DNA of 64,000 nucleotides from Chloroflexota bacterium (GTDB taxonomy: Bacteria > Chloroflexota > Anaerolineae > UBA1429): assembly GCA_021372475.1 (NCBI GenBank), contig JAJFUJ010000127.1, positions 24,654-88,653 on the forward strand. The letters are read 5' to 3'. How positions within the stretch are numbered: position 1 is the first letter of the stretch; each line of letters opens with the position of its first letter. Below the pieces are notes generated by a model. That model was given only the letters and a program-made list of their open reading frames with translations. It did no database searches and had not been told where the DNA came from. This document shows positions 1 through 64,000 of the stretch, in pieces. Made by a program: the position numbers and the translations under genes.

Positions 1-138
1 ATCCGCCAACGGGTGCAGGACGGCCGCAGCATCCGCTACCTGGTGCCTGCGCCGGTCGAAACCTTCATCCGCGAGCACCACCTATACCTGACTGAAAGGG
101 ACGGAGCTCGGCAGCTCCGACGTTGCTCATGCTTATGA
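1..138 (+). CDS. 3' end of an upstream gene. The C-terminal peptide ...GRSIRYLVPAPVETFIREHHLY resembles the C-terminus of nicotinate-nucleotide adenylyltransferase (NadD). Partial; the start lies outside the window.
   Basis: Frame-1 ORF runs from the window edge to TGA at 136-138. The peptide resembles the NadD C-terminal consensus (ISSTxIRxxxxxGxSIxYLxPxxVxxYIxxHxLY). The identification rests only on this short motif. Confidence 0.35.
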   Translation: MRQRVQDGRSIRYLVPAPVETFIREHHLYLTERDGARQLRRCSCL

Positions 139-941
139 GTATGTCAACGGGCTCTTTGTTTCCGCTTACGCTGGAAGGCATGTTCCGCCAGTGCGCCCGC
201 GCCGGATTTGACGGGCTGGAGCTGGTGGCTGATGGCGACAACCCAGCGCGGATGGCCGAACGTGCTAATCGCTTCACACGCGTTTATCACCTGCCGGTGC
301 GCACGGTTCATCAAAACCTGCTCTTTAAACGCACCAAGAATATCTGGTGCGCCTGGATGCTGGAAGCGGCCGATCTGGCCTTGCGCGTTGAAGCGCGCCA
401 TGTGGTCATCCACAATCCTAGCGCTTTCCGCTGGGAAAGCCCGGCTGCGCAGCGCTGGCTGAGGACGCTTGATATGATGCAGCGCCGGTTGCAAAGGAGC
501 GGTGTGCGCATTGCCTTGGAGAACAGCAATCCCCACAATCCAGACGATAGGTACCGGCTGCTGGCGCAGCTCCCCGACTTGAGCGCCTTTGCCCGCGAGC
601 ACGACCTGGATCTGACCTATGATACCTGTCATGCCGCAGCAGCAGGCGTGGATATTCTCGAAGGCTGGCGCACGGTGAGCAGCCAGGTCGTCAATATCCA
701 CCTGTCGGACTATATTCCCAGGCCGGTGCCCAATGGTTCAGCGCTTCTGCGCAGCTTGTACAGCGACCATCAACTGCCGGGTCGGGGCATCCTGCCGCTG
801 GATGTCTTTCGCCGGCAACTCCTGGCAGAGAATTACCGAGGTGCTGTTACGTTCGAATTAAGCCCTCTTGCCCTTCCCACGCTCAGCACGCCCCGTTTGC
901 AGCACAAATTAAGCAGCCTCGCAGAATTTGGGAAAAGTTAA
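129..941 (+). CDS. Sugar phosphate isomerase/epimerase (xylose-isomerase-like TIM barrel family).
   Basis: 272-aa ORF. Motifs ...ARAGFDGLEL..., VVIHNP and IALEN are typical of the AP-endonuclease-2/xylose-isomerase-like TIM barrel fold. Several alternative ATG starts at 129, 135 and 141; TTG at 123. Confidence 0.55.
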   Translation: MLMSMSTGSLFPLTLEGMFRQCARAGFDGLELVADGDNPARMAERANRFTRVYHLPVRTVHQNLLFKRTKNIWCAWMLEAADLALRVEARHVVIHNPSAFRWESPAAQRWLRTLDMMQRRLQRSGVRIALENSNPHNPDDRYRLLAQLPDLSAFAREHDLDLTYDTCHAAAAGVDILEGWRTVSSQVVNIHLSDYIPRPVPNGSALLRSLYSDHQLPGRGILPLDVFRRQLLAENYRGAVTFELSPLALPTLSTPRLQHKLSSLAEFGKS

Positions 942-972
942 AAATATCCCAATTTTCCCCCTAGTTATCCCT

Positions 973-1000
973 TGCATTAATCCTCAAGCTGTGATATAGT
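973..1000 (+). promoter_or_regulatory. Sigma70-type promoter candidate for the mraZ operon (Pmra): -35 TTGCAT, 16-nt spacer, -10 TATAGT.
   Basis: TTGCAT at 973-978 and TATAGT at 995-1000, about 85 nt upstream of the mraZ ATG. Confidence 0.45.
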
Positions 1001-1024
1001 GGGAGAAAGTGGCATAAAGTAGCA
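1000..1024 (+). promoter_or_regulatory. MraZ operator-like array: three TGGNN-type direct repeats separated by 5-nt spacers (TGGGA-gaaag-TGGCA-taaag-TAGCA), immediately downstream of the -10.
   Basis: Read directly from the sequence. It matches the architecture of the E. coli/Bacillus MraZ binding site: three direct TGGGN repeats with 5-nt spacers overlapping Pmra. Confidence 0.4.
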
Positions 1025-1085
1025 GTGAGTGTCACCACACCTCGCATACTGGCGAACGTCTGGCCAACAGGAGAGCGTGGGTGCG

Positions 1086-1517
1086 ATGTTAGTAGGCAAA
1101 TACCCGCATACACTGGACGCCAAAGGGCGCCTAACTATCCCTGTGCAGTTCCGTGGGGAACTGTCGGACGGCTTGTATATCACCATCGGCTTTAAAAACT
1201 GTCTGCTGGTCTATCCCCGAGCTGATTTTGAAGAGCTGGCGCGCAGGCTCAAAGCCTTGCCCAGCACGAACAAAGCGGTGAGCGACTATAAACAGCTCGT
1301 GCTGGGGAATGCTTTCTTTATCGAACTAGACTCGATGGGGCGTGTGCTGGTGCCAGCCGTCCTGCGCGATGCAATTCACCTCGAACAAGAGGCATGCATC
1401 GTTGGGCAGGCAACGGTCATCGAAATCTGGCGCCCCGATGACCTGTTGGCCATTAACGAGGACATTCGTTCCAGAGGCGATTCGATTCAGGACGAATTGG
1501 CGAATCTGGGCGTTTAG
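1086..1517 (+). CDS. mraZ: Transcriptional regulator MraZ.
   Basis: [23 protein letters not shown]... tandem MraZ/SpoVT-AbrB-like halves. ATG at 1086 preceded by GGAGAG. The ORF track starts earlier, at 1029. First gene of the dcw cluster. Confidence 0.9.
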
Positions 1518-1519
1518 TA

Positions 1520-2464
1520 ATGGAAGATCGAGCAACTCCTGCCGAACATATACCAGTTTTATTCGCCGAGGTAATGGAGTGGCTGCGGCCCGTTCCCGGC
1601 GGGCGCTATATCGACGCAACGCTCGGCCTGGCCGGCCACGCAACGGGCATTCTGGAGCGGTCGGCCCCTGATGGACGGCTGCTCGGGATTGACCGCGACC
1701 CGCAGGCGTTGTCCGTAGCGCAGGCCAGGTTGGCTCCCTTTGGGGAGCGGGCGGTAACGCGCTGCGCTTCGTTCGCTGATTTACGTTCTATCGCGGAAGA
1801 GGCGGGCTTTGGCCAGGTGGACGGCATCCTGCTCGATTTGGGCGTATCGTCATTGCAGTTGGATGAAGCAGAACGAGGATTTTCGTTTCGGGCCAGCGGT
1901 CCGTTGGATATGCGCATGGGGCCTAGCGCCGAATTCGATGCAGCGCAGGTCGTCAATACATGGTCGGAACAAGAGCTGGCGCGGATTCTCTATGAATACG
2001 GTGAAGAACGGCGCGCCCGGCGGGTCGCACGAGCGATCTGCAGCGCAAGGCCGTTTTACGATACCTTGAGCCTGGCTGCGGTAGTTGCCCGGGCTGCCGG
2101 ACCTTCCGGCAAAATCCATCCCGCAACCCGCACGTTTCAGGCATTGAGGATCGTTGTCAACGATGAACTGGGCGCTCTGCAGCGCGCCTTACCACAGGCG
2201 GTCACCTGTCTCGCGCCATATGGAAGGCTGGTAGTCATTGCATTTCACTCGCTCGAAGATCGTATCGTCAAACAGTTTTTGCAACGGGAAGTGCACAACT
2301 GCATCTGCCCACCAGAGATGCCGGTGTGCACGTGCGGGCACCGCGCCACGCTGCAGCTCGGTACACGCAAGCCGGTAACGGCAAGCGAGGCTGAGGTGGC
2401 GCGCAATCCGCGCAGCCGTAGCGCACGGCTGCGGTCGGCGGCAAGGTTAGGGGGCTCAGTATGA
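1520..2464 (+). CDS. rsmH: 16S rRNA (cytosine1402-N4)-methyltransferase RsmH (MraW).
   Basis: 314 aa. SAM-binding motif [10 protein letters not shown] and the conserved RsmH C-terminal region. Sits directly after mraZ. Confidence 0.92.
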
Positions 2465-2937
2465 CCATCGACCGCAGCCAGGTGCCGGAAATGCCGAATG
2501 TGCAGCCGCAGCTTGTCAAGCTGGCGGAGAGGATCGAGTATCGCCGCCTGTTGATGACTGCGCTGGCATTGGTGGCGGCAGCCCTGGCCGGGTGGCTTTA
2601 CTTGCGCCAGGCCAGCATTGTAGCGGCCTACTGGCACGAGATTGGCGAACTCGAAGCATACAAGACCGAGTTGCGCCAGAATATCTCGAGCCTGCAGACG
2701 CAGGCAGCCAGGGAAGTCTCCTTGATCGAGCTGCAAACCGCTTCCCAGGCGCTGGGCTTTCGCCGTCCGGTAACGGGTGAAACTCACGAGAGCATAGAAG
2801 TAAGCATTGCCGCTCCGGCAAAGGTGGCTATCGGGAGCTTGGCGAGCGAATCAAGCGCGCCGACTACTGAGCGCAATCCGCTGCGCCGTTTGTGGCAGCG
2901 CTTCCAAGCCTGGCTGCACGCCGAACCGGGCACATAA
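2461..2937 (+). CDS. ftsL: FtsL-like cell division protein: a single transmembrane helix followed by a coiled coil.
   Basis: 158 aa. TM segment [19 protein letters not shown] followed by heptad-like [17 protein letters not shown]. It sits between rsmH and ftsI, and its ATG overlaps the rsmH stop (ATGA). Confidence 0.55.
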
Positions 2938-2946
2938 GCAGCGCTT

Positions 2947-4701
2947 ATGCATTCTGAAACGTTCGAAGGTAATCAACAGCGGCGCATCGTTTGGCTGCTG
3001 ATGATCCTCGGGGTGGTGGGCATGTATATTTTTGCCCACCTGGTATTCTGGCAGCTTTTTGCACGCAGCGAGAGTATGCCAGTTTTTACGTCGAACGGCA
3101 CTACGCTGCCGGCGACGCGCGGCACGATATACGATGCGACCGGGCATCCGCTGGCGCTCGCAGATGTGCATTACGAGGTGGATGTAACACCACGGCTGCT
3201 TTCGAGCGGGCAGATCGACCGCTTGGTGCCGGAACTGGCCAGGATTTTTGATACCAGTGAAGAGGAACTGTACCAGGTGATAACCAACACGAACACGACC
3301 AACTTTTATGTGCTGGGGCGCGAGCTGCCGTCTCAGGTAAAACAAGAGTTGGACACTCTCGGTGAGGAATTGATGAGCGATCCTGATCCGACGGAGCGTT
3401 TCACGCTGGACGCCTTTGTGGTGCAGGCTGAGCCGATCAGGTCCTACCCCGAGGGCAACCTGGCAGCCTCTGTGCTTGGGATTATCAACAAGGAAGGTAT
3501 CAAGACGGGCCTGGAATTACGCTACGATGAGCAGATTGGCGGTCAAGATGGGCAGCGCAGCTCGCTCTCAGGACAGCTCCTAAGCGAAGAAGGCGGCTAT
3601 CAGCCGGTGCAGGATGGCGCCGACCTGGTGCTCTCTATTGACCGCAACCTGCAGGCCGAGGCTGAACGCCTATTGACTCAGGTTGTCAGCGACAGCAAGG
3701 CCGTGCGCGGCACGATAATCATCCTGGATGCGGAGACCGGCGCGGTAAAGACGCTGGCCAACGCGCCATCCTTTGATCCGGGTGATTGGAACAGTTGGAG
3801 TAAACTCGAACCGTGGGTCTTTAATAATATGGCCGTCAATTCGACTTATGAACCGCGCGCAACGTTTATGCCGCTTACCATCGCGGCCGCCCTGGAAGCC
3901 AATGTGATAACCACAGGAACGACATACGATGACCACGGCGCGCTGCTGGTGGGCGGACAGCGCTTTGTCAACTGGGATGTGGCTAAGCGCCCGGCCATCG
4001 CCTCTTCGACGCTGACGGATACGCTGGCTACATCGCGCATCTATGGCACGGTATATATTGGTTCACTAATGGGGCCAGCACGATTTTACGAGATGATTCG
4101 ACGCATGGGCTTTGGTGAGCCGACGGGCATCGATCTGCCAGCCGAGCAATCCGGCGAGATGCCGCTGCCGGGAGCGTCGGACTGGTCGCTGGCCTACCTG
4201 GGTATGAACAGCATCGGCCGTTCGCTGACCGCGACGCCCATGCAGCTCGCGGCGGCCTGGGGTGTGCTGGCCAATGGCGGGCTGTTGATGCGTCCGTATG
4301 TGGTGGCGGAACAACGCGGCGACCAAGTCGTCACCACTGAGCCTTACCGCGTGCGCCGCGTCATCAGCGCAGAAAACGCCGCCGCCGTGACGTCTATGCT
4401 CGTCGAGGCGGTGAACAGCTCTGCCATGGGGCCTATCGTGCCTGGCTACCAGTTCGCCGGCATCTCGAGCCTGACGGGCACGCCTGGCGCAGATAACCTG
4501 CCGCGTGGAACGTTGACTTCGTCCTATATCGGTTACGGACCGCTGCCCGACAAGCGTTATGTCATATTGGTGATGATAGACCAACCTCAACCGGTATACT
4601 TTGGCACCGATGTCGCCCAGCCGGTCTTCCGACAGATGGCAACTTATATGGTGAATTATTTAGGAATTGCTCCCAGTGCTGATGCTTTCGAGGCGAATTA
4701 A
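2947..4701 (+). CDS. ftsI: Penicillin-binding protein, class B transpeptidase (FtsI/PBP2-like).
   Basis: 584 aa with an N-terminal TM helix, a PBP dimerisation region and a transpeptidase domain (STxK/SxN/KTG-type motifs, e.g. ...SSLTGTPG...). The expected dcw position. Confidence 0.85.
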   Translation: MHSETFEGNQQRRIVWLLMILGVVGMYIFAHLVFWQLFARSESMPVFTSNGTTLPATRGTIYDATGHPLALADVHYEVDVTPRLLSSGQIDRLVPELARIFDTSEEELYQVITNTNTTNFYVLGRELPSQVKQELDTLGEELMSDPDPTERFTLDAFVVQAEPIRSYPEGNLAASVLGIINKEGIKTGLELRYDEQIGGQDGQRSSLSGQLLSEEGGYQPVQDGADLVLSIDRNLQAEAERLLTQVVSDSKAVRGTIIILDAETGAVKTLANAPSFDPGDWNSWSKLEPWVFNNMAVNSTYEPRATFMPLTIAAALEANVITTGTTYDDHGALLVGGQRFVNWDVAKRPAIASSTLTDTLATSRIYGTVYIGSLMGPARFYEMIRRMGFGEPTGIDLPAEQSGEMPLPGASDWSLAYLGMNSIGRSLTATPMQLAAAWGVLANGGLLMRPYVVAEQRGDQVVTTEPYRVRRVISAENAAAVTSMLVEAVNSSAMGPIVPGYQFAGISSLTGTPGADNLPRGTLTSSYIGYGPLPDKRYVILVMIDQPQPVYFGTDVAQPVFRQMATYMVNYLGIAPSADAFEAN

Positions 4702-4702
4702 G

Positions 4703-6148
4703 ATGGGTGCTCTCCTGAATTTGACGGAAATCCTGGGCGCACTGGCCCCGCACCTGCACCTGGCCGGCGCTGATGAGGTGCTCGTGCGCGGCGTGAGTAT
4801 CGACTCGCGCCAGGTGAACAAGGATTACCTGTTTGTGGCCTTGCGCGGTGAGCGGCGCGACGGCCACGAGTTTGTCGCGCAAGCCTTCCAGAGTGGCGCC
4901 TGCCTGGCACTGACGGAACATCCGCTGGAGGGACTGCCTGCGCTCGATACGTGTGCCGCCCAAGCGCCCGAACGGTTCGACCTGCCGTGCACGCTGGTAG
5001 TGCCGGATACATTAGCCGCGCTGCAGCAAGTCGCAGCAGCGCACCGCAGCCAGTTCAAGGCCATCGAGGTAGTGGGCGTAACGGGTTCGATGGGTAAGAC
5101 CACCGCCAAGGAAGCGATCGCCGCAGTGTTGGCGCAAGGCGGGAGCACGCTCAGGAACGCAGGCAACCAGAATAACGAGATCGGGTTACCCTTGACCCTG
5201 CTGACTATGGAAGCAAGCCACCGCTACGCCGTGCTCGAAATGGGAATGTATGCACTGGACGAGATAGCCCTGCTCTGCCGGCTGGCGCAGCCGCGGGTGG
5301 GCGTGGTGTTGAATGTGGCCCCGATTCACCTGGAACGCCTGGGGAGCATCGAACGCATCGCTCAGGCCAAGGCAGAGCTGGTGCAGGCGCTGCCGGAGGA
5401 CGGCCTAGCGATCCTCAATGGCGATGACCCGCTGGTCGCGCAGATGGCCGGCCTCACCCGCGCACGGACACTCACCTATGGGCTGCAACCGGGCAATATG
5501 TTGTGGGCGAGCGAGGTAATCACGCACGGGCTGGAGGGGATCTCCCTGCAAGTGCATGCCGATCCGCGAGTTTTCCCAGATGTGGAACCCGAGTACATGC
5601 TCAAACTACAGCTTCTGGGCAAGCATGCCGCCTATACCGCCCTGGCCGCGGCTGCGGTGGGGCTTGCCGAAGGTTTGCCATGGACAGCCATTCAGCGCGG
5701 GCTTGAAACGTTGGGCTACGGCTTGCGTCTGGTGCCCGAGCCGGGCATCGGCGGCGTCCTGATACTGAATGACAGCTACAACGCCAACCCGAGCTCCACG
5801 GCAGCCGCGCTGGATGTACTCGCATCGCTGCCTGGCCGGCATATCGCCGTGTTGGGCGATATGCTGGAGCTTGGCTCCGCAGAGCAGAGCGGCCACCGCG
5901 CAGTGGGCGCGCACGCCGCGGCTACGGCCGATATGCTGATTACGCTGGGCATACGTGCTCGTGAGATTGCCGCCGGCGCGCGGGAAGCCGGCATGACGGG
6001 AGCGCTGGTGCATGAATTTATGGCGACGGATGAAATTGTGGCCTATCTCAAACCGCTGCTGCAGCCGGAGGATGTCGTGCTGGTCAAAGGTTCGCGCGTG
6101 ATGGCGATGGAAAAGATCGTGCAAGCGCTACAGGAGCCACCGCAATGA
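4703..6148 (+). CDS. murF: UDP-N-acetylmuramoyl-tripeptide--D-alanyl-D-alanine ligase MurF.
   Basis: GVTGSMGKTTAKEAIAAVL P-loop and the NNEIGLPLTLL motif characteristic of MurF. ATG at 4703; the ORF track starts earlier at 4667, overlapping the ftsI end. Confidence 0.9.
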   Translation: MGALLNLTEILGALAPHLHLAGADEVLVRGVSIDSRQVNKDYLFVALRGERRDGHEFVAQAFQSGACLALTEHPLEGLPALDTCAAQAPERFDLPCTLVVPDTLAALQQVAAAHRSQFKAIEVVGVTGSMGKTTAKEAIAAVLAQGGSTLRNAGNQNNEIGLPLTLLTMEASHRYAVLEMGMYALDEIALLCRLAQPRVGVVLNVAPIHLERLGSIERIAQAKAELVQALPEDGLAILNGDDPLVAQMAGLTRARTLTYGLQPGNMLWASEVITHGLEGISLQVHADPRVFPDVEPEYMLKLQLLGKHAAYTALAAAAVGLAEGLPWTAIQRGLETLGYGLRLVPEPGIGGVLILNDSYNANPSSTAAALDVLASLPGRHIAVLGDMLELGSAEQSGHRAVGAHAAATADMLITLGIRAREIAAGAREAGMTGALVHEFMATDEIVAYLKPLLQPEDVVLVKGSRVMAMEKIVQALQEPPQ

Positions 6149-7125
6149 CACTTGCCCTGCTTTTTGGCGCGATTACCTTCCTGGCGCTGCTGCCATTGGG
6201 GCGCCCGTTGATCCATTGGCTCACCCAGCGCGGCATCGGCAAGCATATCCGCGTGGATGGCCCCGCTCAGCATCAGGTCAAGTCGGGCACGCCGACGATG
6301 GGCGGCATCTATTTTGTCGGCGGCGCGGTCATCGGCAGCCTGGCAGCCGCAGCGCTAGGTCACGAGGAAACGCTGCTGCCGGTCATCGCTGTAGCCGCCT
6401 TTGCAGCGCTCGGCGCGATTGACGATTGGAAAGGCTTGCGCGATGCCAGCGGCGTGGGCTGGCTGGCAAGGTACAAGTTCCCAGTGCAGTGGGGCACGGC
6501 GCTGATTGTCGCGCTGCTCTTGTACTGGCTCACCCCCGAGCACCTGCTGGTGATACCGGGCACAGGCAAGAGCATCGAATTGGGATGGTGGGCGGTGGTG
6601 ATAGCCACGCCGCTTTTGGTTTTTATCAGCAATGCAGTCAATATCTCGGATGGCCAGGACGGCCTGGCGGGCGGGATGAGCGCGCTGGCCTATGCCGCCT
6701 TTGGGTTAGTGGCGCTGATGCGCGGCAATGCAGGATTGACGATTTTCAGCTTTGTCATGGTGGGCAGCCTGTGTGCGTTCTTGTGGTACAACGCGCATCC
6801 GGCCAGCGTTTTTATGGGCGACATCGGTTCCGAGGCGCTGGGAGCTGGTCTGGTAGCGCTGGCGATGCTTACGGGACAATGGATTGTGCTGCTTGTCATC
6901 GCGCTGGTGTTTATCGTCGAGGCGCTCTCGGTCATGCTGCAGGTAAGTTATTTCAAATACACCAAACGGCGCTACGGTGAAGGGCGGCGCATACTCAAGA
7001 TGTCGCCGCTGCACCATCATTTCGAGCTGCTGGGCATCCCGGAAGAGCGCATTACGGTGCGTTTTTGGCTGGCTGCGGCCGTCTGCTGCGCGCTTGGCGT
7101 GGCGCTGGCGGCCTGGGGAGCATAA
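6145..7125 (+). CDS. mraY: Phospho-N-acetylmuramoyl-pentapeptide transferase MraY.
   Basis: 326-aa polytopic membrane protein with the conserved MraY motifs (GTPTMGG..., NAVNISDGQDGLAGG, HHHFEL). Confidence 0.93.
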   Translation: MTLALLFGAITFLALLPLGRPLIHWLTQRGIGKHIRVDGPAQHQVKSGTPTMGGIYFVGGAVIGSLAAAALGHEETLLPVIAVAAFAALGAIDDWKGLRDASGVGWLARYKFPVQWGTALIVALLLYWLTPEHLLVIPGTGKSIELGWWAVVIATPLLVFISNAVNISDGQDGLAGGMSALAYAAFGLVALMRGNAGLTIFSFVMVGSLCAFLWYNAHPASVFMGDIGSEALGAGLVALAMLTGQWIVLLVIALVFIVEALSVMLQVSYFKYTKRRYGEGRRILKMSPLHHHFELLGIPEERITVRFWLAAAVCCALGVALAAWGA

Positions 7126-8567
7126 TGTTGACGGCAGAAGAATTGAAAGGGCTGCGGGCAGTGATTATCGGGGCGGCGCGCGAAGGCAGCGCCCTGGCGC
7201 ACTATCTGGCTGCCTGCGGAACACACGTGACGCTGTGCGACCGCAAGGATGACGCCGCGCTCGCGCAGCGCCTGAGCGGTCTGGCGGCCGAGGGCGTGCG
7301 CCTGGCGCTGGGCGCGGATCCCTCCGATGAGTTGCTCGCCCAGACGGATGTGCTGTTCATCAGCCCGGCGGTGCCGCGCAATGCCCCGCTAGTGGAAAAG
7401 GCGCGCGCCCTGGGGCTGCCGATTTCGAGCGAGCCACGCCTGTTCACCCAAGTATGCCCGGCGCCGGTCGTCGGCATCACCGGGTCGAGCGGCAAGACGA
7501 CCTGCACCGCATTGGTCGGCGAGATGTGCCGTTTGAGCGGCATGAACGCGTGGGTGGGCGGCAACATCGGCATCCCATTGACCGAACGCCTGCTGGAACG
7601 CCCCTGGCCGGATGCGGCCGTGATGGAGCTCTCCAGCTTCCAGCTCGAGGTCTTCACGCCGACTTACCAGGGGGCAGCGGCCGAGCGTAAGCGCAGCGCG
7701 GCCTCGCGGGTTATCTCGCTGGCCGGATGGAGCCCGCATGTCGCAGTAGTGACCAATATTACGCCGAATCACTTGGATAGGCACGCCGATATGGCGGAAT
7801 ACGCCGCGGCTAAATACAGCATCATGGCTTTCCAGAGCGAGGATGATTGGCTCGTGCTGAACGCGGATGATGCCGCAACGACGCCCTGGGCTGACCAGGC
7901 GCGCGGCAAGCTGCTCCGCTTTAGCCTGACGGATGAACCGGCGCAAGGCGCGTACCTGCGCGGCAGTGAGCTGGTCGTCCGCTGGAACGGTGTTGAGCAG
8001 GTCATCTGCCGGCCGGATGAGGTGCGGCTGCGCGGCAGCCACAATCTGGCCAATATTTTAGCCGCAAGCTGCGCGGCGCTGGCCGCCGGAGCGGGAACAG
8101 AGGCCGTCAGCCAGGCAGCGCGCACATTCAGCGGTGTGCCGCACCGCATGGAGGTGGTGCGAAGGCGCAGCGGCGTCCTGTGGGTTAACGATTCCATCGC
8201 GACTTCACCCGAACGGGTTTGCGCGGCGCTGCGCTCTTTTAATGAACCGCTGGTGCTGCTGGCCGGCGGGCGCGACAAGCATCTGCCGTGGGAGGAATGG
8301 GCCCAGTTGGCCGGGCAGCACGCCCGTGTGGTGATTGCCTTCGGCGAGGCAGTGCCGATTATCGAACGCGCCCTATTGACGGCCAGCCAGGCAGCCGCTG
8401 TGGAACTGCAAAAGGTGGCCAACCTGGAGCAGGCCGTGGCATTGGCAGCCGAGGTCGCTCAGCCCGGCGAGGTGGTGCTGCTCAGCCCGGGCGGCACAAG
8501 CTTTGATGCATATGCGGATTTCGAGGAACGCGGTCAGCATTTCCGCGACCTGGTGGCCGCGCTGTGA
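7125..8567 (+). CDS. murD: UDP-N-acetylmuramoylalanine--D-glutamate ligase MurD.
   Basis: N-terminal Rossmann region (VIIGAAREGSAL) and the P-loop ITGSSGKTTCT. ATG overlaps the mraY stop (TAATG). The ORF track begins at an upstream in-frame start, 7065. Confidence 0.9.
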   Translation: MLTAEELKGLRAVIIGAAREGSALAHYLAACGTHVTLCDRKDDAALAQRLSGLAAEGVRLALGADPSDELLAQTDVLFISPAVPRNAPLVEKARALGLPISSEPRLFTQVCPAPVVGITGSSGKTTCTALVGEMCRLSGMNAWVGGNIGIPLTERLLERPWPDAAVMELSSFQLEVFTPTYQGAAAERKRSAASRVISLAGWSPHVAVVTNITPNHLDRHADMAEYAAAKYSIMAFQSEDDWLVLNADDAATTPWADQARGKLLRFSLTDEPAQGAYLRGSELVVRWNGVEQVICRPDEVRLRGSHNLANILAASCAALAAGAGTEAVSQAARTFSGVPHRMEVVRRRSGVLWVNDSIATSPERVCAALRSFNEPLVLLAGGRDKHLPWEEWAQLAGQHARVVIAFGEAVPIIERALLTASQAAAVELQKVANLEQAVALAAEVAQPGEVVLLSPGGTSFDAYADFEERGQHFRDLVAAL

Positions 8568-8577
8568 GGTTGCTGCA

Positions 8578-9690
8578 ATGACACTGTTGAATATGAAAGG
8601 CAGGCTCTCTCCCACCAGCATCCGTCTGCTGTTGGTGGTGTTTGCCTTGCTGGCGCTTGGGCTGGTGATGGTTTACAGCGCCTCCTACGGCTATGCATTT
8701 GGCGAATACAGCTCCACCAAAGACGATCTCACCTATTACTTTAAGCGCCAGTTTGTGGCGGCTGTCATTGGGGTCGTGTTGATGGCATTTCTGACCCTTT
8801 TCGACTACCACAACCTGCCGCGCTTTGCGACATGGATCTTGGGCGGGACATTGCTCATCATCTTGCCCACCGCGTTTTTCGGGCGCTGGTTGTTCGGCTC
8901 GTGGGGACAACTGGCTGAATTGGCCAGGCTGTTGGCGATTACCTACCTAGCCATCTGGCTGGCGCAAAAAGGGGATGAAATCCGCAGCCTGAAGCTCGGT
9001 TTCCTGCCGTATGGGTTGCTGGTAGGGTTCATCACCGGCCTGATAATACTGCAGCCCGATATTTCGACGGCTATATTGATGTTTGTGACGGCGATGGCAA
9101 TGGTATTCGTAGCCGGCGCCGATATCCGCCAGATTGTCCCGACCATCTTTATCATCATCCCGCTGGTCATCGGCGTCGCACTGCTCTTAAAGCACGGCGA
9201 TCGTATCTTCTTGTGGTTATCTACGGCGTTCAAGGGTGTGGCCGACCAGGATTCGCAGGTGGCGCAGTGCCTGATAGCGTTCAACCGGGGAGGATTTTTC
9301 GGGGTCGGCCTCGGGCAAAGCGAACTGAAATACGTTATTTACGCTGCCCATTCGGACGGCATCTTTGCTATCATCGGCGAGGAGCTGGGATTCCTCGGCG
9401 CAACAGTAGTTGTTATTCTGTATTCGCTGTGGACCTGGTGGGGGCTCAAGGTAGCCCGTGAGGCGCGCGACCCGCTGGGACGTATGCTGGCTACTGGGCT
9501 GACCCTCTGGGTAACGTTGGGCGCGGTGATGCACATCGCCGGGACGCTCAACGCTATCCCCTTCACCGGCTCGGTGCTGCCGTTTATATCCAGCGGCGGC
9601 TCGTCGCTGCTCACGACTTTGGCTTCGGTAGGAATCATCCTCAGCATCACGCGCGCTGAACCGGCATCGGCGCAGGAGAGCCTGCGATGA
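8578..9690 (+). CDS. ftsW: Peptidoglycan glycosyltransferase FtsW (SEDS family).
   Basis: About 10 TM helices with SEDS motifs (...DFHNLPRF..., ...AHSDGIFAIIGEELGFLG...). The start at 8578 (MTLLNMKGRL) is chosen to avoid overlap with murD. Confidence 0.85.
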   Translation: MTLLNMKGRLSPTSIRLLLVVFALLALGLVMVYSASYGYAFGEYSSTKDDLTYYFKRQFVAAVIGVVLMAFLTLFDYHNLPRFATWILGGTLLIILPTAFFGRWLFGSWGQLAELARLLAITYLAIWLAQKGDEIRSLKLGFLPYGLLVGFITGLIILQPDISTAILMFVTAMAMVFVAGADIRQIVPTIFIIIPLVIGVALLLKHGDRIFLWLSTAFKGVADQDSQVAQCLIAFNRGGFFGVGLGQSELKYVIYAAHSDGIFAIIGEELGFLGATVVVILYSLWTWWGLKVAREARDPLGRMLATGLTLWVTLGAVMHIAGTLNAIPFTGSVLPFISSGGSSLLTTLASVGIILSITRAEPASAQESLR

Positions 9691-10808
9691 GAGTAATGGT
9701 AACAGGCGGCGGCACGGGCGGCCATGTGTACCCGGCTCTGGCGGTAGTGGATGAACTAAGCAGCAACGGCATCTGGCGCACGAGCCGCAACGAGATTGCC
9801 TGGGTGGGCGTAGCCGGCAACATCGAGCAGGAAATCATCCAACGCGCCGGCCTGCGCTTTTATGCTGTAAGCTCGGGCGCGCTGCGCGGCGCCAACCCGC
9901 TGCAGGCGCTCAGCAGCATCGCGCACCTCGTGCAGGGGCGCCGGCAAGCATTCGGGTTCATACGCGAGTTCAAACCCGAGGTAGTGTTAGCGACAGGCGG
10001 TTATGTTTCTGCGCCGCTGGTGCTGGCTGCCCACAAGTCGAGGGTGCCGGTACTAATCCTGCTGCCCGATATCGAGCCGGGCATGGCCGTGCGTTATCTC
10101 GCGCGCATGGCCCAAAAGGTTACGGTATCCTTCCCCGAGGTGGCACGCTATTTCCAGCCCGGGAAGGTGCTGGTGACGGGATATCCGGTGCGCCCGGTGC
10201 TCTTTAGCCTGACCAAGTATCAGGCGCGTGCGGAGCTGCAGCTTCATCCGGAGGGAACGGTGCTGTTGGTGCTGGGGGGCAGCCGCGGAGCGCGTTCAAT
10301 CAATAACGCCGTCAGCGCCATGCTGCCTAAAATCCTGCCGTTAGCTGATATTGTGCATCTGTGCGGCCGCGAGGACTATCCGGCGCTGCAAGAACAGCGC
10401 AAGGCGTTACCGCACACGCAACAAGCGCGTTATCAGCTTTATCCTTATCTGCACGACCAGATGCCCGCCGCCCTGGCTGCGGCCGATCTGGTTGTGGCGC
10501 GCGCCGGCGCGGCTACGCTGGCCGAGTTCCCGGCCGTGGGGCTCCCGGCCATCCTGGTGCCCTACCCCTTCGCGGGCAGGCATCAGCAGATGAACGCTGA
10601 CTTTATGGCGTCGCATGGTGCCGGCCTGGTGCTGGCGGACGACGCCCTGGCTGAGCATCTTGAACCGACGGTGTTGGATCTGCTGCAGGATGCATCTCGC
10701 CTGCGAGAGATGAGCCGGGCAGCCCGAGCCATGGCGATGCCCCATGCTGCCCATGCGGTTGCAGAAGCCTTGCAAAACCTGGCCAAAGGAGGCAAAGATG
10801 CCCGCTGA
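9687..10808 (+). CDS. murG: UDP-N-acetylglucosamine--N-acetylmuramyl-(pentapeptide) pyrophosphoryl-undecaprenol GlcNAc transferase MurG.
   Basis: MRVMVTGGGTGGHVYPALAV N-terminal G-loop and a GT-B fold with the C-terminal GAATLAE motif. Confidence 0.9.
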   Translation: MRVMVTGGGTGGHVYPALAVVDELSSNGIWRTSRNEIAWVGVAGNIEQEIIQRAGLRFYAVSSGALRGANPLQALSSIAHLVQGRRQAFGFIREFKPEVVLATGGYVSAPLVLAAHKSRVPVLILLPDIEPGMAVRYLARMAQKVTVSFPEVARYFQPGKVLVTGYPVRPVLFSLTKYQARAELQLHPEGTVLLVLGGSRGARSINNAVSAMLPKILPLADIVHLCGREDYPALQEQRKALPHTQQARYQLYPYLHDQMPAALAAADLVVARAGAATLAEFPAVGLPAILVPYPFAGRHQQMNADFMASHGAGLVLADDALAEHLEPTVLDLLQDASRLREMSRAARAMAMPHAAHAVAEALQNLAKGGKDAR

Positions 10809-11406
10809 TGCGGCTGTTGTACCTGTAAGCGAATACGTGTTGATCGCGGCTGCTCTAGCGATCTTTGGCATTATCGGCTTTCGCCGCGGGGTAAACCGGG
10901 AACTCGTTACCTTTGTCGCTGTGCTGCTTGCACTAGCCATTACCGGCCTATTCACCGATGCGCTGGTGCCTGTCGTCAACAAGCTGCACCGCATTATGCG
11001 CTTTGCCCTGAGCGGCGGCCTGAGCACCGGGGACTCGGCAGCCTTGGATACGGTTGGGCAGATTCCCGATTTGGTGAGCACGCCGGCCAGCAAAGCCGTG
11101 CTTGAACTCGTGCTCTTTGCTATCCCGGTGTCCATATCGTACCTGATTGGGCTGCGTTTCAGGGGAGCAGTAAATATAGGGCAGAAATTACTAGGTTCGC
11201 TGCTGGGCGGCGTGACAGGATTCTTTATTGCCCAGCGCTTTGGCCCAATTTTGTTCCCGGCCGGGCAAACCAACCTGGTGCTGGCGACCGGATCGACCAA
11301 TTCGCTGCTGCAAGACACACAGGTTGTTGCGGTGCTTGTGGTCGTCGCTGTGGTAATACTGATTGCTTTCGGGTTATACAGCGCACGACGCGTCGTCAAA
11401 CGCTAA
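10798..11406 (+). CDS. CvpA-family (colicin V production-like) membrane protein.
   Basis: Small polytopic membrane protein, 4-5 hydrophobic segments. ATG at 10798 preceded by AAGGAGG. Inserted in the dcw cluster between murG and murC. Confidence 0.4.
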   Translation: MPADAAVVPVSEYVLIAAALAIFGIIGFRRGVNRELVTFVAVLLALAITGLFTDALVPVVNKLHRIMRFALSGGLSTGDSAALDTVGQIPDLVSTPASKAVLELVLFAIPVSISYLIGLRFRGAVNIGQKLLGSLLGGVTGFFIAQRFGPILFPAGQTNLVLATGSTNSLLQDTQVVAVLVVVAVVILIAFGLYSARRVVKR

Positions 11407-11420
11407 GTCGGAGGAAAAGA

Positions 11421-11960
11421 TTGGTACCAGTCGAGGTCGTATTCGGGATTATGGTGCTGATTTTCACCTTGATTGGCTTTGCGCGCGGATTCCTAAAGGA
11501 GCTCGGCGTGACGGCAATGGCCATCTGGACGCTCTTTGTGTTGAGCCTGCTGGGACCGCTGGTAGAGCGGATGCTGGGAGGCGGAGAACTCTCGGCGAGC
11601 CGGGCGCAGTGGCTGTGCGCCGGATACCTGCTGATCATCGTCGGCGGCGCGCTCATCTCGTATCACGGCGAAACGCTGGCCTTCGGTGGAGTGCCCCCGC
11701 GCGGGATGACGGGCGCCGTCCTGGGAACGATGATGGGGTTGGTGAATGGGTATTTGATTGCGGGGTCGCTGTGGTATTATATGGCGCGTTTTAACTATCC
11801 CATCCGCGCGCTGGGATTCACTGCGGAGGGGCTATCGCCGGCGGCTATGGCGATACAGCCATATTTGCCGCCCGCGCTGCTCGGGCAGCCGGTACTACTC
11901 GGGCAGAGCCTGCTCTTGTATCTATCGATCTTACTCATTGTAGCGCGTGTGATCCGTTAA
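11421..11960 (+). CDS. CvpA-family membrane protein; second paralog, tandem to the first.
   Basis: MVPVEVVFGIMVLIFTLIGFARGFLKELG is a typical CvpA N-terminus. TTG start preceded by GGAGGAAAAG. Confidence 0.4.
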   Translation: MVPVEVVFGIMVLIFTLIGFARGFLKELGVTAMAIWTLFVLSLLGPLVERMLGGGELSASRAQWLCAGYLLIIVGGALISYHGETLAFGGVPPRGMTGAVLGTMMGLVNGYLIAGSLWYYMARFNYPIRALGFTAEGLSPAAMAIQPYLPPALLGQPVLLGQSLLLYLSILLIVARVIR

Positions 11961-11968
11961 CGAGAGGA

Positions 11969-13366
11969 ATGCTGGCGTTGGAACCGGTTAAGGGCTTGCC
12001 AAAACACATTCATATGGTCGGGGTAGGCGGAATTGGGCTTTCCGCGATTGCTCAGGTGCTGCACAGTCGCGGGCACATCATCACTGGCTCCGACCAGGCC
12101 GAATCCGCCCTGATCGCCCACCTGCGCGCGCAGGGAATCGAGGTGTACATCGGGCATCGCCCCAAAAACCTGGGCAAAGCCGAGTTGGTGGTCATGTCAT
12201 CGGCCATCCCCGAGAGTAATGCTGAGGTGACAGCCGCATACGCGCAGGGCATCCCGGTTGTCAAAAGGCGCGAGCTGTTGGCGGTGTTGATGGCCGGGAG
12301 CGACGGCATCGCCGTGGCGGGCACACACGGCAAAACCACCACGGCAGCCATGCTGGCGGTGTTGTTCGAACGCCTGGGGGCCGACCCGACGTGCATTGTA
12401 GGTGGCCTGATTGCCGAATGGGGCAGCAATGCGCGGGCAGGCGCCGGCCGGGCATTCGTATTGGAGGCGGATGAATATGACGGCGCATTTCAGGAGCTGC
12501 GTCCGCTGGTCGGCATCGTTACCAATATCGAGATGGACCATCCCGACTGCTATCCGGACTTGGATGCAGTATGCGCGGCCTTTGATGGTTTCATGCGCCA
12601 TGTCCTGCCGGAGGGCCTGCTGATCGCCTGCGCGGATAACCCGCAGGTTATACGGCTTATCGCCAGAGGCAACTATCAGGCGCGAGTCAGTACATACGGC
12701 CAGAGTGCCGCGGCCGATTACCGCGTTGTGAATATCACCGCCCAACCGGGAAGCGCCATAAGCTGGAAGATAATGCACGAAGGCAGGCTGTGGCTTGCCC
12801 CACATATCTGCCTGGCCGGGGTACATAACGTGTTCAATGCTACCGCAGCATTAATTGCTGCGGAACGCTTTGGGCTGAATTTAGAGCAAGCATGTGCTGC
12901 TTTAGCTCAATTCAAAGGTGTGGGACGGCGGTTTGAGTACAAGGGCGAAGCTTGGGGTGTGACGGTTATCGACGATTACGCCCATCATCCGACGCAGATT
13001 GCCACGACGCTGGCCGCCGCGCGGCAGCGTTATCCAGGCAGGCGCATCTGGGCGGTTGTGCAGCCACATACATACAGCCGGACGCGCGCCCTGTGGGATG
13101 AGTTTTTGCGCTGTTTCGATGCGGCTGACCAGGTTATCGTGATGGATATCTACCGAGCGCGCTCCAGGGAGTGTGATGTGCTGAGCGCGCGCGAGCTGGT
13201 CGAAGCCATCAAGCACCCGCAAGTGCGCTGGGTCGGCGCGCGCGGTGAGGTAACCAAGACATTACTGGCAGAGCTTGAGCAGGGCGATGTGCTGCTCACA
13301 TTAGGCGCTGGCGATGGGTATCTTGTGGGCGAGGATGTGTTGGTTGAATTGCGGGCACGAGGCTAA
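11969..13366 (+). CDS. murC: UDP-N-acetylmuramate--L-alanine ligase MurC.
   Basis: HIHMVGVGGIGLSAIAQVL (MurC N-terminal motif) and the P-loop AGTHGKTTTAAM. Confidence 0.9.
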   Translation: MLALEPVKGLPKHIHMVGVGGIGLSAIAQVLHSRGHIITGSDQAESALIAHLRAQGIEVYIGHRPKNLGKAELVVMSSAIPESNAEVTAAYAQGIPVVKRRELLAVLMAGSDGIAVAGTHGKTTTAAMLAVLFERLGADPTCIVGGLIAEWGSNARAGAGRAFVLEADEYDGAFQELRPLVGIVTNIEMDHPDCYPDLDAVCAAFDGFMRHVLPEGLLIACADNPQVIRLIARGNYQARVSTYGQSAAADYRVVNITAQPGSAISWKIMHEGRLWLAPHICLAGVHNVFNATAALIAAERFGLNLEQACAALAQFKGVGRRFEYKGEAWGVTVIDDYAHHPTQIATTLAAARQRYPGRRIWAVVQPHTYSRTRALWDEFLRCFDAADQVIVMDIYRARSRECDVLSARELVEAIKHPQVRWVGARGEVTKTLLAELEQGDVLLTLGAGDGYLVGEDVLVELRARG

Positions 13367-13368
13367 AT

Positions 13369-14328
13369 GTGGATACGTTTCTGGAGACACTAAAGAATAA
13401 AGGTTACGGCCCCCGCCTGTTGGCGGATGAGCCGCTGTCGCGCCATACAACCTTTGGCATCGGCGGTCCGGCCGATTGGCTGGTGGTCGTCGAGAGTGTC
13501 AGCGAGTTGGCCGAGCTGCGCCTGCTGGCGCGCAAGTACGCCGTGCCTGCCCTCGTCATTGGCGAAGGCAGCAACATTCTGATAGCCGACGCGGGCGTAC
13601 GCGGCCTGGTGATTGTCAACCGCTGCGCCGGCATCGAGATGCCCAAGGCCGGCGTGTTGGTGGCAGAGTCGGGCGCGCTGCTGCGTAAAGCGGCGCGTTG
13701 GAGCGTCGAACGCACCTGGGAAGGGCTGGAATGGGCCAGCGGAGTGCCGGGCACCATCGGCGGGGCCGTGGTGGGCAACGCCGGCGCATATGGCGGCTGT
13801 ATTGCCGATAACCTGGTTTGGGCTGAATTGCTGCACCCGGATGGCAGGGCAGAGCGAGCAGCCAATGCAGCCCTCGACTATAGCTACCGTTCGAGCGCGC
13901 TCAAGCGTCTGCCATCATCAGCGCGGCCGCTTGTGCTCAAGGCTGCCTTTGAGCTCAAGCCCGGCAACGCGGCGGAGCTCGAACGCCGCATGCAGGGATA
14001 TAACCATCAGCGCCAGGAGCGTACGCCTTCCGAACGCAGCGCGGGCAGCGTTTTCAAGCGCACGCTGCAGTTCCCGGCCGGATTCCTGATTGAGCAGTGC
14101 GGGCTCAAGGGGTATCAGATTGGCGGAGCGCAGGTCTCGCCGCTGCACGCTAACTTTATCATTAATACCGGCGGAGCGAGCGCCTCGGATGTGGCAGAAT
14201 TGATTGCTTTAATTCAACGCCGGGTGCAGGAAACGCACGGACAATCGCTGGAGCTGGAGATCGAGTTCATCGGCGCATGGGAACGAGAAACTGCTGCAGT
14301 TAACCAGAAAGGTACAGCACAAAAGTGA
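13369..14328 (+). CDS. murB: UDP-N-acetylenolpyruvoylglucosamine reductase MurB.
   Basis: FAD-binding region ...LSRHTTFGIGGPADW... and the C-terminal MurB domain. Confidence 0.9.
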   Translation: MDTFLETLKNKGYGPRLLADEPLSRHTTFGIGGPADWLVVVESVSELAELRLLARKYAVPALVIGEGSNILIADAGVRGLVIVNRCAGIEMPKAGVLVAESGALLRKAARWSVERTWEGLEWASGVPGTIGGAVVGNAGAYGGCIADNLVWAELLHPDGRAERAANAALDYSYRSSALKRLPSSARPLVLKAAFELKPGNAAELERRMQGYNHQRQERTPSERSAGSVFKRTLQFPAGFLIEQCGLKGYQIGGAQVSPLHANFIINTGGASASDVAELIALIQRRVQETHGQSLELEIEFIGAWERETAAVNQKGTAQK

Positions 14329-15419
14329 GTCAGAGGAAAATTCGTGTGGCGGTATTATTCGGCGGCAAGTCGGGCGAGCATGAAGTCTCGCTCCTTTCCG
14401 CCAAATCGGTGATGGATGCCCTGGACAAGACCCGCTACGAGGTGGCGCCGGTGGGCATCAGCCGCGCCGGCCGCTGGCTGACGGCCGGCGACCCTTATGC
14501 GCGCCTGGCAGCCGGTGAAGATGCCTCATGTTCAGGAGGTGGGGCGCCTGAGCGCGGTGAGCTCGTGCCCGGCTCCAGCACTGAACGCTTTCCCCGCGTC
14601 GATGTGGTCTTTCCGGTGCTGCATGGCCCGCTCGGTGAAGATGGCACCGTCCAGGGCTTGATGGAACTGGCCGGCTTGCCGTATGTGGGTTCAGGCGTGC
14701 TCGGTTCGGCGCTGGGCATGGATAAAGTGGCGATGAAGGACGTCTTTGCTGCGCGCGGGCTGCCCATTGCGCCTTATTTGGCCATCATGCGCAAGCAGTG
14801 GCAGGCGCATCCCGCGCTGGTTATCCGCCAATTGGAGACCAAACTCTCCTACCCGATGTTCGTCAAGCCGGCTAATCTCGGCTCGAGCGTGGGCGTGAGT
14901 AAAGCGCACAACCAGGCCGAGCTGATAACCGCCATGCAATTGGCAGCGTGTTACGATCGCAAGCTGGTGGTGGAGGCCGGCATTGATGCGCGCGAAATCG
15001 AATGCGCCGTACTCGGCAACGACGAACCGTCGGCTTCGGTGTGCGGTGAAGTAATCCCGAACCGCGAGTTCTATGATTACCAGGCCAAGTATCTGGATGA
15101 CGCCTCGGAGCTGATCATTCCGGCGGATATCCCGGCGAAAACAGCCGAGCATGTGCGCGAGTTGGCAATCAAAAGTTTCATCGCGCTAGATTGCGCCGGG
15201 ATGGCGCGCGCCGATTTTCTGCTGGATAAGCACTCCGGCGAGGTGTACCTGAATGAACTCAACACCATCCCGGGATTTACCAGCATCAGCATGTACCCCA
15301 AGTTATGGGAGGCCAGCGGTTTGCCGTATGCGGCGCTGCTGGACCGTTTGGTGGAACTGGCCCTGGAACGCTTCCAGGATAAACAAGCTTCTGAAACGAC
15401 CTATATAGTTAATCGCTAG
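14325..15419 (+). CDS. ddl: D-alanine--D-alanine ligase.
   Basis: ATP-grasp fold; [17 protein letters not shown]-terminus; characteristic Ddl C-terminal motifs (ELNTIPGFT). Confidence 0.92.
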
Positions 15420-15434
15420 GGAAAAAGAGAGAGG

Positions 15435-16241
15435 ATGAGCCGCAGATTGTTCCACTCCGCTCCCACAAAGCGCAGGCTCGCAGCCCGCTCGAACGTGGAT
15501 ACGCGCGCCAGCGCAGCAGGTGCAGCGCGTATCAGCCGTTGGATCGGCCTGCACATCCTGCCGGCGCTGGGCATCCTCGTCGCTCTTTTAGTGCTGGTAT
15601 TCGTCGGCATATTACTCTTTGGCAGCCAGTTCAAGGTGCGTCAGGTTGAGGTGGTGGGCGCCGACTTGATTGACGCACAGGCGCTGCGCGAGAGCGCCGC
15701 CGTTAGCGGCCGTAGCATCCTGACCATCAACCCTGGCAAAGTGGAAGACAAACTCAGCCAGGAGTATATAATCCTGCAGGAAGTGACCGTAGGGCGCGAG
15801 ATGCCGGATAAGGTGATCATCCGCGTCAAGGAACAACCAGCGCGCTGGGCCTGGGAAAGTGCCGGCCGTTACTGGTGGCTGCGCGCCAACGGCACTGTCA
15901 TCGGCGAGATGCCAGACGCCGGTAAACTGACGGTCATTCACGATGTGGCCGGCATATTCAGCGAGCCGAGCAAGTATATTGCCGGGGTTCCCTGGAAGTT
16001 GGCGGAGGCCATGCTGCAGGCGCTGCCGGCCATCCCGGCCTTTGACTACACCGTCAATGAGGGACTGATTGTATATGTGACGGATAAGCAGTGGCCAGTG
16101 TACCTGGGAATCCAGGGGGATGCCGGGCTCAAGGCAGTGATTTTACGCGAACTCGTTGAGGAATTAACTGAGCGGCAAGCCCAGGTCGCTTATATCGATT
16201 TGCGCAATGAAGCCAGACCTATGTACAAGAAACAAGCCTGA
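15435..16241 (+). CDS. ftsQ: Cell division protein FtsQ/DivIB (POTRA domain).
   Basis: N-terminal TM helix, a POTRA-like region (FKVRQVEVVGADLID) and a dcw position between ddl and ftsA. Confidence 0.7.
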   Translation: MSRRLFHSAPTKRRLAARSNVDTRASAAGAARISRWIGLHILPALGILVALLVLVFVGILLFGSQFKVRQVEVVGADLIDAQALRESAAVSGRSILTINPGKVEDKLSQEYIILQEVTVGREMPDKVIIRVKEQPARWAWESAGRYWWLRANGTVIGEMPDAGKLTVIHDVAGIFSEPSKYIAGVPWKLAEAMLQALPAIPAFDYTVNEGLIVYVTDKQWPVYLGIQGDAGLKAVILRELVEELTERQAQVAYIDLRNEARPMYKKQA

Positions 16242-16255
16242 GGAGAGAAACCGCC

Positions 16256-17488
16256 TTGGCACGTGTAGTAACTGCGATTGATATCGGTTCGAGCAAAGTC
16301 TGCACACTCATCGGCGAGGTGACAGACGCGGATGTCATCCGCGTGGTCGGCATCGGCATGGTGCCCTCGCGCGGCGTCAGCCATGGCGTGATTACCAACT
16401 TGGAAGAGGCGACGCTGGCCATCGGGGAATCCATCCAAAAGGCGGAGCGCATCGCCCAGCAGACCGTCACCCGCGCCTATGTGGCGGTAGGCGGGCCACA
16501 TATCAGCTCGATGAACAAGCGCGGCAGCGCCGCCGTCGGCAAGGGCGACCGGCCAATCGACCGTGAGGACCTGCAGCGCGCATTGGATGCGGCGCAATCC
16601 ATGCCGGTGACGCACAACCGCCAAATTATCTACTGCGCGGCGCGCGAATATACCCTGGATGAGGATGTAACCACCAAGAATCCGCTGGGGCTGCTGGGTT
16701 ACACGCTGGATGTCGATGCTCATATCATTACCGCAAACGCTACGTCCATCAACAATCTGGCTAACTGTATCCGGCGCAACCATGTAGATATCATCGAATA
16801 TGTGCCCCAGCCCATTGCCTCGGCTCAGGCGGTACTGAGCGCAGAAGAGATGAACGATGGCGTGGCGGTGGTGGATATGGGCGGCGAGACCACCTCGATG
16901 ATTATTTATGCTTGCGGGACGCCCTTTGACACGCATGTATACCCGCTGGGGGGCAGCCACTTTACCAACGATATGGTGGTGGGGTTACATACGCCGGTCA
17001 CCGCGGCAGAGGAAATCAAGCTGCGTTACGGGCATGTGCTCACTAGCGCCGTCGGTGCAGACGAAAAGATTGATATCAGCACCTTTGGCGCAACGTCGCT
17101 CTCTACAATTCAGCGCCGCTATGTGGCCGATATTATGGGGGCGCGCATGGAGGATATCCTGGATCACTTTATCCTGCGCGACATCAAGCGCTCCGGATAC
17201 GACGGCCTGCTGGCCGCCGGCATCGTGCTGACAGGGGGCGCATCGCAAGTGCAGGGTGCAGCCGAACTAACATCGGCGGTGCTGCAGCTTCCCGCGCGGG
17301 TGGGCGTGCCGCGCCGGCTGCATGGCCTGTCAGAGACCATTAATAATCCAGCCTATGCGACCGCTGTCGGTTTACTGCTGCACGGAATGAGGAGGGAAAC
17401 GATTGACAAACCAATCCCGGCGTTTGAGAGCAACCCGAAAACGGGTTCCCGATTGCTGCAATGGTTGAAGAATATCTTACCGCGTTAG
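16256..17488 (+). CDS. ftsA: Cell division protein FtsA (actin-like ATPase).
   Basis: VVTAIDIGSSKVCTLIGE N-terminal phosphate-1 motif and an FtsA-type actin fold. TTG start preceded by GAGGAGAGA. Confidence 0.92.
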   Translation: MARVVTAIDIGSSKVCTLIGEVTDADVIRVVGIGMVPSRGVSHGVITNLEEATLAIGESIQKAERIAQQTVTRAYVAVGGPHISSMNKRGSAAVGKGDRPIDREDLQRALDAAQSMPVTHNRQIIYCAAREYTLDEDVTTKNPLGLLGYTLDVDAHIITANATSINNLANCIRRNHVDIIEYVPQPIASAQAVLSAEEMNDGVAVVDMGGETTSMIIYACGTPFDTHVYPLGGSHFTNDMVVGLHTPVTAAEEIKLRYGHVLTSAVGADEKIDISTFGATSLSTIQRRYVADIMGARMEDILDHFILRDIKRSGYDGLLAAGIVLTGGASQVQGAAELTSAVLQLPARVGVPRRLHGLSETINNPAYATAVGLLLHGMRRETIDKPIPAFESNPKTGSRLLQWLKNILPR

Positions 17489-17509
17489 AACGAGCTAGAG
17501 GAGGGGGAA

Positions 17510-18670
17510 ATGGCAGTTTACGAAGAGGATAACGGACAAGCGAAAATCAAGGTGGTTGGGGTTGGCGGTGGGGGCTGCAACGCCATTGACCGCATGATCG
17601 AGGTGGGCGTGGGAGGTGTCGAGTTTATCTCGATGAATACCGATGCGCAGGCGCTGCGCAACTGCCATGCCTCTGTCAGGCTGCAAATCGGCGCTGACGT
17701 GACTCGCGGGCTGGGCACAGGGGGCAACCCCAGCATCGGCGCTAAAGCGGCAGAGGAGTCTTCATCGGATATTCAGGAAATCCTGAGCGGCGCGGATATG
17801 GTATTCATTACGGCTGGCATGGGCGGCGGCACCGGAACCGGCGGCGCCCCGGTAATTGCCAAAATAGCCAAGTCGATGGGGGCTTTGACGGTAGCGGTTG
17901 TCACTAAGCCGTTTACCTTTGAGGGAGCGCGCAGGCTCAAGGCCGCGATGGACGGCTTGACAGCGCTCGAGAGCAGCGTAGATACGATGATTGTCATTCC
18001 CAACGACCGATTGCTGCAAATTGTGGATAAGAAAGCTTCGCTGCCGGCCGCCTTTTTATCCGCGGATGAGTTGCTGCGTCAGGGTATTCAAGGCATCTCA
18101 GAGCTCATCACGGGCACCGGCCTGGTAAACGTCGATTTCAACGATGTGCGCGCCATTATGGGCAACGGCGGTTCGGCCCTGATGGCTATCGGCGTGGGCT
18201 CCGGCGACAACCGCGCCGCGGACGCAGCTATGGCGGCGATCAACAGCAAACTGCTTGATGTCTCGATCGACGGCGCCAAAGGCGTGCTCTACAACATCAA
18301 GGGCGACCATTCGTTGACGCTCATCGAGGTCAACGAAGCGGCCGAGTTGATCAAGCAGATGGTCGACCCGGAGGCGAATATCATCTTTGGTACGGCCATC
18401 GATCCGAATATGGGTGACCAGGTGCAGGTGACAGTAATCGCCACGGGATTTTCAACCAACGTCAGGCCGTCGGCTATGCGCCCGCAGGTTCAGCGCGAGC
18501 CAGTCAATGCCCAGCGTACGGCCTCCGCAGGGCAGCAGCAGCAACAACAACAGCCACCTTTTCGACGCTCGAGCGCGATAATCGATTTCCCGACGTCAAC
18601 GACATCTTCATCCAACCGGCAGAGCGATGAGGTGCCATCATTCCTGAGAAAAACCCAACAGCGCAGTTAA
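17510..18670 (+). CDS. ftsZ: Cell division GTPase FtsZ.
   Basis: Tubulin signature GGGTGTG and [15 protein letters not shown]-rich disordered C-terminal linker (QQQQQQQ) precedes the conserved C-terminal peptide. Confidence 0.95.
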
Positions 18671-18686
18671 TGACGAGGAATAAAGC

Positions 18687-19157
18687 ATGAAGTGCCCTTT
18701 TTGTGGCGGGATCGAGTCGAGGGTCATCGATACGCGCGAAGTAGGCGATGGCATCAGGCGGCGTCGCGCCTGCCAACAGTGCCAACAGCGCTATACGACG
18801 TATGAGGCCGTCGTCAAAGTGACCTTGCAGATCGTCAAACGCGATGGCCGACGTGAGGACTTTGACCGGCAAAAGCTGTTCGAGGGTATCTGGAAAGCCT
18901 GCACGAAACGTCCCATCGCGAGCGATGCTGTGGAGGAGATGGTCGACGATATCGAAAACCGCCTCTACAGCCTTGGACAAGCAGAAGTAGAAAGCAAGGT
19001 TATCGGCGAAATGGTGATGGAACGCCTGCAAAAGCTCGATCCGGTGGCTTATGTGCGCTTTGCTTCGGTGTACCGCTCTTTTGCCGACCTTGCCACGCTC
19101 AAACGCGAAGTGGATGGCATGATTCAACGCGGCGAGGACAAAGACCAAGCTACTTAA
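18687..19157 (+). CDS. nrdR: Transcriptional repressor NrdR.
   Basis: MKCPFCGG...CQQCQQRYTTYE zinc ribbon plus an ATP-cone; 156 aa. Confidence 0.93.
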   Translation: MKCPFCGGIESRVIDTREVGDGIRRRRACQQCQQRYTTYEAVVKVTLQIVKRDGRREDFDRQKLFEGIWKACTKRPIASDAVEEMVDDIENRLYSLGQAEVESKVIGEMVMERLQKLDPVAYVRFASVYRSFADLATLKREVDGMIQRGEDKDQAT

Positions 19158-19359
19158 TTCGTTAACCAAGAGACGGCTGGGAATACCCCGGCGCGCTGCA
19201 GCCCACACCTCTCCGGGCTGCAGCGTGTGCAGGGTAGCTCAGCGGCCTGTCTCGCCTGAGATGACGGCGCCGTGCCGGCAGCTTCCCTCGATTGAAACCC
19301 CAGTTGGCAAAAGTACCGCCCGCGCTATAATTGACTAGAGCTTGAAGAAAGAGCGATGT

Positions 19360-20487
19360 ATGTACCTGCAGCCTGAAAGACGCGTCCACCGCAGGCCATT
19401 TTGGCCGTGGCTGATCTGTATTCTGGTCGGCGTTATCGCCGGCTATACCCTTTGGACCAACCAGAAGCAAATCTATGAGTGGGTTGGCATCCAATTACCG
19501 ACACCCACGCCTACCGAGTTCCCGGCGACCGAGTACCTGGCGCGGGGTGACGCGGCCATGCTACAAGGCCACAACGATGAAGCGCTGACCGCCTATCAGC
19601 GCGCTGCCACGCTCGATCCCTCGCTGAGTGCGGCCTATGCCCGTTGGGCGCGCATCCTGATCATGCGGGGACAGACGGAGGAAGCTGTCCGCATTGCGCG
19701 CCGGGCGGTGGAGATAAACGCGGAATCGGCAGAGAACCAGGCTGCGCTCGGATACGCACAGGATTGGGCGGCCAAGCCTCTCGACGCGCTGGCCTCCTGC
19801 CAAAAAGCTGCCAACCTGGATGCTGCATATGCCCCGGCATACGCCTGCCTGGCGGAAGCTTATGCGGATACCGGCCAGAACCAAGACGCGTTGGTGAATG
19901 CGCAAAAAGCTGTGGAACTTGCTCCCAGCGACCCCTTTGTTCAACGCAGCTTGGCCTATGTTTATGAGACGGCTGGTAAATACACTGAAGCTATTACCGA
20001 ATACAATAAAGCCGTCCAGCTCAATCCCAAAATCGCTTTCTTTTATCTTGACCTAGCGCGGAACTATCGCATCCAGCAGGATACAGATAATACGATCGCC
20101 CAGCTCGACCTGGCAACCAAAGCCGACCCAAACGATCCGCAAGCCTATGACCAGTTAGGCTGGCTGTATTACAGCACTGGCGCCTACGACCAGGCTGTAA
20201 CGCTGCTGAAAAAAGCAATCGAGCTCAATCCGGATTTTGCCTCTGCCCACGGACATTATGGCATTGTGCTCTTTAGCCGGCGTTTTTATGAAGAAGCACA
20301 GACCGAACTTGAGCGTGCCTATGAACTGGGAGCGCACAACGAAGAATATGTACTCATCCTGGCTTTGAGCTATGAGTATAATGATCAATGCGAGCAAGCA
20401 GTACCATGGTTCGAAAAGAGCCTGGAAATCAACCCAGAATCGACGATGGCGCAGCAGGGCTTGCAAATATGTAAGGAAGAAGAATAG
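19360..20487 (+). CDS. Tetratricopeptide repeat (TPR) protein with an N-terminal transmembrane anchor.
   Basis: N-terminal hydrophobic segment (WPWLICILVGVIAGY), then at least 8 TPR-like 34-residue repeats (AYxxLGxxY / AxxxYxKAxELNP patterns). In-frame ATG at 19360; a TTG at 19342 is the ORF-track start. Confidence 0.75.
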   Translation: MYLQPERRVHRRPFWPWLICILVGVIAGYTLWTNQKQIYEWVGIQLPTPTPTEFPATEYLARGDAAMLQGHNDEALTAYQRAATLDPSLSAAYARWARILIMRGQTEEAVRIARRAVEINAESAENQAALGYAQDWAAKPLDALASCQKAANLDAAYAPAYACLAEAYADTGQNQDALVNAQKAVELAPSDPFVQRSLAYVYETAGKYTEAITEYNKAVQLNPKIAFFYLDLARNYRIQQDTDNTIAQLDLATKADPNDPQAYDQLGWLYYSTGAYDQAVTLLKKAIELNPDFASAHGHYGIVLFSRRFYEEAQTELERAYELGAHNEEYVLILALSYEYNDQCEQAVPWFEKSLEINPESTMAQQGLQICKEEE

Positions 20488-20694
20488 CCCATTGAGCAGC
20501 AAGAAATCCCAAAAGAGGAACCAAACTATCCTGATTATCATCAGTGTTCTGGTAGCTGCCAGCATGATCTGTGGTTTCTTGTCGATGATCCGCGGTTACT
20601 GATCCCCCTCCGTATACCGCCCAGGGCTCGTATGGATAGCATTATCTGGGATATTTTTGCAATAATAAAGGCAAAGTTGTAATATAAGCACTAA

Positions 20695-20768
<74 letters not shown>

Positions 20769-20771
20769 CAG

Positions 20772-20797
20772 AGCCCTCGCTATGGGGGCTTTTTTAT
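20772..20797 (+). terminator. Possible intrinsic terminator after the tRNA: AGCCC...GGGCT hairpin followed by TTTTTT.
   Basis: 5-bp GC-rich stem plus a T6 tract directly 3' of the tRNA. Confidence 0.35.
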
Positions 20798-20823
20798 TAA
20801 GGGTCAGTTAGGAGCCTGGGCAA

Positions 20824-21411
20824 ATGGGAACCGTCGATCGAGCATCTTATTTCTGTTCTGGCTGCGGCGCCATACGCCAGCAAGGAGCCAGACGCTGTTC
20901 CTCATGTGGGCGAGTTTTCGATGATGAATCCAACGCATCTGAGACAATTTATGCGTTGACACATCCACAGGTTAAAGCGCCGTACCGTAAACAAGGGCCA
21001 GTCAGCAAATTCTTTGAAAATATCTTTTCCTTTCACTCCGTTATCACTATTATTGCGATCGTTATGCTTGTTGTTGCTGCTCGCGCCTTGCTGCCATATG
21101 TTTTCGGTATCAAGGCTGAGGCGTCTGTGACAAAGCTTGAAGCCCTCAATTGCAAGGCGGATTGCCAATACCTGGTGGACTATCAATTCACCGATATATC
21201 GGGCAATGTGCGCACAGGCCAATACCACTGGAGTTACAAGGATTTTTATTTCTACCCGCCCAAGGAAGGTCAGCCAACCGTTATCAAGTACATACCCTAC
21301 CTCACGTTTATGCCAGCGGTAGCCATCGATGCCTGGTTTCCATGGGGGATGTTCGTGATGGCGGGATTGGCCATCCTAGCGCTCGTGGCAGTGAAGAAAA
21401 ACTGGATATAA
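20824..21411 (+). CDS. Hypothetical membrane protein: N-terminal CxxC...CxxC zinc ribbon, TM helix, beta-rich domain, C-terminal TM helix (DUF3592-like topology).
   Basis: CSGCGAIRQQGARRCSSCG zinc-ribbon motif; two hydrophobic segments. GC content is visibly lower than in the flanking genes. Confidence 0.5.
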   Translation: MGTVDRASYFCSGCGAIRQQGARRCSSCGRVFDDESNASETIYALTHPQVKAPYRKQGPVSKFFENIFSFHSVITIIAIVMLVVAARALLPYVFGIKAEASVTKLEALNCKADCQYLVDYQFTDISGNVRTGQYHWSYKDFYFYPPKEGQPTVIKYIPYLTFMPAVAIDAWFPWGMFVMAGLAILALVAVKKNWI

Positions 21412-21439
21412 CGTCTAGCAGAACGTTCAATAGTGCAGG

Positions 21440-21473
21440 AGCAGGGCTTGCTGACAAGCCCTGCTCTTTATTA
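21440..21473. terminator. Bidirectional intrinsic terminator between convergent genes.
   Basis: Perfect 11-bp stem AGCAGGGCTTG/CAAGCCCTGCT with loop CTGA, T-rich on the + side and A-rich upstream. It lies between the ends of the 20824..21411 (+) gene and trkA (-). Confidence 0.5.
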
Positions 21474-22145
21474 TCTGGGGCGGGCCAAGAGTTGATTGAA
21501 CTGGGCTATCTCCGTAGAGTGCACCAGCGCGAGCACCTCGTCAGCCTCGATCAAGACCGTATCGCCTTTGGGGAGCAGCAGTTGGCCTTTGCGTATGATT
21601 GCCACCAGCACGCAGTTATCCGGCAGGACCAAGGCCTTGATAGCCTGGTTTATCGCCTGCGAAGCAGGATGCACCTTCTCCTGAACGAGGGAATACTGGC
21701 CGCGCATCAGCTTCATCAGGGTCATCATATCGCCCAGCGACATCTCCTCGGCAATCAGGTGAGCCATCAAGTCCGCCTGGCTGAGAGCCACATCCACCCC
21801 CATAGTCGGGTTATAAAGCCAGGCATTTTTCGGATTATTCACTCGGCCGATCACGCGTGGGACGCCGAACTCGAAGCGCGCCAAGCTGGAAGCCACGAGG
21901 TTGGTCTCATCCGCGCCCGTCACTGCAGCCACCACATTCGCCTGGCGGATACCTGCCGATTCGAGCACTTCTGGGTCTGTGCCATTGCCGGGAACAACCA
22001 CTTCTGCAGGCAAGTCCTTCAGCAGCGTGTCCACATGCTCCCGACGCAGTTCGATTACCTTGACGCGGTAACCTTCCGCCAATAAAAGCGACGCCAGGTG
22101 TGAGCCTACTTTACCGCCGCCAACAATCAAAACAAACATAGTCAT
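21471..22145 (-). CDS. trkA: TrkA-family K+ transport NAD-binding regulatory subunit (TrkA-N plus TrkA-C).
   Basis: MTMFVLIVGGGKVGSHLA Rossmann GxGxxG and a C-terminal TrkA-C region. Confidence 0.8.
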   Translation of the reverse strand: MTMFVLIVGGGKVGSHLASLLLAEGYRVKVIELRREHVDTLLKDLPAEVVVPGNGTDPEVLESAGIRQANVVAAVTGADETNLVASSLARFEFGVPRVIGRVNNPKNAWLYNPTMGVDVALSQADLMAHLIAEEMSLGDMMTLMKLMRGQYSLVQEKVHPASQAINQAIKALVLPDNCVLVAIIRKGQLLLPKGDTVLIEADEVLALVHSTEIAQFNQLLARPR

Positions 22146-22155
22146 GTTGTCCTCC

Positions 22156-22806
22156 TTAGCTCAGGCCCAGCATAGCTTTGAGCTTATCCGCTGACGCTGC
22201 CTGCACTACCAGGTGCAGGATATCCCCAGCCATGAACACTGTGCCGGTGGTGGGCAAGAAGGTGCGCCCGCCGCGGCTTACCGCGACAACCGTTATTTCA
22301 GTCGGGACGTTTAGATCTTTTACGGCCCGCCCCTCGAGCTGAGGAGTTACCTCGATCTCGATGACATCCACCTCTCCGGTGCCTAATGAGTAGACGGTAT
22401 TCAGCGGCGAATAATTGAGCACATCGGCGATGCGGTTGACGCCCCAGGTGACCGGAGCGATGGTATTGAGCCCCAGGCGCTTGTATATTTCAGCCTTGAG
22501 TGGATCGTATAAACGGGCGACAACGCGCGGCACGCGGTATACCATGCTGGCGACGCGCGCCGTCACGACGTTGACCTCATCGCTGGGAGTCAAAGCCGCC
22601 AGGGCATCGGCATGCTCGATGCCAGCTTTAACCAGAACATCGCGGTCGTAACCGACTCCTACGATCTTTTGACCTCTAAAACTGGCGCCAAGCCGCTCAA
22701 AGGCGGTCGGGTCCGTATCGATGATATGCACCGTTTGCCCTTGCATATTCAGAATATGTGCCAGGCCAGAGCCCATTCGGCCGCAGCCGACAATAATGGT
22801 TAACAC
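22156..22806 (-). CDS. trkA: TrkA-family NAD-binding subunit; second tandem paralog.
   Basis: LTIIVGCGRMGSGLA Rossmann motif. Likely GTG start at 22806 preceded by GAGGAGG. The ORF-track start at 22866 would overlap the upstream ATPase. Confidence 0.75.
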   Translation of the reverse strand: MLTIIVGCGRMGSGLAHILNMQGQTVHIIDTDPTAFERLGASFRGQKIVGVGYDRDVLVKAGIEHADALAALTPSDEVNVVTARVASMVYRVPRVVARLYDPLKAEIYKRLGLNTIAPVTWGVNRIADVLNYSPLNTVYSLGTGEVDVIEIEVTPQLEGRAVKDLNVPTEITVVAVSRGGRTFLPTTGTVFMAGDILHLVVQAASADKLKAMLGLS

Positions 22807-22810
22807 TATA

Positions 22811-25642
22811 TCACCTCCTCGCCAAACGACGGTCGCGCTTACGCACAAAGAACTTGCGAATTTCATCTGTTACCAAGAGGGCGGGAATTAACGCAATCAG
22901 GAAAGGCACATTCTCCGGAGGAATTGGCCCCGTGTTGAAGATAGTTTGCAGAAATGGCACATAACTGAGCAGAATTAGAAGAATAATCTCAGCGGCGATG
23001 CCGAGCCATAACAGCCTGTTGTTGAACAATGGATACTTGAACACAGAGATACGCTCCGTGCGCTGGGCAAACAGGTTACCAATTTGTGTGGCCACTGTGG
23101 CTGCCAAGGTCATCGTTGTTGCAATCGTATACACTTGGCCTGAATCAGGCAATCCCAGGATTTGTCCGGTGTAGCCGTGCGTCCAGTAATGGAAGAAAAA
23201 GGCCAGCATAGCCAGAGTGCCCTGCACAGTACCCAGGATTAGGTAAGCGCGCACGAGCAGTGCCCCAGAGATGACATGCTCTTTGGGATTACGCGGTGGT
23301 CTTTCCATCAAGCCCGGCTCGGGCCGCTCGACGCCAAGTGCCAGTGCTGGCAGGATATCAGTGCCAAGATCTACTGAAAGGACCTGCATGACCGTCATAG
23401 CCAAGGGGATGCGGGTGCCGCTCAAGACATACAGAATAAAGGGATAAGCTTCGGGTGTATTGCTGGTGAAAATATAGGTACAGAATTTCTTGATATTAGC
23501 ATACACGGCGCGCCCTTCTTCGACGGCGTTGACGATGGAAGCAAAGTTGTCGTCTGTCAACACCATTGTCGCGGCTTCCTTGGCCACATCCGTGCCAGTA
23601 ATGCCCATCGCCACGCCGATATCGGCCTTCTTGAGGGCCGGGGCATCGTTCACGCCGTCGCCTGTTACGGCCACCACATGGCCTAATTCCTGTAAGTTGG
23701 CGACGACGCGCAGCTTGTGCTCGGGGGCAACACGCGCAAAAATAACCTCGCCCTTGAGTGCCTGCTTGAGCGCGTCATCGGACATACCTTCGAGCTCAAC
23801 GCCGGTGATGATGCGCGCCTGACTGCCAGAGACAATGTTGATACGTTGGGCGATGCTGGATGCCGTCAGGCCATAGTCGCCAGTGATCATGATAATGCGG
23901 ATGCCGGCATGATGGCAGCGTTCGACGGCGTTGGCCACCTCGGGACGCGGCGGGTCCATCATCGCTTCCAGGCCGATAAAGGTCAATTCGGACTCGACGT
24001 TCTCGGCATTCCAATAACCAAGAGGCTGCCGTTGGCTGACCTCGTCAGTCAGGTTGCGGGCGGCTACAGCCAGCACGCGCAGCCCGGTACGGGCATATTC
24101 ATCGTTGGCAGATAAAATTGCTTTGCGCCGCGTTTCATCCAGCGGTTGACGCTGCCCCTGCCACAGGATATATGAGCACAAGTCGAGCGTCTCCCGGGGA
24201 GCGCCCTTAACATAGGCCATCAGGCTAGCCCCCTGCATATGCAGCGTCGTCATGCGCTTGCGGCGCGAATCGAAAGGAATCTCGCGCATACGGGGCTGTG
24301 CCTGCAGTTCGGCGCCCACATCAATCCCCGCTTTACGGGCGGCCACGATAAGTGCGGCCTCTGTCGGGTCGCCCAGGATATTCCAACGGTCAACCTCTGC
24401 GGTTGGGGCGTTCAGCCGAGCGTTGTTGCATAAGCTCGCTGCCAAGAGGAGCTTGTGCACATCGCTTTGAGGCGAGATACTCAGGCTTTCTGCACCTTCC
24501 TGGATCTTGCCTTCAGGCGCATAACCAGCGCCGGTGACGGCGAGGTTGTGCCCGCCAACCCACAAGTTACGGACAGTCATCTCGTTTTGTGTCAGTGTGC
24601 CGGTTTTATCGGTACAAATAACGGTGGTACAACCCAAGGTCTCTACAGATGAGAGCTTCTTCACCAAGGCGTTGCGTTTCGCCATGCGTTGTACACCCAT
24701 TGCCAGCGACATCGTAACCGTCGGGAGCAAACCCTCAGGTATAAAAGCCACTGCCATACCCATCATAAAAATAAAGCCCTCAACCAATGTCACCTTGGCG
24801 ACAAGAAGTGCAAGCACAAAGAAAAGCACGCCTATTCCAATGGCAATCAACGAAACGATGCGCGTCAACCGTTGAATTTCGACTTGGAGCGGGCTGAGAT
24901 CCTCCTTCAACTGCTGCGTTAATCCGGCGATTTTGCCAAATTCGCTGTGCATACCGGTAGCAAAGACCACCGCTTTTCCGGTGCCAGAAGCCACATTAGT
25001 GCCAGCAAAAACAATATTTGGAATCTCGTGCCTGGCCAGGTCTGTGCGCAGCACCGCTTCGCTGGTTTTGCGCACGGGATGCGACTCGCCAGTTAGTGTA
25101 GACTGGTCGGTGCAAAGCTCGGATTCAAGCACCAGGCGCGCATCGGCCGAGATGCGGTCGCCTTCGCTGAGCATAATCACGTCGCCAGGGACGAGATCCT
25201 CGGCAGGAATGCGCTGCTCCCCGCCATCGCGCAAAACGCGCGCCTGCGCGGGTATCATTCTCTGCAACGCTTCGGCAGCCTTATCGGCGCGGAACTCCTG
25301 CCAGAAGCTGAACACTCCGTTGATGATGACGACCGCCCAGATAGCTATGGCTAACTGCGGCATTCCGCCAATAATTGCCGCAACGCCGCCGATCCAAAGC
25401 ATGATAGCCATCATGCTGGTAAATTGAGCCAAGAGCTTGTAAATGAGAGGCTTGCGCTTGACTTCCTTAATTGTGTTAGAACCATATTCTGTCAGCAGTT
25501 GAGGAATCTGTTTGTTGTGCAGCCCCTCGGGGCAGGTTTCCAATGCCTCATATACCGCCGATACCGGCAGCGCATGAATGCTGCCAGACAATTCCGCCAG
25601 CTTGTTCTCAACTGATGAACTCACCCAACTAACTCCTTGCAC
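22811..25642 (-). CDS. P-type cation-transporting ATPase, P2-type (Ca2+/Mg2+-like, E1-E2).
   Basis: 943 aa. Phosphorylation motif ICTDKTGTLTQNEMTV; TGES-type actuator region (LTGESHPV); hinge GDGVNDAPALKKADIG; about 10 TM helices. Confidence 0.9.
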   Translation of the reverse strand: MQGVSWVSSSVENKLAELSGSIHALPVSAVYEALETCPEGLHNKQIPQLLTEYGSNTIKEVKRKPLIYKLLAQFTSMMAIMLWIGGVAAIIGGMPQLAIAIWAVVIINGVFSFWQEFRADKAAEALQRMIPAQARVLRDGGEQRIPAEDLVPGDVIMLSEGDRISADARLVLESELCTDQSTLTGESHPVRKTSEAVLRTDLARHEIPNIVFAGTNVASGTGKAVVFATGMHSEFGKIAGLTQQLKEDLSPLQVEIQRLTRIVSLIAIGIGVLFFVLALLVAKVTLVEGFIFMMGMAVAFIPEGLLPTVTMSLAMGVQRMAKRNALVKKLSSVETLGCTTVICTDKTGTLTQNEMTVRNLWVGGHNLAVTGAGYAPEGKIQEGAESLSISPQSDVHKLLLAASLCNNARLNAPTAEVDRWNILGDPTEAALIVAARKAGIDVGAELQAQPRMREIPFDSRRKRMTTLHMQGASLMAYVKGAPRETLDLCSYILWQGQRQPLDETRRKAILSANDEYARTGLRVLAVAARNLTDEVSQRQPLGYWNAENVESELTFIGLEAMMDPPRPEVANAVERCHHAGIRIIMITGDYGLTASSIAQRINIVSGSQARIITGVELEGMSDDALKQALKGEVIFARVAPEHKLRVVANLQELGHVVAVTGDGVNDAPALKKADIGVAMGITGTDVAKEAATMVLTDDNFASIVNAVEEGRAVYANIKKFCTYIFTSNTPEAYPFILYVLSGTRIPLAMTVMQVLSVDLGTDILPALALGVERPEPGLMERPPRNPKEHVISGALLVRAYLILGTVQGTLAMLAFFFHYWTHGYTGQILGLPDSGQVYTIATTMTLAATVATQIGNLFAQRTERISVFKYPLFNNRLLWLGIAAEIILLILLSYVPFLQTIFNTGPIPPENVPFLIALIPALLVTDEIRKFFVRKRDRRLARR

Positions 25643-25795
25643 GTCGGCAGGCCGGTCATGTTGACCTTCTTGACTCCAGCCACCAAACTAATTCTATCAT
25701 TGACCTGTTGTATGCCAAGCGCACTGCTCAATCCCGGCAATTTGCAAGGCAACAAATAGGCTAGTATAGGCTCATCAATGTGCAATACCAAAAAC

Positions 25796-26788
25796 TCAAT
25801 AACCCAAGAGATCACTGGACTGAGCAAGTTCCTGCAGAGCTTGGCGCCTGCGACGGTATTCGATAATCGGGCGGTCGCCCTGGATGAGTTTTTCATCCAT
25901 ATGCAGACTGCTTTTGAGCGGTCGCTGGGTAATAACCACTCTGCGGTCCTGAGCGAGTATTTTGCGGTCGCCGATTTTTGCCCCAGCAAAAGTAAATAGC
26001 TCTCGTAGGATTGGCACACGCACTACACGCTGGTAAAAACGCACATACATCAGCGTATTAGCTTCATCGATTGGTGCAAAGACAACAACAATACGCAGAT
26101 TGTCAGAGATATGGTTCATCCACACGTTCGGCATACGCAGATGCAGGAACGGTCCGCGTGTCGGATGCACTTCATCAGGCCTTAAGGGCAGCGTACCATC
26201 ATCAATCCTGTTCTGCACCCACACTCGCAGCTCGTTATCAACCCATTCTGTCATTGGGCCGTCCACTAGAGTATAGTTACCGCGACCAATCGTGTTGTAA
26301 TGAACGAATGGAAGGTGCATGACATCGAGTTGGTTTTCAATAGCCCGCGAGTAGTGCGCTGCCCAGTGGCTGCGCAATGTATTGTAATGAAAGCCGAACA
26401 GTAGGTCTCTAAAAAATGGCACCTCCGGCAAATCATCCCTGGGCTCGCCCCACCAGAGCCATATGAACCCGCCGACCTCGCGCAGTGGATAAGAGGCTAC
26501 CTTGAATTGGCTTGGAACCAACGCAGCCCTGCCGTTAGCCGGGATGAGGACACACCGCCCCGATGTATCATACTCCAGGCCGTGGAAAGGACAGCGGATG
26601 GTATCTTGACACACCTTACCAATGTTCAGTGCCGCACCTCGATGTGCACACAGGTCGATCATACAAACCAGCTCGCCTCCGCTGGTACGCCAGAGCACGA
26701 GCCTCTCGCCCATTCGCGTCACACCCAATGGTTTGCCGCTTTTTACTTCACTGGATTCGAGAATGCCGTACCATTGATTACGGATCAT
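25796..26788 (-). CDS. Rieske [2Fe-2S] non-heme iron oxygenase family protein.
   Basis: Rieske motif CAHRGAAL...(16 residues)...CPFHG, followed by a catalytic domain with His/Asp ligand candidates. 330 aa. Confidence 0.75.
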   Translation of the reverse strand: MIRNQWYGILESSEVKSGKPLGVTRMGERLVLWRTSGGELVCMIDLCAHRGAALNIGKVCQDTIRCPFHGLEYDTSGRCVLIPANGRAALVPSQFKVASYPLREVGGFIWLWWGEPRDDLPEVPFFRDLLFGFHYNTLRSHWAAHYSRAIENQLDVMHLPFVHYNTIGRGNYTLVDGPMTEWVDNELRVWVQNRIDDGTLPLRPDEVHPTRGPFLHLRMPNVWMNHISDNLRIVVVFAPIDEANTLMYVRFYQRVVRVPILRELFTFAGAKIGDRKILAQDRRVVITQRPLKSSLHMDEKLIQGDRPIIEYRRRRQALQELAQSSDLLGY

Positions 26789-26905
26789 TTTCCCTTCTCC
26801 CTAATCCACTAAACAGAGACCGCGGTAAAGAATCCAGCTAACATCCCGCATAGCTACACTCTCACCCAGGCTGGCGCCGTTAGGGAACGCGGTTGCAGGG
26901 GATAA

Positions 26906-27397
26906 TCACCGCGTCGCGATTTGCTTTGGCTCTTCCGCCAGCAAAAGGTCAATCATCGCCAGCAAGGCATCGTCAGGCAGGATGTCGGCCATCGACTCAC
27001 CATGATGCTCATAACGCAGATAGCCGCGCTGGTCGATGAGCATCAGGGCAGGCATGCGTCCGGCCTTGAACCAGTTGACTTGCTGGCCATAGGCATCGGC
27101 CACCGCGTGCAGCGAATCCGGCAACCCGATAAACGGCATCGCATTGCGCTGCCAAAAGTCAACAAAATCCTGGCGGGAATCGGGGCCGCTGATAGCAACC
27201 ACTATGTCGCGGGAAGCGAATTCTTGCCTATCCTGGCGCAACTGCGCCATGTGCCGTCGGCAGAAAGGTCAAGCGAAACCACGGTTCAATACCAGCACTA
27301 CGATGTGCCCACGTTGAGCGGAGAGGGCAAAAGGCTGGCCATTTATGTCGCTAAGCGTAAAATCAGGAGCTAGTTCAGTAGGCGGTATAAGCGGCAT
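26906..27397 (-). CDS. Candidate selenoprotein: Prx-like/TlpA-like thioredoxin-fold protein (163 aa) with an in-frame TGA (minus-strand codon at 27271-27269) in place of the first Cys of the redox motif (RGFA-U-PFC).
   Basis: The ORF track only shows the 114-aa C-terminal part (26906..27250). Reading upstream through the TGA stays in frame to an ATG at 27397 preceded by TAAGGAGG. The combined N-terminus MPLIPPTELAPDFTLSDINGQPFALSAQRGHIVVLVLNRGFA[TGA]PFCRRHMAQL... matches the AhpC/TSA-redoxin consensus (PAPDFTLxDxxGxxxxLSxxRGKxVVLxFYRGxWCPxCxxxL). A GC hairpin, GGCGCAGUUGCGCC, lies 21-34 nt 3' of the UGA (+ coordinates 27235-27248). Confidence 0.45.
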
Positions 27398-27657
27398 ACG
27401 AACCTCCTTAACACACTAGGAAGCCAGGGCATGCGCACTCTCTACAGGTTCGTTCAAAGCAGATAGAAACTCGCCCGAGCACTCTCCAGAGAGCAGTCAC
27501 TTCGACACTGCCATCCAGCGTTCAGGCTACTGGCATACCGGCACGTAAACCCAATGCGAATGGATAGCCAGCCTGAAGGGCGCCTGTGCTATTCTAAGCG
27601 GTAACGGCCGCCTTGACCAGTATCGACACCCACACGCGCCCTGGATACTGCCGCGCT

Positions 27658-28413
27658 TTACGGCGTTAAGCCCAGGATGAACGCAGCCGACGCCTCAACT
27701 AATTGCCGTTGCTGCTCCTCACGGCTGATATCCGCAGTTAAATCGCCCACCTGCTCGCCATACCAGCCAAAGTGCGCGTGGTTACCGCCCTCAATAGTAT
27801 GCCACATCGTGTTCGCCGGCAGCAGAGCCCGCGCATCATCCACTTCTTCAGGAGTGACCAGGCCGTCCTGCGATGCATTGATAACCAGCGTGCTCACGCT
27901 GGCTGCGGCCATACTGGCATTGTTGGCGGGATAAGCCGCCCACAGCAGCAGGCCTTGGATTTGATCGGGATGCTCGAGCGTATAACTGGCGGCCATAACG
28001 CCGCCTAACGAGTGGCCCCCAATAGCCCAGATTCGGATATCCGGGAAGGCCTCGATTACTTTAGCGGCGCTGCCCGGCGCCAATACTGCCAGGTCCAGCG
28101 GCATCTTGACGATCATTACCTGAATGCCGCGTTCAGCCAGAGCACGAGCCGCCGGCGCATAGGCGCGCGCATCGATGCGTCCGCCAGGATAGAATACCAG
28201 GCCGCGTTCCGGTTGAGCGGCCAACGGGGTGAAGCTAATCCAGCGGCTTTGCTCTGTCACCTGCACGGCAGAATCACTCTGTAGAGCTGCCAGTGCTTCC
28301 GGCATCGGCTGCGCCGGGGTAAATCCCCAGATAAAAAAGGCGGCTATCCCAAAGACGGCCATCCCCAAAATGATCCAGCCCCAGAGTTTGCGTCCAGTTT
28401 GCATGCCGTTCAC
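27658..28413 (-). CDS. Alpha/beta hydrolase (dienelactone hydrolase/esterase-like) with an N-terminal membrane anchor.
   Basis: Nucleophile elbow GGHSLGG; N-terminal hydrophobic segment (WGWIILGMAVFGIAAFFIWGF). Confidence 0.65.
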   Translation of the reverse strand: MNGMQTGRKLWGWIILGMAVFGIAAFFIWGFTPAQPMPEALAALQSDSAVQVTEQSRWISFTPLAAQPERGLVFYPGGRIDARAYAPAARALAERGIQVMIVKMPLDLAVLAPGSAAKVIEAFPDIRIWAIGGHSLGGVMAASYTLEHPDQIQGLLLWAAYPANNASMAAASVSTLVINASQDGLVTPEEVDDARALLPANTMWHTIEGGNHAHFGWYGEQVGDLTADISREEQQRQLVEASAAFILGLTP

Positions 28414-28530
28414 CCGCTAGATAAGTTGGCGTTATCTTAGCACAGCCGCTCGGCAGGTCAAGGACGCGCTCCCCTGTGCAGCATGGCTGAATTTGGCTAT
28501 ACTGAGCTGAAATGAACTAGGAGCGGCAAG

Positions 28531-29286
28531 ATGAAACTACAGGGCAAATGCGCGCTCGTGACGGGCGCGGGGATCGGGATCGGCCGTGAGGTGGCGCTGG
28601 AGCTGGCGCGCGAGGGCGCCGATGTGGCGTTGAGCTATCATGCCAGTTCCAGCGGGGCAACGAGCGCCGTGGCAGAGATAAACGCCATGGGACGGCGGGC
28701 GCTGGCCGTACGCGCCGATGTCAGCCAGGTGAGCGAGTGCAGAGCGCTGGTGAGCGAAGCGGCCGCCTTCCTGGGCGGGCTCGATATCCTGGTCAATAAT
28801 GCCGGGGTTACCATCGTCAAGGATTTTCTGAGCATCACTGAGGAAGACTTTGATTACCTCTATCATTTGAATATCCGCGGCTATTACTTTTGCGCCCAGA
28901 GCGCAGCGGCTTGTATGTGCGAACGGGGCGGTGGCGTCATCATCAATATGGCATCGATTCATTCTTTTATGTCCAACTACCGCACCTCGCTGTATGACGG
29001 CACCAAGGGCGCCATCCTCAACACCACGCGCTCGCTGGCCCTCGAACTCGCCAAGGACCACATCCGCGTGGTGGGCGTAGCGCCCGGTGTGATCGAGGTG
29101 CCGCGCTATTTCGATGATCCGGCTTATTCAAGCGCCGAATCGGGCAAGCGCGTGCCCTGGGGCCGCGTCGGCCTGCCCATTGATATCGCCAAAACATGCG
29201 TCTTTCTGGCCTCGGCCGACGCAGATTTCATCACCGGCCAGACCATTATCGTTGACGGCGGCACCACTACGCGCATGTCACTCTGA
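28531..29286 (+). CDS. Short-chain dehydrogenase/reductase (SDR) family oxidoreductase.
   Basis: TGAGIGIGREVALELAREGADV Rossmann motif, NNAG motif, YxxxK catalytic pair. 251 aa. Confidence 0.85.
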   Translation: MKLQGKCALVTGAGIGIGREVALELAREGADVALSYHASSSGATSAVAEINAMGRRALAVRADVSQVSECRALVSEAAAFLGGLDILVNNAGVTIVKDFLSITEEDFDYLYHLNIRGYYFCAQSAAACMCERGGGVIINMASIHSFMSNYRTSLYDGTKGAILNTTRSLALELAKDHIRVVGVAPGVIEVPRYFDDPAYSSAESGKRVPWGRVGLPIDIAKTCVFLASADADFITGQTIIVDGGTTTRMSL

Positions 29287-29297
29287 CCATCCTCATA

Positions 29298-29535
29298 GAG
29301 GGTGTTAAAGTATCCAATTGGAGATATCTTTGTGCCCGAAAAGACGGGTTGCGAACTCGCATAGCATTTCCGCACAAGCAGGGATACAATTGAGTCTTGC
29401 TCTTATTCTTGTTACTATATGATATATTCCATTATCCCTCAGATTGATACTGGATTCTGGCCTGCACCGGAATGACGCTTCCTGTTTCCCGGCGGGCGAG
29501 TATAAGGGCAGAATTTCTTTTTCAACACCCCCTCC
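29298..29535 (+). repeat. Copy 1 of a ~240-bp intergenic repeat with imperfect terminal inverted repeats (GAGGGTGTTAAAG ... CTTTTTCAACACCCCCTC). MITE-like element or structured RNA.
   Basis: Aligned by eye with 40564..40802. Long conserved blocks: GAGTCTTGCT-TTATTCTTGTTA, ATATGATATATT, ATACTGGATTC-GGCCTGC-CCGGAATGACGCTTCCTGTTTCCC, GTATAAGG, CTTTTTCAACACCC. Confidence 0.5.
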
Positions 29536-29545
29536 GCATACTCGT

Positions 29546-29574
29546 TTGACCGACCACTATCACAGAGTTATACT
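29546..29574 (+). promoter_or_regulatory. Strong sigma70-like promoter for the sugar operon: -35 TTGACC, 17-nt spacer, -10 TATACT.
   Basis: TTGACC at 29546-51 and TATACT at 29569-74, about 10 bp after the repeat end. RBS AGGGAG and ATG at 29606. Confidence 0.5.
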
Positions 29575-29605
29575 CCAAATATAATTAGAGAAAGGGAGCC
29601 GGACA

Positions 29606-31018
29606 ATGTTTAGCCAAAAGACAACGTTCGCGTTATTTTTCGGAAATCGCACGTTTTTCCCGGGCTCGTTGATGGCCGAGGCGCGCGAGACGATGGTCAA
29701 AGTGCTTAATGACCTAGGGCATAAAACCCTGACTATGTCCGCCGATGCGACCCGCTTCGGCGCCGTGACGACGGTTGAGGAGGGGCAGAAGTATGCCGCC
29801 TGGCTACGCGAGCATCGGGGTGAGTTCGGCGGAGTCATCCTCTGCCTGCCTAATTTTGGCGATGAAAATGGGGCGTTGGCAGCGCTTAAAGCCTGCGGCG
29901 TGCCCATCCTGGTGCAGGCCTACCCCGACGAGATGGACAAGATGGCGCCTGCAACCCGCCGCGACGCATTTTGCGGCAAGCTCTCAATTACGGACGTGTT
30001 CAGCCAATACGGTGTTAAATATACCGTGCTCAAACCGCATACCGTCCACCCCACCAGCCCGCGTTTTGCCGATAACATCGACTACTTTGACCGGCTGTGC
30101 CGCGTGGTCGGCGGGATGCAGGATATTGTCGTTGGCGCCATCGGTGCGCGCACCACGGCCTTTAAGACGGTACGTATCGATGAAATCGCCCTGCAGCGCC
30201 ATAAAATCGGCGTAGAAACCCTTGACCTCTCCGAGGTCTTTTTCCGGATGGGCAAGCTCAAGGCCGAGGATGCAAATTACGTCAGCAAGGCTGCCGTGCT
30301 CAAAGCCTATTCCAGTTGGCAAGGAATACCTGCTAAAGCGTTCGATAACCTTGTGCGTTTGAGCGTGGTGCTGGATACGCTGATTGAAGAGTACAAGATG
30401 GACGCCTTATCGCTGCGCTGCTGGGAAGAGCTGCAGATGCAGCTCGGGATTTCACCGTGCGTGCTGCTTTCGGAGCTCAATAACCGCGGCATCCCCGCAT
30501 CCTGCGAGCTTGATCTGGGCAATGCCGTGACCATGCGCGCCCTGGCGCTGGCCTCCGGCGGCCCGGCGACTTGCCTGGATTGGAACAATAACTATATGGA
30601 TGACGACGACCGCTGCATCCTGTTCCACTGCGGCCCGGTGCCCAAGGCGATGATGACCAACAGTGGGCACATCAGCACCCATGCCATCCTGGCTAATACA
30701 TACGGCGCTGAAAATACCTACGGCTGCGATGTCGGCCGCATCGCCCCAGGCGTCTTTACGTTTGGCAGCCTGATGACGGAAGCCGGTCAAATGCGCTTTT
30801 ACCTGGGCAACGGCGAGTTCACCGGCCAGGAGATCCCGAGCGATTACTTTGGTTGCGCCGGTGTGGCTAAAATCGATAAGCTGCAGGATGTGCTTGTGCA
30901 CATCTGCCGGAACGGCCATCGCCATCATGTCTCGGTGACGCCGGGTAACGTCGTAGCGCCGGTGGTCGAAGCGATGACCAGCTATCTGGGCTACCAGGTA
31001 ACCTGCCCGCAGCAATAA
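29606..31018 (+). CDS. L-fucose/L-arabinose isomerase family protein (FucI-like sugar aldose-ketose isomerase).
   Basis: 470 aa. The overall pattern of the FucI/AraA C-terminal-domain family (metal-site region ...HCGPVP..., GDENGALAALK-like N-terminal Rossmann-like domain). First gene of an apparent isomerase-aldolase-kinase operon. Confidence 0.65.
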   Translation: MFSQKTTFALFFGNRTFFPGSLMAEARETMVKVLNDLGHKTLTMSADATRFGAVTTVEEGQKYAAWLREHRGEFGGVILCLPNFGDENGALAALKACGVPILVQAYPDEMDKMAPATRRDAFCGKLSITDVFSQYGVKYTVLKPHTVHPTSPRFADNIDYFDRLCRVVGGMQDIVVGAIGARTTAFKTVRIDEIALQRHKIGVETLDLSEVFFRMGKLKAEDANYVSKAAVLKAYSSWQGIPAKAFDNLVRLSVVLDTLIEEYKMDALSLRCWEELQMQLGISPCVLLSELNNRGIPASCELDLGNAVTMRALALASGGPATCLDWNNNYMDDDDRCILFHCGPVPKAMMTNSGHISTHAILANTYGAENTYGCDVGRIAPGVFTFGSLMTEAGQMRFYLGNGEFTGQEIPSDYFGCAGVAKIDKLQDVLVHICRNGHRHHVSVTPGNVVAPVVEAMTSYLGYQVTCPQQ

Positions 31019-31028
31019 AGGAATAGTT

Positions 31029-31937
31029 ATGTCAATCAATACGCAAGTGATGAAACGCGCCCGCCAGCTCGGATTAGTGGTGCCGGCATTTAACGTCCCC
31101 TACCTGCCGATGGTTGCGCCGGTGATCGAAGCGCTGCGCGCCGAGGATGCCTTTGGATTCATCGCCACCGCCCGGCTGGAGTGGATCAAGTTCCAGGCGC
31201 GCGGGCTGGCCGCGGTAATGAACGAATATGCAAAATTCGCCGACCCCAAGCACGTCAGCATCCATCTCGACCACGTGCCGGTCATCGACGAGGACCAGCA
31301 GCGGGTCAACTACCGCCCGCTCTTTGAGGAGGCACTCGCTCTCGGCTATCCCTCCATCATGGTGGACGGCTCGCGCCTCGGGCTGGACGAGAACATCCGC
31401 ATCACGCGCGAGGTGGCCGATGTGGCCCACCGCGTTGAAGCAGCCTGCGAGGGCGAGCTGGGCGCTGTGCTAGGCCACGAAGCTGGTCCCCTGCCCGACT
31501 ATGCCACGCTGTTCGCTTCCGGCAAAGGCTTCACACCGGTGGCGGATGCGAGTCGTTTTGTGCGCGAATCCGAGTGCGACTGGCTTTCGGTTGCCATCGG
31601 CAACGTGCACGGCGCCATCGCCGACGGCCTGCGCGACCAGAAGAAGGTCGCTGCACACCTCAAACTCGAGCACCTCAGCCAGCTCTCCGAGGCCACCGGC
31701 ATACCGCTGGTGCTGCACGGTGGCTCAGGCGTGGTGCAGGAGGATGTGCTGGCCGGCATCAAACGCGGCATCGCAAAAATCAATATCGGCACCGAAATCC
31801 GCCAAGCCTACGAGGCCGGCCTTGCTGCCGGTGGCGTGCTCAAAGGGCAGGAAACCTGCCTGGAGCGCACACGCTGGGTGCTGCACGACTATCTGGGGTT
31901 GAGCGGAACCGCCGCGAGCCTGCTCGCTAAAGATTAA
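31029..31937 (+). CDS. Class II ketose-bisphosphate aldolase family (FbaA/GatY/KbaY-like).
   Basis: MKRARQLGLVVPAFNVPYL N-terminus; zinc-binding HLDH motif (IHLDHVP); ...VLHGGSG... C-terminal motif typical of class II aldolases. Confidence 0.8.
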   Translation: MSINTQVMKRARQLGLVVPAFNVPYLPMVAPVIEALRAEDAFGFIATARLEWIKFQARGLAAVMNEYAKFADPKHVSIHLDHVPVIDEDQQRVNYRPLFEEALALGYPSIMVDGSRLGLDENIRITREVADVAHRVEAACEGELGAVLGHEAGPLPDYATLFASGKGFTPVADASRFVRESECDWLSVAIGNVHGAIADGLRDQKKVAAHLKLEHLSQLSEATGIPLVLHGGSGVVQEDVLAGIKRGIAKINIGTEIRQAYEAGLAAGGVLKGQETCLERTRWVLHDYLGLSGTAASLLAKD

Positions 31938-31946
31938 GGACCGAAC

Positions 31947-33470
31947 GTGAGTTTACTAGGCATCGATATCGGCACTAGCGGCTGCAAAGCCGTGCTCTTT
32001 GATATCGCGGGAACCCCGCTAGCGAGCGCTTATGCCGAGTATGATACCCAGCGCCCGCAGCCCGGCTGGGCTGAGCTGGATGCCGTTGAGGTATGGAACA
32101 AGGTCAAAGATTGCATCCGCACAGCAGCGCATGAGGCCGGCCGCGACCCGGTGCAGGCGCTCGCCGTCTGCTCGCTGGGCGAGGCGGTGGTGCCGCTCTC
32201 GGATAAAGGTGAAATCCTGGGGCCTTCGCTGCTAAACTTTGATGTGCGCGGAGCCGAGTTTCTGCCAGAGTTGAGCGCGGCGCTCGAACCACAGCGCTTA
32301 TATGCCATCAATGGCAATACGCTGGGCAACCACTTTAGCTTGACCAAGCTGCTGTGGGTTAAACGCTATCAACCGGAGCTGTATGCCAGGACGAGTAAGT
32401 TCATGTACTGGGGCGGGCTGGTCGGCTGCCTGCTGGGCGCAGAACCTGCCCTCGATTACTCCCTGGCCAACCGCTCGCTGCTTTTTGACTTGACAGCGCG
32501 CGATTGGTCGGATGAACTGCTGGCCAAGACAGGCCTTGAAAGGGACAAGTTCCCGCGCACCATATCCTCAGGCATGGCCGTGGGGCAGGTTTCAGATGCC
32601 GTAGCTCAAGATCTTGGGCTTCCTGCTGGAGTCACCATCGTCACCGGCGCGCATGACCAGTGCGCCAATGCCGTGGGCGCCGGGGTAATCAGCCCGGGTC
32701 AGGCGATGTACGGCATGGGCACTTATATTTGCATCGTGCCCGTGTTCAATGAGCCGCGCGAGGCTGACGCGATGATTGCCCGCGGGCTCAACACCGAACA
32801 TCACGCTGTGCCAGAAAGTTATGTCAGTTTCCTCTACAACCAGGGCGGGGCGCTCCTGAAGTGGTATCGCGATACCTTTGCGCCCCTTGAAAAACGCCTG
32901 GCAGCCGATACAGGCAGGGATATCTACAGCCTGCTTACCAACGAGATGCCCGCCGGCCCCAGCCCGGTGCTGGCGCTGCCTCACTTTACCAGCACCGGTC
33001 CGCCCGATTTCATCAGCGATTCGTGCGGCGTGCTGGCCGGCCTGCGCCTGGAAACAGAGCGCGGCGCCATCCTCAAAGGGCTGCTGGAGGGCGCGACCTA
33101 CTATCTGCGCGAATGCGTCGAGACCCTGCCCGGCGCGGGGATCCCGGTGGAGAGCTATGTCGCCGTGGGCGGCGGCAGCAAGTCGGAAGCGTGGATTCAG
33201 CTCAGCGCCGACATCCTGCAGCGGCCATTCAGTCGGCCGCGCGTGACGGAGGCAGGCTCCCTGGGAGCAGCCATCCTGGCTGGTGTAGGCAGCGGGGTCT
33301 TTACTAGCATCGCTGAAGGCGTGGCGCAGATGGTGCACAGCGACCTCTCCTTCGAGCCTGACGCAGCGCTGGGCAAGGGCTACTCGGCGCGCTATGCGCA
33401 ATACCGCCAACTGTATGCTCCGCTGCGCGAGCTGCTGCGCAGCCTGGCGGCCGAATCGACCGGCAGTTAG
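31947..33470 (+). CDS. FGGY-family carbohydrate kinase (xylulokinase/fuculokinase-like).
   Basis: LLGIDIGTSGCKAVLFD N-terminal actin-fold phosphate-1 motif; FGGY C-terminal domain with GGGSKS. 507 aa. Confidence 0.85.
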   Translation: MSLLGIDIGTSGCKAVLFDIAGTPLASAYAEYDTQRPQPGWAELDAVEVWNKVKDCIRTAAHEAGRDPVQALAVCSLGEAVVPLSDKGEILGPSLLNFDVRGAEFLPELSAALEPQRLYAINGNTLGNHFSLTKLLWVKRYQPELYARTSKFMYWGGLVGCLLGAEPALDYSLANRSLLFDLTARDWSDELLAKTGLERDKFPRTISSGMAVGQVSDAVAQDLGLPAGVTIVTGAHDQCANAVGAGVISPGQAMYGMGTYICIVPVFNEPREADAMIARGLNTEHHAVPESYVSFLYNQGGALLKWYRDTFAPLEKRLAADTGRDIYSLLTNEMPAGPSPVLALPHFTSTGPPDFISDSCGVLAGLRLETERGAILKGLLEGATYYLRECVETLPGAGIPVESYVAVGGGSKSEAWIQLSADILQRPFSRPRVTEAGSLGAAILAGVGSGVFTSIAEGVAQMVHSDLSFEPDAALGKGYSARYAQYRQLYAPLRELLRSLAAESTGS

Positions 33471-34267
33471 GGTTTACGGCAGCGCAGCAGCAGGAAATAA
33501 GCCGCGATCCGCGCGTCCGCCAGGCGTGGGTATTTGTGTACCTGGCGCTTGCTGGGATGCGGCTCCTCGACACACTCCAGCACCAGCCCTTGTTGAAAAA
33601 GCGGATTCAGCCAACCGCTCAGGGTGCGCGGGAAGCGCGGAATACGGAACCTGCGCATGCCATTCGTCAGCTCCTTTGGCGCGGAGCCGAAAATCCACTC
33701 CTCAACATCCCCGGAAGGTTGATCGAAATAACCGCGCACTACTCGCCCAATGCGCTTGCCTTGAGCATCAATCACCCATTCTCCTTCGGGTGTCATACAA
33801 GGGTGCGAAATAGAGTACTGGAAAAATCCCCCGCTGCGTAGCACCCTGGCGACCTCGTTCACAGCGCCTTGGTAATCGGGCATATCCATCAGGCACATCG
33901 TGGACATCACGAAATCAAAACTGGCATCAGCGAACGGCAGATGAGAGCCGCTGGCCAGCAGGTAACGGGTGCCCAATGGCTGCTGGCGTTCCGCATCTAT
34001 TGCCCGAGCGATGAACTGCGGTGAAACATCCAGGGCAGTCATACGCGCACCGCGGCCGGCCGCCAAGCGCGTATTATAACCCTCGCCGCAACCCACATCC
34101 AGCCCCTGCAGCCCGCGCACATCCGGCAAAATCGCCATAAAAGCCGGGGTGTTGATCATATCGCGATACTGGTCGTAGCCCTGGCGCGACAGCTCCGCCC
34201 AGACGGGAGCATTGGCATCCCACATTTCCGCCACGGAAGCATCGTCCCACTGGTACTTGTCAGGCAT
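33467..34267 (-). CDS. Class I SAM-dependent methyltransferase.
   Basis: Motif I LDVGCGEGYNTRLAAGRGARMTALDVS; 266 aa. Confidence 0.7.
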   Translation of the reverse strand: MPDKYQWDDASVAEMWDANAPVWAELSRQGYDQYRDMINTPAFMAILPDVRGLQGLDVGCGEGYNTRLAAGRGARMTALDVSPQFIARAIDAERQQPLGTRYLLASGSHLPFADASFDFVMSTMCLMDMPDYQGAVNEVARVLRSGGFFQYSISHPCMTPEGEWVIDAQGKRIGRVVRGYFDQPSGDVEEWIFGSAPKELTNGMRRFRIPRFPRTLSGWLNPLFQQGLVLECVEEPHPSKRQVHKYPRLADARIAAYFLLLRCRKP

Positions 34268-35459
34268 TAGTGCCTCCCAGGCGCTTGGCGCATTCGATCA
34301 GCGCCCAGATATTCTCATCGGGCGTATCGCCGCCCACTTGGTCGCCAGTGCCGATTATCAGGCGTGGCTCACCGGCGTAGGCGCCGATTATCTCAGCCAC
34401 CTCGCGCTCGATATCGGCCGGCTTGCCGCGGATGAGCGTCTCGACGGTATGCACATTGCCATTGAACGTTACCTTACCGCCCAGGGCACGGCGCACGGCG
34501 CGCAGGTCGGTCACATCACCGCCAGGCGGGCGTTCGAACGGGCAAATGCAGTCGACGCCGCTGGTTGCCAGATCGGGTAAGTTGGCCATCGCGGGGCCGT
34601 GGTAGTGCAGATGCACCAGCCGGCCATGCTGATGAGCAGCAGCGGCAATCGCCCGCACCACGGGCAAATCCCATTCGCGCCACAGCCTTGGGCCGATGAG
34701 CGCCGCACAAGACCAACTGCAGGCAATAAAAAGCGGCGCAGCGGCGGTATGCGCGCAAGCGGCATGCGTTTCGGCCGTCATGTATTCGATGTAGCGCGCC
34801 TGCAATGCGCGGTAGTGGTCAGGATGGTCGAGCAGGGCAGCGATCCCCTGCTCCAACCCAAGCGGATTGGCGATGAAATCAAAGAACATACCGCCCACAT
34901 ATATTTCGAGCAAGTAGCGCTCGCCCACCTGGGCGAGTGCAGCATTGACAGCGGAATAATCGTGCAGCTCGATGGGCGGGAAGGCCGTCTCCAGCCAGAC
35001 CGGTTCATCGGCAGCGAGATCCTTGATGGGACGTTCAGTCACCCAACTCGGCTGTATACGGTCATAAACGGCTGCAGCGTGCAGCATGCCCCGTGCAGTG
35101 CGCGTCTCGGTGAGCGCTTCATAACGGCCATCGCCCAGGGCACGCAGCGTCGTGCGCTCATCTACCCGCGGATTCGGCCGAGCAGGGGCGACGATGCCCC
35201 ACCCCTCGCAATTATAATGGGTAAAGGCCGCCAGCAGGGCTTGCCAGTGCGGGACCTCACGCTCCAGCGCCACCATATCGATGCCCAGCAGCCTGGCAGG
35301 CAGGTAGCACCAAAACTCGGGCGCGACAGGATAGCGCTCAGACCATTGCCCTAGGTAAGCATTGAGCATGCGCTGGCGCGAGGTGAGTTCGGTCAATTGG
35401 GCAGCTCCTCTACCAACATAAAGTGATTGTAACCTGGCTGGCAGTGCCCGGCAAGCCAC
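34260..35459 (-). CDS. Uroporphyrinogen decarboxylase (URO-D) family protein (MtaA/CmuA-like methyltransferase-type).
   Basis: 399 aa. URO-D-family C-terminal region (...LVHLHYHGPAMANLPDLATSGVDCICPFERPPGGDVTDLRAVRRALGGKVTFNGNVHTVETL...IIGTGDQVGGDTPDENIWALIE). Overlaps the downstream methyltransferase by 8 nt. Confidence 0.65.
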   Translation of the reverse strand: MACRALPARLQSLYVGRGAAQLTELTSRQRMLNAYLGQWSERYPVAPEFWCYLPARLLGIDMVALEREVPHWQALLAAFTHYNCEGWGIVAPARPNPRVDERTTLRALGDGRYEALTETRTARGMLHAAAVYDRIQPSWVTERPIKDLAADEPVWLETAFPPIELHDYSAVNAALAQVGERYLLEIYVGGMFFDFIANPLGLEQGIAALLDHPDHYRALQARYIEYMTAETHAACAHTAAAPLFIACSWSCAALIGPRLWREWDLPVVRAIAAAAHQHGRLVHLHYHGPAMANLPDLATSGVDCICPFERPPGGDVTDLRAVRRALGGKVTFNGNVHTVETLIRGKPADIEREVAEIIGAYAGEPRLIIGTGDQVGGDTPDENIWALIECAKRLGGTNA

Positions 35460-35484
35460 ACTGCAAATTGACGCAACGGCGCGC

Positions 35485-36315
35485 GTGGCCTATGCTTTAA
35501 TAGCAGCCAAAGGTCAGGAGCATATAGTGGATTCAGAGCTGACGCATGATGCCGTGGCCGCAGCCTTGCATACCCAGTTACTGGGGCGCACACTTGAAGT
35601 GTACCGCAGTATCGATTCGACCAATACCCGCGCTGCGGCGTTGGCCCGGCAAGGCGCGCCCGACGGCGCCCTCGTGCTGGCCGAGGAACAGACGGCCGGA
35701 CGCGGCAGGCTAGGACGCAGTTGGCTGGCTCCGGCGGGCAGCTCGCTGCTGTTCTCGCTGGTGTTGCGGCCGAATCTGCAGCCGGCCGAGATGCAGCGCC
35801 TGGCGATGATTACGTCGCTGGCAGCCTGCCGGGCGGTAGAACGTCTGTATGGGCTGTATATTGCGGTCAAATGGCCGAATGATATCCAGTTCAATGGGCG
35901 TAAGCTGGGCGGCATGCTCTGCGAGGCCGGCCTGGAGAAAGGAAACCTGGCCTGGGTGGTAGTGGGACTGGGACTGAACGTGAATATCGATCCGCACACA
36001 CTGGGCGAACTGCTGGTGCCTGCCACCAGCTTATCGCGCGAGCTGGGGCATGAGGCGGCACGCCTGCCCCTACTGGCGGCGCTGCTGGAGGAGCTGGAGC
36101 CTTTGTATCTGCGCGTGAACGCGGGCTGGCTCCCGCACGATGCGTGGCGCGAACGCCTGGCCACGCTCGGGGAGCAGGTGCGCGTAAGCACGCCTCAGGA
36201 GGCTAGCGAGGGCCTGGCGGAGGATGTGGATGCCAACGGCGCACTGCTCCTGCGCCTCGCGGATGGCAGCCGGAGGACTATCCTGGCCGGCGATGTGACC
36301 TTGCGCACAGAATAA
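35485..36315 (+). CDS. birA: Biotin--[acetyl-CoA-carboxylase] ligase BirA (catalytic core).
   Basis: Signature GRGRLGRSW and ...KWPNDI.... 276 aa. Confidence 0.8.
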   Translation: MAYALIAAKGQEHIVDSELTHDAVAAALHTQLLGRTLEVYRSIDSTNTRAAALARQGAPDGALVLAEEQTAGRGRLGRSWLAPAGSSLLFSLVLRPNLQPAEMQRLAMITSLAACRAVERLYGLYIAVKWPNDIQFNGRKLGGMLCEAGLEKGNLAWVVVGLGLNVNIDPHTLGELLVPATSLSRELGHEAARLPLLAALLEELEPLYLRVNAGWLPHDAWRERLATLGEQVRVSTPQEASEGLAEDVDANGALLLRLADGSRRTILAGDVTLRTE

Positions 36316-36403
36316 ACAAGTATATCAATACAACTATTGACATTATTAACGTTTAGAATTAGAATATTTAATATACGGTTGCATTATTTCAAGCGAGACA
36401 AAG

Positions 36404-36781
36404 ATGGCTAAAGCGGTCATCGGCCGATGTCCGGTGTGCGGCGAAAGGCTGGAGGTCACTTGCCTGCACTGCCCCGCATGCGACACCACAATCGAAGGGC
36501 GGTTTGGCCTGGGGCGCTTCTACCTGCTGACGGAAGAACAGCTCGCGTTTGCCGAGACTTTTATCCGCTGCGAAGGCAAAATCAACAAGGTGGAGGAGGA
36601 GCTGAGCATCTCCTACCCGACAGTGCGCAGCCGGTTGAGCGAGGTCATCCGCGCGCTCGGCTACGAAGTGCGCGAAGAGAACGCTCCCTCATCCGAGCAG
36701 CGCCACCTGGCGCTCGAACAACTAGCCCAGGGACAAATCACCCTCGACGAGACGCTCAGGCTGCTGCGAGGCAAGCCATGA
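36404..36781 (+). CDS. DUF2089-family zinc-ribbon plus HTH small DNA-binding protein.
   Basis: CPVCGERLEVTCLHCPACDT zinc ribbon, then an HTH-like segment (VEEELSISYPTVRSRLSEVIRALG). Its stop overlaps the next ATG (ATGA). Confidence 0.6.
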   Translation: MAKAVIGRCPVCGERLEVTCLHCPACDTTIEGRFGLGRFYLLTEEQLAFAETFIRCEGKINKVEEELSISYPTVRSRLSEVIRALGYEVREENAPSSEQRHLALEQLAQGQITLDETLRLLRGKP

Positions 36782-37764
36782 TTTTGACCAAGACGCTCGA
36801 CAGGGGAACCACTGCAGAGGGAATCCGCCCTATCAGGCTGCCGCAAGACCTGTTGCAGTTGGCCAGTCTGCTGGATATTGCCTTTAGCAGCGAACTGGAA
36901 ATGACCGATTCGCATATGATCGAGGATCTGCGCCAGGCAGCGCGCCTGGGCGCGCTGCTATGGATGACCAGCGGTTCGCGCCTGGACGGCTTTGTCTATG
37001 TCGAAGATGAGCTGCTGGTGGGCAATATCACCCTGACGCAGGAACCACGCGACCCCACGAGTTGGTTCATCAGCAACGTGGCGGTGCTGCCCGATTGGCG
37101 CGGACAGGGCATCGCGAGCAGGCTGCTGGATACAGCTCTTGATTACCTGCGCTCCAGGCATGCCCGCTGGGCGCGGCTGCAGGTACGCACGGAACATCCA
37201 GTAGCCCTCGGATTATATCGGCGACGGGGTTTTATCACCTACGATACCACGTACGAGCTCAAGCTGGAGGCGCGCTTGCTCGATATCAACCTGGCAGCCG
37301 CGGACCGGCGGCTGCGCCCGCTGCGCCCGCGCGACAGCCGCGCCCTCTGGCAGTTGGTGCTCAATACCAGCGCGCCCGTCCTGATCAGGCAACGCGTGTT
37401 GCGGCCGTCCGACTTTCGCCGCACCTGGTTGAGCCGATTGGATAACCAGCTCGATGCCTGGCTGGTGGGCAATACCCGCTATGAGTTGGTCGGTTACGAC
37501 GGATACAAGTTAGCAGCCTACGCGGCTCTTTCCGCAGATTCTGCGCGCAGCTCGTACCAGTGCGAGCTGCGCGTTCTGCCCCAGCAGCGCGGCATGTGGG
37601 AGGAAGCCCTCATCCGGCAACTGGCGCTGCACGCTCTCAGCCAGCCGCGCCGTAATGTGCTCGCCAGCGTCCCGCTGACCCACCCCGAAGCGCTGGACGC
37701 TTTGCTGAAATCAGGGTTCATTTGCCAACGCACCCTGGCGCAAATGAGCCTGGATATTGCTTGA
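36778..37764 (+). CDS. GNAT-family N-acetyltransferase, 328 aa with an extra C-terminal domain.
   Basis: GNAT motif A ...VAVLPDWRGQGIASRLLDTALDYL... The ORF track merges it with a spurious upstream frame (36427..). The real start is the ATG at 36778, overlapping the DUF2089 stop. Confidence 0.7.
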   Translation: MILTKTLDRGTTAEGIRPIRLPQDLLQLASLLDIAFSSELEMTDSHMIEDLRQAARLGALLWMTSGSRLDGFVYVEDELLVGNITLTQEPRDPTSWFISNVAVLPDWRGQGIASRLLDTALDYLRSRHARWARLQVRTEHPVALGLYRRRGFITYDTTYELKLEARLLDINLAAADRRLRPLRPRDSRALWQLVLNTSAPVLIRQRVLRPSDFRRTWLSRLDNQLDAWLVGNTRYELVGYDGYKLAAYAALSADSARSSYQCELRVLPQQRGMWEEALIRQLALHALSQPRRNVLASVPLTHPEALDALLKSGFICQRTLAQMSLDIA

Positions 37765-37797
37765 TGCTCCAGTGGAGGTTGTGAGAGGAGAAATTCG

Positions 37798-38169
37798 ATG
37801 AGCAAATCAGAAGAACGCATTCAAATTCTTAAAATGGTTCAGAACGGCACTATCACAGCCGACGAGGCCGCCAAGCTGCTGGATGCAATCGACGAAGCGC
37901 CGGTTCGCGAAAGCACTGAAGGCAAGGGACAGGCGCGCCGGTTCCGCGTCAGAGTGACAGATACGGCCAGCGGACGCAGCAAGGCCAATATCAACATCCC
38001 CATCGGGCTGGTCAACATCGGTATGCGCATGGGCGCCAAGTTCGCGCCCAATATGTCGGATATCGATATGGAGCAAGTGCTCCAGGCCGTCAAGGACGGT
38101 ACGCTGGGCAAGATAATCGATGTCGAAGATACCGAGGATGGCGAGCATGTCGAGATATATGTGGAATGA
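37798..38169 (+). CDS. Hypothetical protein with an N-terminal SHOCT-like helical motif (EERIQILKMVQNGTITADEAAKLL).
   Basis: 123 aa with an acidic C-terminus; translationally coupled (ATGA) to the next gene. The motif is typical of N-termini of YvlB/DUF4097 stress-module proteins. Confidence 0.45.
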   Translation: MSKSEERIQILKMVQNGTITADEAAKLLDAIDEAPVRESTEGKGQARRFRVRVTDTASGRSKANINIPIGLVNIGMRMGAKFAPNMSDIDMEQVLQAVKDGTLGKIIDVEDTEDGEHVEIYVE

Positions 38170-39044
38170 GTGAAAACATGTACACCCAAACTTTTCAACT
38201 CGCTCCCGAATGCACTGTACAGATCGACGCGTTCTCCAGCGACATCACCATCAGCGGGTCGGAGGGGCAGCAGGTGCGGTTGGAGACCGAAGATCAGAGC
38301 GGGACTCATGTTGAGTGCACGGAAAACCGCCTGCACATTAACGCGCAAGGCTTAGCTAGCGGGGATATCCGCTTGGCTGTGCCTGCAACCTGCGAACTGC
38401 ATGTGAATACGCTCAACGGCGATATCACCGGCCGCCACTTGGGCAAGGCGACCCTGGCCTCCACCGCGGGCGATATCGACCTCAGCGAGAGCGCCGGCAA
38501 CATCGTTATTCATAATGTGTCGGGAGACGTATCCATCAGCGGCGCCGAGATCACAAGCCTGGCAATCGAGACAGTTTCCGGTGACATCCAGTGCAAGACC
38601 GCCCTAGAACAAGACGGCAAGTACAGCCTGCACACGATTAGCGGCGATATCCGGCTGCAGTTGCCGCCAGATGAGCGCTGTTTGGTGCTTTACCAGACTC
38701 TTTCGGGCGACTTGACGTGCGGTCTCCCTCACCAAACGCATCGCCAGGGTTGGGGCAAGATGGATATCGCCGTCAACGATGGCGGAGTTACAGTACATTG
38801 CAGCTCCACGAGTGGCGATCTAAATATCGAACCATCCGAGCGAGCGCGCCAAGCCGCGCCTGCTCAGGAAGCGCCAGCACATCCGCGGCCAACCCGGCCA
38901 CTTGGACCGTTTGATTTGGGCGACACCACACCCCCCGCAAGCGCGGCCCCTCAATTCAAGACGCGCTTGGAAGTGCTTAAAGCCATCGAGGAAGGCCGGT
39001 TAAGCGTGAGCGATGGGCTGGCGCTGCTGCAAAAACTGCTCTAG
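38166..39044 (+). CDS. DUF4097-family (putative adhesin/beta-helix repeat, YvlB/LiaG-like) protein.
   Basis: Repeated GDI(x)L/ SGDxxI strands (NGDITGRH, AGDIDLSESAGNIVIHNVSGDVSISGAEI, SGDIQC, SGDIRLQL, SGDLTC, SGDLNI). C-terminal LEVLKAIEEGRLSVSDGLALLQKL helical motif. Confidence 0.55.
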   Translation: MSENMYTQTFQLAPECTVQIDAFSSDITISGSEGQQVRLETEDQSGTHVECTENRLHINAQGLASGDIRLAVPATCELHVNTLNGDITGRHLGKATLASTAGDIDLSESAGNIVIHNVSGDVSISGAEITSLAIETVSGDIQCKTALEQDGKYSLHTISGDIRLQLPPDERCLVLYQTLSGDLTCGLPHQTHRQGWGKMDIAVNDGGVTVHCSSTSGDLNIEPSERARQAAPAQEAPAHPRPTRPLGPFDLGDTTPPASAAPQFKTRLEVLKAIEEGRLSVSDGLALLQKLL

Positions 39045-39053
39045 CACGGCATA

Positions 39054-40004
39054 TTAGCGGTTGCTCTTGGTACGTCTAAAGCGCACACGTATTTCGGAGC
39101 GGTAGAATCCGCGCACGGCCAGCAGGATGATGCTGATGCCCAGCACGATGAAAAGCAGACCACGCAGCGGACGGGGGATGAACTGCAGCGTTAACCAGTA
39201 GATATAATCTGGGAATGGCTGCACGCGATAGAGGTGCGTCAGCAAATAAGCGATGCCCAGTGTTACCCCGACGGCGCCAAGGATAAAAAAGCTGAGCCAG
39301 CGTGCCAGGTCCCTGAGCTTGATTTTCGACTCGAGCTGCTTGTTGCGCAGGGCTGCCAACCTAGCCGAGGTGACGGTGAGGGTAGGCAGTGAGGTCGAGG
39401 CAATGCCCAGATTCTCAGGCAAGGGGATGGCGAGCTGCGCCGAGCGTGCATGCCCGAGATTTATGGCAATTTCCTGTTCGACGGCGATATAATTGACGGC
39501 CGTCGTCAGGTCAGAAGCAATCGGAAAGTCTTTGCGCCTGGGAGCCAGCCCGACGACATCCACAATCTGGCGGCCGTCCAGGATCATCAGTGGGCGCACA
39601 TCCGCGCTATAAGCGGTCTCAATTTCTCGCTCCTGGTCGGCGATGACAAAGCAAGCCGCCAAATCCAAGTCGAGCTGCATGGCGGGCATCCACAGCATGC
39701 CCGGGTAACTGCCCCAGCAGCGGCAGTTGTCATCCGCGCTGTGCGGGCAGTTGATGACGGCATCCAGGCGGCCGCCACCCGCCTCTACCTGCTTAACCAG
39801 CTCGGCTTGCGTTTTCGAGAGCCCTTCTGCTTCATCGGGCTCATGCGCAACGGCATCCAGGATAATCAAAAGCTGCTCTGGCCCGCTCAGGCGGCGCAGA
39901 GCTTCCAGCGTGGCAGGAGTCAACCGCCAACCTTCATCAGGCGCGGATGGGTTAATATGGCTGTCACGCAAGATGCAGTTGGTATGGATGAATATCGCTT
40001 TCAA
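39054..40004 (-). CDS. HAD-IIIA-like phosphatase domain (GmhB-like) fused to a C-terminal membrane segment.
   Basis: N-terminal AIFIHTNCILRD (HAD motif I-like DxD variant) and ...LIILDAV.... Two C-terminal hydrophobic helices (WLSFFILGAVGVTLGIAYLL; LLFIVLGISIILLAV). Confidence 0.45.
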   Translation of the reverse strand: MKAIFIHTNCILRDSHINPSAPDEGWRLTPATLEALRRLSGPEQLLIILDAVAHEPDEAEGLSKTQAELVKQVEAGGGRLDAVINCPHSADDNCRCWGSYPGMLWMPAMQLDLDLAACFVIADQEREIETAYSADVRPLMILDGRQIVDVVGLAPRRKDFPIASDLTTAVNYIAVEQEIAINLGHARSAQLAIPLPENLGIASTSLPTLTVTSARLAALRNKQLESKIKLRDLARWLSFFILGAVGVTLGIAYLLTHLYRVQPFPDYIYWLTLQFIPRPLRGLLFIVLGISIILLAVRGFYRSEIRVRFRRTKSNR

Positions 40005-40029
40005 CTAATCCCCCATCAAGCGATAACAG

Positions 40030-40497
40030 CTAAAGCGCCTGAGCACGGCGTACTGCATCTGTTTCTTCCTCGGAAAGACTGACGGCCGAATTCCAGTTAA
40101 GCAGTTGCTTGGCGTAAAAACGGGTATTGTTGCGCCCGTGCAGACTGGTGATGAGCACGCCGTTGCCTTCATTGGTGGCCAAGGCGAGCGCAAACGAAAG
40201 ATCGCCGCCGGTATCGTCATAAGGGTTAAAACGCACCAGGCCGACTCGATTCAAACACCGCTGCTGAGCCATATTGAGTGCCGCCAATTGGTGGTTTTGC
40301 TGGCCGATGTAGCTGCGCAGTTCATCGCGCGAATAACCGATGACATCGCCGTCCTCGGCTTGCATCTGCTGACTATGAGGCAGATGGGCGGCCAATTTGT
40401 TGAGACGGGCAATAGTGACAGCAAGCAAAACCGCCAGGACTAGTACTGCCGCCCCGAGTATGATAAACAATGCGGTATCCAGACTGATGGTCGGCAC
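40030..40497 (-). CDS. DUF4446-family protein with an N-terminal TM helix.
   Basis: N-terminal TM (ALFIILGAAVLVLAVLLAV); C-terminal region ...RVGLVRFNPYDDTGGDLSFALALATNEGNGVLITSLHGR... typical of DUF4446. Confidence 0.5.
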   Translation of the reverse strand: MPTISLDTALFIILGAAVLVLAVLLAVTIARLNKLAAHLPHSQQMQAEDGDVIGYSRDELRSYIGQQNHQLAALNMAQQRCLNRVGLVRFNPYDDTGGDLSFALALATNEGNGVLITSLHGRNNTRFYAKQLLNWNSAVSLSEEETDAVRRAQAL

Positions 40498-40563
40498 AGC
40501 ACGGCCCTCCCCCTCGATTTAGCGTCATTGTAAACCGCCAATGCTGATTGGTCAAGTCATTAA

Positions 40564-40802
40564 GAGGGTGTTGAAAAAGTATCCAACTAGAGACACTGTA
40601 GTGTCTGAAAGACAGGGTTGCAAACTCACAGATCAGTCCCCGCGTAAGCAGGAACCCATCCGAGTCTTGCTTTTATTCTTGTTATGATATGATATATTAC
40701 ACTATATATCAGATCAATACTGGATTCCGGCCTGCGCCGGAATGACGCTTCCTGTTTCCCAGTGGGCAAGTATAAGGAAAGAACCTCTTTTTCAACACCC
40801 TC
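40564..40802 (+). repeat. Copy 2 of the ~240-bp repeat, with near-perfect 14-16-bp terminal inverted repeats (GAGGGTGTTGAAAAAG ... CTTTTTCAACACCCTC).
   Basis: Same orientation and same internal conserved blocks as 29298..29535. Located directly upstream of the pstS promoter, about 70 bp from the divergent DUF4446 gene start. Confidence 0.5.
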
Positions 40803-40807
40803 GCAAC

Positions 40808-40835
40808 TTGACGCCTTGAAAAACCAATATAAAAT
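40808..40835 (+). promoter_or_regulatory. Sigma70-like promoter candidate for the pst operon: -35 TTGACG, 16-nt spacer, -10 TAAAAT.
   Basis: TTGACG at 40808-13 and TAAAAT at 40830-35. Only about 8 nt separate it from the annotated ATG at 40844, so either leaderless translation or a downstream in-frame GTG (40874) is the true start. Confidence 0.4.
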
Positions 40836-40843
40836 CGCCAGTA

Positions 40844-41818
40844 ATGAGAGAAGCATATCAATCCCAAAGACCTGTGCGCGCCGTTAGGTATGCGCTCGGT
40901 ACCTTATCTTCGCAAGGAACGCGTTTCAGGATTCCAGACAGGTGGATATACACCCTCGTAACACTAGCTTTTTTAGCTGCAACACTATTGGGCGGCTGCG
41001 CTCAAAACTCCTCTGAAGCTCCCCGGACGGGCGTTAGTCGGGTAATCATCAACAAAGGCTCGGATACCCTGGTGAATCTGGCCCTGGCGTGGGCCGAGGC
41101 GTATATGGCCGCTCATCCGGAGGTTTCCATTTCGGTAACGGGCGGTGGAACAGGCACGGGCATCACGGCGATGATTAACGGGACGATCGACATCGCCAAT
41201 GCATCGCGTAGCATCAAATCTGAAGAATTAGAACTGGCCACTAGTAAAGGGATGCAACCAACCGAGTTTACCGTGGCACTTGACGCCATCGCCGTGGTGG
41301 TCAATCCCAGCAATCCACTGGATCACATCACCCTGCAACAGCTCTCGGATATTTACACTGGCAAGATAACCAATTGGAGCGAATTGGGCGGTGAGGATCG
41401 ACCGATTGTGCTGCTCTCGCGCGAATCCAACTCAGGCACATATACTTACTTCCTGGAACACGTTGTTCGCCTGGGAGACGCCTCGAGCACCCTGCTGTTT
41501 TCACCGGATACGCTGCTGATGCCCTCTTCAGAAGGGATCAGCGTAGAGGTGCGCCAAAATCCCAACGCCATCGGTTATGATGGGCTGGGATATGTAACTA
41601 ATGACCAAAAGGTGCTGGCGGTGGCGCGCGATGCCAGCGGACCATATGTGCTCCCATCAGTCGATACTGTAAATGATGATAGTTATCCAATTGCACGAGC
41701 CCTGTATATATACACGCCCAACGAGCCGGCAGGTCAGATAAAAGAGTATATCGACTGGATCCTCAGCGACGGACAGAATTTGATCAGCAAACTCGGTTTC
41801 GTACCGTTGACAAAGTAA
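40844..41818 (+). CDS. pstS: Phosphate ABC transporter substrate-binding lipoprotein PstS.
   Basis: Lipobox LLGGC after a hydrophobic signal segment; PBP type 2 phosphate-binding motifs (KGSDTLVNLA..., SGTYTYF). Start uncertain: ATG 40844 or in-frame GTG 40874. Confidence 0.85.
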   Translation: MREAYQSQRPVRAVRYALGTLSSQGTRFRIPDRWIYTLVTLAFLAATLLGGCAQNSSEAPRTGVSRVIINKGSDTLVNLALAWAEAYMAAHPEVSISVTGGGTGTGITAMINGTIDIANASRSIKSEELELATSKGMQPTEFTVALDAIAVVVNPSNPLDHITLQQLSDIYTGKITNWSELGGEDRPIVLLSRESNSGTYTYFLEHVVRLGDASSTLLFSPDTLLMPSSEGISVEVRQNPNAIGYDGLGYVTNDQKVLAVARDASGPYVLPSVDTVNDDSYPIARALYIYTPNEPAGQIKEYIDWILSDGQNLISKLGFVPLTK

Positions 41819-41837
41819 GGGATGCGTTAGGGACAAG

Positions 41838-42746
41838 ATGGAAGAGCCAAGAGAAAGACGTGAGCCATTCAGGCCGGGCACTTTTCTCATCGAAAACTTT
41901 GTCCGCGTAGCAGGCTTTTCGGTGATCGGGTTTGTTATCCTGATATTCCTGTTCCTGCTGCGTGAAGGTCTGCCGGCATTCTTTGAGGTGCCACTCAATA
42001 ACCTCTTCGGCACGCGCTGGTATCCCACCTATGAGTTTTTTGGCACGTTGCCGCTCATCCTAGGGTCACTTCTGGTGAGCATCATGTCTGCCATTATCGC
42101 CGTCCCGCTTGGTATCGCTACGGCAGTATTTGTGCGCGAAGTGGCGCCTGGCTGGATGCGTGAAATATTGAAGCCGGTCATCGAGGTGCTGGCGGGTATC
42201 CCCTCGGTTGTTTTGGGTTTTTTCGGGATGACCCTATTAGTGCCGGCTGTGCGCCAGATATTCGATCTATCCACCGGCCTTACGGCCTTTTCAGGTGCGC
42301 TCGTGCTGGCCTACATGGCACTGCCAACTATGATCAGTGTGGCTGAAGATGCTCTTGATGCCGTGCCCAAGAGCTACCGCGATGCCGGCCTGGCTATGGG
42401 CGCCACCAAATGGCAGACTACCTGGCGTGTGGTGGTGCCGGCCGCCCGTTCGGGGATATGGACGGCAGTGATGCTTGGGCTAGGCCGGGCGATCGGCGAG
42501 ACGATGGCGGTGATGATGATAACTGGCAACGCGGCGCGTATGCCGCTCTCGTTCAGTTCGCTCTTTATGCCCATCCGCACCTTACCAGCGACTGTTGCGG
42601 CCGAGATGGGTGAAGTCGCCCAGGGCAGCACCCACTATCACGTGTTATTCGGGATAGGCATCATCCTCTTTATCATCACCTTCCTGCTCAACCTGATGGC
42701 TGCTTCGTCGTTGTTCAAGAAGCGTTATCGCGGGGGGCTGCGCTAA
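41838..42746 (+). CDS. pstC: Phosphate ABC transporter permease PstC.
   Basis: Six TM helices with the ABC permease EAA-like loop ...ALDAVPKSYRDAGLAMGATKWQT.... Confidence 0.88.
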   Translation: MEEPRERREPFRPGTFLIENFVRVAGFSVIGFVILIFLFLLREGLPAFFEVPLNNLFGTRWYPTYEFFGTLPLILGSLLVSIMSAIIAVPLGIATAVFVREVAPGWMREILKPVIEVLAGIPSVVLGFFGMTLLVPAVRQIFDLSTGLTAFSGALVLAYMALPTMISVAEDALDAVPKSYRDAGLAMGATKWQTTWRVVVPAARSGIWTAVMLGLGRAIGETMAVMMITGNAARMPLSFSSLFMPIRTLPATVAAEMGEVAQGSTHYHVLFGIGIILFIITFLLNLMAASSLFKKRYRGGLR

Positions 42747-43591
42747 TGAACCGACATTGGGTGCAGCGTCTTGGGTTCGGCATCCTGGGGTTTGCAACCC
42801 TGCTGGTGGTGATCCCGATTGTGCTGGTCATTGCCCTGATCATCATCAAGGGCGCGCCGGCCATCAACTGGGAGTTTCTGACGACAATGCCCCGCGAGGG
42901 GATGAAAGCCGGCGGCATCCTGCCGGCCATCATCGGCACGCTGCTACTAACGGTCTGCACAGCGTTAATCTCCATCCCGATCGGCGTTGGGGGAGCGATT
43001 TATCTCTCAGAATATGCCAAAGATAACTGGGCCACCCGCCTCATCCGCCTTTCAATGGTTAACCTGGCTGGTACTCCTTCGGTAGTATACGGGTTGTTCG
43101 GCCTGGGTCTGTTTGTAATTTTCTTAAAACTGGGCACATCGGTCGCAGCCGGTTCGTTGACCCTGGCGATTATGATCCTGCCGGTGATTATCAGCACCTC
43201 GGAGGAAGCGCTGCGCGCCGTACCGATGGAATACCGCACGGTGAGCGCCAGCCTAGGAGGCACACGCTGGCAGGGTATCCGCCATGTGGTATTGCCGCAG
43301 GCCACCTCGGGCATCACCACTGGCATCCTGCTGAGCTTATTGCGCGCCAGCGGCGAGACGGCGCCGATCCTCTTTACCGCAGCCGCCTTTTACCTGCCGC
43401 GCTTACCGAATTCGCTGTCCGACCCAGTGATGGCTCTACCGTACCACCTGTATGTTGTCAGCACACAGGTACCTGGCATGCCTGAGGGAATTCAGTACGG
43501 CACGGCGTTGGTGCTGCTGGTGATCGTGCTTTCTATGAACATCATCGCTTCGCTGATTCGCAGCTATTTCAGGCGGCGGCGCCAATGGTAA
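42746..43591 (+). CDS. pstA: Phosphate ABC transporter permease PstA.
   Basis: TM permease; EAA-like loop ...ALRAVPMEYRTVSASLGGTRWQGI...; follows pstC. Confidence 0.88.
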   Translation: MNRHWVQRLGFGILGFATLLVVIPIVLVIALIIIKGAPAINWEFLTTMPREGMKAGGILPAIIGTLLLTVCTALISIPIGVGGAIYLSEYAKDNWATRLIRLSMVNLAGTPSVVYGLFGLGLFVIFLKLGTSVAAGSLTLAIMILPVIISTSEEALRAVPMEYRTVSASLGGTRWQGIRHVVLPQATSGITTGILLSLLRASGETAPILFTAAAFYLPRLPNSLSDPVMALPYHLYVVSTQVPGMPEGIQYGTALVLLVIVLSMNIIASLIRSYFRRRRQW

Positions 43592-43606
43592 ACTGCTGCC
43601 GATGGG

Positions 43607-44383
43607 TTGGCCGGTAAAATGGACCATACGCTTATCAAAATCCGCATCGAAAACATAAACTTTTTCTATGGCGGCGTGCAGGCGCTCAAGGATGTAAGCA
43701 TCGATGTGCCGCTGCATGCCGTGACCGTCTTTTTCGGCCCAGCCGGTGGCGGCAAAACGACCTTGCTGCGGCTCATCAACCGTCTGAACGATATGGTGGA
43801 TAACATCAAACTGAGCGGCCACGTGTGGCTGGACGGCCAGGATATCTATGCCCCCGGTACGAACGTGCCGCGCTTGCGCCGGCGTATCGGGATGGTGTTT
43901 GCCCTGCCCCTCCCGCTGCCGGGCACCATACGCGAAAATGTCATCTATGGCCCCAAACTGGCGGGTATTCGCCAGCAGGCGCGGCTGGACGAACTGACGG
44001 AATCGAGCCTGCGGCAGGCCGCGCTGTGGGATGAGGTCAAGGACCGCTTGAACACGCCCGCCAACCAGCTCTCCGGCGGCCAGCAGCAGCGTTTGTGCAT
44101 CGCACGCAGCCTGGCGCTCGAACCCGAAGTGCTGCTCCTGGACGAGCCCACTTCCGGGCTCGACCCGGTCTCGACGGCCAAAGTAGAGCAATCGCTTCTG
44201 GAGCTGAAACAGCGTTACACGATTATCATTGTGCCGCATAATGTGCAGCAAGGGGCGCGCATCGCGGATTACGCCGGCTTTTTCCTGATGGGCGAGTTGA
44301 TCGAAGCGGGCGCAGGCCGCGATGTATTCACTCGCCCGCGCAATAAGCAAACTGAGGATTATGTAACGGGGCGGTTCGGCTGA
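43607..44383 (+). CDS. pstB: Phosphate ABC transporter ATP-binding protein PstB (copy 1).
   Basis: Walker [10 protein letters not shown], signature [13 protein letters not shown], Walker B LLLDEP. Pst-specific conserved N-terminus (...[18 protein letters not shown]...). Confidence 0.9.
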
Positions 44384-45147
44384 TGGACAAGTTTACCATT
44401 GAGCAGCTCGATGTGTATTACGGGCGCAAACAGGCGCTGCGCGGCGTATCGCTGGCCATCGCCACACGCCAGATTACCGCGCTCATCGGGCCTTCGGGCT
44501 GCGGGAAATCCACTTTTTTGCGCTGCCTGAACCGCATGAATGATACGATTCCTAACGTGCGCATCAGCGGCCAGGTGCGGCTTGACGAGCAGGATATCTA
44601 CGGCCCAAGGATGGATGTCGTCGAACTGCGCCAGCGGGTTGGAATGGTCTTCCAGCGTCCGAACCCCTTCCCGCAATCCATCTATGACAACGTGGCCTTT
44701 GGACCGCGGGTACTGGGGCTGCACCATTCTAATTTGAATGATGTCGTCGAACAAAGCTTGCGCGGCGCCAGCCTATGGGACGAGGTGAAGGACAGCCTGC
44801 GCGAAAACGCGCTGAGCCTTTCGCTTGGGCAACAGCAGCGTTTATGTATCGCCAGGGTTATTGCCGTCAAGCCGGAGGTTATCCTGATGGATGAGCCGGC
44901 CTCAGCGCTTGACCCTATCGCGACCCTTAAAATTGAGGACTTGATGCACGAACTGGTCACCGAATATACCATCATCATCGTAACCCATAACATGCAGCAA
45001 GCTGCGCGCGTCTCTGATGAGACCGCATTTTTTATGGTGGACCACGACCAGGTAGGAATCCTGGTGGAGCACGGGGCTACTAAACAGATTTTCACCCAAC
45101 CGAAGGACGAGCGCACGGAAGGATACGTTACCGGTCGTTATGGGTGA
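44383..45147 (+). CDS. pstB: Phosphate ABC transporter ATP-binding protein PstB (copy 2, tandem paralog).
   Basis: Walker [10 protein letters not shown], signature [13 protein letters not shown], Walker B ILMDEP. ATG overlaps the copy-1 stop (ATGA). Confidence 0.88.
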
Positions 45148-45189
45148 GGTATCCGACGCCTCTAGATGCTGTGTCAATAGGAGACAACG

Positions 45190-45873
45190 ATGTTGAGAGT
45201 AGCATTTCATACGGAACTCGATCGGCTACATGAGCAAGTGGCAGAACTGGGCACAATGGTGGAGGCGGCCATTCGTAAGGCCGTGATCGGCCTGAAGGAG
45301 CGCGACCTCAAGGCAGCACACCAGGTAATTGCGGATGACGTGCAAATCAACAGCAAGCGCTTCAAGATCGAGAACGATATCCTGGTGCTGATTGCCACCC
45401 AGCAGCCATTGGCCGGCGACCTGCGCAACCTGGCTGCCATGCTCGAAATCATTACCGAACTGGAACGCATCGGCGATTACGGCAAGGGTATCTCGAAAAT
45501 CAACCTGATGATCGGCGACCAGCCGCTCATCAAACCGCTGCAGGATATACCGCGAATGGCCGACCTATCCCTGGAGATGCTGCGACGCGCCTTGAATGCG
45601 TATGCCACCCTCGACATCAACGAGGCGCAGCAGGTGCCGACCCTCGACGACCAGGTGGATGGCCTGTATAACCAGGTTTACCGCGATTTGATTGCTTATA
45701 TTATCAACAATCCCACCACTATGGAGCAGGCTAATATGCTGATGTGGGTAGCGCACAACCTGGAACGCGCCGGTGACCGGGCCGTCAACATCTGTGAGCG
45801 CGTGGTGTTTGTGGCCAGCGGGCGAATGGAAGAGTTCGACTCGCACTCCGCCGACAAGCTGCCGGCAGGCTGA
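45190..45873 (+). CDS. phoU: Phosphate transport system regulator PhoU.
   Basis: Two PhoU repeats (…ERIGDYGKGI… / …LERAGDRAVNICE…); 227 aa. Confidence 0.88.
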   Translation: MLRVAFHTELDRLHEQVAELGTMVEAAIRKAVIGLKERDLKAAHQVIADDVQINSKRFKIENDILVLIATQQPLAGDLRNLAAMLEIITELERIGDYGKGISKINLMIGDQPLIKPLQDIPRMADLSLEMLRRALNAYATLDINEAQQVPTLDDQVDGLYNQVYRDLIAYIINNPTTMEQANMLMWVAHNLERAGDRAVNICERVVFVASGRMEEFDSHSADKLPAG

Positions 45874-46087
45874 GGCTATCGCGATGGCAACCGTGCACAT
45901 CCCGACCTGGCTCTACCGCCAATGCGACGCGGATTTCACCCGCGACGTGCCGGCTGGGGGCTGCGGCGAGCGGCATAAGGAAGAGGGATTATTGTGGCGC
46001 ACGGCCATCTCGTATGGCTTTGTCTATCACCTGGTGGATATCCTGGCAGCGCTTGCTGGTATTAGCTCTCCGTTGGAGGCGCATCAT

Positions 46088-46589
46088 CATGACCCGTTAC
46101 CGCAGCCAAGCCGAGTTAACGGCTGCTATTATCGGCTCGCGGCGGCGGCTGGAACGCACCCTGGACGGGATTGCCCCCGCTGAGCTGCCGCGGCCGGGCG
46201 TCGTCGGCGATTGGAGCGTCAAGGACCTGTTGGCGCATCTGGCTGCGTGGCAGCGGCTGCTGCTCTACTGGTATGCGCAAGGCAAAACCGGCGCTGTGCT
46301 CGCACCGAACCCCACGGGGATGTCGCGCCGGGCTATAGATATGCTGAATGCCGAGATCTATCAAACCCACCACAACGACTCGCTGGCCGCAGTGCAGATA
46401 GAGTACCACAGCGCTTACGCCGCAGCGTTGGAATTGGTACAAAGCCTCAGCGAGGACGAACTCTACACGCCCGGCCATTATGCCTGGACCGGCAAGTATT
46501 TGTTAGCCGACTATGCGGCGGCCAATACCTGCCAGCATGATGACTGGGCCAATCGCATGCTGCACAACTGGCTGCGCTCGCGTGCTTAG
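46088..46589 (+). CDS. ClbS/DfsB-family (DinB_2-like four-helix bundle) protein.
   Basis: ...VKDLLAHLAAWQRLLLYWY...TGKYLLADYAAANTCQHDDWA... resembles the ClbS/DfsB/DUF1706 pattern. ATG at 46088; the ORF track starts at 46014. Confidence 0.5.
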
Positions 46590-47401
46590 GATTTGTCTAT
46601 ACGAAATACCAGTTCGCTGGGCCACAAGTAGCGACGTACGCGCCAGGATTCGCCAGCCAGCAATCCCCTGAAATGTGCCTCATAGTTTACCGGCATGCCG
46701 CGCTTGGCGCCACCCAGACTGTGCGCCGGGAAAGAGACCAGTACATGCTCCGTGGGCAGGCGCACCAAAAGACCCCGTGCGGCTGCCGGATCGAGCTGCT
46801 CCAGGCAGGGCAGCGCCTTCATCAGCAAGGCCACCTGCACCGGTTCTGCCGGCATGCTGCCGAGTACATCCATAGCCAAGCCCAACGCGTTATAGCCCAA
46901 CAAGCACAGCGCACGCTCGAGAAATGCCGCCAGATCGGTATATACGTCGCAAGCGATGTAGCGCGCGCCTTTGGCAAGCGGCATCCATGAGCAGGCGAGA
47001 GGATTCAAACCGCAGGCGACATCCAGCACTGATGTGATCGGCGCCAGGTCGGCCAGGCATGCGCGGTACAGCTCGGGCAGAATCGGCATGCGCTCGCGGG
47101 TCGAAGCATGGCCGGCGAGGATCGTTCGACATACCTCGCGGACGGCCTCCGGACCGCTTTCTGCGGCACGGGAAAGCTCTTCAAGCCAGCAGGCATAGCG
47201 CGGCGAACTCGGCCAGTATGCTCCGGCCACCTGGTGCAGCTTGCGGCGCGCCGCGTGCTCTGCTTCCCGCAGATTGCCGCGCGCAACCCATTCGCGCCCC
47301 GCAACGCGGCGCACCAGCGCGGGCGTCAGGCTGCGGTATTTGGCGCTCGCCAGGATAGCCGCGGTGATGCGCTCCACCTCGTCAGCCAGTGGGCTGTTCA
47401 T
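46586..47401 (-). CDS. ArmA/Rmt (FmrO) family 16S rRNA (guanine1405-N7)-methyltransferase homolog (aminoglycoside-resistance-type methyltransferase).
   Basis: By-eye alignment to the ArmA/RmtB family: RRKLHQVAGAYWPSSPRYACWLEEL vs KKKLHQIWGSYYSAYPNWDKLLKK; LDVACGLNPLACSW vs LDFGCGFNPLALYQW; VSFPAHSLGGAKRGMPVNYEAHFRGL vs ISFPIKSLSGKEKGMEENYQLWFESF. 271 aa is typical for the family. Confidence 0.65.
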   Translation of the reverse strand: MNSPLADEVERITAAILASAKYRSLTPALVRRVAGREWVARGNLREAEHAARRKLHQVAGAYWPSSPRYACWLEELSRAAESGPEAVREVCRTILAGHASTRERMPILPELYRACLADLAPITSVLDVACGLNPLACSWMPLAKGARYIACDVYTDLAAFLERALCLLGYNALGLAMDVLGSMPAEPVQVALLMKALPCLEQLDPAAARGLLVRLPTEHVLVSFPAHSLGGAKRGMPVNYEAHFRGLLAGESWRVRRYLWPSELVFRIDKS

Positions 47402-48599
47402 GCCGGATGCGCTCCATCAAACGGTTCACAAATGCGATATTATGTAATGTTGCGTAACGGTCGTACAGGCCGTCGCCGATTTTGAACAGGTGGTGCAGCC
47501 AGGCACGCGAATAGCTGCGGCAGCACGGGCACCTACAGCCTGCCTCCAGCGGACGATTGTCGCGCCGGTGGATATCGTCGCCGATGTACAGGTGGCTGTA
47601 CCACTGCATCTGGCGCGCCAGCGGGATACCCTCCTCAGCCTGCCAGATGAGCAGTCGGCCATGGCGCGCGTCGCGAGTGGGCATCGCGCTATCGAAGAGG
47701 GTATAACCCAGCTCGGCACACTCAAGGATATGGCGGGGATGGCCAATCCCGAGCGCGTGCAAGGGATACTCTGCCGGCACGAGCTCGCGCACATAAGCAA
47801 TGATATCGTGCAGCAGCTCGCCCTGGCTATCCAGTGGCCAACCGCCCAAGCCGTAACCGTCAAAGCCAATCGCCAGCAGCTCCTCGGCGCAGATACGGCG
47901 CAACTCATACTCCCCGCCCCCCTGGATGACGGCCAGCAGCAGTGGCCGCCCGCCGCTAGATTTCCGCGCGCTCATCAGCCGTTCGAACTCGCGCTTGCCG
48001 CGTTTTGCCCAGGCAATGGTGCGCTGCACAGCGGTGCGTTGTTCAACCAGCGGCGCATCGGCGTGGGTACACTCATCCAGGCAGATAACAGCATCAGCGC
48101 CGAAAGCCACCTGGTGCTCCACCACCTTTTCAGGCGTCAGGCGCAGCGGCCTGGCCCCCGCCTCGCCCTTGAACACTAATCCCTGGTCGGTAATGGAACC
48201 GAGGGACGGGTTCTGGTGGATGAGCGAATAAGCCTGAAATCCGCCTGAATCAGTAACGATGGGGCGCTGCCAGGCGAACATGGCGTGCAGCCCACCGGCT
48301 GCTTTGAGCGTCCCTGGGCCTGGGCGCTGCAGCAGATGGAAGAGGCTCATCACCAGCGCCGGTACGCCCAGCTCCTGCAGGGCGACGCCGTCGACAGCGC
48401 GCACGACGCCACGCGTGGCATCCGGCAGAAAAGCCGGCAGACTTAGATTGCCATGCGGCGTGCGGAGCTCGTTTATGCCAGCCATACTACTTCCGTCGAT
48501 GAAATGTATGTCATTATAAGGTAGAGTAACGCCTTGCTCAACCTGAATGTGCCGACCATACTGCGCCTCCAACATACTATATGTGATTACCTTTTCCAT
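47382..48599 (-). CDS. tgt: tRNA-guanine transglycosylase family protein (Tgt-like; queuine tRNA-ribosyltransferase or a divergent paralog).
   Basis: TDSGGFQAYSL catalytic motif; PLHALGIGHPRHILECAELGYTLFDSAMPTRDARHGRL (second catalytic Asp in FDSA); zinc site CRCPCC...H. Its 3' end overlaps the Rmt-like gene by 20 nt. Confidence 0.7.
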   Translation of the reverse strand: MEKVITYSMLEAQYGRHIQVEQGVTLPYNDIHFIDGSSMAGINELRTPHGNLSLPAFLPDATRGVVRAVDGVALQELGVPALVMSLFHLLQRPGPGTLKAAGGLHAMFAWQRPIVTDSGGFQAYSLIHQNPSLGSITDQGLVFKGEAGARPLRLTPEKVVEHQVAFGADAVICLDECTHADAPLVEQRTAVQRTIAWAKRGKREFERLMSARKSSGGRPLLLAVIQGGGEYELRRICAEELLAIGFDGYGLGGWPLDSQGELLHDIIAYVRELVPAEYPLHALGIGHPRHILECAELGYTLFDSAMPTRDARHGRLLIWQAEEGIPLARQMQWYSHLYIGDDIHRRDNRPLEAGCRCPCCRSYSRAWLHHLFKIGDGLYDRYATLHNIAFVNRLMERIRHEQPTG

Positions 48600-48621
48600 A
48601 TCCAGCCCCTTGAAGAGTCAG

Positions 48622-48633
48622 TACTATATAGTA
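48622..48633. promoter_or_regulatory. Perfect 12-bp palindrome TACTATATAGTA in the tgt/marR divergent intergenic region; candidate MarR-type operator.
   Basis: Read directly; centred about 30 bp upstream of the MarR ATG (48657). Confidence 0.3.
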
Positions 48634-48656
48634 TCATTGGCATCAAGTAGGATACG

Positions 48657-49105
48657 ATGCAACGCAAGACGCAGGGTAGCTACCTCATAGCGCAGATCGA
48701 ACAGATTCAGGGGCGGGTCTTTAACCGACTGCTGGAGGAGTACGGCATCGGGGCATTTAACGGCGCTCAGGGGCGCATCCTGTATGTGCTTTGGCAGCAA
48801 GATAACCTGCCGATTAAAGAGATCGCACGCCCCACCAGCCTGGCCAAGACGACACTCACCAGCATGCTCGAACGCATGGAACAGAGCGGCAACATCCGCC
48901 GCAGCGCCAAGTGACTGTCAACCTCAGTGAGCAGGCGCAAGCCTTGCGCACTGATTATGATGCTGTGTCGCTCCGGATGAGCGAGTTATTCTACGAGGGC
49001 TTTACGGACAAAGAAATCAATGTACTGGAAGCGATGCTAATCCGTATCCTGGCCAATCTACGAAACACAGAACAGGCAAATAAACCAGAAAAACCAAAGG
49101 AGTAA
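48657..49105 (+). pseudogene. MarR-family transcriptional regulator interrupted by a -1 frameshift at about 48911-48914 (two ORFs of 85 and 64 aa that together make a normal 149-aa MarR), or a sequencing error.
   Basis: The N-terminal ORF carries the winged-HTH (...LPIKEIARPTSLAKTTLTSMLERMEQSGNIRRSAK*). The C-terminal ORF (TVNLSEQAQAL...EAMLIRILANL) continues the MarR wing/dimerisation helix in the adjacent frame. TGA at 48912-14; the next frame begins at GTG 48911. Confidence 0.5.
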
Positions 49106-49106
49106 C

Positions 49107-49691
49107 ATGACGAAAGTCGCGATGCCGATCTCGAACCATTTTTGCCCGCAGACTCTCTTTCTATATGGTACCTATCGTGAGGATGGCACGCCCAATTTCG
49201 GGCTGTTCTGCTGGATTAGTTACTTCTGGGAAGATGAGCTGGGGGTGATGGCCTGTCTTGGCGGTCAGAAACTAACCAAAGACCGCATCCGCCAGACAGG
49301 AGAGTTCTCGGCCAACCTGGTGATAGAAGCGTTGCTTCCCCTGGCGGATGCTTGCGGCAATATCCCGGGCACAGATCCCGCCAAGCGCGCCATTCAACCA
49401 GATACCATACCTGGCCAGGTTCTTCATGTCCCTATTCTAAACGAAAGCCCCTGGAGCTTTGAACTACAAGTAATACGTGAAATACCTCTGCAGGGCAGCG
49501 ATATCTTTCTCTGCAAGATCCGCAACATCCTGGCGGATGAACGGCTCGCGGATGAGACCAAAACGATTCAGGAACGTCTGCAATCGATTGCTCCCATCTC
49601 AACCACATGCCAAACCTATTTTTCTTTCACGGGAAAGTCGCTCGGGATGTGGGGAGAGCCACAACAGGCTTATCGCAAGCAGGCTGGGTGA
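49107..49691 (+). CDS. Flavin reductase-like (FMN-binding split-barrel) family protein.
   Basis: ...LFLYGTYREDGTPNFGLFCW... resembles the flavin reductase/flavoredoxin domain N-terminal pattern. 194 aa. Confidence 0.6.
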   Translation: MTKVAMPISNHFCPQTLFLYGTYREDGTPNFGLFCWISYFWEDELGVMACLGGQKLTKDRIRQTGEFSANLVIEALLPLADACGNIPGTDPAKRAIQPDTIPGQVLHVPILNESPWSFELQVIREIPLQGSDIFLCKIRNILADERLADETKTIQERLQSIAPISTTCQTYFSFTGKSLGMWGEPQQAYRKQAG

Positions 49692-49813
49692 TATGGCGAT
49701 AATAGAGCAAGTTCACGCCTGGCATGCTAATCAGCGTGGAAAGCGTCACGAGTAAACGCCGGCTGTGGCTAGTAGATAATATCCCCTACCTGGCTGGGTG
49801 CAGGACGTTTACT

Positions 49814-49841
49814 TGCGCATTACTGCAAGGGGTGGTATAAT
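49814..49841 (+). promoter_or_regulatory. Promoter candidate upstream of nusA: -35 TTGCGC, 16-nt spacer, -10 TATAAT.
   Basis: TTGCGC at 49814-19 and TATAAT at 49836-41. Confidence 0.4.
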
Positions 49842-49858
49842 AATGGCTGGTCTATCAG

Positions 49859-49906
49859 CAAAAGTGGGCGTCCTCCCACTTTTGTTATTATGGCTGTCTT
49901 TTTTAC
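49859..49906 (+). terminator. Leader hairpin plus U-tract (intrinsic terminator/attenuator candidate) between the nusA promoter and the nusA RBS.
   Basis: 10-bp stem CAAAAGTGGG/CCCACTTTTG with loop CGTCCT (49859-49884), then TTATTATGGCTGTCTTTTTT. nusA RBS GGGAGG and ATG at 49929. Confidence 0.4.
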
Positions 49907-49928
49907 AATGCGGGAGGTTTGTTTCTAG

Positions 49929-51491
49929 ATGAAGAGCGAGTTTGAGATCGCCATCACTCAACTCAGTTCGGACCGCAACCTGGCGCCCAACATCATCATC
50001 GATGCTATCGAAAAAGCGCTGGCTTCGGCCTACAAGCGCAACTTTAACAGCATGCAGAATGTGGTGGCCAAGCTCGATCCGCATACCGGCCAGGCGACTA
50101 TCTATGTCCAAAAGCTGGTGGTCGAAGAGGTAGAGGACGAGGAGACGCAGCTTGCGCTGGCCGAAGCGCGCAAAACGAAGGCTACCGCGCAGATAGGCGA
50201 CGTGCTCGAGTTTGAGATGACGCCCAAGAATTTCGGGCGGATTGCCGCGCAGACAGCCAAACAAGTCATTATGAGCAAGATCCGCGATGCCGAGCGTGAT
50301 TCTGTTTATCTGGAATATCAGGACCGCGCCGGCGAAATCATCAACGGCATTGTGCGCAATATCGATGCGCGTACACACGCCATCACCATCAGCCTAGGCA
50401 AGGCGGAGGCTATCCTAGACCCGGCCGAACAGATCCCCGGTGAGCACTACCGCTTTAACCAGCGCCTGCGCGTTTACCTGATGGAAGTCGAGCGTGGGAC
50501 GGGGCATAGCCCGCAGATTACCGTATCGCGCACCCACAAAGGCTTGCTGCGTCGGTTGTTGGAAATGGAAGTGCCTGAGATTTATAACGGCGTCGTCGAG
50601 ATCAAGTCAGTTGCCCGCGAGCCTGGCTCACGCTCCAAGGTGGCCGTGGCCGCGATACAGCCGAACATCGATCCCGTCGGCTCGTGCGTGGGGCCGCGCG
50701 GTGTGCGCATCCAGAACATTGTCAATGAGCTCAACGGTGAAAAGATCGATGTGGTAGCCTGGTCATCCGATATGTCTGTGTATATCTCCAATTCGCTCAG
50801 CCCGGCCAAAGTTACGGCCGTGTATATGAACGAGGCCGAGAAGACCGCCAAAGTCGTCGTGCCGGATAAGTCGTTATCGTTGGCCATCGGCAAAGAGGGG
50901 CAGAATGCTCGCCTGGCAGCCAAACTGACGGGCTGGCGCATCGACATCCGCAGTGAAACCGAGGCGGCTGACGACCAGGAACGTCTGGCGGCGGAAGCAG
51001 CCGCGGCGGCAGCCCAGGCTCAGGAGCAGCAGGCAGCACGTGAAGCCGCTGCCCGTCTACTGGCTGAAGCAACTGCTTCGTTGGATGAAGAGGAAGGTCT
51101 GAAAGAGCCGCAAGAGGAACTGGCGGAGCCAACCACGGCCGTGGAAGATGAATCCCTCAGCCAGGAGCCGCTCGTAGAATGGCCTGAACCCGAACCAGAA
51201 GCGGCAGTCGAGGAGATTACCGAGCCAATAGACGAGGAGACTACTATACTGGCAGCCGTTGAACCCGAGCCAGTCCCCGAGGCGCCCACTTCGAAAACCC
51301 TTGAAGAAGAGGTAATTGAAGAGCCGTCTGAGGATGAAGAAGGTGAGCACAAGGAAAATAAGCCGGCTCGCAAGGACAAAAGCAAGCAGCGTATCCTGGT
51401 CTATGACGAACGGCTTGGCCGTGTCGTTTCGAAAAAGCGGCGCAAGCCCGGGCGCTCCGGCGGGTGGAGTTACGATGAGGATGAGGAGTAG
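49929..51491 (+). CDS. nusA: Transcription termination/antitermination factor NusA with a long acidic (E/A-rich) C-terminal extension.
   Basis: NusA N-terminal domain (…[14 protein letters not shown]…), S1 and two KH domains (…[22 protein letters not shown]…; …[21 protein letters not shown]…). About 170 extra residues rich in E, A and P. Confidence 0.93.
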
Positions 51492-51500
51492 TTCCAGGCG

Positions 51501-51794
51501 GTGACACCGGGTAAGCAACCACGGCAGCGCAAGCAGCCGCAGCGCACTTGCATCGGATGCCGCCAGGTCAAGCCCAAGCGGGAACTGGTGCGCATCGTTC
51601 GCACGCCTGCCGGCGAGGTGTTACTGGATCCTACCGGCAAGGCGGCCGGACGAGGGGCTTATGTCTGTAAGCGCAAGGCATGTTTGTTGACGGCGCTGGA
51701 GCACAACCGCCTTGAACATGCGCTAGAGATCAGCCTGACGCCTGAGCAGCGCACGCTGTTAGCGAGTGCGGCTGAGGCAATGGGTGATGAATAA
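51501..51794 (+). CDS. ylxR: YlxR/RnpM-family (DUF448) RNA-binding protein.
   Basis: RTCIGCRQVKPKRELVRIV...GRGAYVC conserved YlxR motifs; sits between nusA and infB. GTG start. Confidence 0.7.
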   Translation: MTPGKQPRQRKQPQRTCIGCRQVKPKRELVRIVRTPAGEVLLDPTGKAAGRGAYVCKRKACLLTALEHNRLEHALEISLTPEQRTLLASAAEAMGDE

Positions 51795-52057
51795 TCGTGC
51801 TCAAATGGTAAGGATAGAGGTGAAACGCACAGATCTAGGCCTAGGAAGCGGCGCAGATACGGCGTCGTCCGTCCGGGCCTGCGATGCGACGAAGGGGCAG
51901 AGTATGACGCTTTGCTAATTTAGCATGCAACCATCCTCCTGCTAATCCCCTCCGGTCAGCCTGACCCCACAACAGCGGTCAGGTGCGCAGCAGGCTGCTG
52001 ACTCACTTAATCTGCCGTCAGCGCACCTCGATACGTTCAATGAAAGGGGTGAACCCC

Positions 52058-54028
52058 ATGCCAACAAAGAGCAACTCGTACCGCCCGGGAACAGGAAACC
52101 GCTCAAATAGTAGCCGTCCCGGCAATCATAGAAATTCCGGTCAGAGACAAAACCACGGACCTGCACCCCAAAGCAGGTCAAGCGCGCAGCTCAACCGCCC
52201 GAGTGCACCGCAGGCTGCTGCAGCCAAGGCTGCTGAACCATCCGTCAAATCGCTCGTGCTGCCGCCCAGGATAACCGTGCGTGATTTGGCCGAAAAGATG
52301 GGCTGCAGTCCAATCGAGCTGATCAAACAACTGATGAATGCCGGCGTCATGGCCAATATCAACCAGGAAATCGATTATGATACGGCAGCCATTGTATCCA
52401 CCGACATGGGCTTTGAAATCACAGAGTACAAGGAACCCGAGCTGGTAGTCGAGGTTCAGGAAGAACAGCCGACCGCAGCGCCCAATCGCAGGACGGTCTA
52501 TAGCGAAGAAGAACAGAAATACCTGCGCGAGCGTCCGCCGGTCGTCACTATCCTGGGGCATGTCGACCATGGCAAGACCTCGCTTTTGGATGCTATCCGC
52601 GACAGTAACCAGGCTGCTCACGAGGCCGGCTTTATCACTCAGCACATCGGCGCATACCAGGTAACGGCGCAGGATAAGCTCATCACCTTCCTGGACACGC
52701 CGGGACATGAGGCGTTCACCGCAATGCGCGCCCGCGGCGCCAACCTCACGGATATCGCCGTGTTGGTAGTGGCAGCCGATGACGGCGTGCAGCCGCAAAC
52801 CAAGGAGGCCATCAACCACGCCCGCTCAGCTCAGGTGCCCATCATAATCGCACTCAACAAAATAGACTTGCCGACTGCCAATCAGGAGCGCGTAAAACAG
52901 CAGTTGGCCGATGTGGGATTGGTAGTCGAAGACTATGGCGGCGATACCATCTGCGTGCCTGTCTCAGCCAAAGCTAAAAAGGGAATCGACGACCTACTGG
53001 GGATGATCCTGTTGGTGGCTGAAATGGCCAACTACAAGGCCAACCCGCGCCGCAACCCGACGGGGGTGGTCATCGAAGGGCGCCAGGACAGCCAGCGCGG
53101 CCCCACCGCTACCCTGCTGGTGCAGGAAGGCACACTTAAAATCGGCGACGCTCTGTTAGTGGGCACATGCGCCGGTAAAATTCGTGCAATGTTCGATTAT
53201 CAGAACAAGCCGATCAAGCGCGCGACGCCCTCTGCTCCGGTGGTGGTCATCGGCTTGAACGGCGTGCCGCAAGCCGGCGACCACTTTGAGGTTGTCGAAA
53301 ACGAGCGCATTGCCCGCGAACGGGCAGCCTCCCTGCTGCAGGCCTCGCGCGAGAGCGCCGCTGCGCCGGCGCAGGCGATCAGCCTGGATGAGATATTCGC
53401 TCAGGCGCAAGCCGGCCAGATTCAGACGCTCAACCTGATCCTCAAGGCTGACGTACAAGGCAGCCTCGAGCCAATCCGCGGTTCGCTTGAGAAACTCGAA
53501 GTCGGCGAGCTAAAGGTGCGTATCGTGCATGAAGGAGTCGGCGCTATCAGCGAGTCAGATGTGTCGCTGGCAACGGCCGACCACGCCATCATCATCGGCT
53601 TCAATGTCAATATTGACCCGGCGGCCGCGCGCCAGGCCGAGCAGAATAAAATCGATATACGCACCTATAATATCATCTATCGGGTGATTGAGGATGTGCA
53701 AAGCGCCCTCACGGGCATGCTCGCGCCGACCTTCCACGAGGTGTCACAAGGTAAGGCTGTGGTGCGTCAAGTATTCAGTATCACTAAAGCCGGCAAGATC
53801 GCCGGCAGCCAGGTTCAGGAAGGCAAAGCGCTACGCAACGCCCAGGTGCGGGTGCTCCGCGGTGACAAGGTGCTGTTCGAGGGCAAAGTGTCTTCGCTCA
53901 AGCGCTTTACCGAAGATGTGCGCGAGGTGAACACCGGCATGGAGTGCGGTATCGGCATCGAAGGCTTTGACGATCTGATGCCGAACGATATTATCGAATT
54001 CTATACGATGGAGCAGGATAAACGGTAA
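52058..54028 (+). CDS. infB: Translation initiation factor IF-2.
   Basis: G-domain [30 protein letters not shown]-terminal beta-barrels. ATG at 52058 preceded by AAAGGGGTGA; the ORF track begins at 51983. Confidence 0.93.
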
Positions 54029-54095
54029 TCCGCGCTCCGGCAGATAGGTCGGATGATAGTCAGGATTCCCGAGAGTTGAGACTGAGGGTAAATGT

Positions 54096-54557
54096 ATGCC
54101 AGGTTTCAGAGTCCAAAAGGCTGCTAGTTTTATCCGCGATGAGCTGATTTTACTCCTGCGGGATAAAGTCAAGGACCCGCGCGTCAAGAACCTCACCGTG
54201 ACCGAGGTCAGCCTGACGCCCGACCGGCGTATCGCGCGGGTATATGTCGCCAACTATGGCACCGAAGACGAACTCAAAGAGGGATTGGAAGGCCTGAAGA
54301 GCGCCCAGGGGCTACTGCGGCGGGAGATTGCCGCGCTTTTGCACTGGAACTTTGCTCCTTCCCTCGAGTTCCGAGTCGACAGCTCCTGGCACTATGGCCA
54401 GCGTATCGACGCGTTGATCGACCAGATTAGCAGCGAAGCCGGTGCCGCTATAAATGAAGGTGACGAAGACAGTACCGTTGAAAATGAGGTTGACGACGAA
54501 GACAGCGCCGCACAAGATGCGAGTGACGACAAGGAGCCTGGCGATGGCGACAAGTGA
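54096..54557 (+). CDS. rbfA: Ribosome-binding factor A, with an acidic C-terminal tail.
   Basis: KH-like RbfA core (…RVKNLTVTEVSLTPDRRIARVYV…) and a D/E-rich tail. Confidence 0.85.
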   Translation: MPGFRVQKAASFIRDELILLLRDKVKDPRVKNLTVTEVSLTPDRRIARVYVANYGTEDELKEGLEGLKSAQGLLRREIAALLHWNFAPSLEFRVDSSWHYGQRIDALIDQISSEAGAAINEGDEDSTVENEVDDEDSAAQDASDDKEPGDGDK

Positions 54558-55530
54558 CCGCGACCGGCTCAGCGACCGCCTTTTCGCCGCCAAAAGCGCT
54601 CTGGTTATCGCGCACATTATGCCAGATGCCGATACCCTGGGCGCCGCCCTGGGGCTTGGGCTAAGCCTGCGTTCGCTTGGGATGACCGTCCACCTGGCCT
54701 GCGCAGACCCAGTGCCTACAGAGTTGCGCTTTTTACCTTCCGCCCAGGAAGTCCAACCCAGGTTGTATGCTGGCGAGGAAATCATCGTGACGGTAGATAT
54801 CAGCGACCAACAGCGTATCGGCATGTTGTATGATGAAAAGATATTCTCCACTGTCCCGGTGCTGGTCATCGACCACCATATCACCAACACTCGCTTTGGC
54901 GCCCTTAACTGGGTTGCGGAAGTGCCGGCGACCAGCGAGATGATCCTGGAGCTGTTGCAGGCACATAACGTAACCATCAGCCTGGACGCGGCCACCTGCC
55001 TGCTGGCGGGCATTATCGGCGACACCCAGTGTTTCCTGACGAGCAACACCTCGCCAAGTTCACTCATTGCGGCCGCTCAACTGCAAGAGTTGGGCGCACC
55101 CTTGCGGGAAATTGCCACAACCGTGTTGAACCGGCGCCCCACTTCAGCCCTGGCGGTCTGGCGCGAGGCGTTTATCAACGCCTGCCAGGAGCCGGGCATC
55201 ATCCTCACTACCCTGGGGAGTGCGTTTTTACGCAGCGTCAGCGCGGATGATTCCAGCACCAACGGCCTCTCCTCGTGGCTGGCAGGTTTAGACGGCGTCC
55301 TTATCTCAGCCGTCCTGCGCGAAGCGGATGATGGCAGTGTGGACGTCAGCATGCGCTCGGCGCCTGAAATCAATATCGCCGTCGTCGCCCAGAACCTCGG
55401 CGGAGGCGGTCATCCTCAGGCAGCGGGCTGTGTACTCGCGGGGCCTTTGTCGTCAGCCAGCGAACGTCTGCTGGCAGAGCTGCGCCCCCTGACGGCGCGA
55501 CCTGCGCCGGTTGAGGAGCTTGTTCACTGA
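54544..55530 (+). CDS. nrnA: DHH-family phosphoesterase NrnA-like (bifunctional oligoribonuclease/pAp phosphatase).
   Basis: DHH motif (…IAHIMPDADTLGAALGL…), …VIDHHITN…, a DHHA1 C-terminal domain with GGGH (NLGGGGHPQAAG). ATG at 54544 overlaps the rbfA end. Confidence 0.8.
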   Translation: MATSDRDRLSDRLFAAKSALVIAHIMPDADTLGAALGLGLSLRSLGMTVHLACADPVPTELRFLPSAQEVQPRLYAGEEIIVTVDISDQQRIGMLYDEKIFSTVPVLVIDHHITNTRFGALNWVAEVPATSEMILELLQAHNVTISLDAATCLLAGIIGDTQCFLTSNTSPSSLIAAAQLQELGAPLREIATTVLNRRPTSALAVWREAFINACQEPGIILTTLGSAFLRSVSADDSSTNGLSSWLAGLDGVLISAVLREADDGSVDVSMRSAPEINIAVVAQNLGGGGHPQAAGCVLAGPLSSASERLLAELRPLTARPAPVEELVH

Positions 55531-55531
55531 G

Positions 55532-56413
55532 ATGCCTTCAGGTTTATTGAACGTGAACAAGCCACGTCTGCTGAGCTCGCACGATGTCGTCAACCGCGTG
55601 CGCCGCTTGACTGGCATCGACCATATCGGCCATGCCGGCACCCTCGACCCGCTGGCCAGCGGCGTGCTGGTAATCTGTGTGGAGCAGGCCACCAGAATTG
55701 CCGAATATGTCGCCAATGGACGCAAAACTTACCTGGCGACATTGCGCATCGGCGAGGAAACCAACTCGTATGACGCGGAAAGCGAGGTAATCGCCTCGCG
55801 CCCATGGGATGCTGTGCGCCGCGAAGACCTGGAGAGCGCACTGGGCACGCTGCGCGGTGAAATCGACCAGATACCGCCCATGTATTCGGCCGTCAAGCAC
55901 CACGGCAAGTCGCTCTACAAGCTGGCGCGACGCGGCATCACCATTGAACGCGAGGCGCGCCGGGTGAGCATCTACTCCTGCGAGATAACCCATTGGGGAC
56001 CGCCCCTTGTTGACTTGCGCGTCGTTTGCTCGGGCGGCACCTATATCCGTACGCTGGCGCATGATATCGGCGCAGCCCTGGGCACGGGGGCATATCTGGC
56101 CGGATTGGTGCGCGAGCGTTCGGGCAGCTTTGCGCTGGAAGATGCCGTATCCCTCGAACAACTCCAGGAAGCGGGATCCGAAGGCTGGCAGCGTTACCTG
56201 CTGCCGATGCAGGCAGGATTGGGGCATCTGCCGGGCATCAGCGTCGATAGCGTCCAGGAAGCCAGAATCTGTCAGGGGCAAATGGTGGACCTGCCAGAAC
56301 TGGCGTCCGCCGACCTAGCCTATGCCGTCAACGGCGGTGGCCAGCTCTTTGCCATCCTGCGCCGCCGTGAAGTAACCGGGCTCTGGCGGCCCGATAAGGT
56401 ACTGCATGTCTGA
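55532..56413 (+). CDS. truB: tRNA pseudouridine(55) synthase TruB.
   Basis: GLLNVNKP...HAGTLDPLASGVLVICV catalytic Asp motif; a PUA-like C-terminus. Confidence 0.9.
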   Translation: MPSGLLNVNKPRLLSSHDVVNRVRRLTGIDHIGHAGTLDPLASGVLVICVEQATRIAEYVANGRKTYLATLRIGEETNSYDAESEVIASRPWDAVRREDLESALGTLRGEIDQIPPMYSAVKHHGKSLYKLARRGITIEREARRVSIYSCEITHWGPPLVDLRVVCSGGTYIRTLAHDIGAALGTGAYLAGLVRERSGSFALEDAVSLEQLQEAGSEGWQRYLLPMQAGLGHLPGISVDSVQEARICQGQMVDLPELASADLAYAVNGGGQLFAILRRREVTGLWRPDKVLHV

Positions 56414-57392
56414 ACAAATCGCGCATCCAAGCGGAATGATAGCAAACGGCCTGGAGCTGAGCATCGTAGAGCCTGCCGCCGATACGGTGGTAACTATCGG
56501 CACTTTCGACGGCGTGCATCTGGGGCACCAGCACCTCATCAGGCAGGTCATCGCGCGCGCCCGCGAAATCGGCTGCCTGGCGGCCGCCTTAACCTTCATA
56601 CCCCATCCACGCACCGTGCTGCATCCCGAATTGCCCCTGGCATATCTCTCCACCTCGCCTGAACGCGTCCAGCGGCTAAAAGAACAGGGTTTTGACCTGG
56701 TGGTGGCAACAATGTTCACTCCAGAGTTGGCAGCTACTTCCGCCGAGGAGTTTATGACCGCACTGGTGCGCCAGGTAAGAATGCGTGAGCTGTGGGTCGG
56801 GCATGATTTCAGGCTCGGGCGTGGGCGCGAAGGCGATTTCAAAAGCCTGCGTTCGCTCGGGTGCAAGCTCGGCTATACGGTGCATCTGGTAGAGCCGCTG
56901 CTTTATGACGGGCATCCTATCAACTCGACGCGCATCCGCAAGCTTATCGCCGCCGGTGAGATGGAGCAAGCCGCGGAGTTGCTCGGACGGCGCTACAGCC
57001 TCTCAGGGCAGGTCATCGCCGGCCGGCACGTGGGGCGCTCCCTCGGTATCCGCACGGCCAATATTGCCTGCGATCCGGAGCGGGTCATCCCGGCTAACGG
57101 CGTCTACGCTGCCTGGGCAGAGGTCGCCGGCAGCCGTTATATGGCCGCCGTGAACATCGGCATCCGCCCGAGTTTCGGCCTCACCGAGCGGCTGCTCGAA
57201 GTGCATCTGTTGGATTTCGAGAATAATCTATATAATACCGAACTGAGCATCGAATTTGTGCATTATCTGCGGCCAGAGCTGCGCTTTGCTGAGGTTTCCG
57301 CGCTGGTCGCCCAGATACAGCACGATATCGCCGAAACACGCACTATCCTGCGTGCGGATACCTACCATGAGGTGGATGACAACCATGGCTAA
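56406..57392 (+). CDS. ribF: Bifunctional riboflavin kinase/FMN adenylyltransferase RibF.
   Basis: N-terminal FAD synthetase (TIGTFDGVHLGHQHLI) and C-terminal riboflavin kinase (GRHVGRSLGIRTANI... PANGVYA...). Confidence 0.9.
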   Translation: MSEQIAHPSGMIANGLELSIVEPAADTVVTIGTFDGVHLGHQHLIRQVIARAREIGCLAAALTFIPHPRTVLHPELPLAYLSTSPERVQRLKEQGFDLVVATMFTPELAATSAEEFMTALVRQVRMRELWVGHDFRLGRGREGDFKSLRSLGCKLGYTVHLVEPLLYDGHPINSTRIRKLIAAGEMEQAAELLGRRYSLSGQVIAGRHVGRSLGIRTANIACDPERVIPANGVYAAWAEVAGSRYMAAVNIGIRPSFGLTERLLEVHLLDFENNLYNTELSIEFVHYLRPELRFAEVSALVAQIQHDIAETRTILRADTYHEVDDNHG

Positions 57393-58017
57393 TATGATTA
57401 CGCTCGCACGTTTTCCAGTGCTGTTCCTTGCCATCATCCTGATGTATCTGCCGGGAGCGACGCCCAAGCTCATTGCAGCGCCAGTGGTTATCGTGTTGAT
57501 CTTGATGGACACTGTCGATGGCTGGGTAGCGCGAGCGCGTAAGGAAACCTCGCTGCTGGGCAGCGTGCTCGATATCATGGCCGACCGCTCCGTCGAAGTG
57601 GCGCTATGGATTTGCTTCGCCCACCTGCGCCTGGTTCCAGTAGTCATTCCGCTCATTTTTGCGGTGCGCGGCGTCATCGTCGATTCGTTGCGCAGCTTTT
57701 CAGTGGGCAAAGGGATGGCTCCCTTTGAGGGAATGCGTTCGCGCGCCGGACGTTGGTTGGTAGGCAGCCCATGGATGCGCAGCACCTACGGCATCAGTAA
57801 AGCCTTCTCGTTTACGGGATTGGCGCTGACTAACGCCTTGTACACCATGGCAAAGACAGGAGGCGCATCAACCAGTGCGGCAGCTACGAGCCACACTATT
57901 TTTACCATAACCAGTTGGGTAGCACTGGCGCTGTGCTTGCTGCGCGGTATCCCTGTCGTGGTGGAAGCTTTTATCTGGCTGCGCGAATACGATCATAAAC
58001 CGGACCTAGAGCCGTAA
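57385..58017 (+). CDS. CDP-alcohol phosphatidyltransferase family protein (PgsA-like).
   Basis: Signature D-G-x2-A-R...G-x3-D-x3-D (LMDTVDGWVARARKETSLLGSVLDIMADR); multi-TM. ATG at 57385 (MANMITLARF...); the ORF track starts at 57256 inside ribF. Confidence 0.7.
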   Translation: MANMITLARFPVLFLAIILMYLPGATPKLIAAPVVIVLILMDTVDGWVARARKETSLLGSVLDIMADRSVEVALWICFAHLRLVPVVIPLIFAVRGVIVDSLRSFSVGKGMAPFEGMRSRAGRWLVGSPWMRSTYGISKAFSFTGLALTNALYTMAKTGGASTSAAATSHTIFTITSWVALALCLLRGIPVVVEAFIWLREYDHKPDLEP

Positions 58018-60621
58018 CAGCTTTTCGCGCGCCTGACGCAAGTAGCGCAGTGCCGCATCAAAACCGGTCTCTTTACGCGAGAGAGCGATAAGGTGTTCGG
58101 TTTGCGCCACCAGTTTGGTCAGCTTGCGGCTTTCGGCATGTTCGCCCTTGTGGGTCAGCTCCTCGGCCTGGCGCTGTACGCGCTGCTTGAGCGCATTTAC
58201 GGCTTTGAGCTCATTCTGCAGCAGCCCCAATGCATCGCGCGATTGCGACTCGCCCCGTTCATACAGCTTGACGAGTTCCGTACAAGCGCCAAGGGTACGC
58301 TGCCAGGCGTCCAGCAGCGCTGGCAGGCTGTCGGCGGATTGGATGCCACGCTGCAGCTCCGTCACCTGCGCCCAGGCGCGCTCCGCATCGATATTCCAGG
58401 ATAGATTAGGCCAAAAGCTGGCAGCGCTAATCTCTTGCAGGCGGTCGCGTAGCGCCTCGGCCTGGGCATAACGCTGCTGATAGGCTTTATCCAGTTCCTT
58501 GAGCGCCAGCCTCCCCTCGACGATGTCGCGGTGTAGCTCCACCATGCGCTGTTCCAGGTCGGCGCTGCGCCGGCCGAGCGTCTGGCTGAGTATATAGGCA
58601 TTTTCGCGGTTGCCTTCGGCGGTCTGCTGCCAATCAGCGTAATCGGCCTTGATTTTCAGCACCAACGGCTGGACGACGGCCAGGTTCGAGATATCCAGGC
58701 GATCCAACTGCGCCCACGAGCGCGCGAGCTGCCGGCGCTCGTCCTCGTACTGCAACTGCAGTTGTTTGAGATGCGTGGCATGGGCGGTGCTCACTTCTTC
58801 GAGCTGCCGTTTGAGATAGGGCAGCCCAAAGCGCAATGCTTGATCGTACTCCGTCTGGCTTGGATCGAGCAGCTTGGCCGCTTCCTGGCGAATTTCGATA
58901 GCCAGCTTGACCAGCTTTTCGCGCAGTTCCACCAGCATGGAGCCCGAAAGCTGCTCGACGACCGGCAAATCCACGTAAAGCAGCAGCGCGACATCCTGTT
59001 CCACCTGCAGGCGCTGCTGCTCGATTTGCTCCAGCAATTCCCTGAGGCGGGCGATGCCCGTGCGCACATACTCGGTCCCGCGCTCCGCATACTGCAGCGC
59101 ATCGTAGATATCATCCAACTGCGTCTCGATAAATAGGCCGTCGCGCGTAAAATCCGCCGGCAGGCAGCTCAAGGCCAATTCGGCCTCGCGCTGCGAAAGC
59201 TCGATATTGCGCAGCAGTTCAGCTACCGCGGGCATATGCTTGGGATAGGCTTCGAGCTTTTCTGCGGCGAACTGCAGTTGACGGCGGTAAGGTGAGATAT
59301 CCCCGCGTTTGAGTGCGCTCCACAAGGCATCCACTGCTTGTGCGCGCTCCTCTATGGAAGCGAGCCGTTCATGGACCTCCGCTGCCTGCTGGCGAACCTG
59401 GCCGCACTGCTCCTGGCAGTGCGCCAACGCGGAACGGGTAGCCTGCTGACGTATGTCGCTGGCGGCAGCCAGGGCCGCAGCGGCTTCGTCCAGAACTGCA
59501 CGGGTAAAATCGGCGTGGATATTGATATAGCGCTGCTGCAGCTCATCCACCGCCGCTCCGGCCGCGTTGACCACGTCCGCCGCTGTATTCAGTTCAGCGT
59601 CCACCGCGGCGATTGAACCCTCCAGCCCGGCCAGGTCCTCCGTCAGCAGCGCAGCGCGCTCATCAAAAGCAGCGGCTTGGGCGTTTACCGTGCGATAGGC
59701 ATCGCGGGTACGCTGCCCCAGCCGCGTCTTGAGGTCATCGCGCGAGGCGGTTAAGCCCAGCAGCACCTCGTCGATATCCTGCTCGCGGAAGTTGCGGCGC
59801 TGCACAGCGCGCCAGCGTTCCTGCAAACGAGCGAGCGTTTCTTCCGCCTGCAGCAGAGCATCTTCGGCTGCGCGACGAAGGGCAGTGAGCGCGTCCAGAT
59901 CCTCGGCCAGGTGCGCGATGCCGCCGGCCAACGCGGCGTTCGGTTCGGCTGCACGCTCGAGCACAGCCGGCGCGATTCCGCCTTCGGCATCCAGCTCGTT
60001 CTGCAGCTTGTCAGCCTGAGCGCGTAAAACGCTAATGCCGCTCGAAAAGGCTTCCAACCCGACAGTGCCGGCAGAGCGTTCCTGCTCCAGGCAGGCCGAG
60101 AGCTGATCGAGCTCATAGCGGCGCAGCGCAAGCTGAGCGCGCATATCCGAGGGGATATCCAACACCTTCTGCCGCAAGGCTGCCAAGGCTTCGAGCGTGG
60201 TTGTCGCATCTCCCAGCAATTCGGCTAGATGACGCACTTGCTGCCACTGGCTGTAGGCAGCGCGCGCGCGCTTCCAACAGCGCAGGGTGATAACCTGGAA
60301 GAATGAGCACTCGGACAGCGCCGCGCAGCGCAGCGGTTCGGCCAGAACGCCGGACTCGTTCAGTTCCATCTGCAGGCGTGCGAGCTGTTCATCGGCAGCC
60401 TCCACCAGCGGTTGGTAAGGGCCGAAGCGCGGCTGCGCGCACCAAAATGCTTGATGCTCCGCCTGCGCCAACGTTACGCGGTCGTAATACGAGAGCACCG
60501 CCGCACGCGAGCGATATGAATGCCGCAGCGACCAGCCCAATGCTGCGGCCGCCAGCCAGGGCAGCACGCAGGCTAGCAGGTACAGCTCCAGCACGATCAG
60601 CAGAGGCTGCCACCACCTCAC
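58006..60621 (-). CDS. Very large (871 aa) hypothetical protein: an N-terminal transmembrane anchor followed by about 800 residues of predicted coiled coil (EzrA-like architecture).
   Basis: N-terminal hydrophobic helix (WWQPLLIVLELYLLACVLPWLAAAALGW). The rest is dominated by heptad-like A/L/E/R/Q-rich segments (e.g. LQAEETLARLQERWRAVQRR; LEQIEQQRLQVEQDVALL). No enzymatic motif recognised. Confidence 0.5.
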   Translation of the reverse strand: MRWWQPLLIVLELYLLACVLPWLAAAALGWSLRHSYRSRAAVLSYYDRVTLAQAEHQAFWCAQPRFGPYQPLVEAADEQLARLQMELNESGVLAEPLRCAALSECSFFQVITLRCWKRARAAYSQWQQVRHLAELLGDATTTLEALAALRQKVLDIPSDMRAQLALRRYELDQLSACLEQERSAGTVGLEAFSSGISVLRAQADKLQNELDAEGGIAPAVLERAAEPNAALAGGIAHLAEDLDALTALRRAAEDALLQAEETLARLQERWRAVQRRNFREQDIDEVLLGLTASRDDLKTRLGQRTRDAYRTVNAQAAAFDERAALLTEDLAGLEGSIAAVDAELNTAADVVNAAGAAVDELQQRYINIHADFTRAVLDEAAAALAAASDIRQQATRSALAHCQEQCGQVRQQAAEVHERLASIEERAQAVDALWSALKRGDISPYRRQLQFAAEKLEAYPKHMPAVAELLRNIELSQREAELALSCLPADFTRDGLFIETQLDDIYDALQYAERGTEYVRTGIARLRELLEQIEQQRLQVEQDVALLLYVDLPVVEQLSGSMLVELREKLVKLAIEIRQEAAKLLDPSQTEYDQALRFGLPYLKRQLEEVSTAHATHLKQLQLQYEDERRQLARSWAQLDRLDISNLAVVQPLVLKIKADYADWQQTAEGNRENAYILSQTLGRRSADLEQRMVELHRDIVEGRLALKELDKAYQQRYAQAEALRDRLQEISAASFWPNLSWNIDAERAWAQVTELQRGIQSADSLPALLDAWQRTLGACTELVKLYERGESQSRDALGLLQNELKAVNALKQRVQRQAEELTHKGEHAESRKLTKLVAQTEHLIALSRKETGFDAALRYLRQAREKLLRL

Positions 60622-60635
60622 GGTATCTCCTCCAC

Positions 60636-61769
60636 TTACCAGTTGGTCAGGCTGCCGTCAGCCCTAGAATAATGCGGCAGCTCCTGCATCCTGAACGGGC
60701 GTTCGAGAGCGGCGTTGCGGTCCAATTCCACGCCCAGGCCGGGCGCGCTGGGCGGCAGGATGGCGCCGTTCTGCCAGATCAGGCTGCTATGCACGACATC
60801 ATCTAACATAGCGCCCGGTTTTTGCGGCTGCTCCTGCACGGCAAAATTGGGAATGGCCAGGTTGAGGTGCACGCAAGCCGCCGTCGCGACCGGCCCCAGC
60901 GGATTATGCACCACCAAGTCGATGTAATGCGCCTCGCACCAGCCGGCTATCTTTTTGGCCTCGCTCAAGCCGCCGGCGATGCACAAATCCACGCGGGCAT
61001 AGTCAATCAGGTCATTATCGATAAGCTCGCGGAACTCCCATTTGCTGGCGAATTGCTCACCAGCCGCCAAGGGCACGCTGGTCTTGTCGCGCAGACGATG
61101 GAATGCCTGCGGGCTTTCGGCGCGGATAGGGTCCTCGATGAAGAACGGTCGGTACTGCTCCACCTCGCGGCAGAAGGTGACGGCATCGGGCGGGGAAAGG
61201 CGAGTGTGCAAATCGTAACACAGCTCAACCTCTGGACCGAGTGCGGCACGCACTTGGCGAAACTCCTCGAGCCCTTTGCGCATGGCGCGGGTCGGCTCAA
61301 AGATGTCGCAGCCGAGGTCGATATACCAGCGTATAAACTTCCAGCCCTCTGCCACGCGTTCGCGGGCGTGTTCTAGCAGCGTTGCGGTATCCGGGGCACT
61401 CAGGTGGCAGTAGCAGGCGACGGAATCACGCACACGGCCGCCCAGCAGGTCATACACGGGCACGCCCAACACTTTGCCCCTGATATCCCACAGAGCAATA
61501 TCGATAGCCGCCAGCGCTGAACCGAGGATGCGGTCATGCGGAAAGAACCCGCCGCGCGAGAGGGTTTGCCAGATAAACTCGATGCGCGCCGGATCCTGAC
61601 CGATGAGCAGCGGACGAAAATGGTCGATAGCACCCATCACCGCCAATTCACGCCCCGTCAGGCCGGCCTCGCCGAGGCCGCAGATGCCGGCATCCGTGTC
61701 GACGATCACAAATAAAAAGTTGCGGCTGCCCCCCCAGACCGGATAACAGGTTACAGCAGTGATTTTCAT
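60636..61769 (-). CDS. Enolase-superfamily (MR/MLE) dehydratase, D-galactonate/D-mannonate dehydratase-like.
   Basis: MKITAVTCYPV...FLFVIVDTDAGICGLGEA N-terminal capping domain; barrel-domain metal ligands (…CYDLHTRL…, …FIEDP…, …IAGG…). ATG at 61769; a TTG at 61781 is the ORF-track start. Confidence 0.8.
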   Translation of the reverse strand: MKITAVTCYPVWGGSRNFLFVIVDTDAGICGLGEAGLTGRELAVMGAIDHFRPLLIGQDPARIEFIWQTLSRGGFFPHDRILGSALAAIDIALWDIRGKVLGVPVYDLLGGRVRDSVACYCHLSAPDTATLLEHARERVAEGWKFIRWYIDLGCDIFEPTRAMRKGLEEFRQVRAALGPEVELCYDLHTRLSPPDAVTFCREVEQYRPFFIEDPIRAESPQAFHRLRDKTSVPLAAGEQFASKWEFRELIDNDLIDYARVDLCIAGGLSEAKKIAGWCEAHYIDLVVHNPLGPVATAACVHLNLAIPNFAVQEQPQKPGAMLDDVVHSSLIWQNGAILPPSAPGLGVELDRNAALERPFRMQELPHYSRADGSLTNW

Positions 61770-61898
61770 CGGCACCCCCAAGTATTTGCGCTAGTGTAAA
61801 GCAGGCGGATAAGAGTGTCAAGGCTGCGTGTTCCTTCGGGCGTTGACAGCGCACCCGCCTGCCCTATAATTGGCTGGATAACCTGTTCAAGAGGCATA

Positions 61899-62957
61899 AT
61901 GGGTATACCTGAGAGCGCCTATTGGTTAGCGACATTGGGTTCAGCAAACCTCAAGCGTGCGGCAGCTAAACAGATTTTATACCGCTGGTGTATTGGGCAA
62001 GGGAAACCCGCCTCTACCCTGGCAGAGATGACGGCAGAGGATACCGCAGCACTGGGGTTGGAGCAAATCCAACTCGAGGCACTGCGCGCCAGCCTGCCCC
62101 AGGCTACAGGGCACGCTGCGGCCTTGGCGCGGCTTGCGGCACAAGGCATTCAGGTGCTCACCCGCGACGACAGCGCCTACCCAGAAGCCCTGCCACAGCG
62201 CCTGGATGAAGAGCGCCTGCCGTATATCTTATATTATAACGGCAACCTGGAACTGCTCTGCCAACCTGGGATCGCCGTAGCTGGCTCAGGCCAGCCTTCC
62301 GGCGCCGCTGTGGCCTTTGCGCGCAGTCTGGCTCAAGAGCTGGCTGCGGTAGAGTGCGTATTGCTGAGCGGTTATCACAAGGGAATCGAACGGCTTACCG
62401 CCGAAGCTATGCTGGAGAGCGGTGGCAGTGTTATTATTGTTCTACCGCTGGGTTTGTGCGCCAATGCCAGGCTGCTGGCTGACCTGAACGCTTTACTGCG
62501 CAGCGGGCGGCTGCTGGTGCTCAGTCCGGCGACCTGCGATGCCCCCTATTCGGATGCGCTGGCAGCGGCGCGTCTGCCCCTGATTGCCGCGATGAGCGAA
62601 CTGCTGTTGGCGATCGAGCCGGAGCAGCAGCCTGACGGCTGGTTGCAGGCGCTGCGCCCGCCTTTGCCGGCCACAGCCTTCTGGCAGGGCGCCGGCGCCC
62701 CAACCGCTCGTGAGTGGCAGACCCAAGGCGCTGCGTTGGTCAATAGCGCCGAGCAAGCGCTGACTATCTGGCAGGATATCCGCGATGGCGCAGGGTACGC
62801 GCCAAAACAAGATGAATCCGCAGCGTTTACTTACGACCCTGCGCCCATCACTTTCAGCGATGCCGATTCGGCCATCGCCACTTTGAGCCAAAGCGGCACG
62901 GTGCCCGATGTGCTGGCGCGCCGGCTGCGCGAACGCGCACCCAAGTGGGGCAACTGA
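61899..62957 (+). CDS. DprA/Smf-family (DNA processing protein A-like Rossmann fold) protein, divergent.
   Basis: Central region ...YYNGNLELLCQPGIAVAGSGQPSGAAVAFARSLAQELAAVECVLLSGYHKGIERLTAEAML..GGSVIIVLPLGL... parallels the DprA consensus (GNxxLL..xIAIVGSRxxSxYGxxxAxxLAxxLAxxGxxIVSGLAxGIDxxAHxxAL..GGxTIAVLGxGL). ATG at 61899 preceded by AAGAGG and a TATAAT at about 61866. Confidence 0.45.
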   Translation: MGIPESAYWLATLGSANLKRAAAKQILYRWCIGQGKPASTLAEMTAEDTAALGLEQIQLEALRASLPQATGHAAALARLAAQGIQVLTRDDSAYPEALPQRLDEERLPYILYYNGNLELLCQPGIAVAGSGQPSGAAVAFARSLAQELAAVECVLLSGYHKGIERLTAEAMLESGGSVIIVLPLGLCANARLLADLNALLRSGRLLVLSPATCDAPYSDALAAARLPLIAAMSELLLAIEPEQQPDGWLQALRPPLPATAFWQGAGAPTAREWQTQGAALVNSAEQALTIWQDIRDGAGYAPKQDESAAFTYDPAPITFSDADSAIATLSQSGTVPDVLARRLRERAPKWGN

Positions 62958-62966
62958 GGAGGCCGT

Positions 62967-64000
62967 ATGCAGCCGCGCGAACGCTATCTGGAAACGCTGC
63001 TCTTTGGGCAGCCTGACCGCATCCCACTCACGCCCGGCTGGCCGCGCGAATCAACCCTGGCGGTCTGGCATATCCAAGGATTGGCGCATGATGCGTTCTT
63101 TCTCCGCGCACTTGCCGAGGAACTCGGCCTGCCGCTGACGGCTTTCGAGACCACGGCAGCCGTTCCGGTCTCCACTAGGATGCTCCCCACTTTTGAAGAA
63201 AAGGTGCTGGCCCACGAACACGGCCATTACATCGTGCGGGACTGGATGGGTGCCATCACCGAGATTGCCGATACCTACGACTATACCTATATCCGCAGCG
63301 CCAAGGATTTCGTCACCCGCAAGTGGCACCGCTTCCCCGTGCAGAGCCCGGCCGATTGGGAGCAGCTTGCCTGGCGTTATCAGGCCGACGCGCGCGAGCG
63401 CTACCCGGTTGATTGGGCGGCTGTCAAAGCAGAATTGGAGGGTTCAGGACAGGCGTTGGTGCTCTCTCTCAACGGGCCGTTCTGGCAGATGCGCGAGTGG
63501 CTGGGAATGGAGGGGTTGTGCCTGATGATGGCCGACCAGCCGCGGTTTATTGCCGAACTGGCCGCGTTTTGGCAGCGCTTTACCTGCGAGGTGCTGGAGG
63601 AGACGCTGCGGCACATCCGGGTGGATGCGGTGCAGCTCTCGGAGGATATGGCCTACAAGGCACATAGCATGATCTCTCCCGCGATGGTGCGCCATTTTCT
63701 GCTGCCCACGTACCAGGCCTGGCATGAGCTGACAACAAGCTATGGCTGCCCGATTCTGGATATGGATTCGGATGGCGAGGTGAGTGAACTGATCCCTTTG
63801 TGGGTGGAAGCGGGCATCAACGTCTGTGACCCCATGGAAGTGGCGGCAGGCAACGACATCGCGGTGGAGCGCAAGCGCTGGGGCAAGCAAATGGCCTTCC
63901 GCGGCGGGTTGGATAAACGCGCCCTGGCTGCCGGAGGCGACGTGATGCGCAGCGAGCTTGAGCGCGTGGTGCCGCCGCTCCTGGAGCTGGGCGGCTACAT
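62967..64000 (+). CDS. Uroporphyrinogen decarboxylase (URO-D) family protein, the second paralog in the window. 3' end truncated by the window edge.
   Basis: ATG at 62967 preceded by AGGAGG. Open to the window end, which is why it is absent from the ORF track. URO-D-family features (…LSEDMAYKAHSMISPAMVRHFLLPTYQ…DMDSDGEVSELIPLWVEAGINVCDPMEVAAGNDI…), similar in pattern to the 34260..35459 protein. Confidence 0.6.
   Translation, partial: MQPRERYLETLLFGQPDRIPLTPGWPRESTLAVWHIQGLAHDAFFLRALAEELGLPLTAFETTAAVPVSTRMLPTFEEKVLAHEHGHYIVRDWMGAITEIADTYDYTYIRSAKDFVTRKWHRFPVQSPADWEQLAWRYQADARERYPVDWAAVKAELEGSGQALVLSLNGPFWQMREWLGMEGLCLMMADQPRFIAELAAFWQRFTCEVLEETLRHIRVDAVQLSEDMAYKAHSMISPAMVRHFLLPTYQAWHELTTSYGCPILDMDSDGEVSELIPLWVEAGINVCDPMEVAAGNDIAVERKRWGKQMAFRGGLDKRALAAGGDVMRSELERVVPPLLELGGY

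Follow-up and report, generated by a model that had tools for sequence, protein, structure and literature searches.

The minus-strand locus at 26906..27397 of the window (the whole 64-kb stretch of DNA that was analysed) is annotated as two fragments on either side of a TGA, which raises the question of whether an orphan ORF happens to lie in front of a short redoxin gene or whether both fragments belong to one gene whose internal UGA is read as selenocysteine (Sec). The second possibility had been put forward in a sequence-only reading of the window, which took the locus for a thioredoxin-fold, Prx-like selenoprotein with a UxxC motif and a bacterial SECIS element, split by the ORF caller at a Sec-UGA. 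Comparative evidence strongly supports that claim. The two annotated fragments very probably form one gene, whose product is a 'Prx-like' oxidoreductase with a thioredoxin fold, 163 residues long and cytoplasmic, and the UGA at 27271-27269 is predicted from sequence, with similarly high confidence, to be decoded as selenocysteine.

The 114-aa minus-strand ORF found by the ORF caller (26906..27250) is real, and a 42-aa ORF (27269..27397) lies in the same frame. Reading of the sequence showed that the frame 27397..26906 on the minus strand comprises 163 codons, with the TGA at 27271-27269 as the sole interruption, and that the ribosome-binding site (RBS) TAAGGAGG at 27410-27403 is separated by a spacer of 5 nt from the ATG at 27397-27395. 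The read-through product is a protein of 163 aa with the motif GFA-U-PFC, as proposed earlier. The features of the locus are as follows.

27403..27410, minus strand: RBS TAAGGAGG, 5 nt 5′ of the ATG; GGAGG likewise in the relatives L081, L082 and L105
27395..27397, minus strand: ATG start; same start position in L081, L082 and L105, whose products begin with MPL
26906..27397, minus strand: probable selenoprotein gene, 163 codons plus stop, with one internal TGA (Pfam/Redoxin, tblastn)
27272..27394, minus strand: codons 2-42, N-terminal part of the redoxin domain, the orphan 42-aa ORF of the annotation (Pfam, conservation)
27269..27271, minus strand: in-frame UGA, predicted Sec, residue 43 and position 1 of UxxC (conserved TGA)
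27260..27262, minus strand: TGC codon of Cys46, the UxxC partner (invariant Cys in 81/81 sequences)
26909..27268, minus strand: codons 44-163, C-terminal portion of the domain; the called ORF begins at Met50 (27250)
27234..27249, minus strand: predicted SECIS apical hairpin UGGCGC-AGUU-GCGCCA, 6-bp stem, loop 27243-27240 (fold, conservation)
26906..26908, minus strand: true stop, TGA, with no SECIS 3′ of it

With Cys placed at the UGA, the Pfam AhpC-TSA profile (PF00578) matched residues 8-129 (profile positions 3-123 of 124) with E = 1e-18 and 68 bits (cut-off 26), and Redoxin (PF08534) scored 60 bits (cut-off 26.6; E = 3e-16). The AhpC-TSA match runs across the UGA and thereby bears out the AhpC/TSA redoxin assignment of the sequence-only reading. 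The 42 upstream codons, being covered by it from residue 8 onwards, therefore belong to the domain and are no chance ORF. Matches obtained by tblastn in 80 genomes also cross the TGA in one frame, covering residues 1 to 150 or beyond. Neither a signal peptide nor a membrane segment was found in the protein; the N-terminus, MPLIPPTELAPDF, is polar, and the maximum 19-residue hydropathy (1.43) lies in the C-terminal helix.

The active-site motif is Sec43-Pro-Phe-Cys46, and Cys46 is the only Cys in the protein. The best sequence match in the PDB was 3hdc, a Geobacter thioredoxin-family protein (E = 1e-9). U43 falls on the first Cys of the CxxC motif in both 3hdc (CPYC) and ResA (CPHC), and in ResA the second Cys of the motif corresponds to Cys46. 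In the alignment with the BCP protein 2ywn, U43 falls on Thr, Cys46 on the peroxidatic Cys and Arg39 on the Pro of PxxxTxxC, and the invariant Pro116, which occupies the cis-Pro position of Trx-type proteins, falls on the catalytic Arg. These alignments to 3hdc, ResA and 2ywn show that the site has a thioredoxin arrangement (CxxC plus Pro loop) in a Prx-like scaffold. It had been proposed that the UGA gives a UxxC motif in which Sec replaces the first Cys, at the place of a resolving or peroxidatic Cys; the motif and the replacement of the first Cys stand, but the residue replaced is not the peroxidatic Cys. A Cys homologue with 52% identity was modelled (pLDDT 89) and showed a Prx/ResA fold closest to the BCP peroxiredoxins (Bcp1, TM 0.85) and to ResA-type oxidoreductases. 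In this model Cys44, the equivalent of the Sec residue, stands immediately before helix 45-56, the first long helix.

The presence of BCP-type peroxiredoxins among the best fold matches, the AhpC/TSA domain and the cytoplasmic character of a protein lacking signal peptide and membrane segment would also fit a different function for the same gene with the same Sec decoding, namely that of a GPx-like peroxidase in which Sec43 meets the peroxide and Cys46 resolves. The Sec of GPx, too, is located at the N-terminus of the first Trx-fold helix. However, the Prx signature is missing from the window protein: the PxxxTxxC(U) motif of Prx/BCP is absent, with Arg39 in place of its Pro and Sec43 in place of its Thr, and so is the catalytic Arg that precedes the FxID strand, where Pro116 is found. 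Moreover, the motif and the Pro have the thioredoxin/ResA arrangement, and Prx-like selenoproteins have been described as carrying a thioredoxin-like UxxC in place of TxxU (PMC1088965), a definition that is also used in PMC13188914. A peroxidase is thus a possible but rather doubtful function, and a thiol-disulfide type of activity is the reading that we prefer.

This preferred oxidoreductase reading can be set against the known relatives of the fold. ResA/TlpA-type proteins and 3hdc share with the window protein the fold, a CxxC that corresponds residue for residue to its UxxC, and the Pro of the cis-Pro loop (R-M-P here, R-L-P in 3hdc), at an identity of about 25-31%; they differ in having Cys and in being exported or anchored in the membrane, whereas the window protein contains Sec and lacks both a signal and a membrane segment. 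The peroxiredoxins (TxxU) and BCP/PrxQ share the Pfam domain with the window protein and come closest to it in overall fold, as judged from Bcp1, and the Sec-containing Prx are likewise a selenoprotein family of the AhpC/TSA clan. In Prx, however, Sec or Cys occupies the second of the two motif positions in TxxC/U, whereas in the window protein Sec occupies the first, in place of the Thr, and the Pro and Arg of Prx are not conserved. The best NCBIfam match was NF040769, the SelL-related redox protein (E = 3.5e-15), which is also a Prx-like family with Sec members, but the match reached only 56.1 bits against a curated cut-off of 120 and was confined to residues 10-88.

Conservation of the UGA was examined in a locus scan that took one genome per species and was keyed to a peptide pattern in the C-terminal half of the protein, so that it was blind to the codon for residue 43. 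The scan showed that at least 582 genomes encode a relative of the query. In the genome loci kept, the aligned codon was TGA in 80 of 80, flanked by NRGFx and PFCRRHMAQLRQDY. These TGA-carrying loci span at least eight phyla and come mostly from Chloroflexota MAGs, the other carriers belonging to Bacillota, Actinomycetota, Desulfobacterota, Spirochaetota, Gemmatimonadota, Myxococcota and Bacteroidota. TGA also occupies the aligned site in L081, L082, L085, L105 and L106. Four of these, L081, L082, L105 and L106, are the closest relatives of the window protein (98, 81, 71 and 65% identical, respectively; TGA in 4/4), the nearest being an NCBI contig of assembly GCA_040961035.1. The start codon and the GGAGG are the same in L081, L082 and L105, which are the relatives whose contigs reach the 5′ end. 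The N-terminal 42 codons had been expected to be conserved if the reading was correct, and they are: they show purifying selection, and the pattern APDFTL...VLLVxNRGF is common to all loci. In codons 2-42 the ratio of synonymous to non-synonymous differences was 17:12 against L082 and 19:15 against L105, and among the close relatives synonymous differences outnumbered non-synonymous ones on both sides of the TGA. Cys46 is invariant in 81/81 sequences (TGC codon in 80), and the GRMP segment with R114 and P116 is invariant in the family.

A protein search returned relatives of three types, which were truncated, full-length with Cys at the site, or full-length with Trp at the site. The truncated relatives are 108-117 aa long and every one of them begins with MAQLRQD, that is, at the same truncation point. 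Among the relatives many CPFCRRHM Cys forms exist, and the pairing of Sec with Cys that was to be expected of a selenoprotein was observed, the aligned codon being TGT in the Cys homologue L083 and TGC in L084.

Such Cys forms, together with the fact that TGA is one substitution away from TGC and TGT, are what would be expected if a Cys codon had mutated to TGA, or had been misread as TGA, in a dead gene or an erroneous sequence. It also fits this explanation that no Sec machinery was found within the 64-kb window. There, no selA, selB, selC or selD was found; the only tRNA is a tRNA-Val, and neither the window nor 60 related loci yielded a tRNA-Sec; the ten window ORFs of SelA- or SelD-like size are unrelated genes; and a tblastn search with an approximate Escherichia coli SelD query gave no match in the window or in the related loci, a result that is not decisive. 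However, a pseudogene or a sequencing error is contradicted by the presence of the same TGA in 80/80 independent genome loci and in the four closer relatives, by purifying selection on both flanks of the TGA, by retention of the RBS and start in relatives, and by a hairpin that is fixed at synonymous sites 3′ of the TGA. We therefore regard this explanation as highly improbable.

That hairpin had been placed by the sequence-only reading, as GGCGCAGUUGCGCC, 21-34 nt 3′ of the UGA, and it does sit there. With the U of the UGA counted as 1, the full hairpin comprises nucleotides 23-38 and the spacing from UGA to loop is 25 nt; an additional C/U-G pair is possible at 27251/27232. Folded alone, the hairpin gave -10.8 kcal/mol (z = -2.8), and only 1 of 200 shuffled sequences was equally stable. 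The published bSECIS model specifies a loop of 3-9 nt, a stem of 4-16 bp, an MFE of -7.5 kcal/mol or lower, G followed by G/U among the first loop positions and a UGA-loop distance of 16-37 nt (PMC13188914). With its AGUU loop, 6-bp stem, 25-nt spacing and -10.8 kcal/mol, the hairpin agrees with this model on every count, consistent with the bacterial SECIS element that had been suspected.

The hairpin is conserved beyond what the protein would require of its codons. The Ala codon is GCG in 75/76 sequences (background in the same genes 24%), the Gln codon is CAG in 81/81 (69%), the Leu codon is TTG in 81/81 (17%), and the Arg codon is exclusively CGC or CGT in 77/77 (57%), the choice between CGC and CGT giving G-C or G-U at that pair of the hairpin. 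In contrast, the Pro codon adjoining the UGA uses all four codons (29/24/17/11 in 81 sequences), suggesting that synonymous sites outside the hairpin are saturated. All 81 of 81 sequences have the loop AGUU, in which G30 and U31 do not vary although they are synonymous sites. Across 82 distinct sequences, standard pairs were found in 98.3% of hairpin pair cells, compared with 25-58% for slid partners. In four Clostridia sequences two adjacent pairs shift jointly from G-C/C-G to A-U/U-A, at the cost of Ala → Met and Arg → His changes in the protein; because all four come from one clade, these compensatory changes may represent a single event.

Cys forms served as controls for the hairpin. They were drawn from a metagenome scan, of which this was the sole use and which is biased towards Cys forms, one of its patterns having held the Cys codon. 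In distant Cys forms the AQLR peptide varies and the hairpin is lost (-0.5 to -4.6 kcal/mol). A few Cys forms retain the hairpin, one of them with an extra compensatory pair; these are presumably the products of recent Sec-to-Cys changes, and because some Cys forms still have it, the hairpin alone is no proof of current Sec use. At the locus L092, which has tandem paralogues, the TGA copy carries the hairpin and the TGC copy does not.

The apical hairpin had also been described as nested in a longer imperfect stem, UUUCUGCC/GGCAAGAA (27221..27266, minus strand). This outer stem is present in the MFE fold of the window and also in the relative with 98% identity, but it is not conserved, being absent from L082, L105, L106 and the alifold consensus, and a longer lower SECIS stem was rejected on that ground. 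The conserved hairpin is short (6 bp) and has no conserved lower stem. Rfam showed no RNA family at the hairpin, either in the whole window at the gathering threshold or in 27100-27450 at a permissive one; to our knowledge Rfam has no general bacterial SECIS model, so this null result is uninformative about SECIS.

The SECIS elements of E. coli fdhF and Moorella fdhA are likewise coding-region hairpins just 3′ of the UGA with a small apical loop. Their loops have G-U at positions 2-3, the bases that SelB recognises, as does the AGUU hairpin. They differ from the window hairpin, which has neither a bulged U nor a conserved lower helix and stands at 25 nt from UGA to loop.

The hairpin data also bear on the idea that the UGA is passed without Sec, either by near-cognate read-through with Trp or Cys or by re-initiation at Met50 to give a truncated protein. 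Low-level read-through of UGA is common in bacteria, and Met50 (ATG at 27250) lies 18 nt 3′ of the UGA. However, a product started at Met50 would have neither three of the strands nor any part of the active site. Furthermore, a hairpin with a G-U loop at SECIS spacing is conserved along with the TGA and lost in distant Cys forms, and neither read-through nor re-initiation explains the fixation of the GCG-CAG-TTG-CGY codons. Passage without Sec is therefore very unlikely.

A reassigned genetic code that gives UGA a sense meaning (code 4 or 25), to which some family entries in the databases might point because their DNA has TGA and was translated with code 4 to give Trp at the site, can be dismissed as almost certainly wrong, since TGA ends 19 of the 51 long ORFs in the window, this selenoprotein gene among them, no other window gene requires an internal TGA, and the phyla of the carriers use the standard code. 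TGA is thus a normal stop in the window, which implies that any recoding is site-specific. A six-frame scan of the window for ORF pairs split by one TGA revealed no second selenoprotein candidate; the other TGA-split pairs reflect either overlap with a real gene or two genes lying side by side.

Decoding of the UGA as selenocysteine, the reading favoured here, would follow a known route. In bacteria, a hairpin after the UGA, bound by SelB, leads to Sec insertion. By analogy, SelB, an elongation factor specific for selenocysteine, would carry Sec-tRNA(Sec) and bind the mRNA hairpin UGGCGC-AGUU-GCGCCA, and this binding would cause the UGA to be read as selenocysteine instead of stop. In the folded protein Sec43 would then cap the first helix at its N-terminus, where thioredoxin, ResA and TlpA have their attacking Cys. 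Judging from fold and motif, the target that Sec43 attacks is most likely a disulfide or some other oxidised substrate; the oxidised state of the enzyme would be a Sec43-Cys46 selenenylsulfide, which a thiol reductant, for instance thioredoxin, might recycle.

Catalogues have listed UxxC Prx-like selenoproteins (PF00578) from 2004-2005 onwards (Kryukov and Gladyshev, 2004; Zhang et al., 2005, 2006, 2008), and metagenomes contain them in abundance, with 225 sequences recorded as 'Prx-like 1' in GOS and a UxxC 'Redoxin family protein' catalogued as well. The family of the window protein agrees with these Prx-like thiol:disulfide oxidoreductase selenoproteins in the PF00578 domain, the UxxC motif, a SECIS directly after the UGA and the existence of Cys homologues, and also in its occurrence in anaerobe-rich lineages including Syntrophaceae and Clostridia. 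It differs in that the Sec form dominates (80/80 loci) and that most carriers are Chloroflexota. The assignment to the Prx-like selenoproteins is made by domain and motif description, and the window protein may fall in the subfamily of the catalogued reference WP_010940744.1 or in a sister subfamily. Syntrophus is catalogued as having a Prx-like selenoprotein, and the Syntrophaceae MAGs L015 and L048 carry the family of the window protein, a link that is suggestive only. The sequence-only reading was essentially right; the window gene is very probably an ordinary selenoprotein gene, a fresh member of the already catalogued UxxC Prx-like type, and knowledge of selenoproteins in general is unchanged by it.

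A more specific reading is that the NRGFx-U-PFCRRHMAQLRQDY proteins form a distinct subfamily that has not been separately catalogued, is almost obligately Sec-containing, has one near-invariant SECIS across at least eight phyla and is recurrently linked to an Abhydrolase_5 gene on the 5′ side; we put this forward tentatively, as a suggestion that may well not hold. If it were true, either gene and SECIS would have spread together horizontally or the constraint between SelB and hairpin would be unusually tight, and in the latter case four amino acids of the enzyme would be fixed by the hairpin as well. No NCBIfam model reaches its cut-off for the NRGFx-U-PFCRRHMAQLRQDY group, implying that standard annotation splits these genes everywhere. 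That annotation pipelines mis-split selenoprotein genes is a recognised and systematic problem (PMC13326102).

The main value of the finding lies in annotation: the orphan 42-aa ORF and the 114-aa ORF should be merged into one 163-residue selenoprotein, and the 80 related loci call for the same correction, as probably do many of the genomes, at least 582 in number and largely Chloroflexota MAGs, that encode a relative. The source organism is a probable selenocysteine user. The locus also offers a natural example of mRNA structure constraining a protein, the MAQLR peptide and its codons being frozen alongside the UGA, and the alignment could serve as a bacterial SECIS model that is both compact and well supported.

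The genes 3′ of the selenoprotein gene on the minus strand are, as named previously, a Rieske/VanA_C oxygenase, a P-type ATPase and two TrkA genes. Its 5′ neighbours are an Abhydrolase_5 gene and an SDR gene in divergent orientation. Neighbour clustering over about 85 loci showed no conserved operon partner, and hence none that would hint at a substrate, and the only recurrent neighbour was the upstream Abhydrolase_5 gene, which was observed in about a dozen loci.

The neighbourhood of the redoxin gene, the UxxC Prx-like selenoprotein gene on the minus strand at 26906-27397, comprises the following features:

22811-25642, minus strand, E1-E2 cation-transporting ATPase gene, a 943-aa uninterrupted ORF
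26921-27373, plus strand, 150-aa ORF antisense to the redoxin gene
27591-27619, minus strand, sigma-70-like promoter match TGGTCA-17-TAGAAT in the gap between the Abhydrolase_5 and redoxin genes
27658-28413, minus strand, Abhydrolase_5 (dienelactone-hydrolase-like) gene directly upstream of the redoxin gene

The only recurrent neighbour of the redoxin gene that was found is the Abhydrolase_5 gene. In the window it directly precedes the redoxin gene, on the same strand, and it does so in about eight other loci, among them L007, L008, L030, L080, L081, L089 and L090; in four further loci it is within 1-3 kb. The Rieske gene adjoins the redoxin gene in the window and in one related locus, L106, only. 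The E1-E2 cation-transporting ATPase family also includes selenoprotein members (Peng et al. 2016); no internal TGA was found in the 943-aa ATPase ORF of the window.

The promoter match falls in the 260 nt that separate the redoxin start from the Abhydrolase_5 gene. From the stop codon of the redoxin gene to the start of the Rieske gene, the minus strand has no terminator-like site, so the redoxin gene may be cotranscribed with the downstream genes.

Comparison with L081, the contig carrying the closest (98%) relative of the redoxin gene, showed that the window and L081 are collinear from ftsZ to the SDR gene, with protein identities of 93-99%. When window 22811-26788 was compared with L081 2483-5583, the Rieske/VanA_C gene, which lies between the redoxin and P-type ATPase genes in the window, was absent from L081, and the P-type ATPase was only 87% identical, suggesting a local insertion/deletion or a recombination patch.

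The antisense 150-aa ORF is longer than either of the two annotated redoxin fragments and could be mis-called as a gene. It is a shadow ORF of the redoxin gene: its 'homologs' are just the complementary strand of the redoxin gene in other loci.

Housekeeping genes lie in window 1-20800 and 49900-57400, and the GC content of the window is 58.9%. Similarities of the neighbouring genes are a weak pointer to Chloroflexota. A dcw-type (cell-division/cell-wall) cluster extends up to ftsZ, its ORFs 5'-ward of ftsZ being assigned by size and N-terminal sequence alone. The features assigned are:

17510-18670, ftsZ, end of the dcw-type cluster
18687-19157, nrdR, next after ftsZ
20695-20769, tRNA-Val
in the window, a TPR protein gene
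in the window, a probable nusA-infB stretch
in the window, truB and ribF

Duplicated redoxin genes were seen in two other loci. L092 carries tandem paralogs at 2093 and 2797, which belong to a more distant, longer subfamily with the motif WFSxGLx-U/C-PFCRRHM. In the copy at 2093 the codon is TGA and the SECIS hairpin is intact, whereas the copy at 2797 has TGC and no longer contains the hairpin. L031, a single Clostridiales contig, carries two copies, at 259 and 3252. In the second, an additional in-frame stop precedes the Sec codon and the gene runs off the edge of the contig; this copy may therefore be either a duplicate in decay or a repeat produced by assembly.

Follow-up and report, generated by a model that had tools for sequence, protein, structure and literature searches.

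The DNA analysed here is a 64-kb window (all positions refer to it) from the MAG of an uncultured Chloroflexota/Anaerolineae host. It contains two copies of a repeat, 11 kb apart, each lying next to the promoter of an operon. Copy 1 is flanked on one side by a short-chain dehydrogenase gene, whose stop codon occupies 29284-29286, and on the other by the promoter of a sugar operon, which encodes an L-fucose-isomerase-like protein, a class II aldolase and an FGGY kinase. Copy 2 is located between two divergent promoters, that of a DUF4446 gene on the - strand and that of pstS-pstC-pstA on the + strand. The two copies and the promoters that adjoin them are as follows (L numbers denote contigs used for comparison, introduced below).

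29298..29534, + strand: element copy 1, 237 bp, delimited by its alignment to copy 2 and by the empty site in L010 and L011
40564..40802, + strand: element copy 2, 239 bp, delimited by the alignment, by the empty sites in L007 and L008 and by the ortholog in L006
29546..29574, + strand: sigma70-type promoter of the sugar operon, TTGACC-17-TATACT; outside the element and conserved in L010, L011 and L012
40808..40835, + strand: pstS promoter, TTGACG-16-TAAAAT; pre-existing and conserved in L006, L007 and L008
40527..40555, - strand: promoter of the DUF4446 gene, TTGACC-17-TACAAT; pre-existing, with GGTCAAGT and CATTGTAAAC conserved in L007 and L008

A first-pass annotation of this DNA had both copies ending about 10 bp before a sigma70-like promoter. 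Our promoter scan found these promoters, and the distances, measured from the end of the element to the -35 hexamer, are 11 bp for copy 1 and 5 bp for copy 2. Both copies share their orientation relative to the downstream operon, an agreement that two copies would reach by chance with a probability of 0.5. Inside the element, the same scan revealed no conserved promoter or terminator in either copy.

The two copies share inverted termini

Aligned over their full length, the copies agree in 188 positions, with 47 mismatches and 4 gap columns (80% identity end to end), and the alignment recovers every shared block that had been listed at the first reading. A gap-free stretch of 161 nt between them is the longest direct repeat of the window, the runner-up measuring 35 nt. 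Neither nhmmer nor blastn found a third copy in the 64 kb, and the other long intergenic regions of the window hold no convincing inverted-repeat elements. The divergence is unevenly distributed, as had also been noticed: the 5' third is 67% identical between the copies and the remainder 86% (Fisher p = 0.003). An A+T-rich central block is conserved in both.

The two ends of the element are inverted repeats of each other, in line with the original description. In copy 2, these terminal inverted repeats (TIRs) are perfect over 16 bp. The same ends bound copy 1, where the left TIR carries a 3-nt deletion and the right TIR a 2-nt insertion. Upon searching the window with the TIR pattern at up to three mismatches, we obtained 5 matches where 0.19 were expected, a number that none of 100 shuffled sequences reached; no further TIRs were found in the window or in the relatives' loci. 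The TIR also corrects the right boundary of copy 1, initially drawn at 29535, to 29534.

29298..29310, + strand: left TIR of copy 1, GAGGGTGTT followed by the 3-nt deletion relative to copy 2 and then by AAAG
29517..29534, - strand: right TIR of copy 1, reverse complement GAGGG(GG)TGTTGAAAAAG, with the 2-nt insertion
40564..40579, + strand: left TIR of copy 2, GAGGGTGTTGAAAAAG
40787..40802, - strand: right TIR of copy 2, a perfect inverted copy of the left TIR
29392..29428, + strand: A+T-rich central block of copy 1, GAGTCTTGCTcTTATTCTTGTTAnnATATGATATATT; conserved, including the extended -10-like TGATATATT
40662..40698, + strand: A+T-rich central block of copy 2; conserved in the alignment with copy 1 and L006

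Relatives carry filled and empty sites

Comparison with related genomes reveals how the element relates to the genes around it. In the closest relative, GCA_040961035.1 (contig L006; PstS 89% identical), the element likewise lies upstream of pstS. The contig begins mid-element, a weak hint that the element is repeated in that genome. Two further genomes, GCA_054641895.1 (pstS contig L007; sugar-locus contigs L010 and L011) and GCA_054606755.1 (pstS contigs L008 and L009; sugar-locus contigs L012 and L013), encode a PstS of about 76% identity. At the pstS locus, L007 and L008 have the same gene order and both divergent promoters, and the ~240-bp element is absent. Their two -35 hexamers stand about 15 bp apart, and the gap in the alignment of the window to either contig starts and stops at the TIRs. 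The insertion at pstS thus separated promoters that had stood back to back to a distance of about 250 bp. The sugar locus repeats this arrangement: in L010 and L011, 18 nt separate the stop codon of the dehydrogenase gene from the same TTGACC-17-TATACT promoter, with no element in between. Both loci therefore exist in a filled and in an empty form, the breakpoints lying at the TIRs, and the element is an insertion bounded by its own TIRs.

Because the same promoters stand in the empty-site genomes, the insertions took place beside promoters that already existed. This disposes of the proposal that the element carries promoters with it. For the companion proposal, recruitment of the element to sites beside promoters, there are two or three events to go by, in intergenic regions that are very short, and it finds no support here. 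Since the three lineages are about equidistant, phylogeny alone cannot tell an insertion from the precise loss of an element that was ancestrally present; what favours insertion is that the boundaries coincide exactly with the TIRs and that the two copies are paralogous.

At the sugar locus of the second genome (L012 and L013), we observed a different insert of about 154 bp, whose TIRs read GAGGGTGTGGAACAGG and CCTTTTCCACCCTC. These ends are clearly related to the TIR in the window. Its interior shows no significant similarity to the element: the match to copy 1 is borderline, with 7 of 300 shuffles reaching its score, and there is none to copy 2. The two inserts also lie at different distances from the dehydrogenase stop codon, 11 nt in the window and 1 nt in L012. 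A family of inserts with GAGGGTGTKGAA-type ends thus exists in this bacterial group. The empty sites at both loci, the coincidence of the alignment gap with the TIR ends and this second insert with related TIRs all bear out the MITE-like reading put forward at the outset.

The internal palindrome has the layout of a CGTC-1-type REP

Upon close examination of the interior, we noticed that both copies read GCGTC-ATTCC... on the - strand, with CCA following the stem in each. In copy 2, the hairpin opens with an unpaired CGTC tag; an 8-bp stem whose first letters are AT encloses the 4-nt loop GCAG, and CCA forms the tail. This arrangement corresponds exactly to that of the CGTC-1 REPs, which are built from a CGTC or TGTC tag, an 8-bp stem with A-T and T-A as its first pairs, a 4-nt loop and a CCA tail (PMC3733652). 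The family includes dRS3 of Neisseria and RPE-6 of Rickettsia, and its tag is often TGTC (Di Nocera et al. 2013, PMC3733652). By this layout, the internal palindrome is a CGTC-1-type REP, intact in copy 2. In copy 1, two substitutions in the stem are consistent with decay.

29450..29476, - strand: CGTC-1-type REP in copy 1, with 2 stem substitutions; decayed
40720..40746, - strand: CGTC-1-type REP in copy 2, intact; G-CGTC-ATTCCGGC-GCAG-GCCGGAAT-CCA-G

These two are the only REPs in the window, which is not REP-rich. Outside it, the pattern TTCYGGCCTGCRCCGGAATG matched 34 loci in IMG/VR viral contigs, whereas fewer than one match is expected by chance for a motif of about 19 nt. The flanks of the 34 loci are unrelated to one another, and what they share is the core CTGGATTCCGGCCTGCGCCGGAATGAC. 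Of 36 viral occurrences, 19 have CGTC as their tag and 12 have TGTC; the CCA tail is present in 34. In L012, a solo REP has, in addition, inserted at the aldolase gene's 3' end (L012:5995-6021). Neither the window nor L010 has it, which indicates that the hairpin is an independent repeat unit in this lineage. The conserved internal palindrome reported earlier is thus present in both copies, but it is not specific to the element: it is a widespread CGTC-type REP.

Target sites and the search for a transposase

The sequences next to the TIRs suggest a target-site duplication (TSD) of 6 bp, degenerate and identified after the fact.

29292..29297, no strand: possible left TSD of copy 1, CTCATA, as read from the sequence
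29535..29540, no strand: possible right TSD of copy 1, CGCATA, as read from the sequence
40558..40563, no strand: possible left TSD of copy 2, CATTAA; its right partner, CATTGG, survives only in L006

At copy 1, the two hexamers match in 5 of 6 positions, for which the chance is about 0.005 per fixed pair of 6-mers, with boundaries that were picked post hoc. At copy 2, CATTAA from the window and CATTGG from L006 match in 4 of 6 positions, a weak, cross-species agreement at a place where the window has lost 8 nt. When the left flank of the window is joined to the right flank of L006 and 6 bp are subtracted, the reconstructed pstS site has a spacer of 15 nt, equal to the spacer of L008. The insert in L012 showed no TSD.

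Searches for further copies returned chance matches or none. Across 185,579 species genomes, the exact 20-mer CCGGAATGACGCTTCCTGTT, which is not conserved in L006, gave 5 chance matches with similarity extending over 21-28 nt. In JGI metagenome contigs, the pattern GTATAAGGNNAGAANNTCTTTTTC, common to all three copies known, produced 4 matches, again by chance only. Neither the right-end pattern nor the TIR-pair pattern matched anything in IMG/VR. The TIR 16-mer alone had at least 120 matches there, all of them in phage coding sequence (REGVEKAIKGADI). A TIR pair on contig L093, considered as a possible insertion sequence, encloses a terminase-like ORF instead. A blastn search with copy 2 against plasmids, E. 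coli genomes and phages yielded no match. None of the 20 window ORFs scanned with Pfam is a transposase, and no insertion sequence or transposase with these TIRs was found in the window, in the relatives' loci or among the IMG/VR matches. A literature search for the TIR strings returned nothing relevant.

These results bear on whether the inserts could have arrived by a route other than transposition, namely by exchange of cassettes through site-specific or homologous recombination at GAGGGTG...CACCCTC sites, or by segmental duplication of a regulatory region. Such a route would accommodate the finding that one intergenic region holds two different inserts with similar termini, one in the window and the other in L012; it would also accommodate the lack of a clean TSD and the fact that no transposase was found. 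The termini, however, are inverted rather than direct and fit the ends recognised by a transposase better than the core sites of a recombinase. Moreover, the two inserts do not lie at the same distance from the stop codon, and copy 1 is flanked by the degenerate 6-bp duplication. As for segmental duplication, the two copies in the window have unrelated flanks and their similarity ends at the TIRs, so that the repeat is not a duplication of flanking DNA. We consider arrival by cassette exchange or segmental duplication improbable.

The element diverges at about the neutral rate

The ortholog in L006 allowed us to set the divergence of the element against a neutral benchmark. At 4-fold degenerate sites of pstS, pstC and pstA, the window and L006 are 84.6% identical (423/500). 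The part of the element that the two share has an identity of about 85% in one block and of 93% in a second, and it is interrupted by an 18-nt replacement directly 3' of the hairpin and by an 8-nt indel at the right flank. By contrast, the adjoining promoter and 5' leader are about 97% identical. The element thus diverges from its ortholog at about the neutral rate, whereas the promoter and leader next to it are constrained. The presence of a neutrally evolving element beside a constrained neighbour argues against a conserved RNA or regulatory function at least in the 3' half, the part that can be compared.

One feature of the window copies is not predicted by a purely neutral history, that is the better conservation of their 3' two-thirds (86%, against 67% in the 5' third; p = 0.003). 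It would fit a former MITE that was later co-opted as a cis-regulatory module, for instance as a spacer or insulator between pstS and the DUF4446 gene, through an UP-like or protein-binding A+T block, or with the REP as a stabiliser or terminator of the dehydrogenase transcript. The shared orientation of the copies, their position 5-11 bp upstream of a -35 hexamer and the retention of the element at pstS in two species point in the same direction, as does the report that REPs lie mostly downstream of genes, where they plausibly act as RNA elements (PMC3733652). Against such co-option, the ortholog diverges no more slowly than the neutral benchmark and carries the 18-nt replacement beside the hairpin, and relatives that lack the element drive these operons from the same promoters. 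In copy 1, both the hairpin and the TIRs are mutated. Moreover, two copies will agree in orientation half of the time, and the promoter scan offers no conserved internal promoter or terminator. Taken together, these observations make co-option unlikely.

RNA and coding potential

The first-pass annotation had also raised the possibility of a structured RNA or cis-regulatory module and had recognised no named RNA family. The latter impression was correct. At the gathering threshold, Rfam has no family near either copy, its only match in the window being a tRNA (20695-20768). With thresholds relaxed to E <= 10, no family emerged, and nothing overlapping either copy scored better than E = 0.4.

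A structured non-coding RNA, be it an sRNA or a leader, would be read from one strand, and the inverted ends of the element would form its closing helix. In line with this, copy 2 folds far more stably than its shuffles (z = -6.3 on the + strand and -7.9 on the - strand), the consensus folds contain one compensatory pair per strand, and an extended -10-like TGATATATT is conserved. The strong fold, however, stems from the perfect TIR and the palindromes and is equally good on both strands, which suggests a symmetry of the DNA itself. Copy 1 reaches a z of only about -1.2 on either strand, and one compensatory pair per strand is no meaningful covariation. The operon promoters are downstream of the element, which is therefore not their leader; at pstS, the element stands between divergent promoters. 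No terminator was found, and the indels of the ortholog fall inside predicted helices. Given these results and the neutral rate of the ortholog, a structured RNA is very improbable, and the corresponding proposal is not supported.

Nor does the element have coding capacity, as its ORFs are short and not conserved. The only ORF common to both copies spans 25 amino acids and starts in the hairpin. We rejected the small peptide that it would encode (MTLPVS...): the two copies differ by 1 synonymous and 4 non-synonymous changes, the ATG is part of the REP motif, and a ribosome-binding site is lacking. The indel in L006 keeps its reading frame. The longest ORF, of 76 amino acids, runs across copy 2, and a protein search with it returned no match.

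A proposed history of the element

Together, these observations make it probable that the repeat is an old, decaying, non-coding MITE that inserted next to existing promoters and carries a REP hairpin in its interior. In the history that we propose, the element would be a non-autonomous TIR transposon of about 240 bp, with ends reading (G)GAGGGTGTKGAAAAAG and 16-bp TIRs, and a transposase that recognises these ends would move it in trans. Its master copy would already have contained the CGTC-1-type REP hairpin, which is an independent small repeat of many bacteria. Two insertions would then have landed in the few non-essential bases between the upstream gene or promoter and the -35 box, possibly duplicating 6 bp of the target. 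The 80% identity of the paralogs, set against 85% between the species at neutral sites, leads us to date them to about the time at which the L006 lineage split off, or to shortly before it. If only insertions that spared a promoter survived, this would explain why both copies lie 5-11 bp upstream of a -35 hexamer. Decay at a roughly neutral rate would have followed, leaving the indels in the TIRs of copy 1, its mutated hairpin and the indels in the ortholog. Both copies are probably immobile now, and they appear to serve no present function.

For annotation, this reading implies that the repeat should be labelled as selfish DNA beside promoters, not as a riboswitch, an sRNA or a promoter cassette, and that the promoters of pstSCA and of the sugar operon are ancestral. 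It adds a MITE family to the poorly studied and mostly uncultured Anaerolineae. As a mobile element, it is ordinary though undescribed, and it will not surprise a specialist in mobile elements. CGTC repeats were listed in five phyla in the 2013 survey, Chloroflexi not among them (PMC3733652), and the hairpin in the interior of the element places a CGTC-1 REP in this phylum. CGTC REPs have also been reported without a dedicated transposase (PMC3733652), and the nesting of one inside a TIR element is a small datum on the unsolved question of how they move. It is tempting, if decidedly speculative, to imagine that CGTC REPs reach new genomes and phyla inside MITEs, or that REPs seed the interiors of MITEs, and that the 3' two-thirds of this element have in addition been co-opted to separate or insulate promoters; we regard this combination as quite unlikely.

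Comparison with known repeat systems

Prokaryotic MITEs include the Correia elements of Neisseria, the ERIC sequences of enterobacteria and Nezha of cyanobacteria (reviewed in PMC10969869). The element resembles them in its size of about 240 bp, its lack of coding sequence, its perfect or near-perfect TIRs and its intergenic position beside promoters, as well as in its presence or absence among related genomes and in the decay of old copies. It differs from the named families in that its sequence is unrelated to any that we found, that only two copies were seen in the window, that its TSD is only suggested and that its host is an uncultured member of the Anaerolineae.

Its ends may point to a partner. 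Aligned by eye, (G)GAGGGTGTTGAAAAAG matches the left inverted repeat (IRL) of ISKpn26, GGAAGGTGCGAACAAG (PMC10569121), in 13 of 17 columns and the end of IS903B, GGCTTTGTTGAATAAA (PMC10569121), in 10 of 16. The suggested TSD of 6 bp differs from that of either insertion sequence (4 bp for ISKpn26 and 9 bp for IS903B), and we treat the resemblance to IS5-family ends as a lead only.

The hairpin, in turn, differs from a Neisseria REP, ATTCCCGCGCAGGCGGGAATC (bioRxiv 10.1101/2021.07.10.451892), by only one compensatory swap in the stem, from C:G to G:C. It is single and lies off-centre within a larger TIR element, rather than being free-standing or part of a head-to-head dimer.

The element is also distinct from a REPIN: each copy contains one REP and no inverted pair, its ends are the 16-bp TIRs rather than REPs, and we saw no RAYT gene. 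REPIN-like inverted pairs of REPs, about 100 nt apart, were found only in the viral contigs L018, L030 and L046. What the element has in common with the REPIN/RAYT systems and with NIMEs is that a REP-type hairpin is tied to other repeated intergenic DNA.

Promoters and insertions around the element

Where the element is absent, the genes for the DUF4446 protein and PstS are served by divergent promoters whose -35 hexamers lie just ~15 bp apart (L007 and L008 below).

Window 40527-40555 (- strand) and 40808-40835 (+ strand): divergent promoters of the DUF4446 and pstS genes
L007:5800-5960: the same promoters, GCA_054641895.1
L008:5890-5990: the same promoters, GCA_054606755.1
L006:56-98: stretch directly 3' of the REP in the element copy of GCA_040961035.1

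In the closest relative, GCA_040961035.1, which carries the element upstream of pstS, the pstS promoter and leader are ~97% identical to those of the window, versus 85% at neutral sites. Relative to the window element, the L006:56-98 stretch is unrelated and 18 nt longer; it contains a mini-hairpin (CACGCGCAGCGTG) and may represent another small insertion or a replacement. Assemblers break contigs within repeats when the sequence is multi-copy. The start of this 9,268-bp contig inside the element, at GATATATT (L006:1), fits a multi-copy sequence, or it may be coincidence.

The sugar locus of GCA_054606755.1 holds two further insertions.

L012:3451-3604, also L013:509-662: different insert, ~154 bp, same dehydrogenase/isomerase intergenic region
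L012:5995-6021, also L013:3053-3079: solo CGTC-1 REP hairpin, the same as in the window element

The ~154-bp insert is bounded by terminal inverted repeats (GAGGGTGTGGAACAGG / CCTTTTCCACCCTC) related to those of the window element. Inside it lies a strong hairpin, CCCTCTCCCAAAGGGAGAGGG. In L012 the solo REP is inserted into the aldolase ORF, at its 3' end, and makes the called protein longer; the equivalent site has no solo REP in the window (about 31930) or in the GCA_054641895.1 sugar locus.

Other regions of the window

10808-11421, 48599-49107 and 57392-58006: three further intergenic gaps of unusual length (500-610 bp)
20695-20768 (+ strand): tRNA gene

The gaps lie in otherwise tightly packed surroundings, and a search of all three for a TIR-type element found none. 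Read from its anticodon loop (CAC), the tRNA would be a tRNA-Val. After it, within 20000-27000, G+C drops to 0.50-0.56 (versus about 0.60) across genes for a P-type ATPase, a TrkA-like protein and a Rieske oxygenase, together with two ORFs that had no match in a Pfam search. This stretch may be an island adjoining the tRNA.

REP motifs in viral contigs

L018:54-169, L030:2291-2418 and L046:956-1083: inverted pairs of the REP that the window element carries, IMG/VR contigs

Many other viral-contig matches place the REP directly before or after genes. Within each inverted pair the two REPs lie about 96-108 nt apart, and the pairs look like REPIN dimers.

Follow-up and report, generated by a model that had tools for sequence, protein, structure and literature searches.

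The repeat that lies between the divergent DUF4446 gene and the pstS promoter of the 64-kb window (the whole stretch of DNA that was analysed) is probably a non-autonomous, non-coding, MITE-like foldback element, which was inserted neutrally between two pre-existing divergent promoters and has no present regulatory role. The pst operon has an ordinary ancestral promoter of the sigma-70 type, and the repeat upstream of it should not be read as a phosphate-control element. The features concerned are listed below, those of the pst locus being followed by those of the sugar-operon locus, where the other copy is located. The PstS of the window is 100% identical to an NCBI protein, and other proteins of the window have been deposited there as MCE5259034-067, with locus tags LLG44_.

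40030-40497, minus strand: DUF4446 gene (Pfam PF14584, E 1.2e-30)
40527-40555, minus strand: divergent DUF4446 promoter TTGACC-17-TACAAT, from the promoter scan, directly beside the element
40558-40563, plus strand: CATTAA, eroded left target-site duplication, where the closest relative has CATTGGACGTAACT
40564-40802, plus strand: element copy 2, a 239-bp non-coding foldback repeat (MITE-like), with bounds taken from its inverted repeats and from empty orthologous sites
40564-40579, plus strand: left terminal inverted repeat GAGGGTGTTGAAAAAG, 16 nt, 100% complementary to 40787-40802
40629-40659, plus strand: decayed partner hairpin CAGATCAGTCCCCGCGTAAGCAGGAACCCAT, in the opposite orientation, which aligns with the reverse complement of the right hairpin
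40685-40716, no strand: central AT-rich palindrome, arms 40685-40697 and 40704-40716 (13 nt, 92% complementary, 6 nt apart)
40720-40747, minus strand: intact hairpin CGTCATTCCGGCGCAGGCCGGAATCCAG, stem 40724-40731 / 40736-40743 (8 bp), 4-nt loop
40787-40802, plus strand: right terminal inverted repeat CTTTTTCAACACCCTC, the T-rich arm
40803-40808, plus strand: GCAACT, eroded right target-site duplication, where the relative has CATTGGACGTAACT and the window is without its first 8 nt
40808-40835, plus strand: pstS promoter TTGACG-16-TAAAAT, from the promoter scan (10 of 12 matches), outside the element
40844-41818, plus strand: pstS (Pfam PBP_like_2), followed by pstC, pstA and pstB
29298-29533, plus strand: element copy 1, preceded by the stop codon of a short-chain dehydrogenase gene and followed by the sugar-operon promoter
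29450-29477, minus strand: SRM of copy 1, which barely folds (-1.4 kcal/mol)
29546-29574: sugar-operon promoter TTGACC-17-TATACT, also present at the empty site in contig L161

The original prediction had described a repeat of 239 bp with nearly perfect terminal inverted repeats of 14-16 bp, standing in the same orientation at two loci, and this description held in all its parts: the bounds given by the inverted repeats are 40564-40802, the arms of copy 2 are 16 nt long, fully complementary and separated by 207 nt, and both copies lie on the plus strand. The 239 bp fall within the size of bacterial MITEs (roughly 70-300 bp, with no coding capacity), and termini similar to these inverted repeats are found on copy 1, on the copies of the closest relative and on a different element of contig L159, described below. 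Over its whole length, copy 2 is an imperfect palindrome, scoring 82 when aligned with its own reverse complement (shuffles, -7 +/- 16), and its G+C content is 45%, against 59% for the window. Between the inverted repeats there are a hairpin pointing right and another pointing left, with an AT-rich spacer of about 60 nt between them. In full, the unit begins with a 16-bp inverted repeat, after which come about 50 nt, a CGTC-type REP hairpin in forward orientation (now decayed), an AT-rich palindromic spacer of roughly 60 nt, a reverse CGTC-type REP hairpin (intact in copy 2), about 40 nt and the second inverted repeat.

The only open reading frame common to both window copies is a mini-ORF of 25 aa (MTLPV...), whose frame is kept in the relative; it was rejected as spurious, its ATG abutting the hairpin, no ribosome-binding site being present and its sequence not being conserved. 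A six-frame query of the element gave no protein relatives at E <= 1e-3 (a looser threshold might show short hits). The two copies are dispersed in the 64-kb window, in which no third copy was found with nhmmer and blastn; in each genome, two copies were observed directly. They share 83% identity over an ungapped core of 161 nt and about 80% over all aligned columns, the inverted repeats of copy 1 being imperfect (13 nt, 85%).

The pst loci of relatives were reached through homologues of PstS and, in the case of contig L165, through the DUF4446 orthologue. In contigs L034 (GCA_054641895.1) and L035/L036 (Logan SRR36271382 and GCA_054606755.1), with a PstS identity of about 76%, the genes follow the same order as in the window (DUF4097, a 318-aa gene, DUF4446 and then the divergent pstSCAB-pstB-phoU), the element is absent, and TTGACG-N16/17-TAAAAT-N8-ATG is kept. 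The intergenic sequence of these empty sites reads, in L034 and L036, CATTGTAAAC-N13-TGGTCAAGT-(10 nt)-AACTTGACG-N16/17-TAAAAT-N8-ATG, its first part, CATTGTAAAC-N13-TGGTCAAGT, being the promoter block of DUF4446. Two back-to-back promoters are thus found there, with their -35 hexamers 15 nt apart, and the element occupies exactly that gap in the window. Since both promoters are present without the element, they pre-date its insertion. Empty orthologous sites, as are expected of a MITE, exist for the two copies: the pst site is empty in L034, L035 and L036, and the sugar-operon site in L161 and L162.

The closest relative, GCA_040961035.1 (PstS 89% identical), has its pst locus on contigs L033 and L165 and its sugar locus on contig L037. 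Its pst locus carries the element at the same position, L033 beginning and L165 ending inside it, and the overlap of 38 nt between these contigs gives a copy 2 of 258 bp. The Logan contigs L163 and L164 end short of the element. Directly outside both ends of the relative's copy 2 there is a perfect 14-bp direct repeat, CATTGGACGTAACT (0 of 2000 shuffles), that is, a target-site duplication such as MITEs produce; it is eroded in the window. When the element and one 14-mer are removed from the relative, the remaining sequence is GGTCAAGT-CATTGGACGT-AACTTGACG, with the length of the real empty sites. No duplication is visible in the window because its left copy has been reduced to CATTAA and its right copy to GCAACT. 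Beside the two ends of copy 1, only a 5-of-6 match is found (CTCATA / CGCATA), and a local-alignment test gives it no significance.

The sugar operon downstream of copy 1 encodes an L-fucose/arabinose-isomerase-family protein, an aldolase and a sugar kinase. In the closest relative, the element stands at the same sugar-operon junction, with L037 ending inside it. The empty locus of L161/L162 keeps the same promoter, at a distance of 18 nt from the stop codon. In L159/L160, the spacer of this locus contains a different element, of 154 bp, which has the same termini, GAGGGTGTGGAA ... TTCCACCCTC, and an unrelated interior. Common ends with a different interior are the pattern that a non-autonomous family moved by one transposase would produce. 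No target duplication was seen at the L159 element.

A course of events can be proposed for the pst locus. The whole unit would have been inserted before the window lineage split from its closest sampled relative, the target being the 15-nt gap between two promoters of the sigma-70 type, the minus-strand P(DUF4446) and the plus-strand P(pstS), and the insertion would have duplicated 14 bp of this target, CATTGGACGTAACT. It was tolerated probably because both core promoters stayed intact. Since then, the element would have evolved about neutrally, with most of its hairpins decaying; in the window, small deletions would have eroded both copies of the target duplication, and pstS would be transcribed from its ancestral promoter. 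It seems probable that the element was moved by a transposase recognising the termini GAGGGTGT(T/G)GAAAAAG, the hairpins being either passengers or the remnant of a hairpin-ssn-hairpin cassette. Neither an autonomous element nor a transposase with termini GAGGGTGTKGAAAAAG was seen in the window or in the relatives' loci, where these termini do not recur outside the elements described. GAG... ends are a trait of IS5-like elements, and long duplications one of elements of the IS4, IS1634 or IS1202 type; no transposase family is assigned here. As a target duplication of a MITE, 14 bp is unusually long, and it is clear at one insertion only.

It was originally suggested that the element had been recruited as regulatory sequence for the phosphate operon. 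In this reading, it would give the pst operon a cis-regulatory sequence, be it an UP-like block, a sequence bound by a Pho regulator specific to the phylum or an insulator that separates the divergent promoters, and we consider it unlikely. The arrangement by itself is suggestive, taking into account that at each locus a strong -35 box begins 5-13 nt beyond the end of the element, which is oriented like the downstream operon. As had been predicted, the pst promoter begins 5 nt past the element, the scan returning the same TTGACG-16-TAAAAT with its boxes at 40808-40813 (TTGACG) and 40830-40835 (TAAAAT). An 8-nt deletion in the window has put the T-rich right arm CTCTTTTTCAAC at about -41 to -56 of this promoter, in the range of an UP element. 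Moreover, the insertion has widened the distance between the -35 boxes from 15 nt to about 250 nt, which could relieve promoter interference. However, both at the pst and at the sugar locus, promoter and spacing are conserved without the element. Orthologous pst loci that lack the element and have an unchanged promoter spacing were what the original prediction itself had taken as a sign of neutral insertion, and L034 and L035/L036 are such loci; the proposal of recruitment is thus not sustained. The same orientation at two loci is, in turn, a coincidence of 50%.

An UP element is an A/T-rich tract at about -40 to -60 of a sigma-70 promoter. The AT-rich block which had been named as UP-like is indeed present (40680-40713), but it is merely the centre of the element's own palindrome, about 100 nt from the -35 box; since it extends from about 95 to 128 nt upstream of this box at 40808, it is too far away for an UP element, and this part of the proposal fell. 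The remark that no PhoB-type Pho box is present was confirmed by a mismatch-tolerant search: with up to 3 mismatches, no site like CTGTCAT-N4-CTGTCAT exists within thousands of bases of the pst promoter, which also speaks against a regulatory reading. The pst promoter has a near-consensus -35 box, unlike classical PhoB-dependent promoters.

The rate of change points in the same direction. Between the window and GCA_040961035.1, identity is 84-90% at the four-fold degenerate sites of pstS, pstC and the dehydrogenase gene, and 81% and 87% for the orthologous copies of the element, which in addition differ by several indels. By contrast, 38 of the 39 positions of the promoter block (from AACTTGACG to the base before the ATG) are identical in the window and L033. 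The element thus appears to evolve at about the neutral rate, and nothing suggests selection on most of it. An element that changes about as fast as synonymous sites beside so conserved a promoter probably lacks a present regulatory role, and neutral insertion between two older promoters is again the reading that we prefer.

A different aspect of the original prediction, the leaderless translation of pstS, found support in the comparison. The ATG at 40844 comes 8 nt after the -10 box, and exactly this distance from TAAAAT is kept in four lineages (the window, L033, L034 and L036); in all four the frame opened by this ATG has no stops up to the lipobox cysteine, and the other frames carry stops. 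Ahead of the signal peptide, no alternative in-frame start exists in the window and L033, except for a GTG at codon 11 of the window, where L033 has GCG. In the window, the pstS ATG is not preceded by a Shine-Dalgarno sequence. Thus, pstS is probably translated from a leaderless mRNA.

Judged by its sequence, the inner hairpin is a CGTC-1 REP / Ssn-related motif, of the same kind as dRS3/NTS of Neisseria. CGTC-1 is the family of CGTC-tagged REPs described by Di Nocera et al. 2013 (PMC3733652), which equals Neisseria dRS3 and Rickettsia RPE-6, and SRM/NTS is the site at which SsnA-type GIY-YIG nucleases bind and cut ssDNA (PMC11893778, Nat Commun 2025). The cut made by SsnA lies about 3 nt on the 5' side of CGTC. 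Both cleavage and binding depend critically on the 5' GTC and on the C that follows the palindrome, and the Neisseria enzyme loses its activity when the stem sequence is changed, even if the hairpin is kept (PMC11893778).

In the hairpin of copy 2, the CGTC tag is present, the stem begins with AT, the loop is of 4 nt and the tail is CCA. The hairpin contains the Neisseria dRS3 consensus ATTCCC-N8-GGGAAT, and it differs from the Neisseria NTS consensus in 2 substitutions, which amount to one compensatory base-pair swap. As ssDNA, it is predicted to form a stable hairpin (-8.9 kcal/mol, z = -4.2). The published SRM pattern has exactly two matches in the window, one in each copy, when 0.63 are expected from shuffles. 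The partner hairpin is 8 edits away from NTS in copy 2 of the window, a value reached by 1 of 200 shuffles, and 4 edits away in copy 1 of the relative (AGCATTCCCGCGCAAGCAGGAATCCAT).

The pattern GGATTCCSGC-N3-6-GCSGGAATGAC occurs in at least 120 IMG/VR contigs, the chance estimate being about 2; among the matches listed, the flanks are unrelated between contigs, and many are identical base for base to the hairpin of copy 2. A hairpin of the dRS3/NTS type, studied mainly in Neisseria and other Proteobacteria, is found here nearly base for base in an uncultured member of the Chloroflexota. Its position inside a unit with inverted repeats, a target duplication and filled and empty sites offers a concrete route by which such hairpins could move.

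The hairpins are largely in decay. Over the four copies, the right hairpin has 2, 4, 6 and 7 edits from the NTS consensus, and a stable fold is obtained in only two of the four. Some signals suggest that structure has been maintained, these being a few stem pairs changed on both sides among copies and a paired change in the inverted repeat, position 9 of which is T in the two arms of the window copy and G in those of the relative's copy 2. The latter may be either a compensatory change or the result of arm-to-arm correction of the palindrome.

In another reading, the element would be, or would encode, a structured non-coding RNA (a small RNA, or a processed module of a 5' or 3' UTR), its hairpins acting at the RNA level, for instance in RNase III processing or mRNA stabilisation. 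REPs and MITEs have been reported to act as RNA elements (PMC3733652), and the RNase III processing and mRNA stabilisation described for Correia elements of Neisseria and for REPs give a precedent. Very stable folds are predicted for each strand (z = -6.2 and -8.3), although any DNA palindrome folds strongly on both strands. Together with the few pairs that change on both sides, several one-sided changes give G-U on the plus strand; nevertheless, the consensus fold has an unfavourable covariation term (+2.75, from four copies only, which are too few), and the hairpins decay in two of the four copies. Copy 1 follows directly after a stop codon, so that read-through transcripts would include it, but copy 2 lies between divergent promoters and no known transcript crosses it. 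Rfam gave nothing at gathering or permissive thresholds, its best match being FtrB (E 0.46, 21 bits against a gathering threshold of 66), restricted to the REP hairpin, and no conserved internal promoter or terminator was found. An RNA function is thus very unlikely, and an inserted DNA foldback under little constraint accounts better for these data.

The segment on the 3' side of the right hairpin (plus strand) is ACGCTTCCTGTTTCCC in both copies of the window, and in both copies of the relative it is replaced by a longer, G+C-rich stretch with a small hairpin of its own. The left parts follow orthology; copy 1 of both genomes, for example, shares a 3-nt gap in the inverted repeat. Taking into account that the segment beside the right hairpin is the same within each genome and different between genomes, the right parts must have become uniform in each genome, presumably through conversion by other copies. 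This within-genome sharing is not predicted by the simple neutral drift of two independent loci, so that conversion between the copies has to be added to the neutral account. The homology between the window and the relative breaks at the 5' flank of the hairpin, close to the predicted Ssn cut site.

This break could also be taken as a trace of a different mobile unit. It would consist of the convergent hairpin pair, a mini hairpin-ssn-hairpin cassette spread or rearranged by an Ssn-type GIY-YIG ssDNA nuclease or by another hairpin-directed enzyme, and the outer repeats would be no more than the edge of the palindrome. Convergent hairpin pairs 50-61 nt apart recur in unrelated IMG/VR contigs, and in one of these (L149) the pair flanks a 103-aa GIY-YIG gene (Pfam E 2e-16), matching the NTS-ssnA-NTS layout, which has been likened to an insertion sequence (PMC11893778); REP dimers inside larger palindromes are also known (PMC3733652). 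However, the bounds of the insertion and the 14-bp duplication are at the outer inverted repeats and not at the hairpins, the L159 element has the same termini and no such hairpin, a motif scan detected no GIY-YIG ORF in the 64-kb window, and Ssn is not known to mobilise DNA (PMC11893778). We therefore regard it as highly improbable that the hairpin pair is the mobile unit, and retain the outer inverted repeats as the ends of the element that was inserted.

A more speculative combination of both ideas, to which only a small probability is given, is that the element derives from a hairpin-ssn-hairpin cassette, of which it would be a miniature version without ssn and with newly gained transposon-like ends, and that it serves as a vehicle spreading Ssn target hairpins through the Chloroflexota. 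Ongoing hairpin-directed ssDNA cleavage and copy-to-copy conversion would fit the replaced segment of the relative, which starts near the predicted Ssn cut, and the paired change in the inverted repeat. If true, this would be the first natural example of how CGTC/SRM repeats, which lack a dedicated transposase, move and are homogenised.

Some candidate relatives of the element were discarded. The inner 18-mer GGAATGACGCTTCCTGTT had 7 matches of the genome collection in a single MAG of the Planctomycetota, which are attributed to chance, since the similarity ends at the 18-mer, 500 of 500 flank shuffles score as well, and about 17 chance matches are estimated. Its matches in the metagenome collection are 11 unrelated singletons, and viral contigs matched neither this 18-mer nor two other element-specific patterns. 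No match to the element was found in plasmids by blastn. A literature search with peptide translations of the hairpin found nothing, the motif being identified through dRS3 instead.

Among known systems, the bacterial MITEs (Correia/NEMIS of Neisseria, ERIC, RUP and Nezha) resemble the element in being non-coding units of 70-300 bp with terminal inverted repeats of 15-30 bp, in their intergenic location beside promoters, in their presence or absence at orthologous sites, in their target duplication and in their fold as a long hairpin. In contrast, the duplication is of 14 bp here, compared with TA in Correia elements and 2-10 bp in most MITEs; moreover, the element carries inner REP-type hairpins, and no outward promoter or IHF site is evident in it. 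The neisserial intergenic mosaic elements (NIMEs) are also intergenic repeat units associated with hairpins of the dRS3 type, although they form arrays of units, each flanked by dRS3, whereas the hairpins studied here are internal to one foldback unit with its own inverted repeats.

With regard to NTS/SRM (PMC11893778), the hairpin matches the SRM pattern, is identical to NTS bar one compensatory swap, and retains the 5' GTC as well as the C that follows the palindrome. It differs in that the window contains no ssn gene and three of the four copies show decay of the motif. Its cleavage is putative, and the stem-sequence dependence of the Neisseria enzyme implies that another cognate enzyme would be needed.

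The CGTC-1 REPs (PMC3733652) share the CGTC tag, the stem starting with AT, the 4-nt loop and the CCA tail, and they form inverted dimers with spacers of 20-100 nt, which in Halothiobacillus neapolitanus and Anabaena variabilis lie within a longer palindrome. Unlike in those REPs, the tags here face outward, the dimer belongs to a unit with inverted repeats and a target duplication, and only two instances exist in 64 kb, both inside the element, so that, as far as is visible, no high-copy family is formed. The survey of 2013 reported this hairpin type in 5 phyla, and the Chloroflexi were not among them. In sum, the element joins two known kinds of repeat, the MITE and the CGTC REP/SRM, in a phylum absent from that survey.

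In the window, the DUF4446 gene and pstS are driven by back-to-back promoters that lie on either side of copy 2 of the 239-bp foldback element, and the same promoter pair is found in two genomes whose pst loci lack the element:

40527-40555, minus strand, DUF4446 promoter (window)
40808-40835, plus strand, pstS promoter (window)
5838-5896 of L034 (GCA_054641895.1), promoter pair, no element
5921-5990 of L036 (GCA_054606755.1), promoter pair, no element

In these element-free genomes the -35 hexamers of the two promoters are only 15 nt apart. The sequence GTCAAGT ... ACTTGAC makes up a 7-bp inverted repeat, for which a dimeric operator is a possible alternative reading. At window 40844-40990, some 30 poorly conserved residues extend the N terminus of PstS ahead of the lipoprotein signal peptide, whose lipobox is LLGGC. 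Among relatives this extension varies in both length and sequence, and its start is constant, with the ATG 8 nt 3' of the -10 box. Downstream of pstC and pstA, two tandem ABC ATPase genes are followed by phoU (43607-45873), an arrangement that is identical in the relatives:

43607-44383, first pstB-like gene
44383-45147, second pstB-like gene, assigned from the relatives' annotation
45190-45873, phoU, likewise assigned

The sole Rfam or ARAGORN match in the 64-kb window is a tRNA gene:

20695-20769, tRNA-Val (CAC)

A 25-aa mini-ORF (MTLPVS...) begins in both element copies, and each copy has a neighbouring segment, beside the right hairpin, that was compared with the closest relative, GCA_040961035.1 (pst-locus contig L033, sugar-locus contig L037):

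40742-40819 and 29472-29549, plus strand, mini-ORF
40746-40770 and 29476-29500, segment beside the right hairpin (window)
53-95 of L033 and 10400-10441 of L037, the same segment in the relative

In both copies the ATG of the mini-ORF lies within the 3' arm of the hairpin, and its TGA stop falls inside the -35-like hexamer further downstream. The relative's version is 31 aa long owing to an 18-nt insertion that leaves the frame intact. Since it has no ribosome-binding site, the mini-ORF is probably spurious. The adjacent segment is common to both copies within each genome and differs between the window and the relative, and this pattern indicates concerted evolution. The relative's segment includes a small hairpin whose loop is inverted between copies (CACGC-GCA-GCGTG vs CACGC-TGC-GCGTG).

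The dehydrogenase/sugar-operon spacer that holds copy 1 in the window is occupied in GCA_054606755.1 by a different element:

3451-3604 of L159, also 509-662 of L160, 154-bp element

Its termini are those of the studied element (GAGGGTGTGGAA ... TTCCACCCTC), and it holds a CCCTCTCCC-AAA-GGGAGAGGG hairpin, with neither a CGTC hairpin within it nor a visible target duplication.

At least seven contigs (L001-L004, L013, L015, L017) of the Planctomycetota MAG Dive96_bin1.64 carry a separate repeat, about 120 nt long. Considered as a relative of the studied element, it proved unrelated, an 18-mer being the sole common sequence; its features are a long hairpin in the interior (GCCACTC...GAGTGGC), inverted ends of its own (GCCACGGATGAACACGGAT...) and two alternative flank types on each side.

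Within IMG/VR, at least 120 contigs of viral or proviral origin (L039-L155) share the 25-nt hairpin core GGATTCCSGC-N3-6-GCSGGAATGAC seen at window 40720-40747. Among the matches listed, which comprise 154 instances, the flanking sequence is unrelated from contig to contig, and frequent settings are arrays or a position directly 5' of a ribosome-binding site and ATG. Some contigs also carry sister variants, GTCATCCCCGCG...CGCGGGGATCC and GTCACTCCCGCG...GCGGGAGTC, near the core. Convergent pairs occur as well, being empty, with gaps of 50-61 nt, in L069, L099, L105, L136, L139, L141 and L147. In L149 the convergent hairpins are spaced 329 nt apart and enclose a 103-aa single-domain GIY-YIG ORF (Pfam PF01541, E 2e-16), and this succession of hairpin, GIY-YIG ORF and hairpin is the arrangement that has been described for Ssn nucleases, NTS-ssnA-NTS.

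Follow-up and report, generated by a model that had tools for sequence, protein, structure and literature searches.

A tgt-linked FmrO/Rmt-family 16S rRNA methyltransferase homolog, probably intrinsic, in a Chloroflexota bacterium

Methylation of 16S rRNA at N7 of G1405 (m7G1405) is usually seen as marking resistance in producers and pathogens. To our knowledge, the self-resistance methyltransferase genes of producers are not tgt-linked. Doi et al. reportedly described, in 2008, a tRNA ribosyltransferase gene upstream of rmtD. The tgt neighbor of rmtG has been noted in print without comment (PMC3904158), and uncharacterized Chloroflexi homologs appear in a tree of m7G1405 methyltransferases (Nosrati et al. 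2019, bioRxiv 10.1101/712810, Fig. 1A). The literature searched yielded no characterization or phenotype for Chloroflexota FmrO-family proteins, no rRNA modification map or aminoglycoside MIC for any Chloroflexota, and no description of the tgt linkage, the neighboring rsm genes or the second paralog reported below.

In the window (the whole 64-kb stretch of Chloroflexota DNA analyzed here), the start of a gene for an FmrO/Rmt-family homolog overlaps the end of a TGT-family gene, with a split regulator gene divergently upstream. The features of the locus are:

46014-46589, plus strand: DUF1706/DinB-family gene (PF08020, 100.6 bits), converging on the methyltransferase gene.
46586-47401, minus strand: FmrO/Rmt-family 16S rRNA (guanine1405-N7)-methyltransferase homolog (271 aa; Chloroflexota ‘F1’ ortholog group; PF07091).
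47382-47415, minus strand: tgt/rmt junction, where the end of tgt and the start of the methyltransferase gene share 20 nt, with GGAG upstream, read from the sequence.
47382-48485, minus strand: TGT-family gene of the ‘PDAT/GGWPxD’ clade (367 aa if translation begins at the probable start; PF01702); the longest ORF, to 48599, has 405 aa.
48541-48513, minus strand: putative sigma70-like promoter of the tgt-rmt operon (TTGAGC-17-TATAAT, 10/12 consensus matches).
48574-48633, no strand assigned: divergent regulatory region with the 12-nt perfect palindrome TACTATATAGTA and the half-site ATACTATAT.
48657-49105, plus strand: gene for a MarR-family regulator, with a frameshift near 48911 dividing it into frames of 85 and 64 aa (PF01047, TIGR04472).
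49107-49691, plus strand: flavin-reductase-like gene after MarR (PF01613, 39.7 bits), part of the MarR insertion.

The best explanation (probability roughly 0.6) is that the locus encodes an intrinsic 16S rRNA m7G1405 methyltransferase, co-expressed with the queuosine (Q)-pathway Tgt of the host in an ancient gene cluster for modification of the decoding center.

Residues 19-262 of the 271-aa protein match PF07091 (FmrO) with 164.2 bits against a gathering score of 27 (E 5e-48, far beyond chance), and the best solved relative, Sgm (3lcu; 159 bits), aligns end to end (residues 2-270 with Sgm 9-281), bearing out the full-length membership of the FmrO/ArmA/Rmt family that the earlier note had claimed from alignment by eye. 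RmtB (10-251) aligns with residues 14-270, and the match to RmtC likewise covers the full length. The motifs quoted in that note (KLHQVAGAY, LDVACGLNPLA and SFPAHSLGGAKRGMPVNY) are all present, as is the two-domain architecture (helical N1/N2 plus a class I methyltransferase domain), alignable with solved members. Against a profile of the Chloroflexota clade, Sgm scores 242 bits.

Residues with described roles in RmtC (Tyr60 and Lys204, positioning the flipped G1405, PMC10288597; others, PMC10288597 and bioRxiv 10.1101/712810) were compared with 75 Chloroflexota orthologs. Equivalents of RmtC K20, Y21, R50, H54, Y60, S107, R111, D160, K204 and M245 are all kept in the window protein; those of H54, S107, R111, D160, K204 and M245 are invariant (75/75), while 69-75 of the 75 have those of K20, Y21, R50 and Y60. 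With RmtC S107, R111 and D160 and Sgm R108, D156 and D182 as references for SAM binding, S100, R104 and D152 of the window protein are found in 75/75 orthologs and D178 is nearly invariant. The G1405-positioning equivalents are Y62 and K195 (Y or F, and K, respectively, in 75/75), and those for docking on and distortion of the 30S subunit by the N1 domain are K21, Y22, R52 and H56 (H in 75/75). In the loop corresponding to RmtC 237-246, M236 is kept (75/75).

Other comparisons separate the window protein from validated enzymes, to which it is only about 30-38% identical. NF000466 (Rmt_gen) gives 197.4 bits, under the curated equivalog cut-off of 250, and all allele-specific NCBIfam Rmt models score far under their cut-offs. 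The RmtC R241 position, where R241E abolishes activity (PMC10288597), is occupied by Ala in the window protein and in the sequences closest to it, K233 and R234 following at a distance of two to three residues, and by R or K in 64/75 orthologs; the K236 position is His here and variable across the clade. The family has also diversified, since some Chloroflexota carry a second paralog (F2). These points would suit a diverged member with another target (a different 16S nucleotide or another RNA) or reduced activity, and no aminoglycoside resistance. This is unlikely, however: the G1405-positioning and N7-contact residues (Y62, K195) and the h45/h44 docking residues (K21, Y22, R52, H56) are kept, the LPCLE motif and SLGG..GM..NY loop match the producer enzyme Sgm, and Sgm, RmtB and RmtC are as distant from each other as from the Chloroflexota clade. 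The synteny in common with RmtF, RmtG and RmtD, described below, also argues against it.

Upstream, the TGT-family protein matches PF01702 (294 bits, E 1.8e-87) and the superfamily model TIGR00449 (285.7 bits). With the equivalog TIGR00430 it scores 287.9 bits, under the cut-off of 306.75; plasmid and Clostridia members of the PDAT/GGWPxD clade score 296-301 bits. Homologs are 358-370 aa long and the sigma70-like promoter candidate lies inside the 5′ extension, so translation probably starts at the internal Met at 48485, the 405-aa ORF being over-extended. The TGTs of E. coli and T. maritima align at DSGGFQ, LDEC, FDSA and CRCPCC..H (reference residues, Z. mobilis D102, D156 and D280; zinc site, CxCxxC...H), confirming that the catalytic Asp motifs and zinc site are retained, as noted earlier; both are ≥90% conserved in 69 paired TGTs, and PTRDARHG is kept. 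The divergent substrate pocket previously pointed out (AFLPDATRGVVRAV) is present as quoted, and the clade is recognized by PDAT..VR and GGWPxD in place of the canonical PVGT..VK and GGLAVGE. In the preQ1 pocket and peptide switch (PMC3660597), Leu231-Ala232-Val233-Gly234-Glu235 is replaced by W-P-L-D-S, with loss of Leu231, Ala232, Val233 and Glu235, the residues that set how canonical Tgt handles preQ1; GGWPLD is ≥90% conserved in the clade. The TIGR00430 score and the missing pocket residues sit uneasily with a Q-pathway enzyme. A eukaryote-like queuine TGT was considered and rejected, since the protein retains Cys158 and has Leu rather than Gly at position 233.

The PDAT type is the common TGT of Chloroflexota, and rmt-linked TGTs form a discrete clade. 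A second TGT was found neither in the window nor across 1.0 Mb of related loci, and the window has no queA or yhhQ. With Rfam, the window gave only a tRNA, and the surroundings of yhhQ or tgt in 11 loci gave no preQ1 riboswitch. Among relatives, queA adjoins tgt once, in the order ruvB-queA-tgt-rmt (L028; QueA 487 bits against a cut-off of 324), which is the classical tgt position, and yhhQ lies within 6 kb of tgt-rmt in 10 loci. These linkages, with the retained catalytic Asp residues, zinc site and PTRDARHG, make a Q-pathway TGT most likely, and queA in L028 argues for preQ1 as its substrate.

Both ORFs lie where the earlier note had placed them, and their 20-nt overlap (47382-47401) is real. 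GGAG (47415-47412) is located 10 nt upstream of the methyltransferase ATG, within the 3′ end of tgt; overlap and GGAG together would imply translational coupling of tgt and rmt. In the divergent region, the palindrome (48622-48633) overlaps a plus-strand promoter-like site (48610-48637, consensus scan) and the related half-site is found at 48574-48582. The MarR frames 48657-48914 and 48911-49105 match TIGR04472 positions 2-78 and 90-139, so the frameshift is real in this assembly, and the frameshifted regulator with its palindrome is as first described. The syntenic relatives L001-L004 lack MarR and have nusA facing tgt directly; the MarR/flavin-reductase pair is a lineage-specific insertion. 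The DinB-family gene, with a 3′ end overlapping that of the methyltransferase gene by 4 nt, is a variable neighbor outside the tgt-rmt module, replaced by other genes in relatives.

The note had known of no precedent for a functional link between the two enzymes, a statement not supported by the adjacency of their genes in Chloroflexota, in gut Clostridia and on clinical plasmids carrying rmtG, rmtD2 or rmtB2. Pairs were counted by tblastn, because in ORF-based maps of these GC-rich genomes longer antisense ORFs displace some TGT genes. A tgt gene lies upstream of the methyltransferase gene on the same strand in 70/77 informative Chloroflexota genome loci and is directly adjacent in 68/77, with overlapping stop and start in about 55 of the 68 adjacent pairs, and the flanking genes differ between lineages. 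In 7/77 the methyltransferase gene has no adjacent TGT within the DNA examined, rsmI being directly upstream in at least four of the seven. TGT and methyltransferase distances co-vary (mirror-tree, trimmed columns; r = 0.70, Mantel p = 0.001), and the pair is a vertically inherited module in Chloroflexota. Recurrent neighbors encode RsmI (31 loci), RsmF-like proteins (18), RsmE (9), YhhQ (8-10) and RlmN (8), including the order rsmI-tgt-rmt. Natural fusions were also identified: TGT+FmrO on two independent contigs (P0245 and P0391) and RsmI+TGT (P0261).

Gut Clostridia chromosomes carry rsmH-tgt-rmt-rsmI with a PDAT/GGWPxD-clade TGT. Three Clostridia relatives (L091, L093 and L096; 295, 277 and 339 bits) pass the NF000466 cut-off of 250, and one gut Clostridia locus encodes RmtF (98.4% aa identity to PDB 6pi9; NF000113, 594 bits against a cut-off of 500), and rmtF has 97% nucleotide and 98.4% amino-acid identity to its chromosomal counterpart in a common lineage of gut Clostridia. 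On clinical plasmids, a TGT gene of the same clade lies directly upstream of rmtG, rmtD2 and rmtB2, arranged as rsmH-tgt-rmtG-(rsmI fragment) on pKP13f, tgt-rmtD2 and tgt-x-rmtB2; only 16 nt of tgt are left on 115 rmtF plasmids. The module is thereby shared with RmtF, RmtG, RmtD2 and RmtB2.

On the preferred reading, tgt and rmt would make up an operon of two genes with coupled translation, passed on vertically within Chloroflexota. The methyltransferase is most likely an active, SAM-dependent enzyme, judging from its conserved residues; its N-terminal domain would dock on the mature 30S subunit and G1405 would be flipped out of helix 44 and methylated at N7. m7G1405 would then be a native, constitutive modification of the decoding center in this organism, and the block of 4,6-disubstituted deoxystreptamine aminoglycosides (kanamycin, gentamicin, amikacin) a by-product. 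The upstream protein is most likely a queuosine-pathway tRNA-guanine(34) transglycosylase, apparently remodeled at the 7-substituent pocket (GGWPLD for GGLAVGE) and the preceding-nucleotide pocket (PDAT..VR for PVGT..VK). Their co-expression would place them at the heart of an ancient set of decoding-related RNA-modification genes, in the order rsmH or rsmI, tgt, rmt, and finally rsmI, rsmF or rsmE; the reason for the linkage, we infer, is that modifications of A-site rRNA and of the anticodon are regulated together. It is not obvious how co-regulation by itself would account for a dedicated TGT clade, for conservation in two phyla or for gene fusions.

Functional coupling of the two enzymes, within a single pathway or a single complex on the same RNA, would account for adjacency kept in Chloroflexota and Clostridia despite different flanks, mostly with overlapping stop and start, for the TGT+FmrO and RsmI+TGT fusions, and for a discrete clade of linked TGTs with co-varying changes at the N7/7-substituent-facing site and the PVGT..VK segment. 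The 30S decoding center might be a substrate of the PDAT-type TGT instead of, or besides, tRNA, or the enzyme might need, recognize or exchange the N7-methylguanine of its partner, giving an undescribed modification; the other recurrent cluster members are all 16S decoding-center enzymes, and the change of Ala232 to Pro removes a backbone NH, with a Trp and an Asp gained. We nevertheless consider such coupling improbable, slightly more so than a diverged methyltransferase. The resistance function of RmtF, RmtG, RmtD and RmtB is established in hosts whose tgt is ordinary, and the residual 16 nt of tgt on rmtF plasmids indicates that the methyltransferase needs no PDAT-type TGT; together with ruvB-queA-tgt synteny, these tgt-less plasmids demote an rRNA-directed TGT as the main explanation. 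The yhhQ linkage, the conserved TGT catalytic residues and PTRDARHG, and the seven informative genomes in which TGT is not adjacent point the same way, and overlapping genes could yield fusions trivially. The narrower proposal, that the PDAT/GGWPxD TGT is tied mechanistically to the G1405 N7-methyltransferase, for example by acting on the 30S subunit or by recognizing or exchanging N7-methylguanine, is improbable, somewhat more so than coupling in general; a methylated, positively charged base would fit a pocket in which Pro stands for the N7-facing backbone NH and a Trp and an Asp have been gained. If true, an ancient, sometimes fused, tgt-rmt pair would make or edit an undescribed RNA modification.

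For the chromosomal homolog, the earlier note had offered three options, of which intrinsic resistance fits, and a producer-pathway marker and a reservoir allele do not. Only housekeeping genes are found in the window, which contains the dcw cluster (with rsmH at 1520-2464), pst-phoU, nusA-infB-rbfA-truB-ribF, sugar kinase/isomerase and P-type ATPase genes, but no aminoglycoside biosynthetic cluster, and rsmI was not found within it. No IS or transposase flanks the methyltransferase gene nearby, and G+C content is 0.626 at the locus against 0.52-0.63 elsewhere in the window; neither these nor the gene content give any sign of foreign origin. Producer self-resistance, or a recently acquired or mobilizable resistance gene, is very improbable despite the FmrO/Rmt family membership, a producer enzyme (Sgm) as closest solved relative and the adjoining MarR-type regulator, given the 64 kb without biosynthetic genes or flanking IS, a phoU/nusA position kept in relatives with 55-68% identity, the vertical pattern across the phylum, at most 35-37% identity to any Rmt on 1585 Rmt-bearing plasmids, and the lineage-specific insertion of the MarR/flavin-reductase pair, with MarR itself frameshifted.

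If the methyltransferase is active, many Chloroflexota and some gut Clostridia would carry m7G1405 as a native modification of their rRNA and would be intrinsically resistant to kanamycin- and gentamicin-class drugs. The clinical 16S-RMTase genes rmtF, rmtG, rmtD and rmtB2 were apparently acquired from tgt-rmt units, a module that provides them with a concrete origin context, rmtG still being accompanied by its rsmH, tgt and rsmI neighbors. The TGT clade, with an apparently rebuilt base pocket, is an uncharacterized variant of a heavily studied enzyme, and a tRNA-anticodon enzyme is linked to an A-site rRNA methyltransferase across two phyla, occasionally as a fusion.

Among described systems, the Chloroflexi homologs of Nosrati et al. 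2019 (bioRxiv 10.1101/712810), mentioned there only as uncharacterized, belong to the same sequence group, the window protein being one of them. Canonical Tgt (Z. mobilis, E. coli, T. maritima; TIGR00430) has the same fold family, Asp102/Asp156/Asp280 equivalents, CxCxxC...H and PTR.AR.G as the window TGT, and relatives of the latter have queA/yhhQ links; the window TGT differs in its identity of about 35-41%, GGWPLD(S) for GGLAVGE, PDAT..VR for PVGT..VK, a 15-20 residue insertion before the zinc motif, a score under the equivalog cut-off and a gene joined to an rRNA methyltransferase gene. Producer methyltransferases (Sgm and, by family, FmrO, GrmA and KgmB) have the two-domain architecture, LPCLE and SLG.R.KGM..NY in common with the window protein, whose gene, however, lies outside any aminoglycoside cluster and is linked to tgt and rRNA-modification genes. 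RmtF, RmtG, RmtD2 and RmtB2 belong to the same protein family, but the window protein shares only about 30-37% identity with them, falls in the other main branch of the tree, scores under the NF000466 cut-off and lacks IS91/ISCR or IS26 association; here rsmH is in the dcw cluster and rsmI is absent from the 64 kb. Their loci have the same upstream PDAT/GGWPxD TGT, often overlapping by 8-11 nt, with rsmH and rsmI neighbors, and rsmH-tgt-rmtG-(rsmI fragment) of pKP13f mirrors the Clostridia chromosomes, to which the Chloroflexota order rsmI-tgt-rmt is similar.

The two minus-strand genes described in the earlier note are present, with the 20-nt overlap it had given, and a GGAG lies 10 nt 5′ of the methyltransferase ATG. 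The features of this part of the window are:
46586–47401, minus strand: FmrO/Rmt-family methyltransferase ORF (rmt; 271 aa)
3′ end at 47382, minus strand: TGT-family ORF (tgt; 405 aa as longest reading)
48622–48633: 12-nt palindrome TACTATATAGTA
48657–49691: MarR gene (split by a frameshift) and flavin-reductase-like gene, inserted between tgt and nusA

Assignment of the 271-aa protein to the ArmA/Rmt (FmrO) family is confirmed by its match to PF07091 (164 bits; Pfam gathering score 27) and by end-to-end alignment with solved G1405 methyltransferases (Sgm 159, RmtB 115 and RmtC 82 bits); the score with the NCBIfam Rmt equivalog (197 bits) is below the cut-off of 250, and an identical database protein is titled ‘MAG: 16S rRNA methyltransferase [Chloroflexi bacterium]’. 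The TGT matches PF01702 (294 bits) and is slightly below the NCBIfam Tgt equivalog cut-off (287.9 vs 306.75). An ORF extending to 48599, as first proposed for tgt, exists but is probably overlong, since homologues are 358–370 aa and its 5′ extension contains a candidate sigma70-like promoter (48541..48513); the start was placed at 48485.

The best-supported reading is that the methyltransferase would be an intrinsic, housekeeping-type 16S rRNA m7G1405 methyltransferase, co-expressed with the host Q-pathway Tgt (of a remodelled clade) within an ancient decoding-centre modification cluster. Intrinsic function was one of three possibilities raised initially, and is favoured by the conservation of the unit in Chloroflexota and by its ordinary chromosomal setting. 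Profile annotation identified a dcw cluster including rsmH, P-type ATPase and sugar genes, and pstSCAB-phoU followed by a DinB-like gene before the tgt-rmt pair, with nusA-ylxR-infB-rbfA-nrnA-truB-ribF beyond the MarR/flavin-reductase insertion; GC content at the pair is unremarkable and no mobile element was found in the 64 kb. A reservoir allele, the second possibility, is not what the comparison with clinical genes indicates: at ≤37% identity, the window gene is, judged by sequence, not a source of those alleles. The third, a marker of a producer-type pathway, finds no aminoglycoside pathway genes in the 64-kb window to go with it. Two further minus-strand ORFs, of 871 aa (58006–60621) and 316 aa (39054–40004), are without a Pfam match at E ≤ 1e-5.

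Splitting of the MarR gene is real, as is the perfect palindrome noted with it. The closest NCBIfam model for this MarR is TIGR04472, a ‘radical SAM mobile pair system’ regulator, and neither it nor the flavin-reductase-like gene is present in the relatives at loci L001–L004. Two related palindromic boxes lie in the promoter region shared by MarR and tgt-rmt, so the regulator might also have acted on tgt-rmt expression.

The window protein was compared at the positions of residues important in RmtC (PMC10288597; bioRxiv 10.1101/712810). Docking residues (K21, Y22, R52, H56), Y62 and K195 (equivalents of which hold the flipped base and contact N7 in RmtC), SAM ligands (S100, R104, D152) and M236 are all retained, and these positions are invariant or almost so in 75 Chloroflexota orthologues. 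At the position of RmtC R241, 64 of the 75 have Arg or Lys; the window protein and its closest relatives have Ala there, followed two to three residues later by Lys-Arg. The position of RmtC K236 varies within the Chloroflexota clade. In rough NJ trees this clade is monophyletic and closest to Sgm, at a distance similar to those among validated enzymes.

Hundreds of orthologues of the window gene exist in Chloroflexota. When genomes were scanned, one per species, at least 566 had a relative; the best 80 belong almost entirely to Chloroflexota and cover at least six classes or orders. In each of the relatives at 68%, 55%, 52% and 41% identity, one of them from cultured Thermosporothrix hazakensis, the gene immediately upstream of the methyltransferase gene is TGT, and three different contexts surround the pairs. 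Of 77 loci that were informative by tblastn, 70 have a same-strand TGT upstream; it is the immediate neighbour in 68, with overlapping stop and start codons in ~55 of these pairs. Distances between sequence pairs are correlated between the two proteins (r = 0.70, Mantel p = 0.001). Chloroflexota-style rsmI-tgt-rmt was also seen in MAGs labelled Chthonomonadaceae, Chthonomonadales and Poribacteria (L071, L079, L083), reflecting either errors of binning or a module that has spread outside Chloroflexota.

Neighbouring ORFs were clustered and cluster representatives scanned against NCBIfam, giving the following recurrent neighbours:
31 loci: RsmI (16S Cm1402)
18 loci: RsmF-like m5C enzyme (closest match C1407)
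9 loci: RsmE (m3U1498)
8–10 loci: YhhQ, queuosine-precursor transporter
8 loci: RlmN

A common order is rsmI-tgt-rmt-(second rmt paralogue)-rsmF-rsmE-yhhQ, and rsmI-rmt where tgt is missing; the neighbourhood centres on modification of the ribosomal decoding centre. ArmA is reported to interfere with C1402 methylation by RsmI, and G1405 methylation reportedly alters translational accuracy (PMC3923132), making coordinated expression of these enzymes plausible. A second FmrO-family paralogue (F2; L052 6812–7630, L073 6792–7613, L034 5624–6448, L060 6780–7586 and 13 more loci) directly follows the first methyltransferase gene in many Anaerolineae (28–38% identity to the window protein) and retains the SAM residues and equivalents of H54, Y60 and K204. 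Replacement of LPCLEQ by xHRxExR and absence of the SLGG..GM loop suggest that its target nucleotide or substrate state differs. Fusions were also found: in P0245, and in P0391 from a second independent NCBI contig, TGT and FmrO domains follow each other in one polypeptide of 628 aa, and P0261 (710 aa, one contig) is RsmI then TGT. The H54 equivalent is Arg in the FmrO part of P0245. Both fusion types come from low-GC, Lys-rich organisms; they may have arisen by accident where genes overlap, or may hint at physical association.

When the window TGT was compared with PLSDB by tblastn, the best matches were TGT genes on resistance plasmids (40–46% identity, vs 34–35% for enterobacterial chromosomal tgt), in three contexts, all with the PDAT/GGWPL signature of the linked TGTs:
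pKP13f and pEc09: rsmH-tgt-rmtG, then a 98-aa RsmI N-terminal fragment and an IS91-like element
2964TF: tgt-rmtD2, then an IS91-family element
p12100-NDM: tgt-metallophosphoesterase-rmtB2

In pKP13f (L087, 4060–7126) the RsmI fragment is cut by the IS91-like element; the Kp13 genome paper left a ‘putative tRNA ribosyltransferase CDS’ upstream of rmtG uninterpreted (PMC3904158). The tgt-rmt module is a unit captured by ISCR/IS91 elements, and noteworthy on that account.

The TGT linked to rmtG has its nearest relatives (up to 86% identity) in metagenome assemblies, the named ones being Christensenellales, Eubacteriales and Clostridia MAGs. The order tRNA synthetase-(folC)-rsmH-tgt-rmt-rsmI occurs in three different chromosomal contexts, with 78–80% identity to the plasmid RsmH and 77–87% to the RsmI fragment. 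Christensenellales-like contigs (L091–L094) share the pKP13f order, with 84–86% identity in TGT and only 49–58% in the methyltransferase, so the exact rmtG/rmtD progenitor is, on these identities, a different species of this group.

One of the three chromosomal contexts, on a 232-kb metagenome contig labelled Eubacteriales, is:
L096 6001–9981: rsmH-tgt-rmtF...rsmI of a common gut Clostridia lineage (TGT P0459, found on hundreds of contigs)

Its methyltransferase is RmtF (98.4% identical to PDB 6pi9; 594 bits with the NCBIfam RmtF model, cut-off 500), and the locus looks like the native home of clinical rmtF, or a near relative of it. L096 7066–8122 is matched at 97% nucleotide identity by 115 Klebsiella plasmids, over rmtF and only 16 nt of tgt. 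Validated G1405 methyltransferases are thus natively encoded in the tgt-rmt module and function without a linked tgt. Just downstream of rmtF, partial tandem duplicates of its 3′ end are present (7845–8275); at the position of VLPDTLTIRDRF in the intact chromosomal gene, one of them has ILPDTLSVRDRF, exactly as in the sequence of the clinical RmtF structure (PDB 6pi9).

Attention is due to the module rather than to the window gene itself: it extends over two phyla and over both of the main branches in the Rmt tree, and it joins an enzyme that exchanges guanine with a methyltransferase of guanine N7, an unexplained pairing. A TGT search over 1.84 billion representatives, with matches scanned for motifs, revealed that the PDAT and GGWP signatures vary together and define a separate group rather than a continuum, ~105 such sequences being set apart from ~65 canonical ones in an NJ tree. 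In a Caldilineae MAG (L028, 74–5383), ruvB, a glutamine amidotransferase-like gene, a small ORF and queA (bona fide; 487 bits, cut-off 324) precede PDAT-type tgt and rmt, so that the methyltransferase gene extends the classical ruvB-queA-tgt order. This locus and the recurrent yhhQ make the clade look like a Q-pathway enzyme. Sphaerobacter thermophilus is a member of the Chloroflexota. It is reported to have no de novo Q synthesis and to salvage queuine (PMC9881137), so the base used by the TGT may vary between lineages. Like the TGTs of E. coli and T. maritima, the window enzyme has the catalytic Asp, LDEC, zinc site and PTRDARHG, in agreement with the earlier description of an intact active site and divergent pocket. 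In the linked TGTs, PVGT..VK of canonical Tgt is replaced by PDAT..VR and GGLAVGE by GGWPLD(S), and 15–20 extra residues precede the zinc motif. In canonical Tgt, guanine vs preQ1 is handled by Glu235 and a peptide switch at Leu231/Ala232 (PMC3660597), positions that fall within the replaced GGLAVGE segment.
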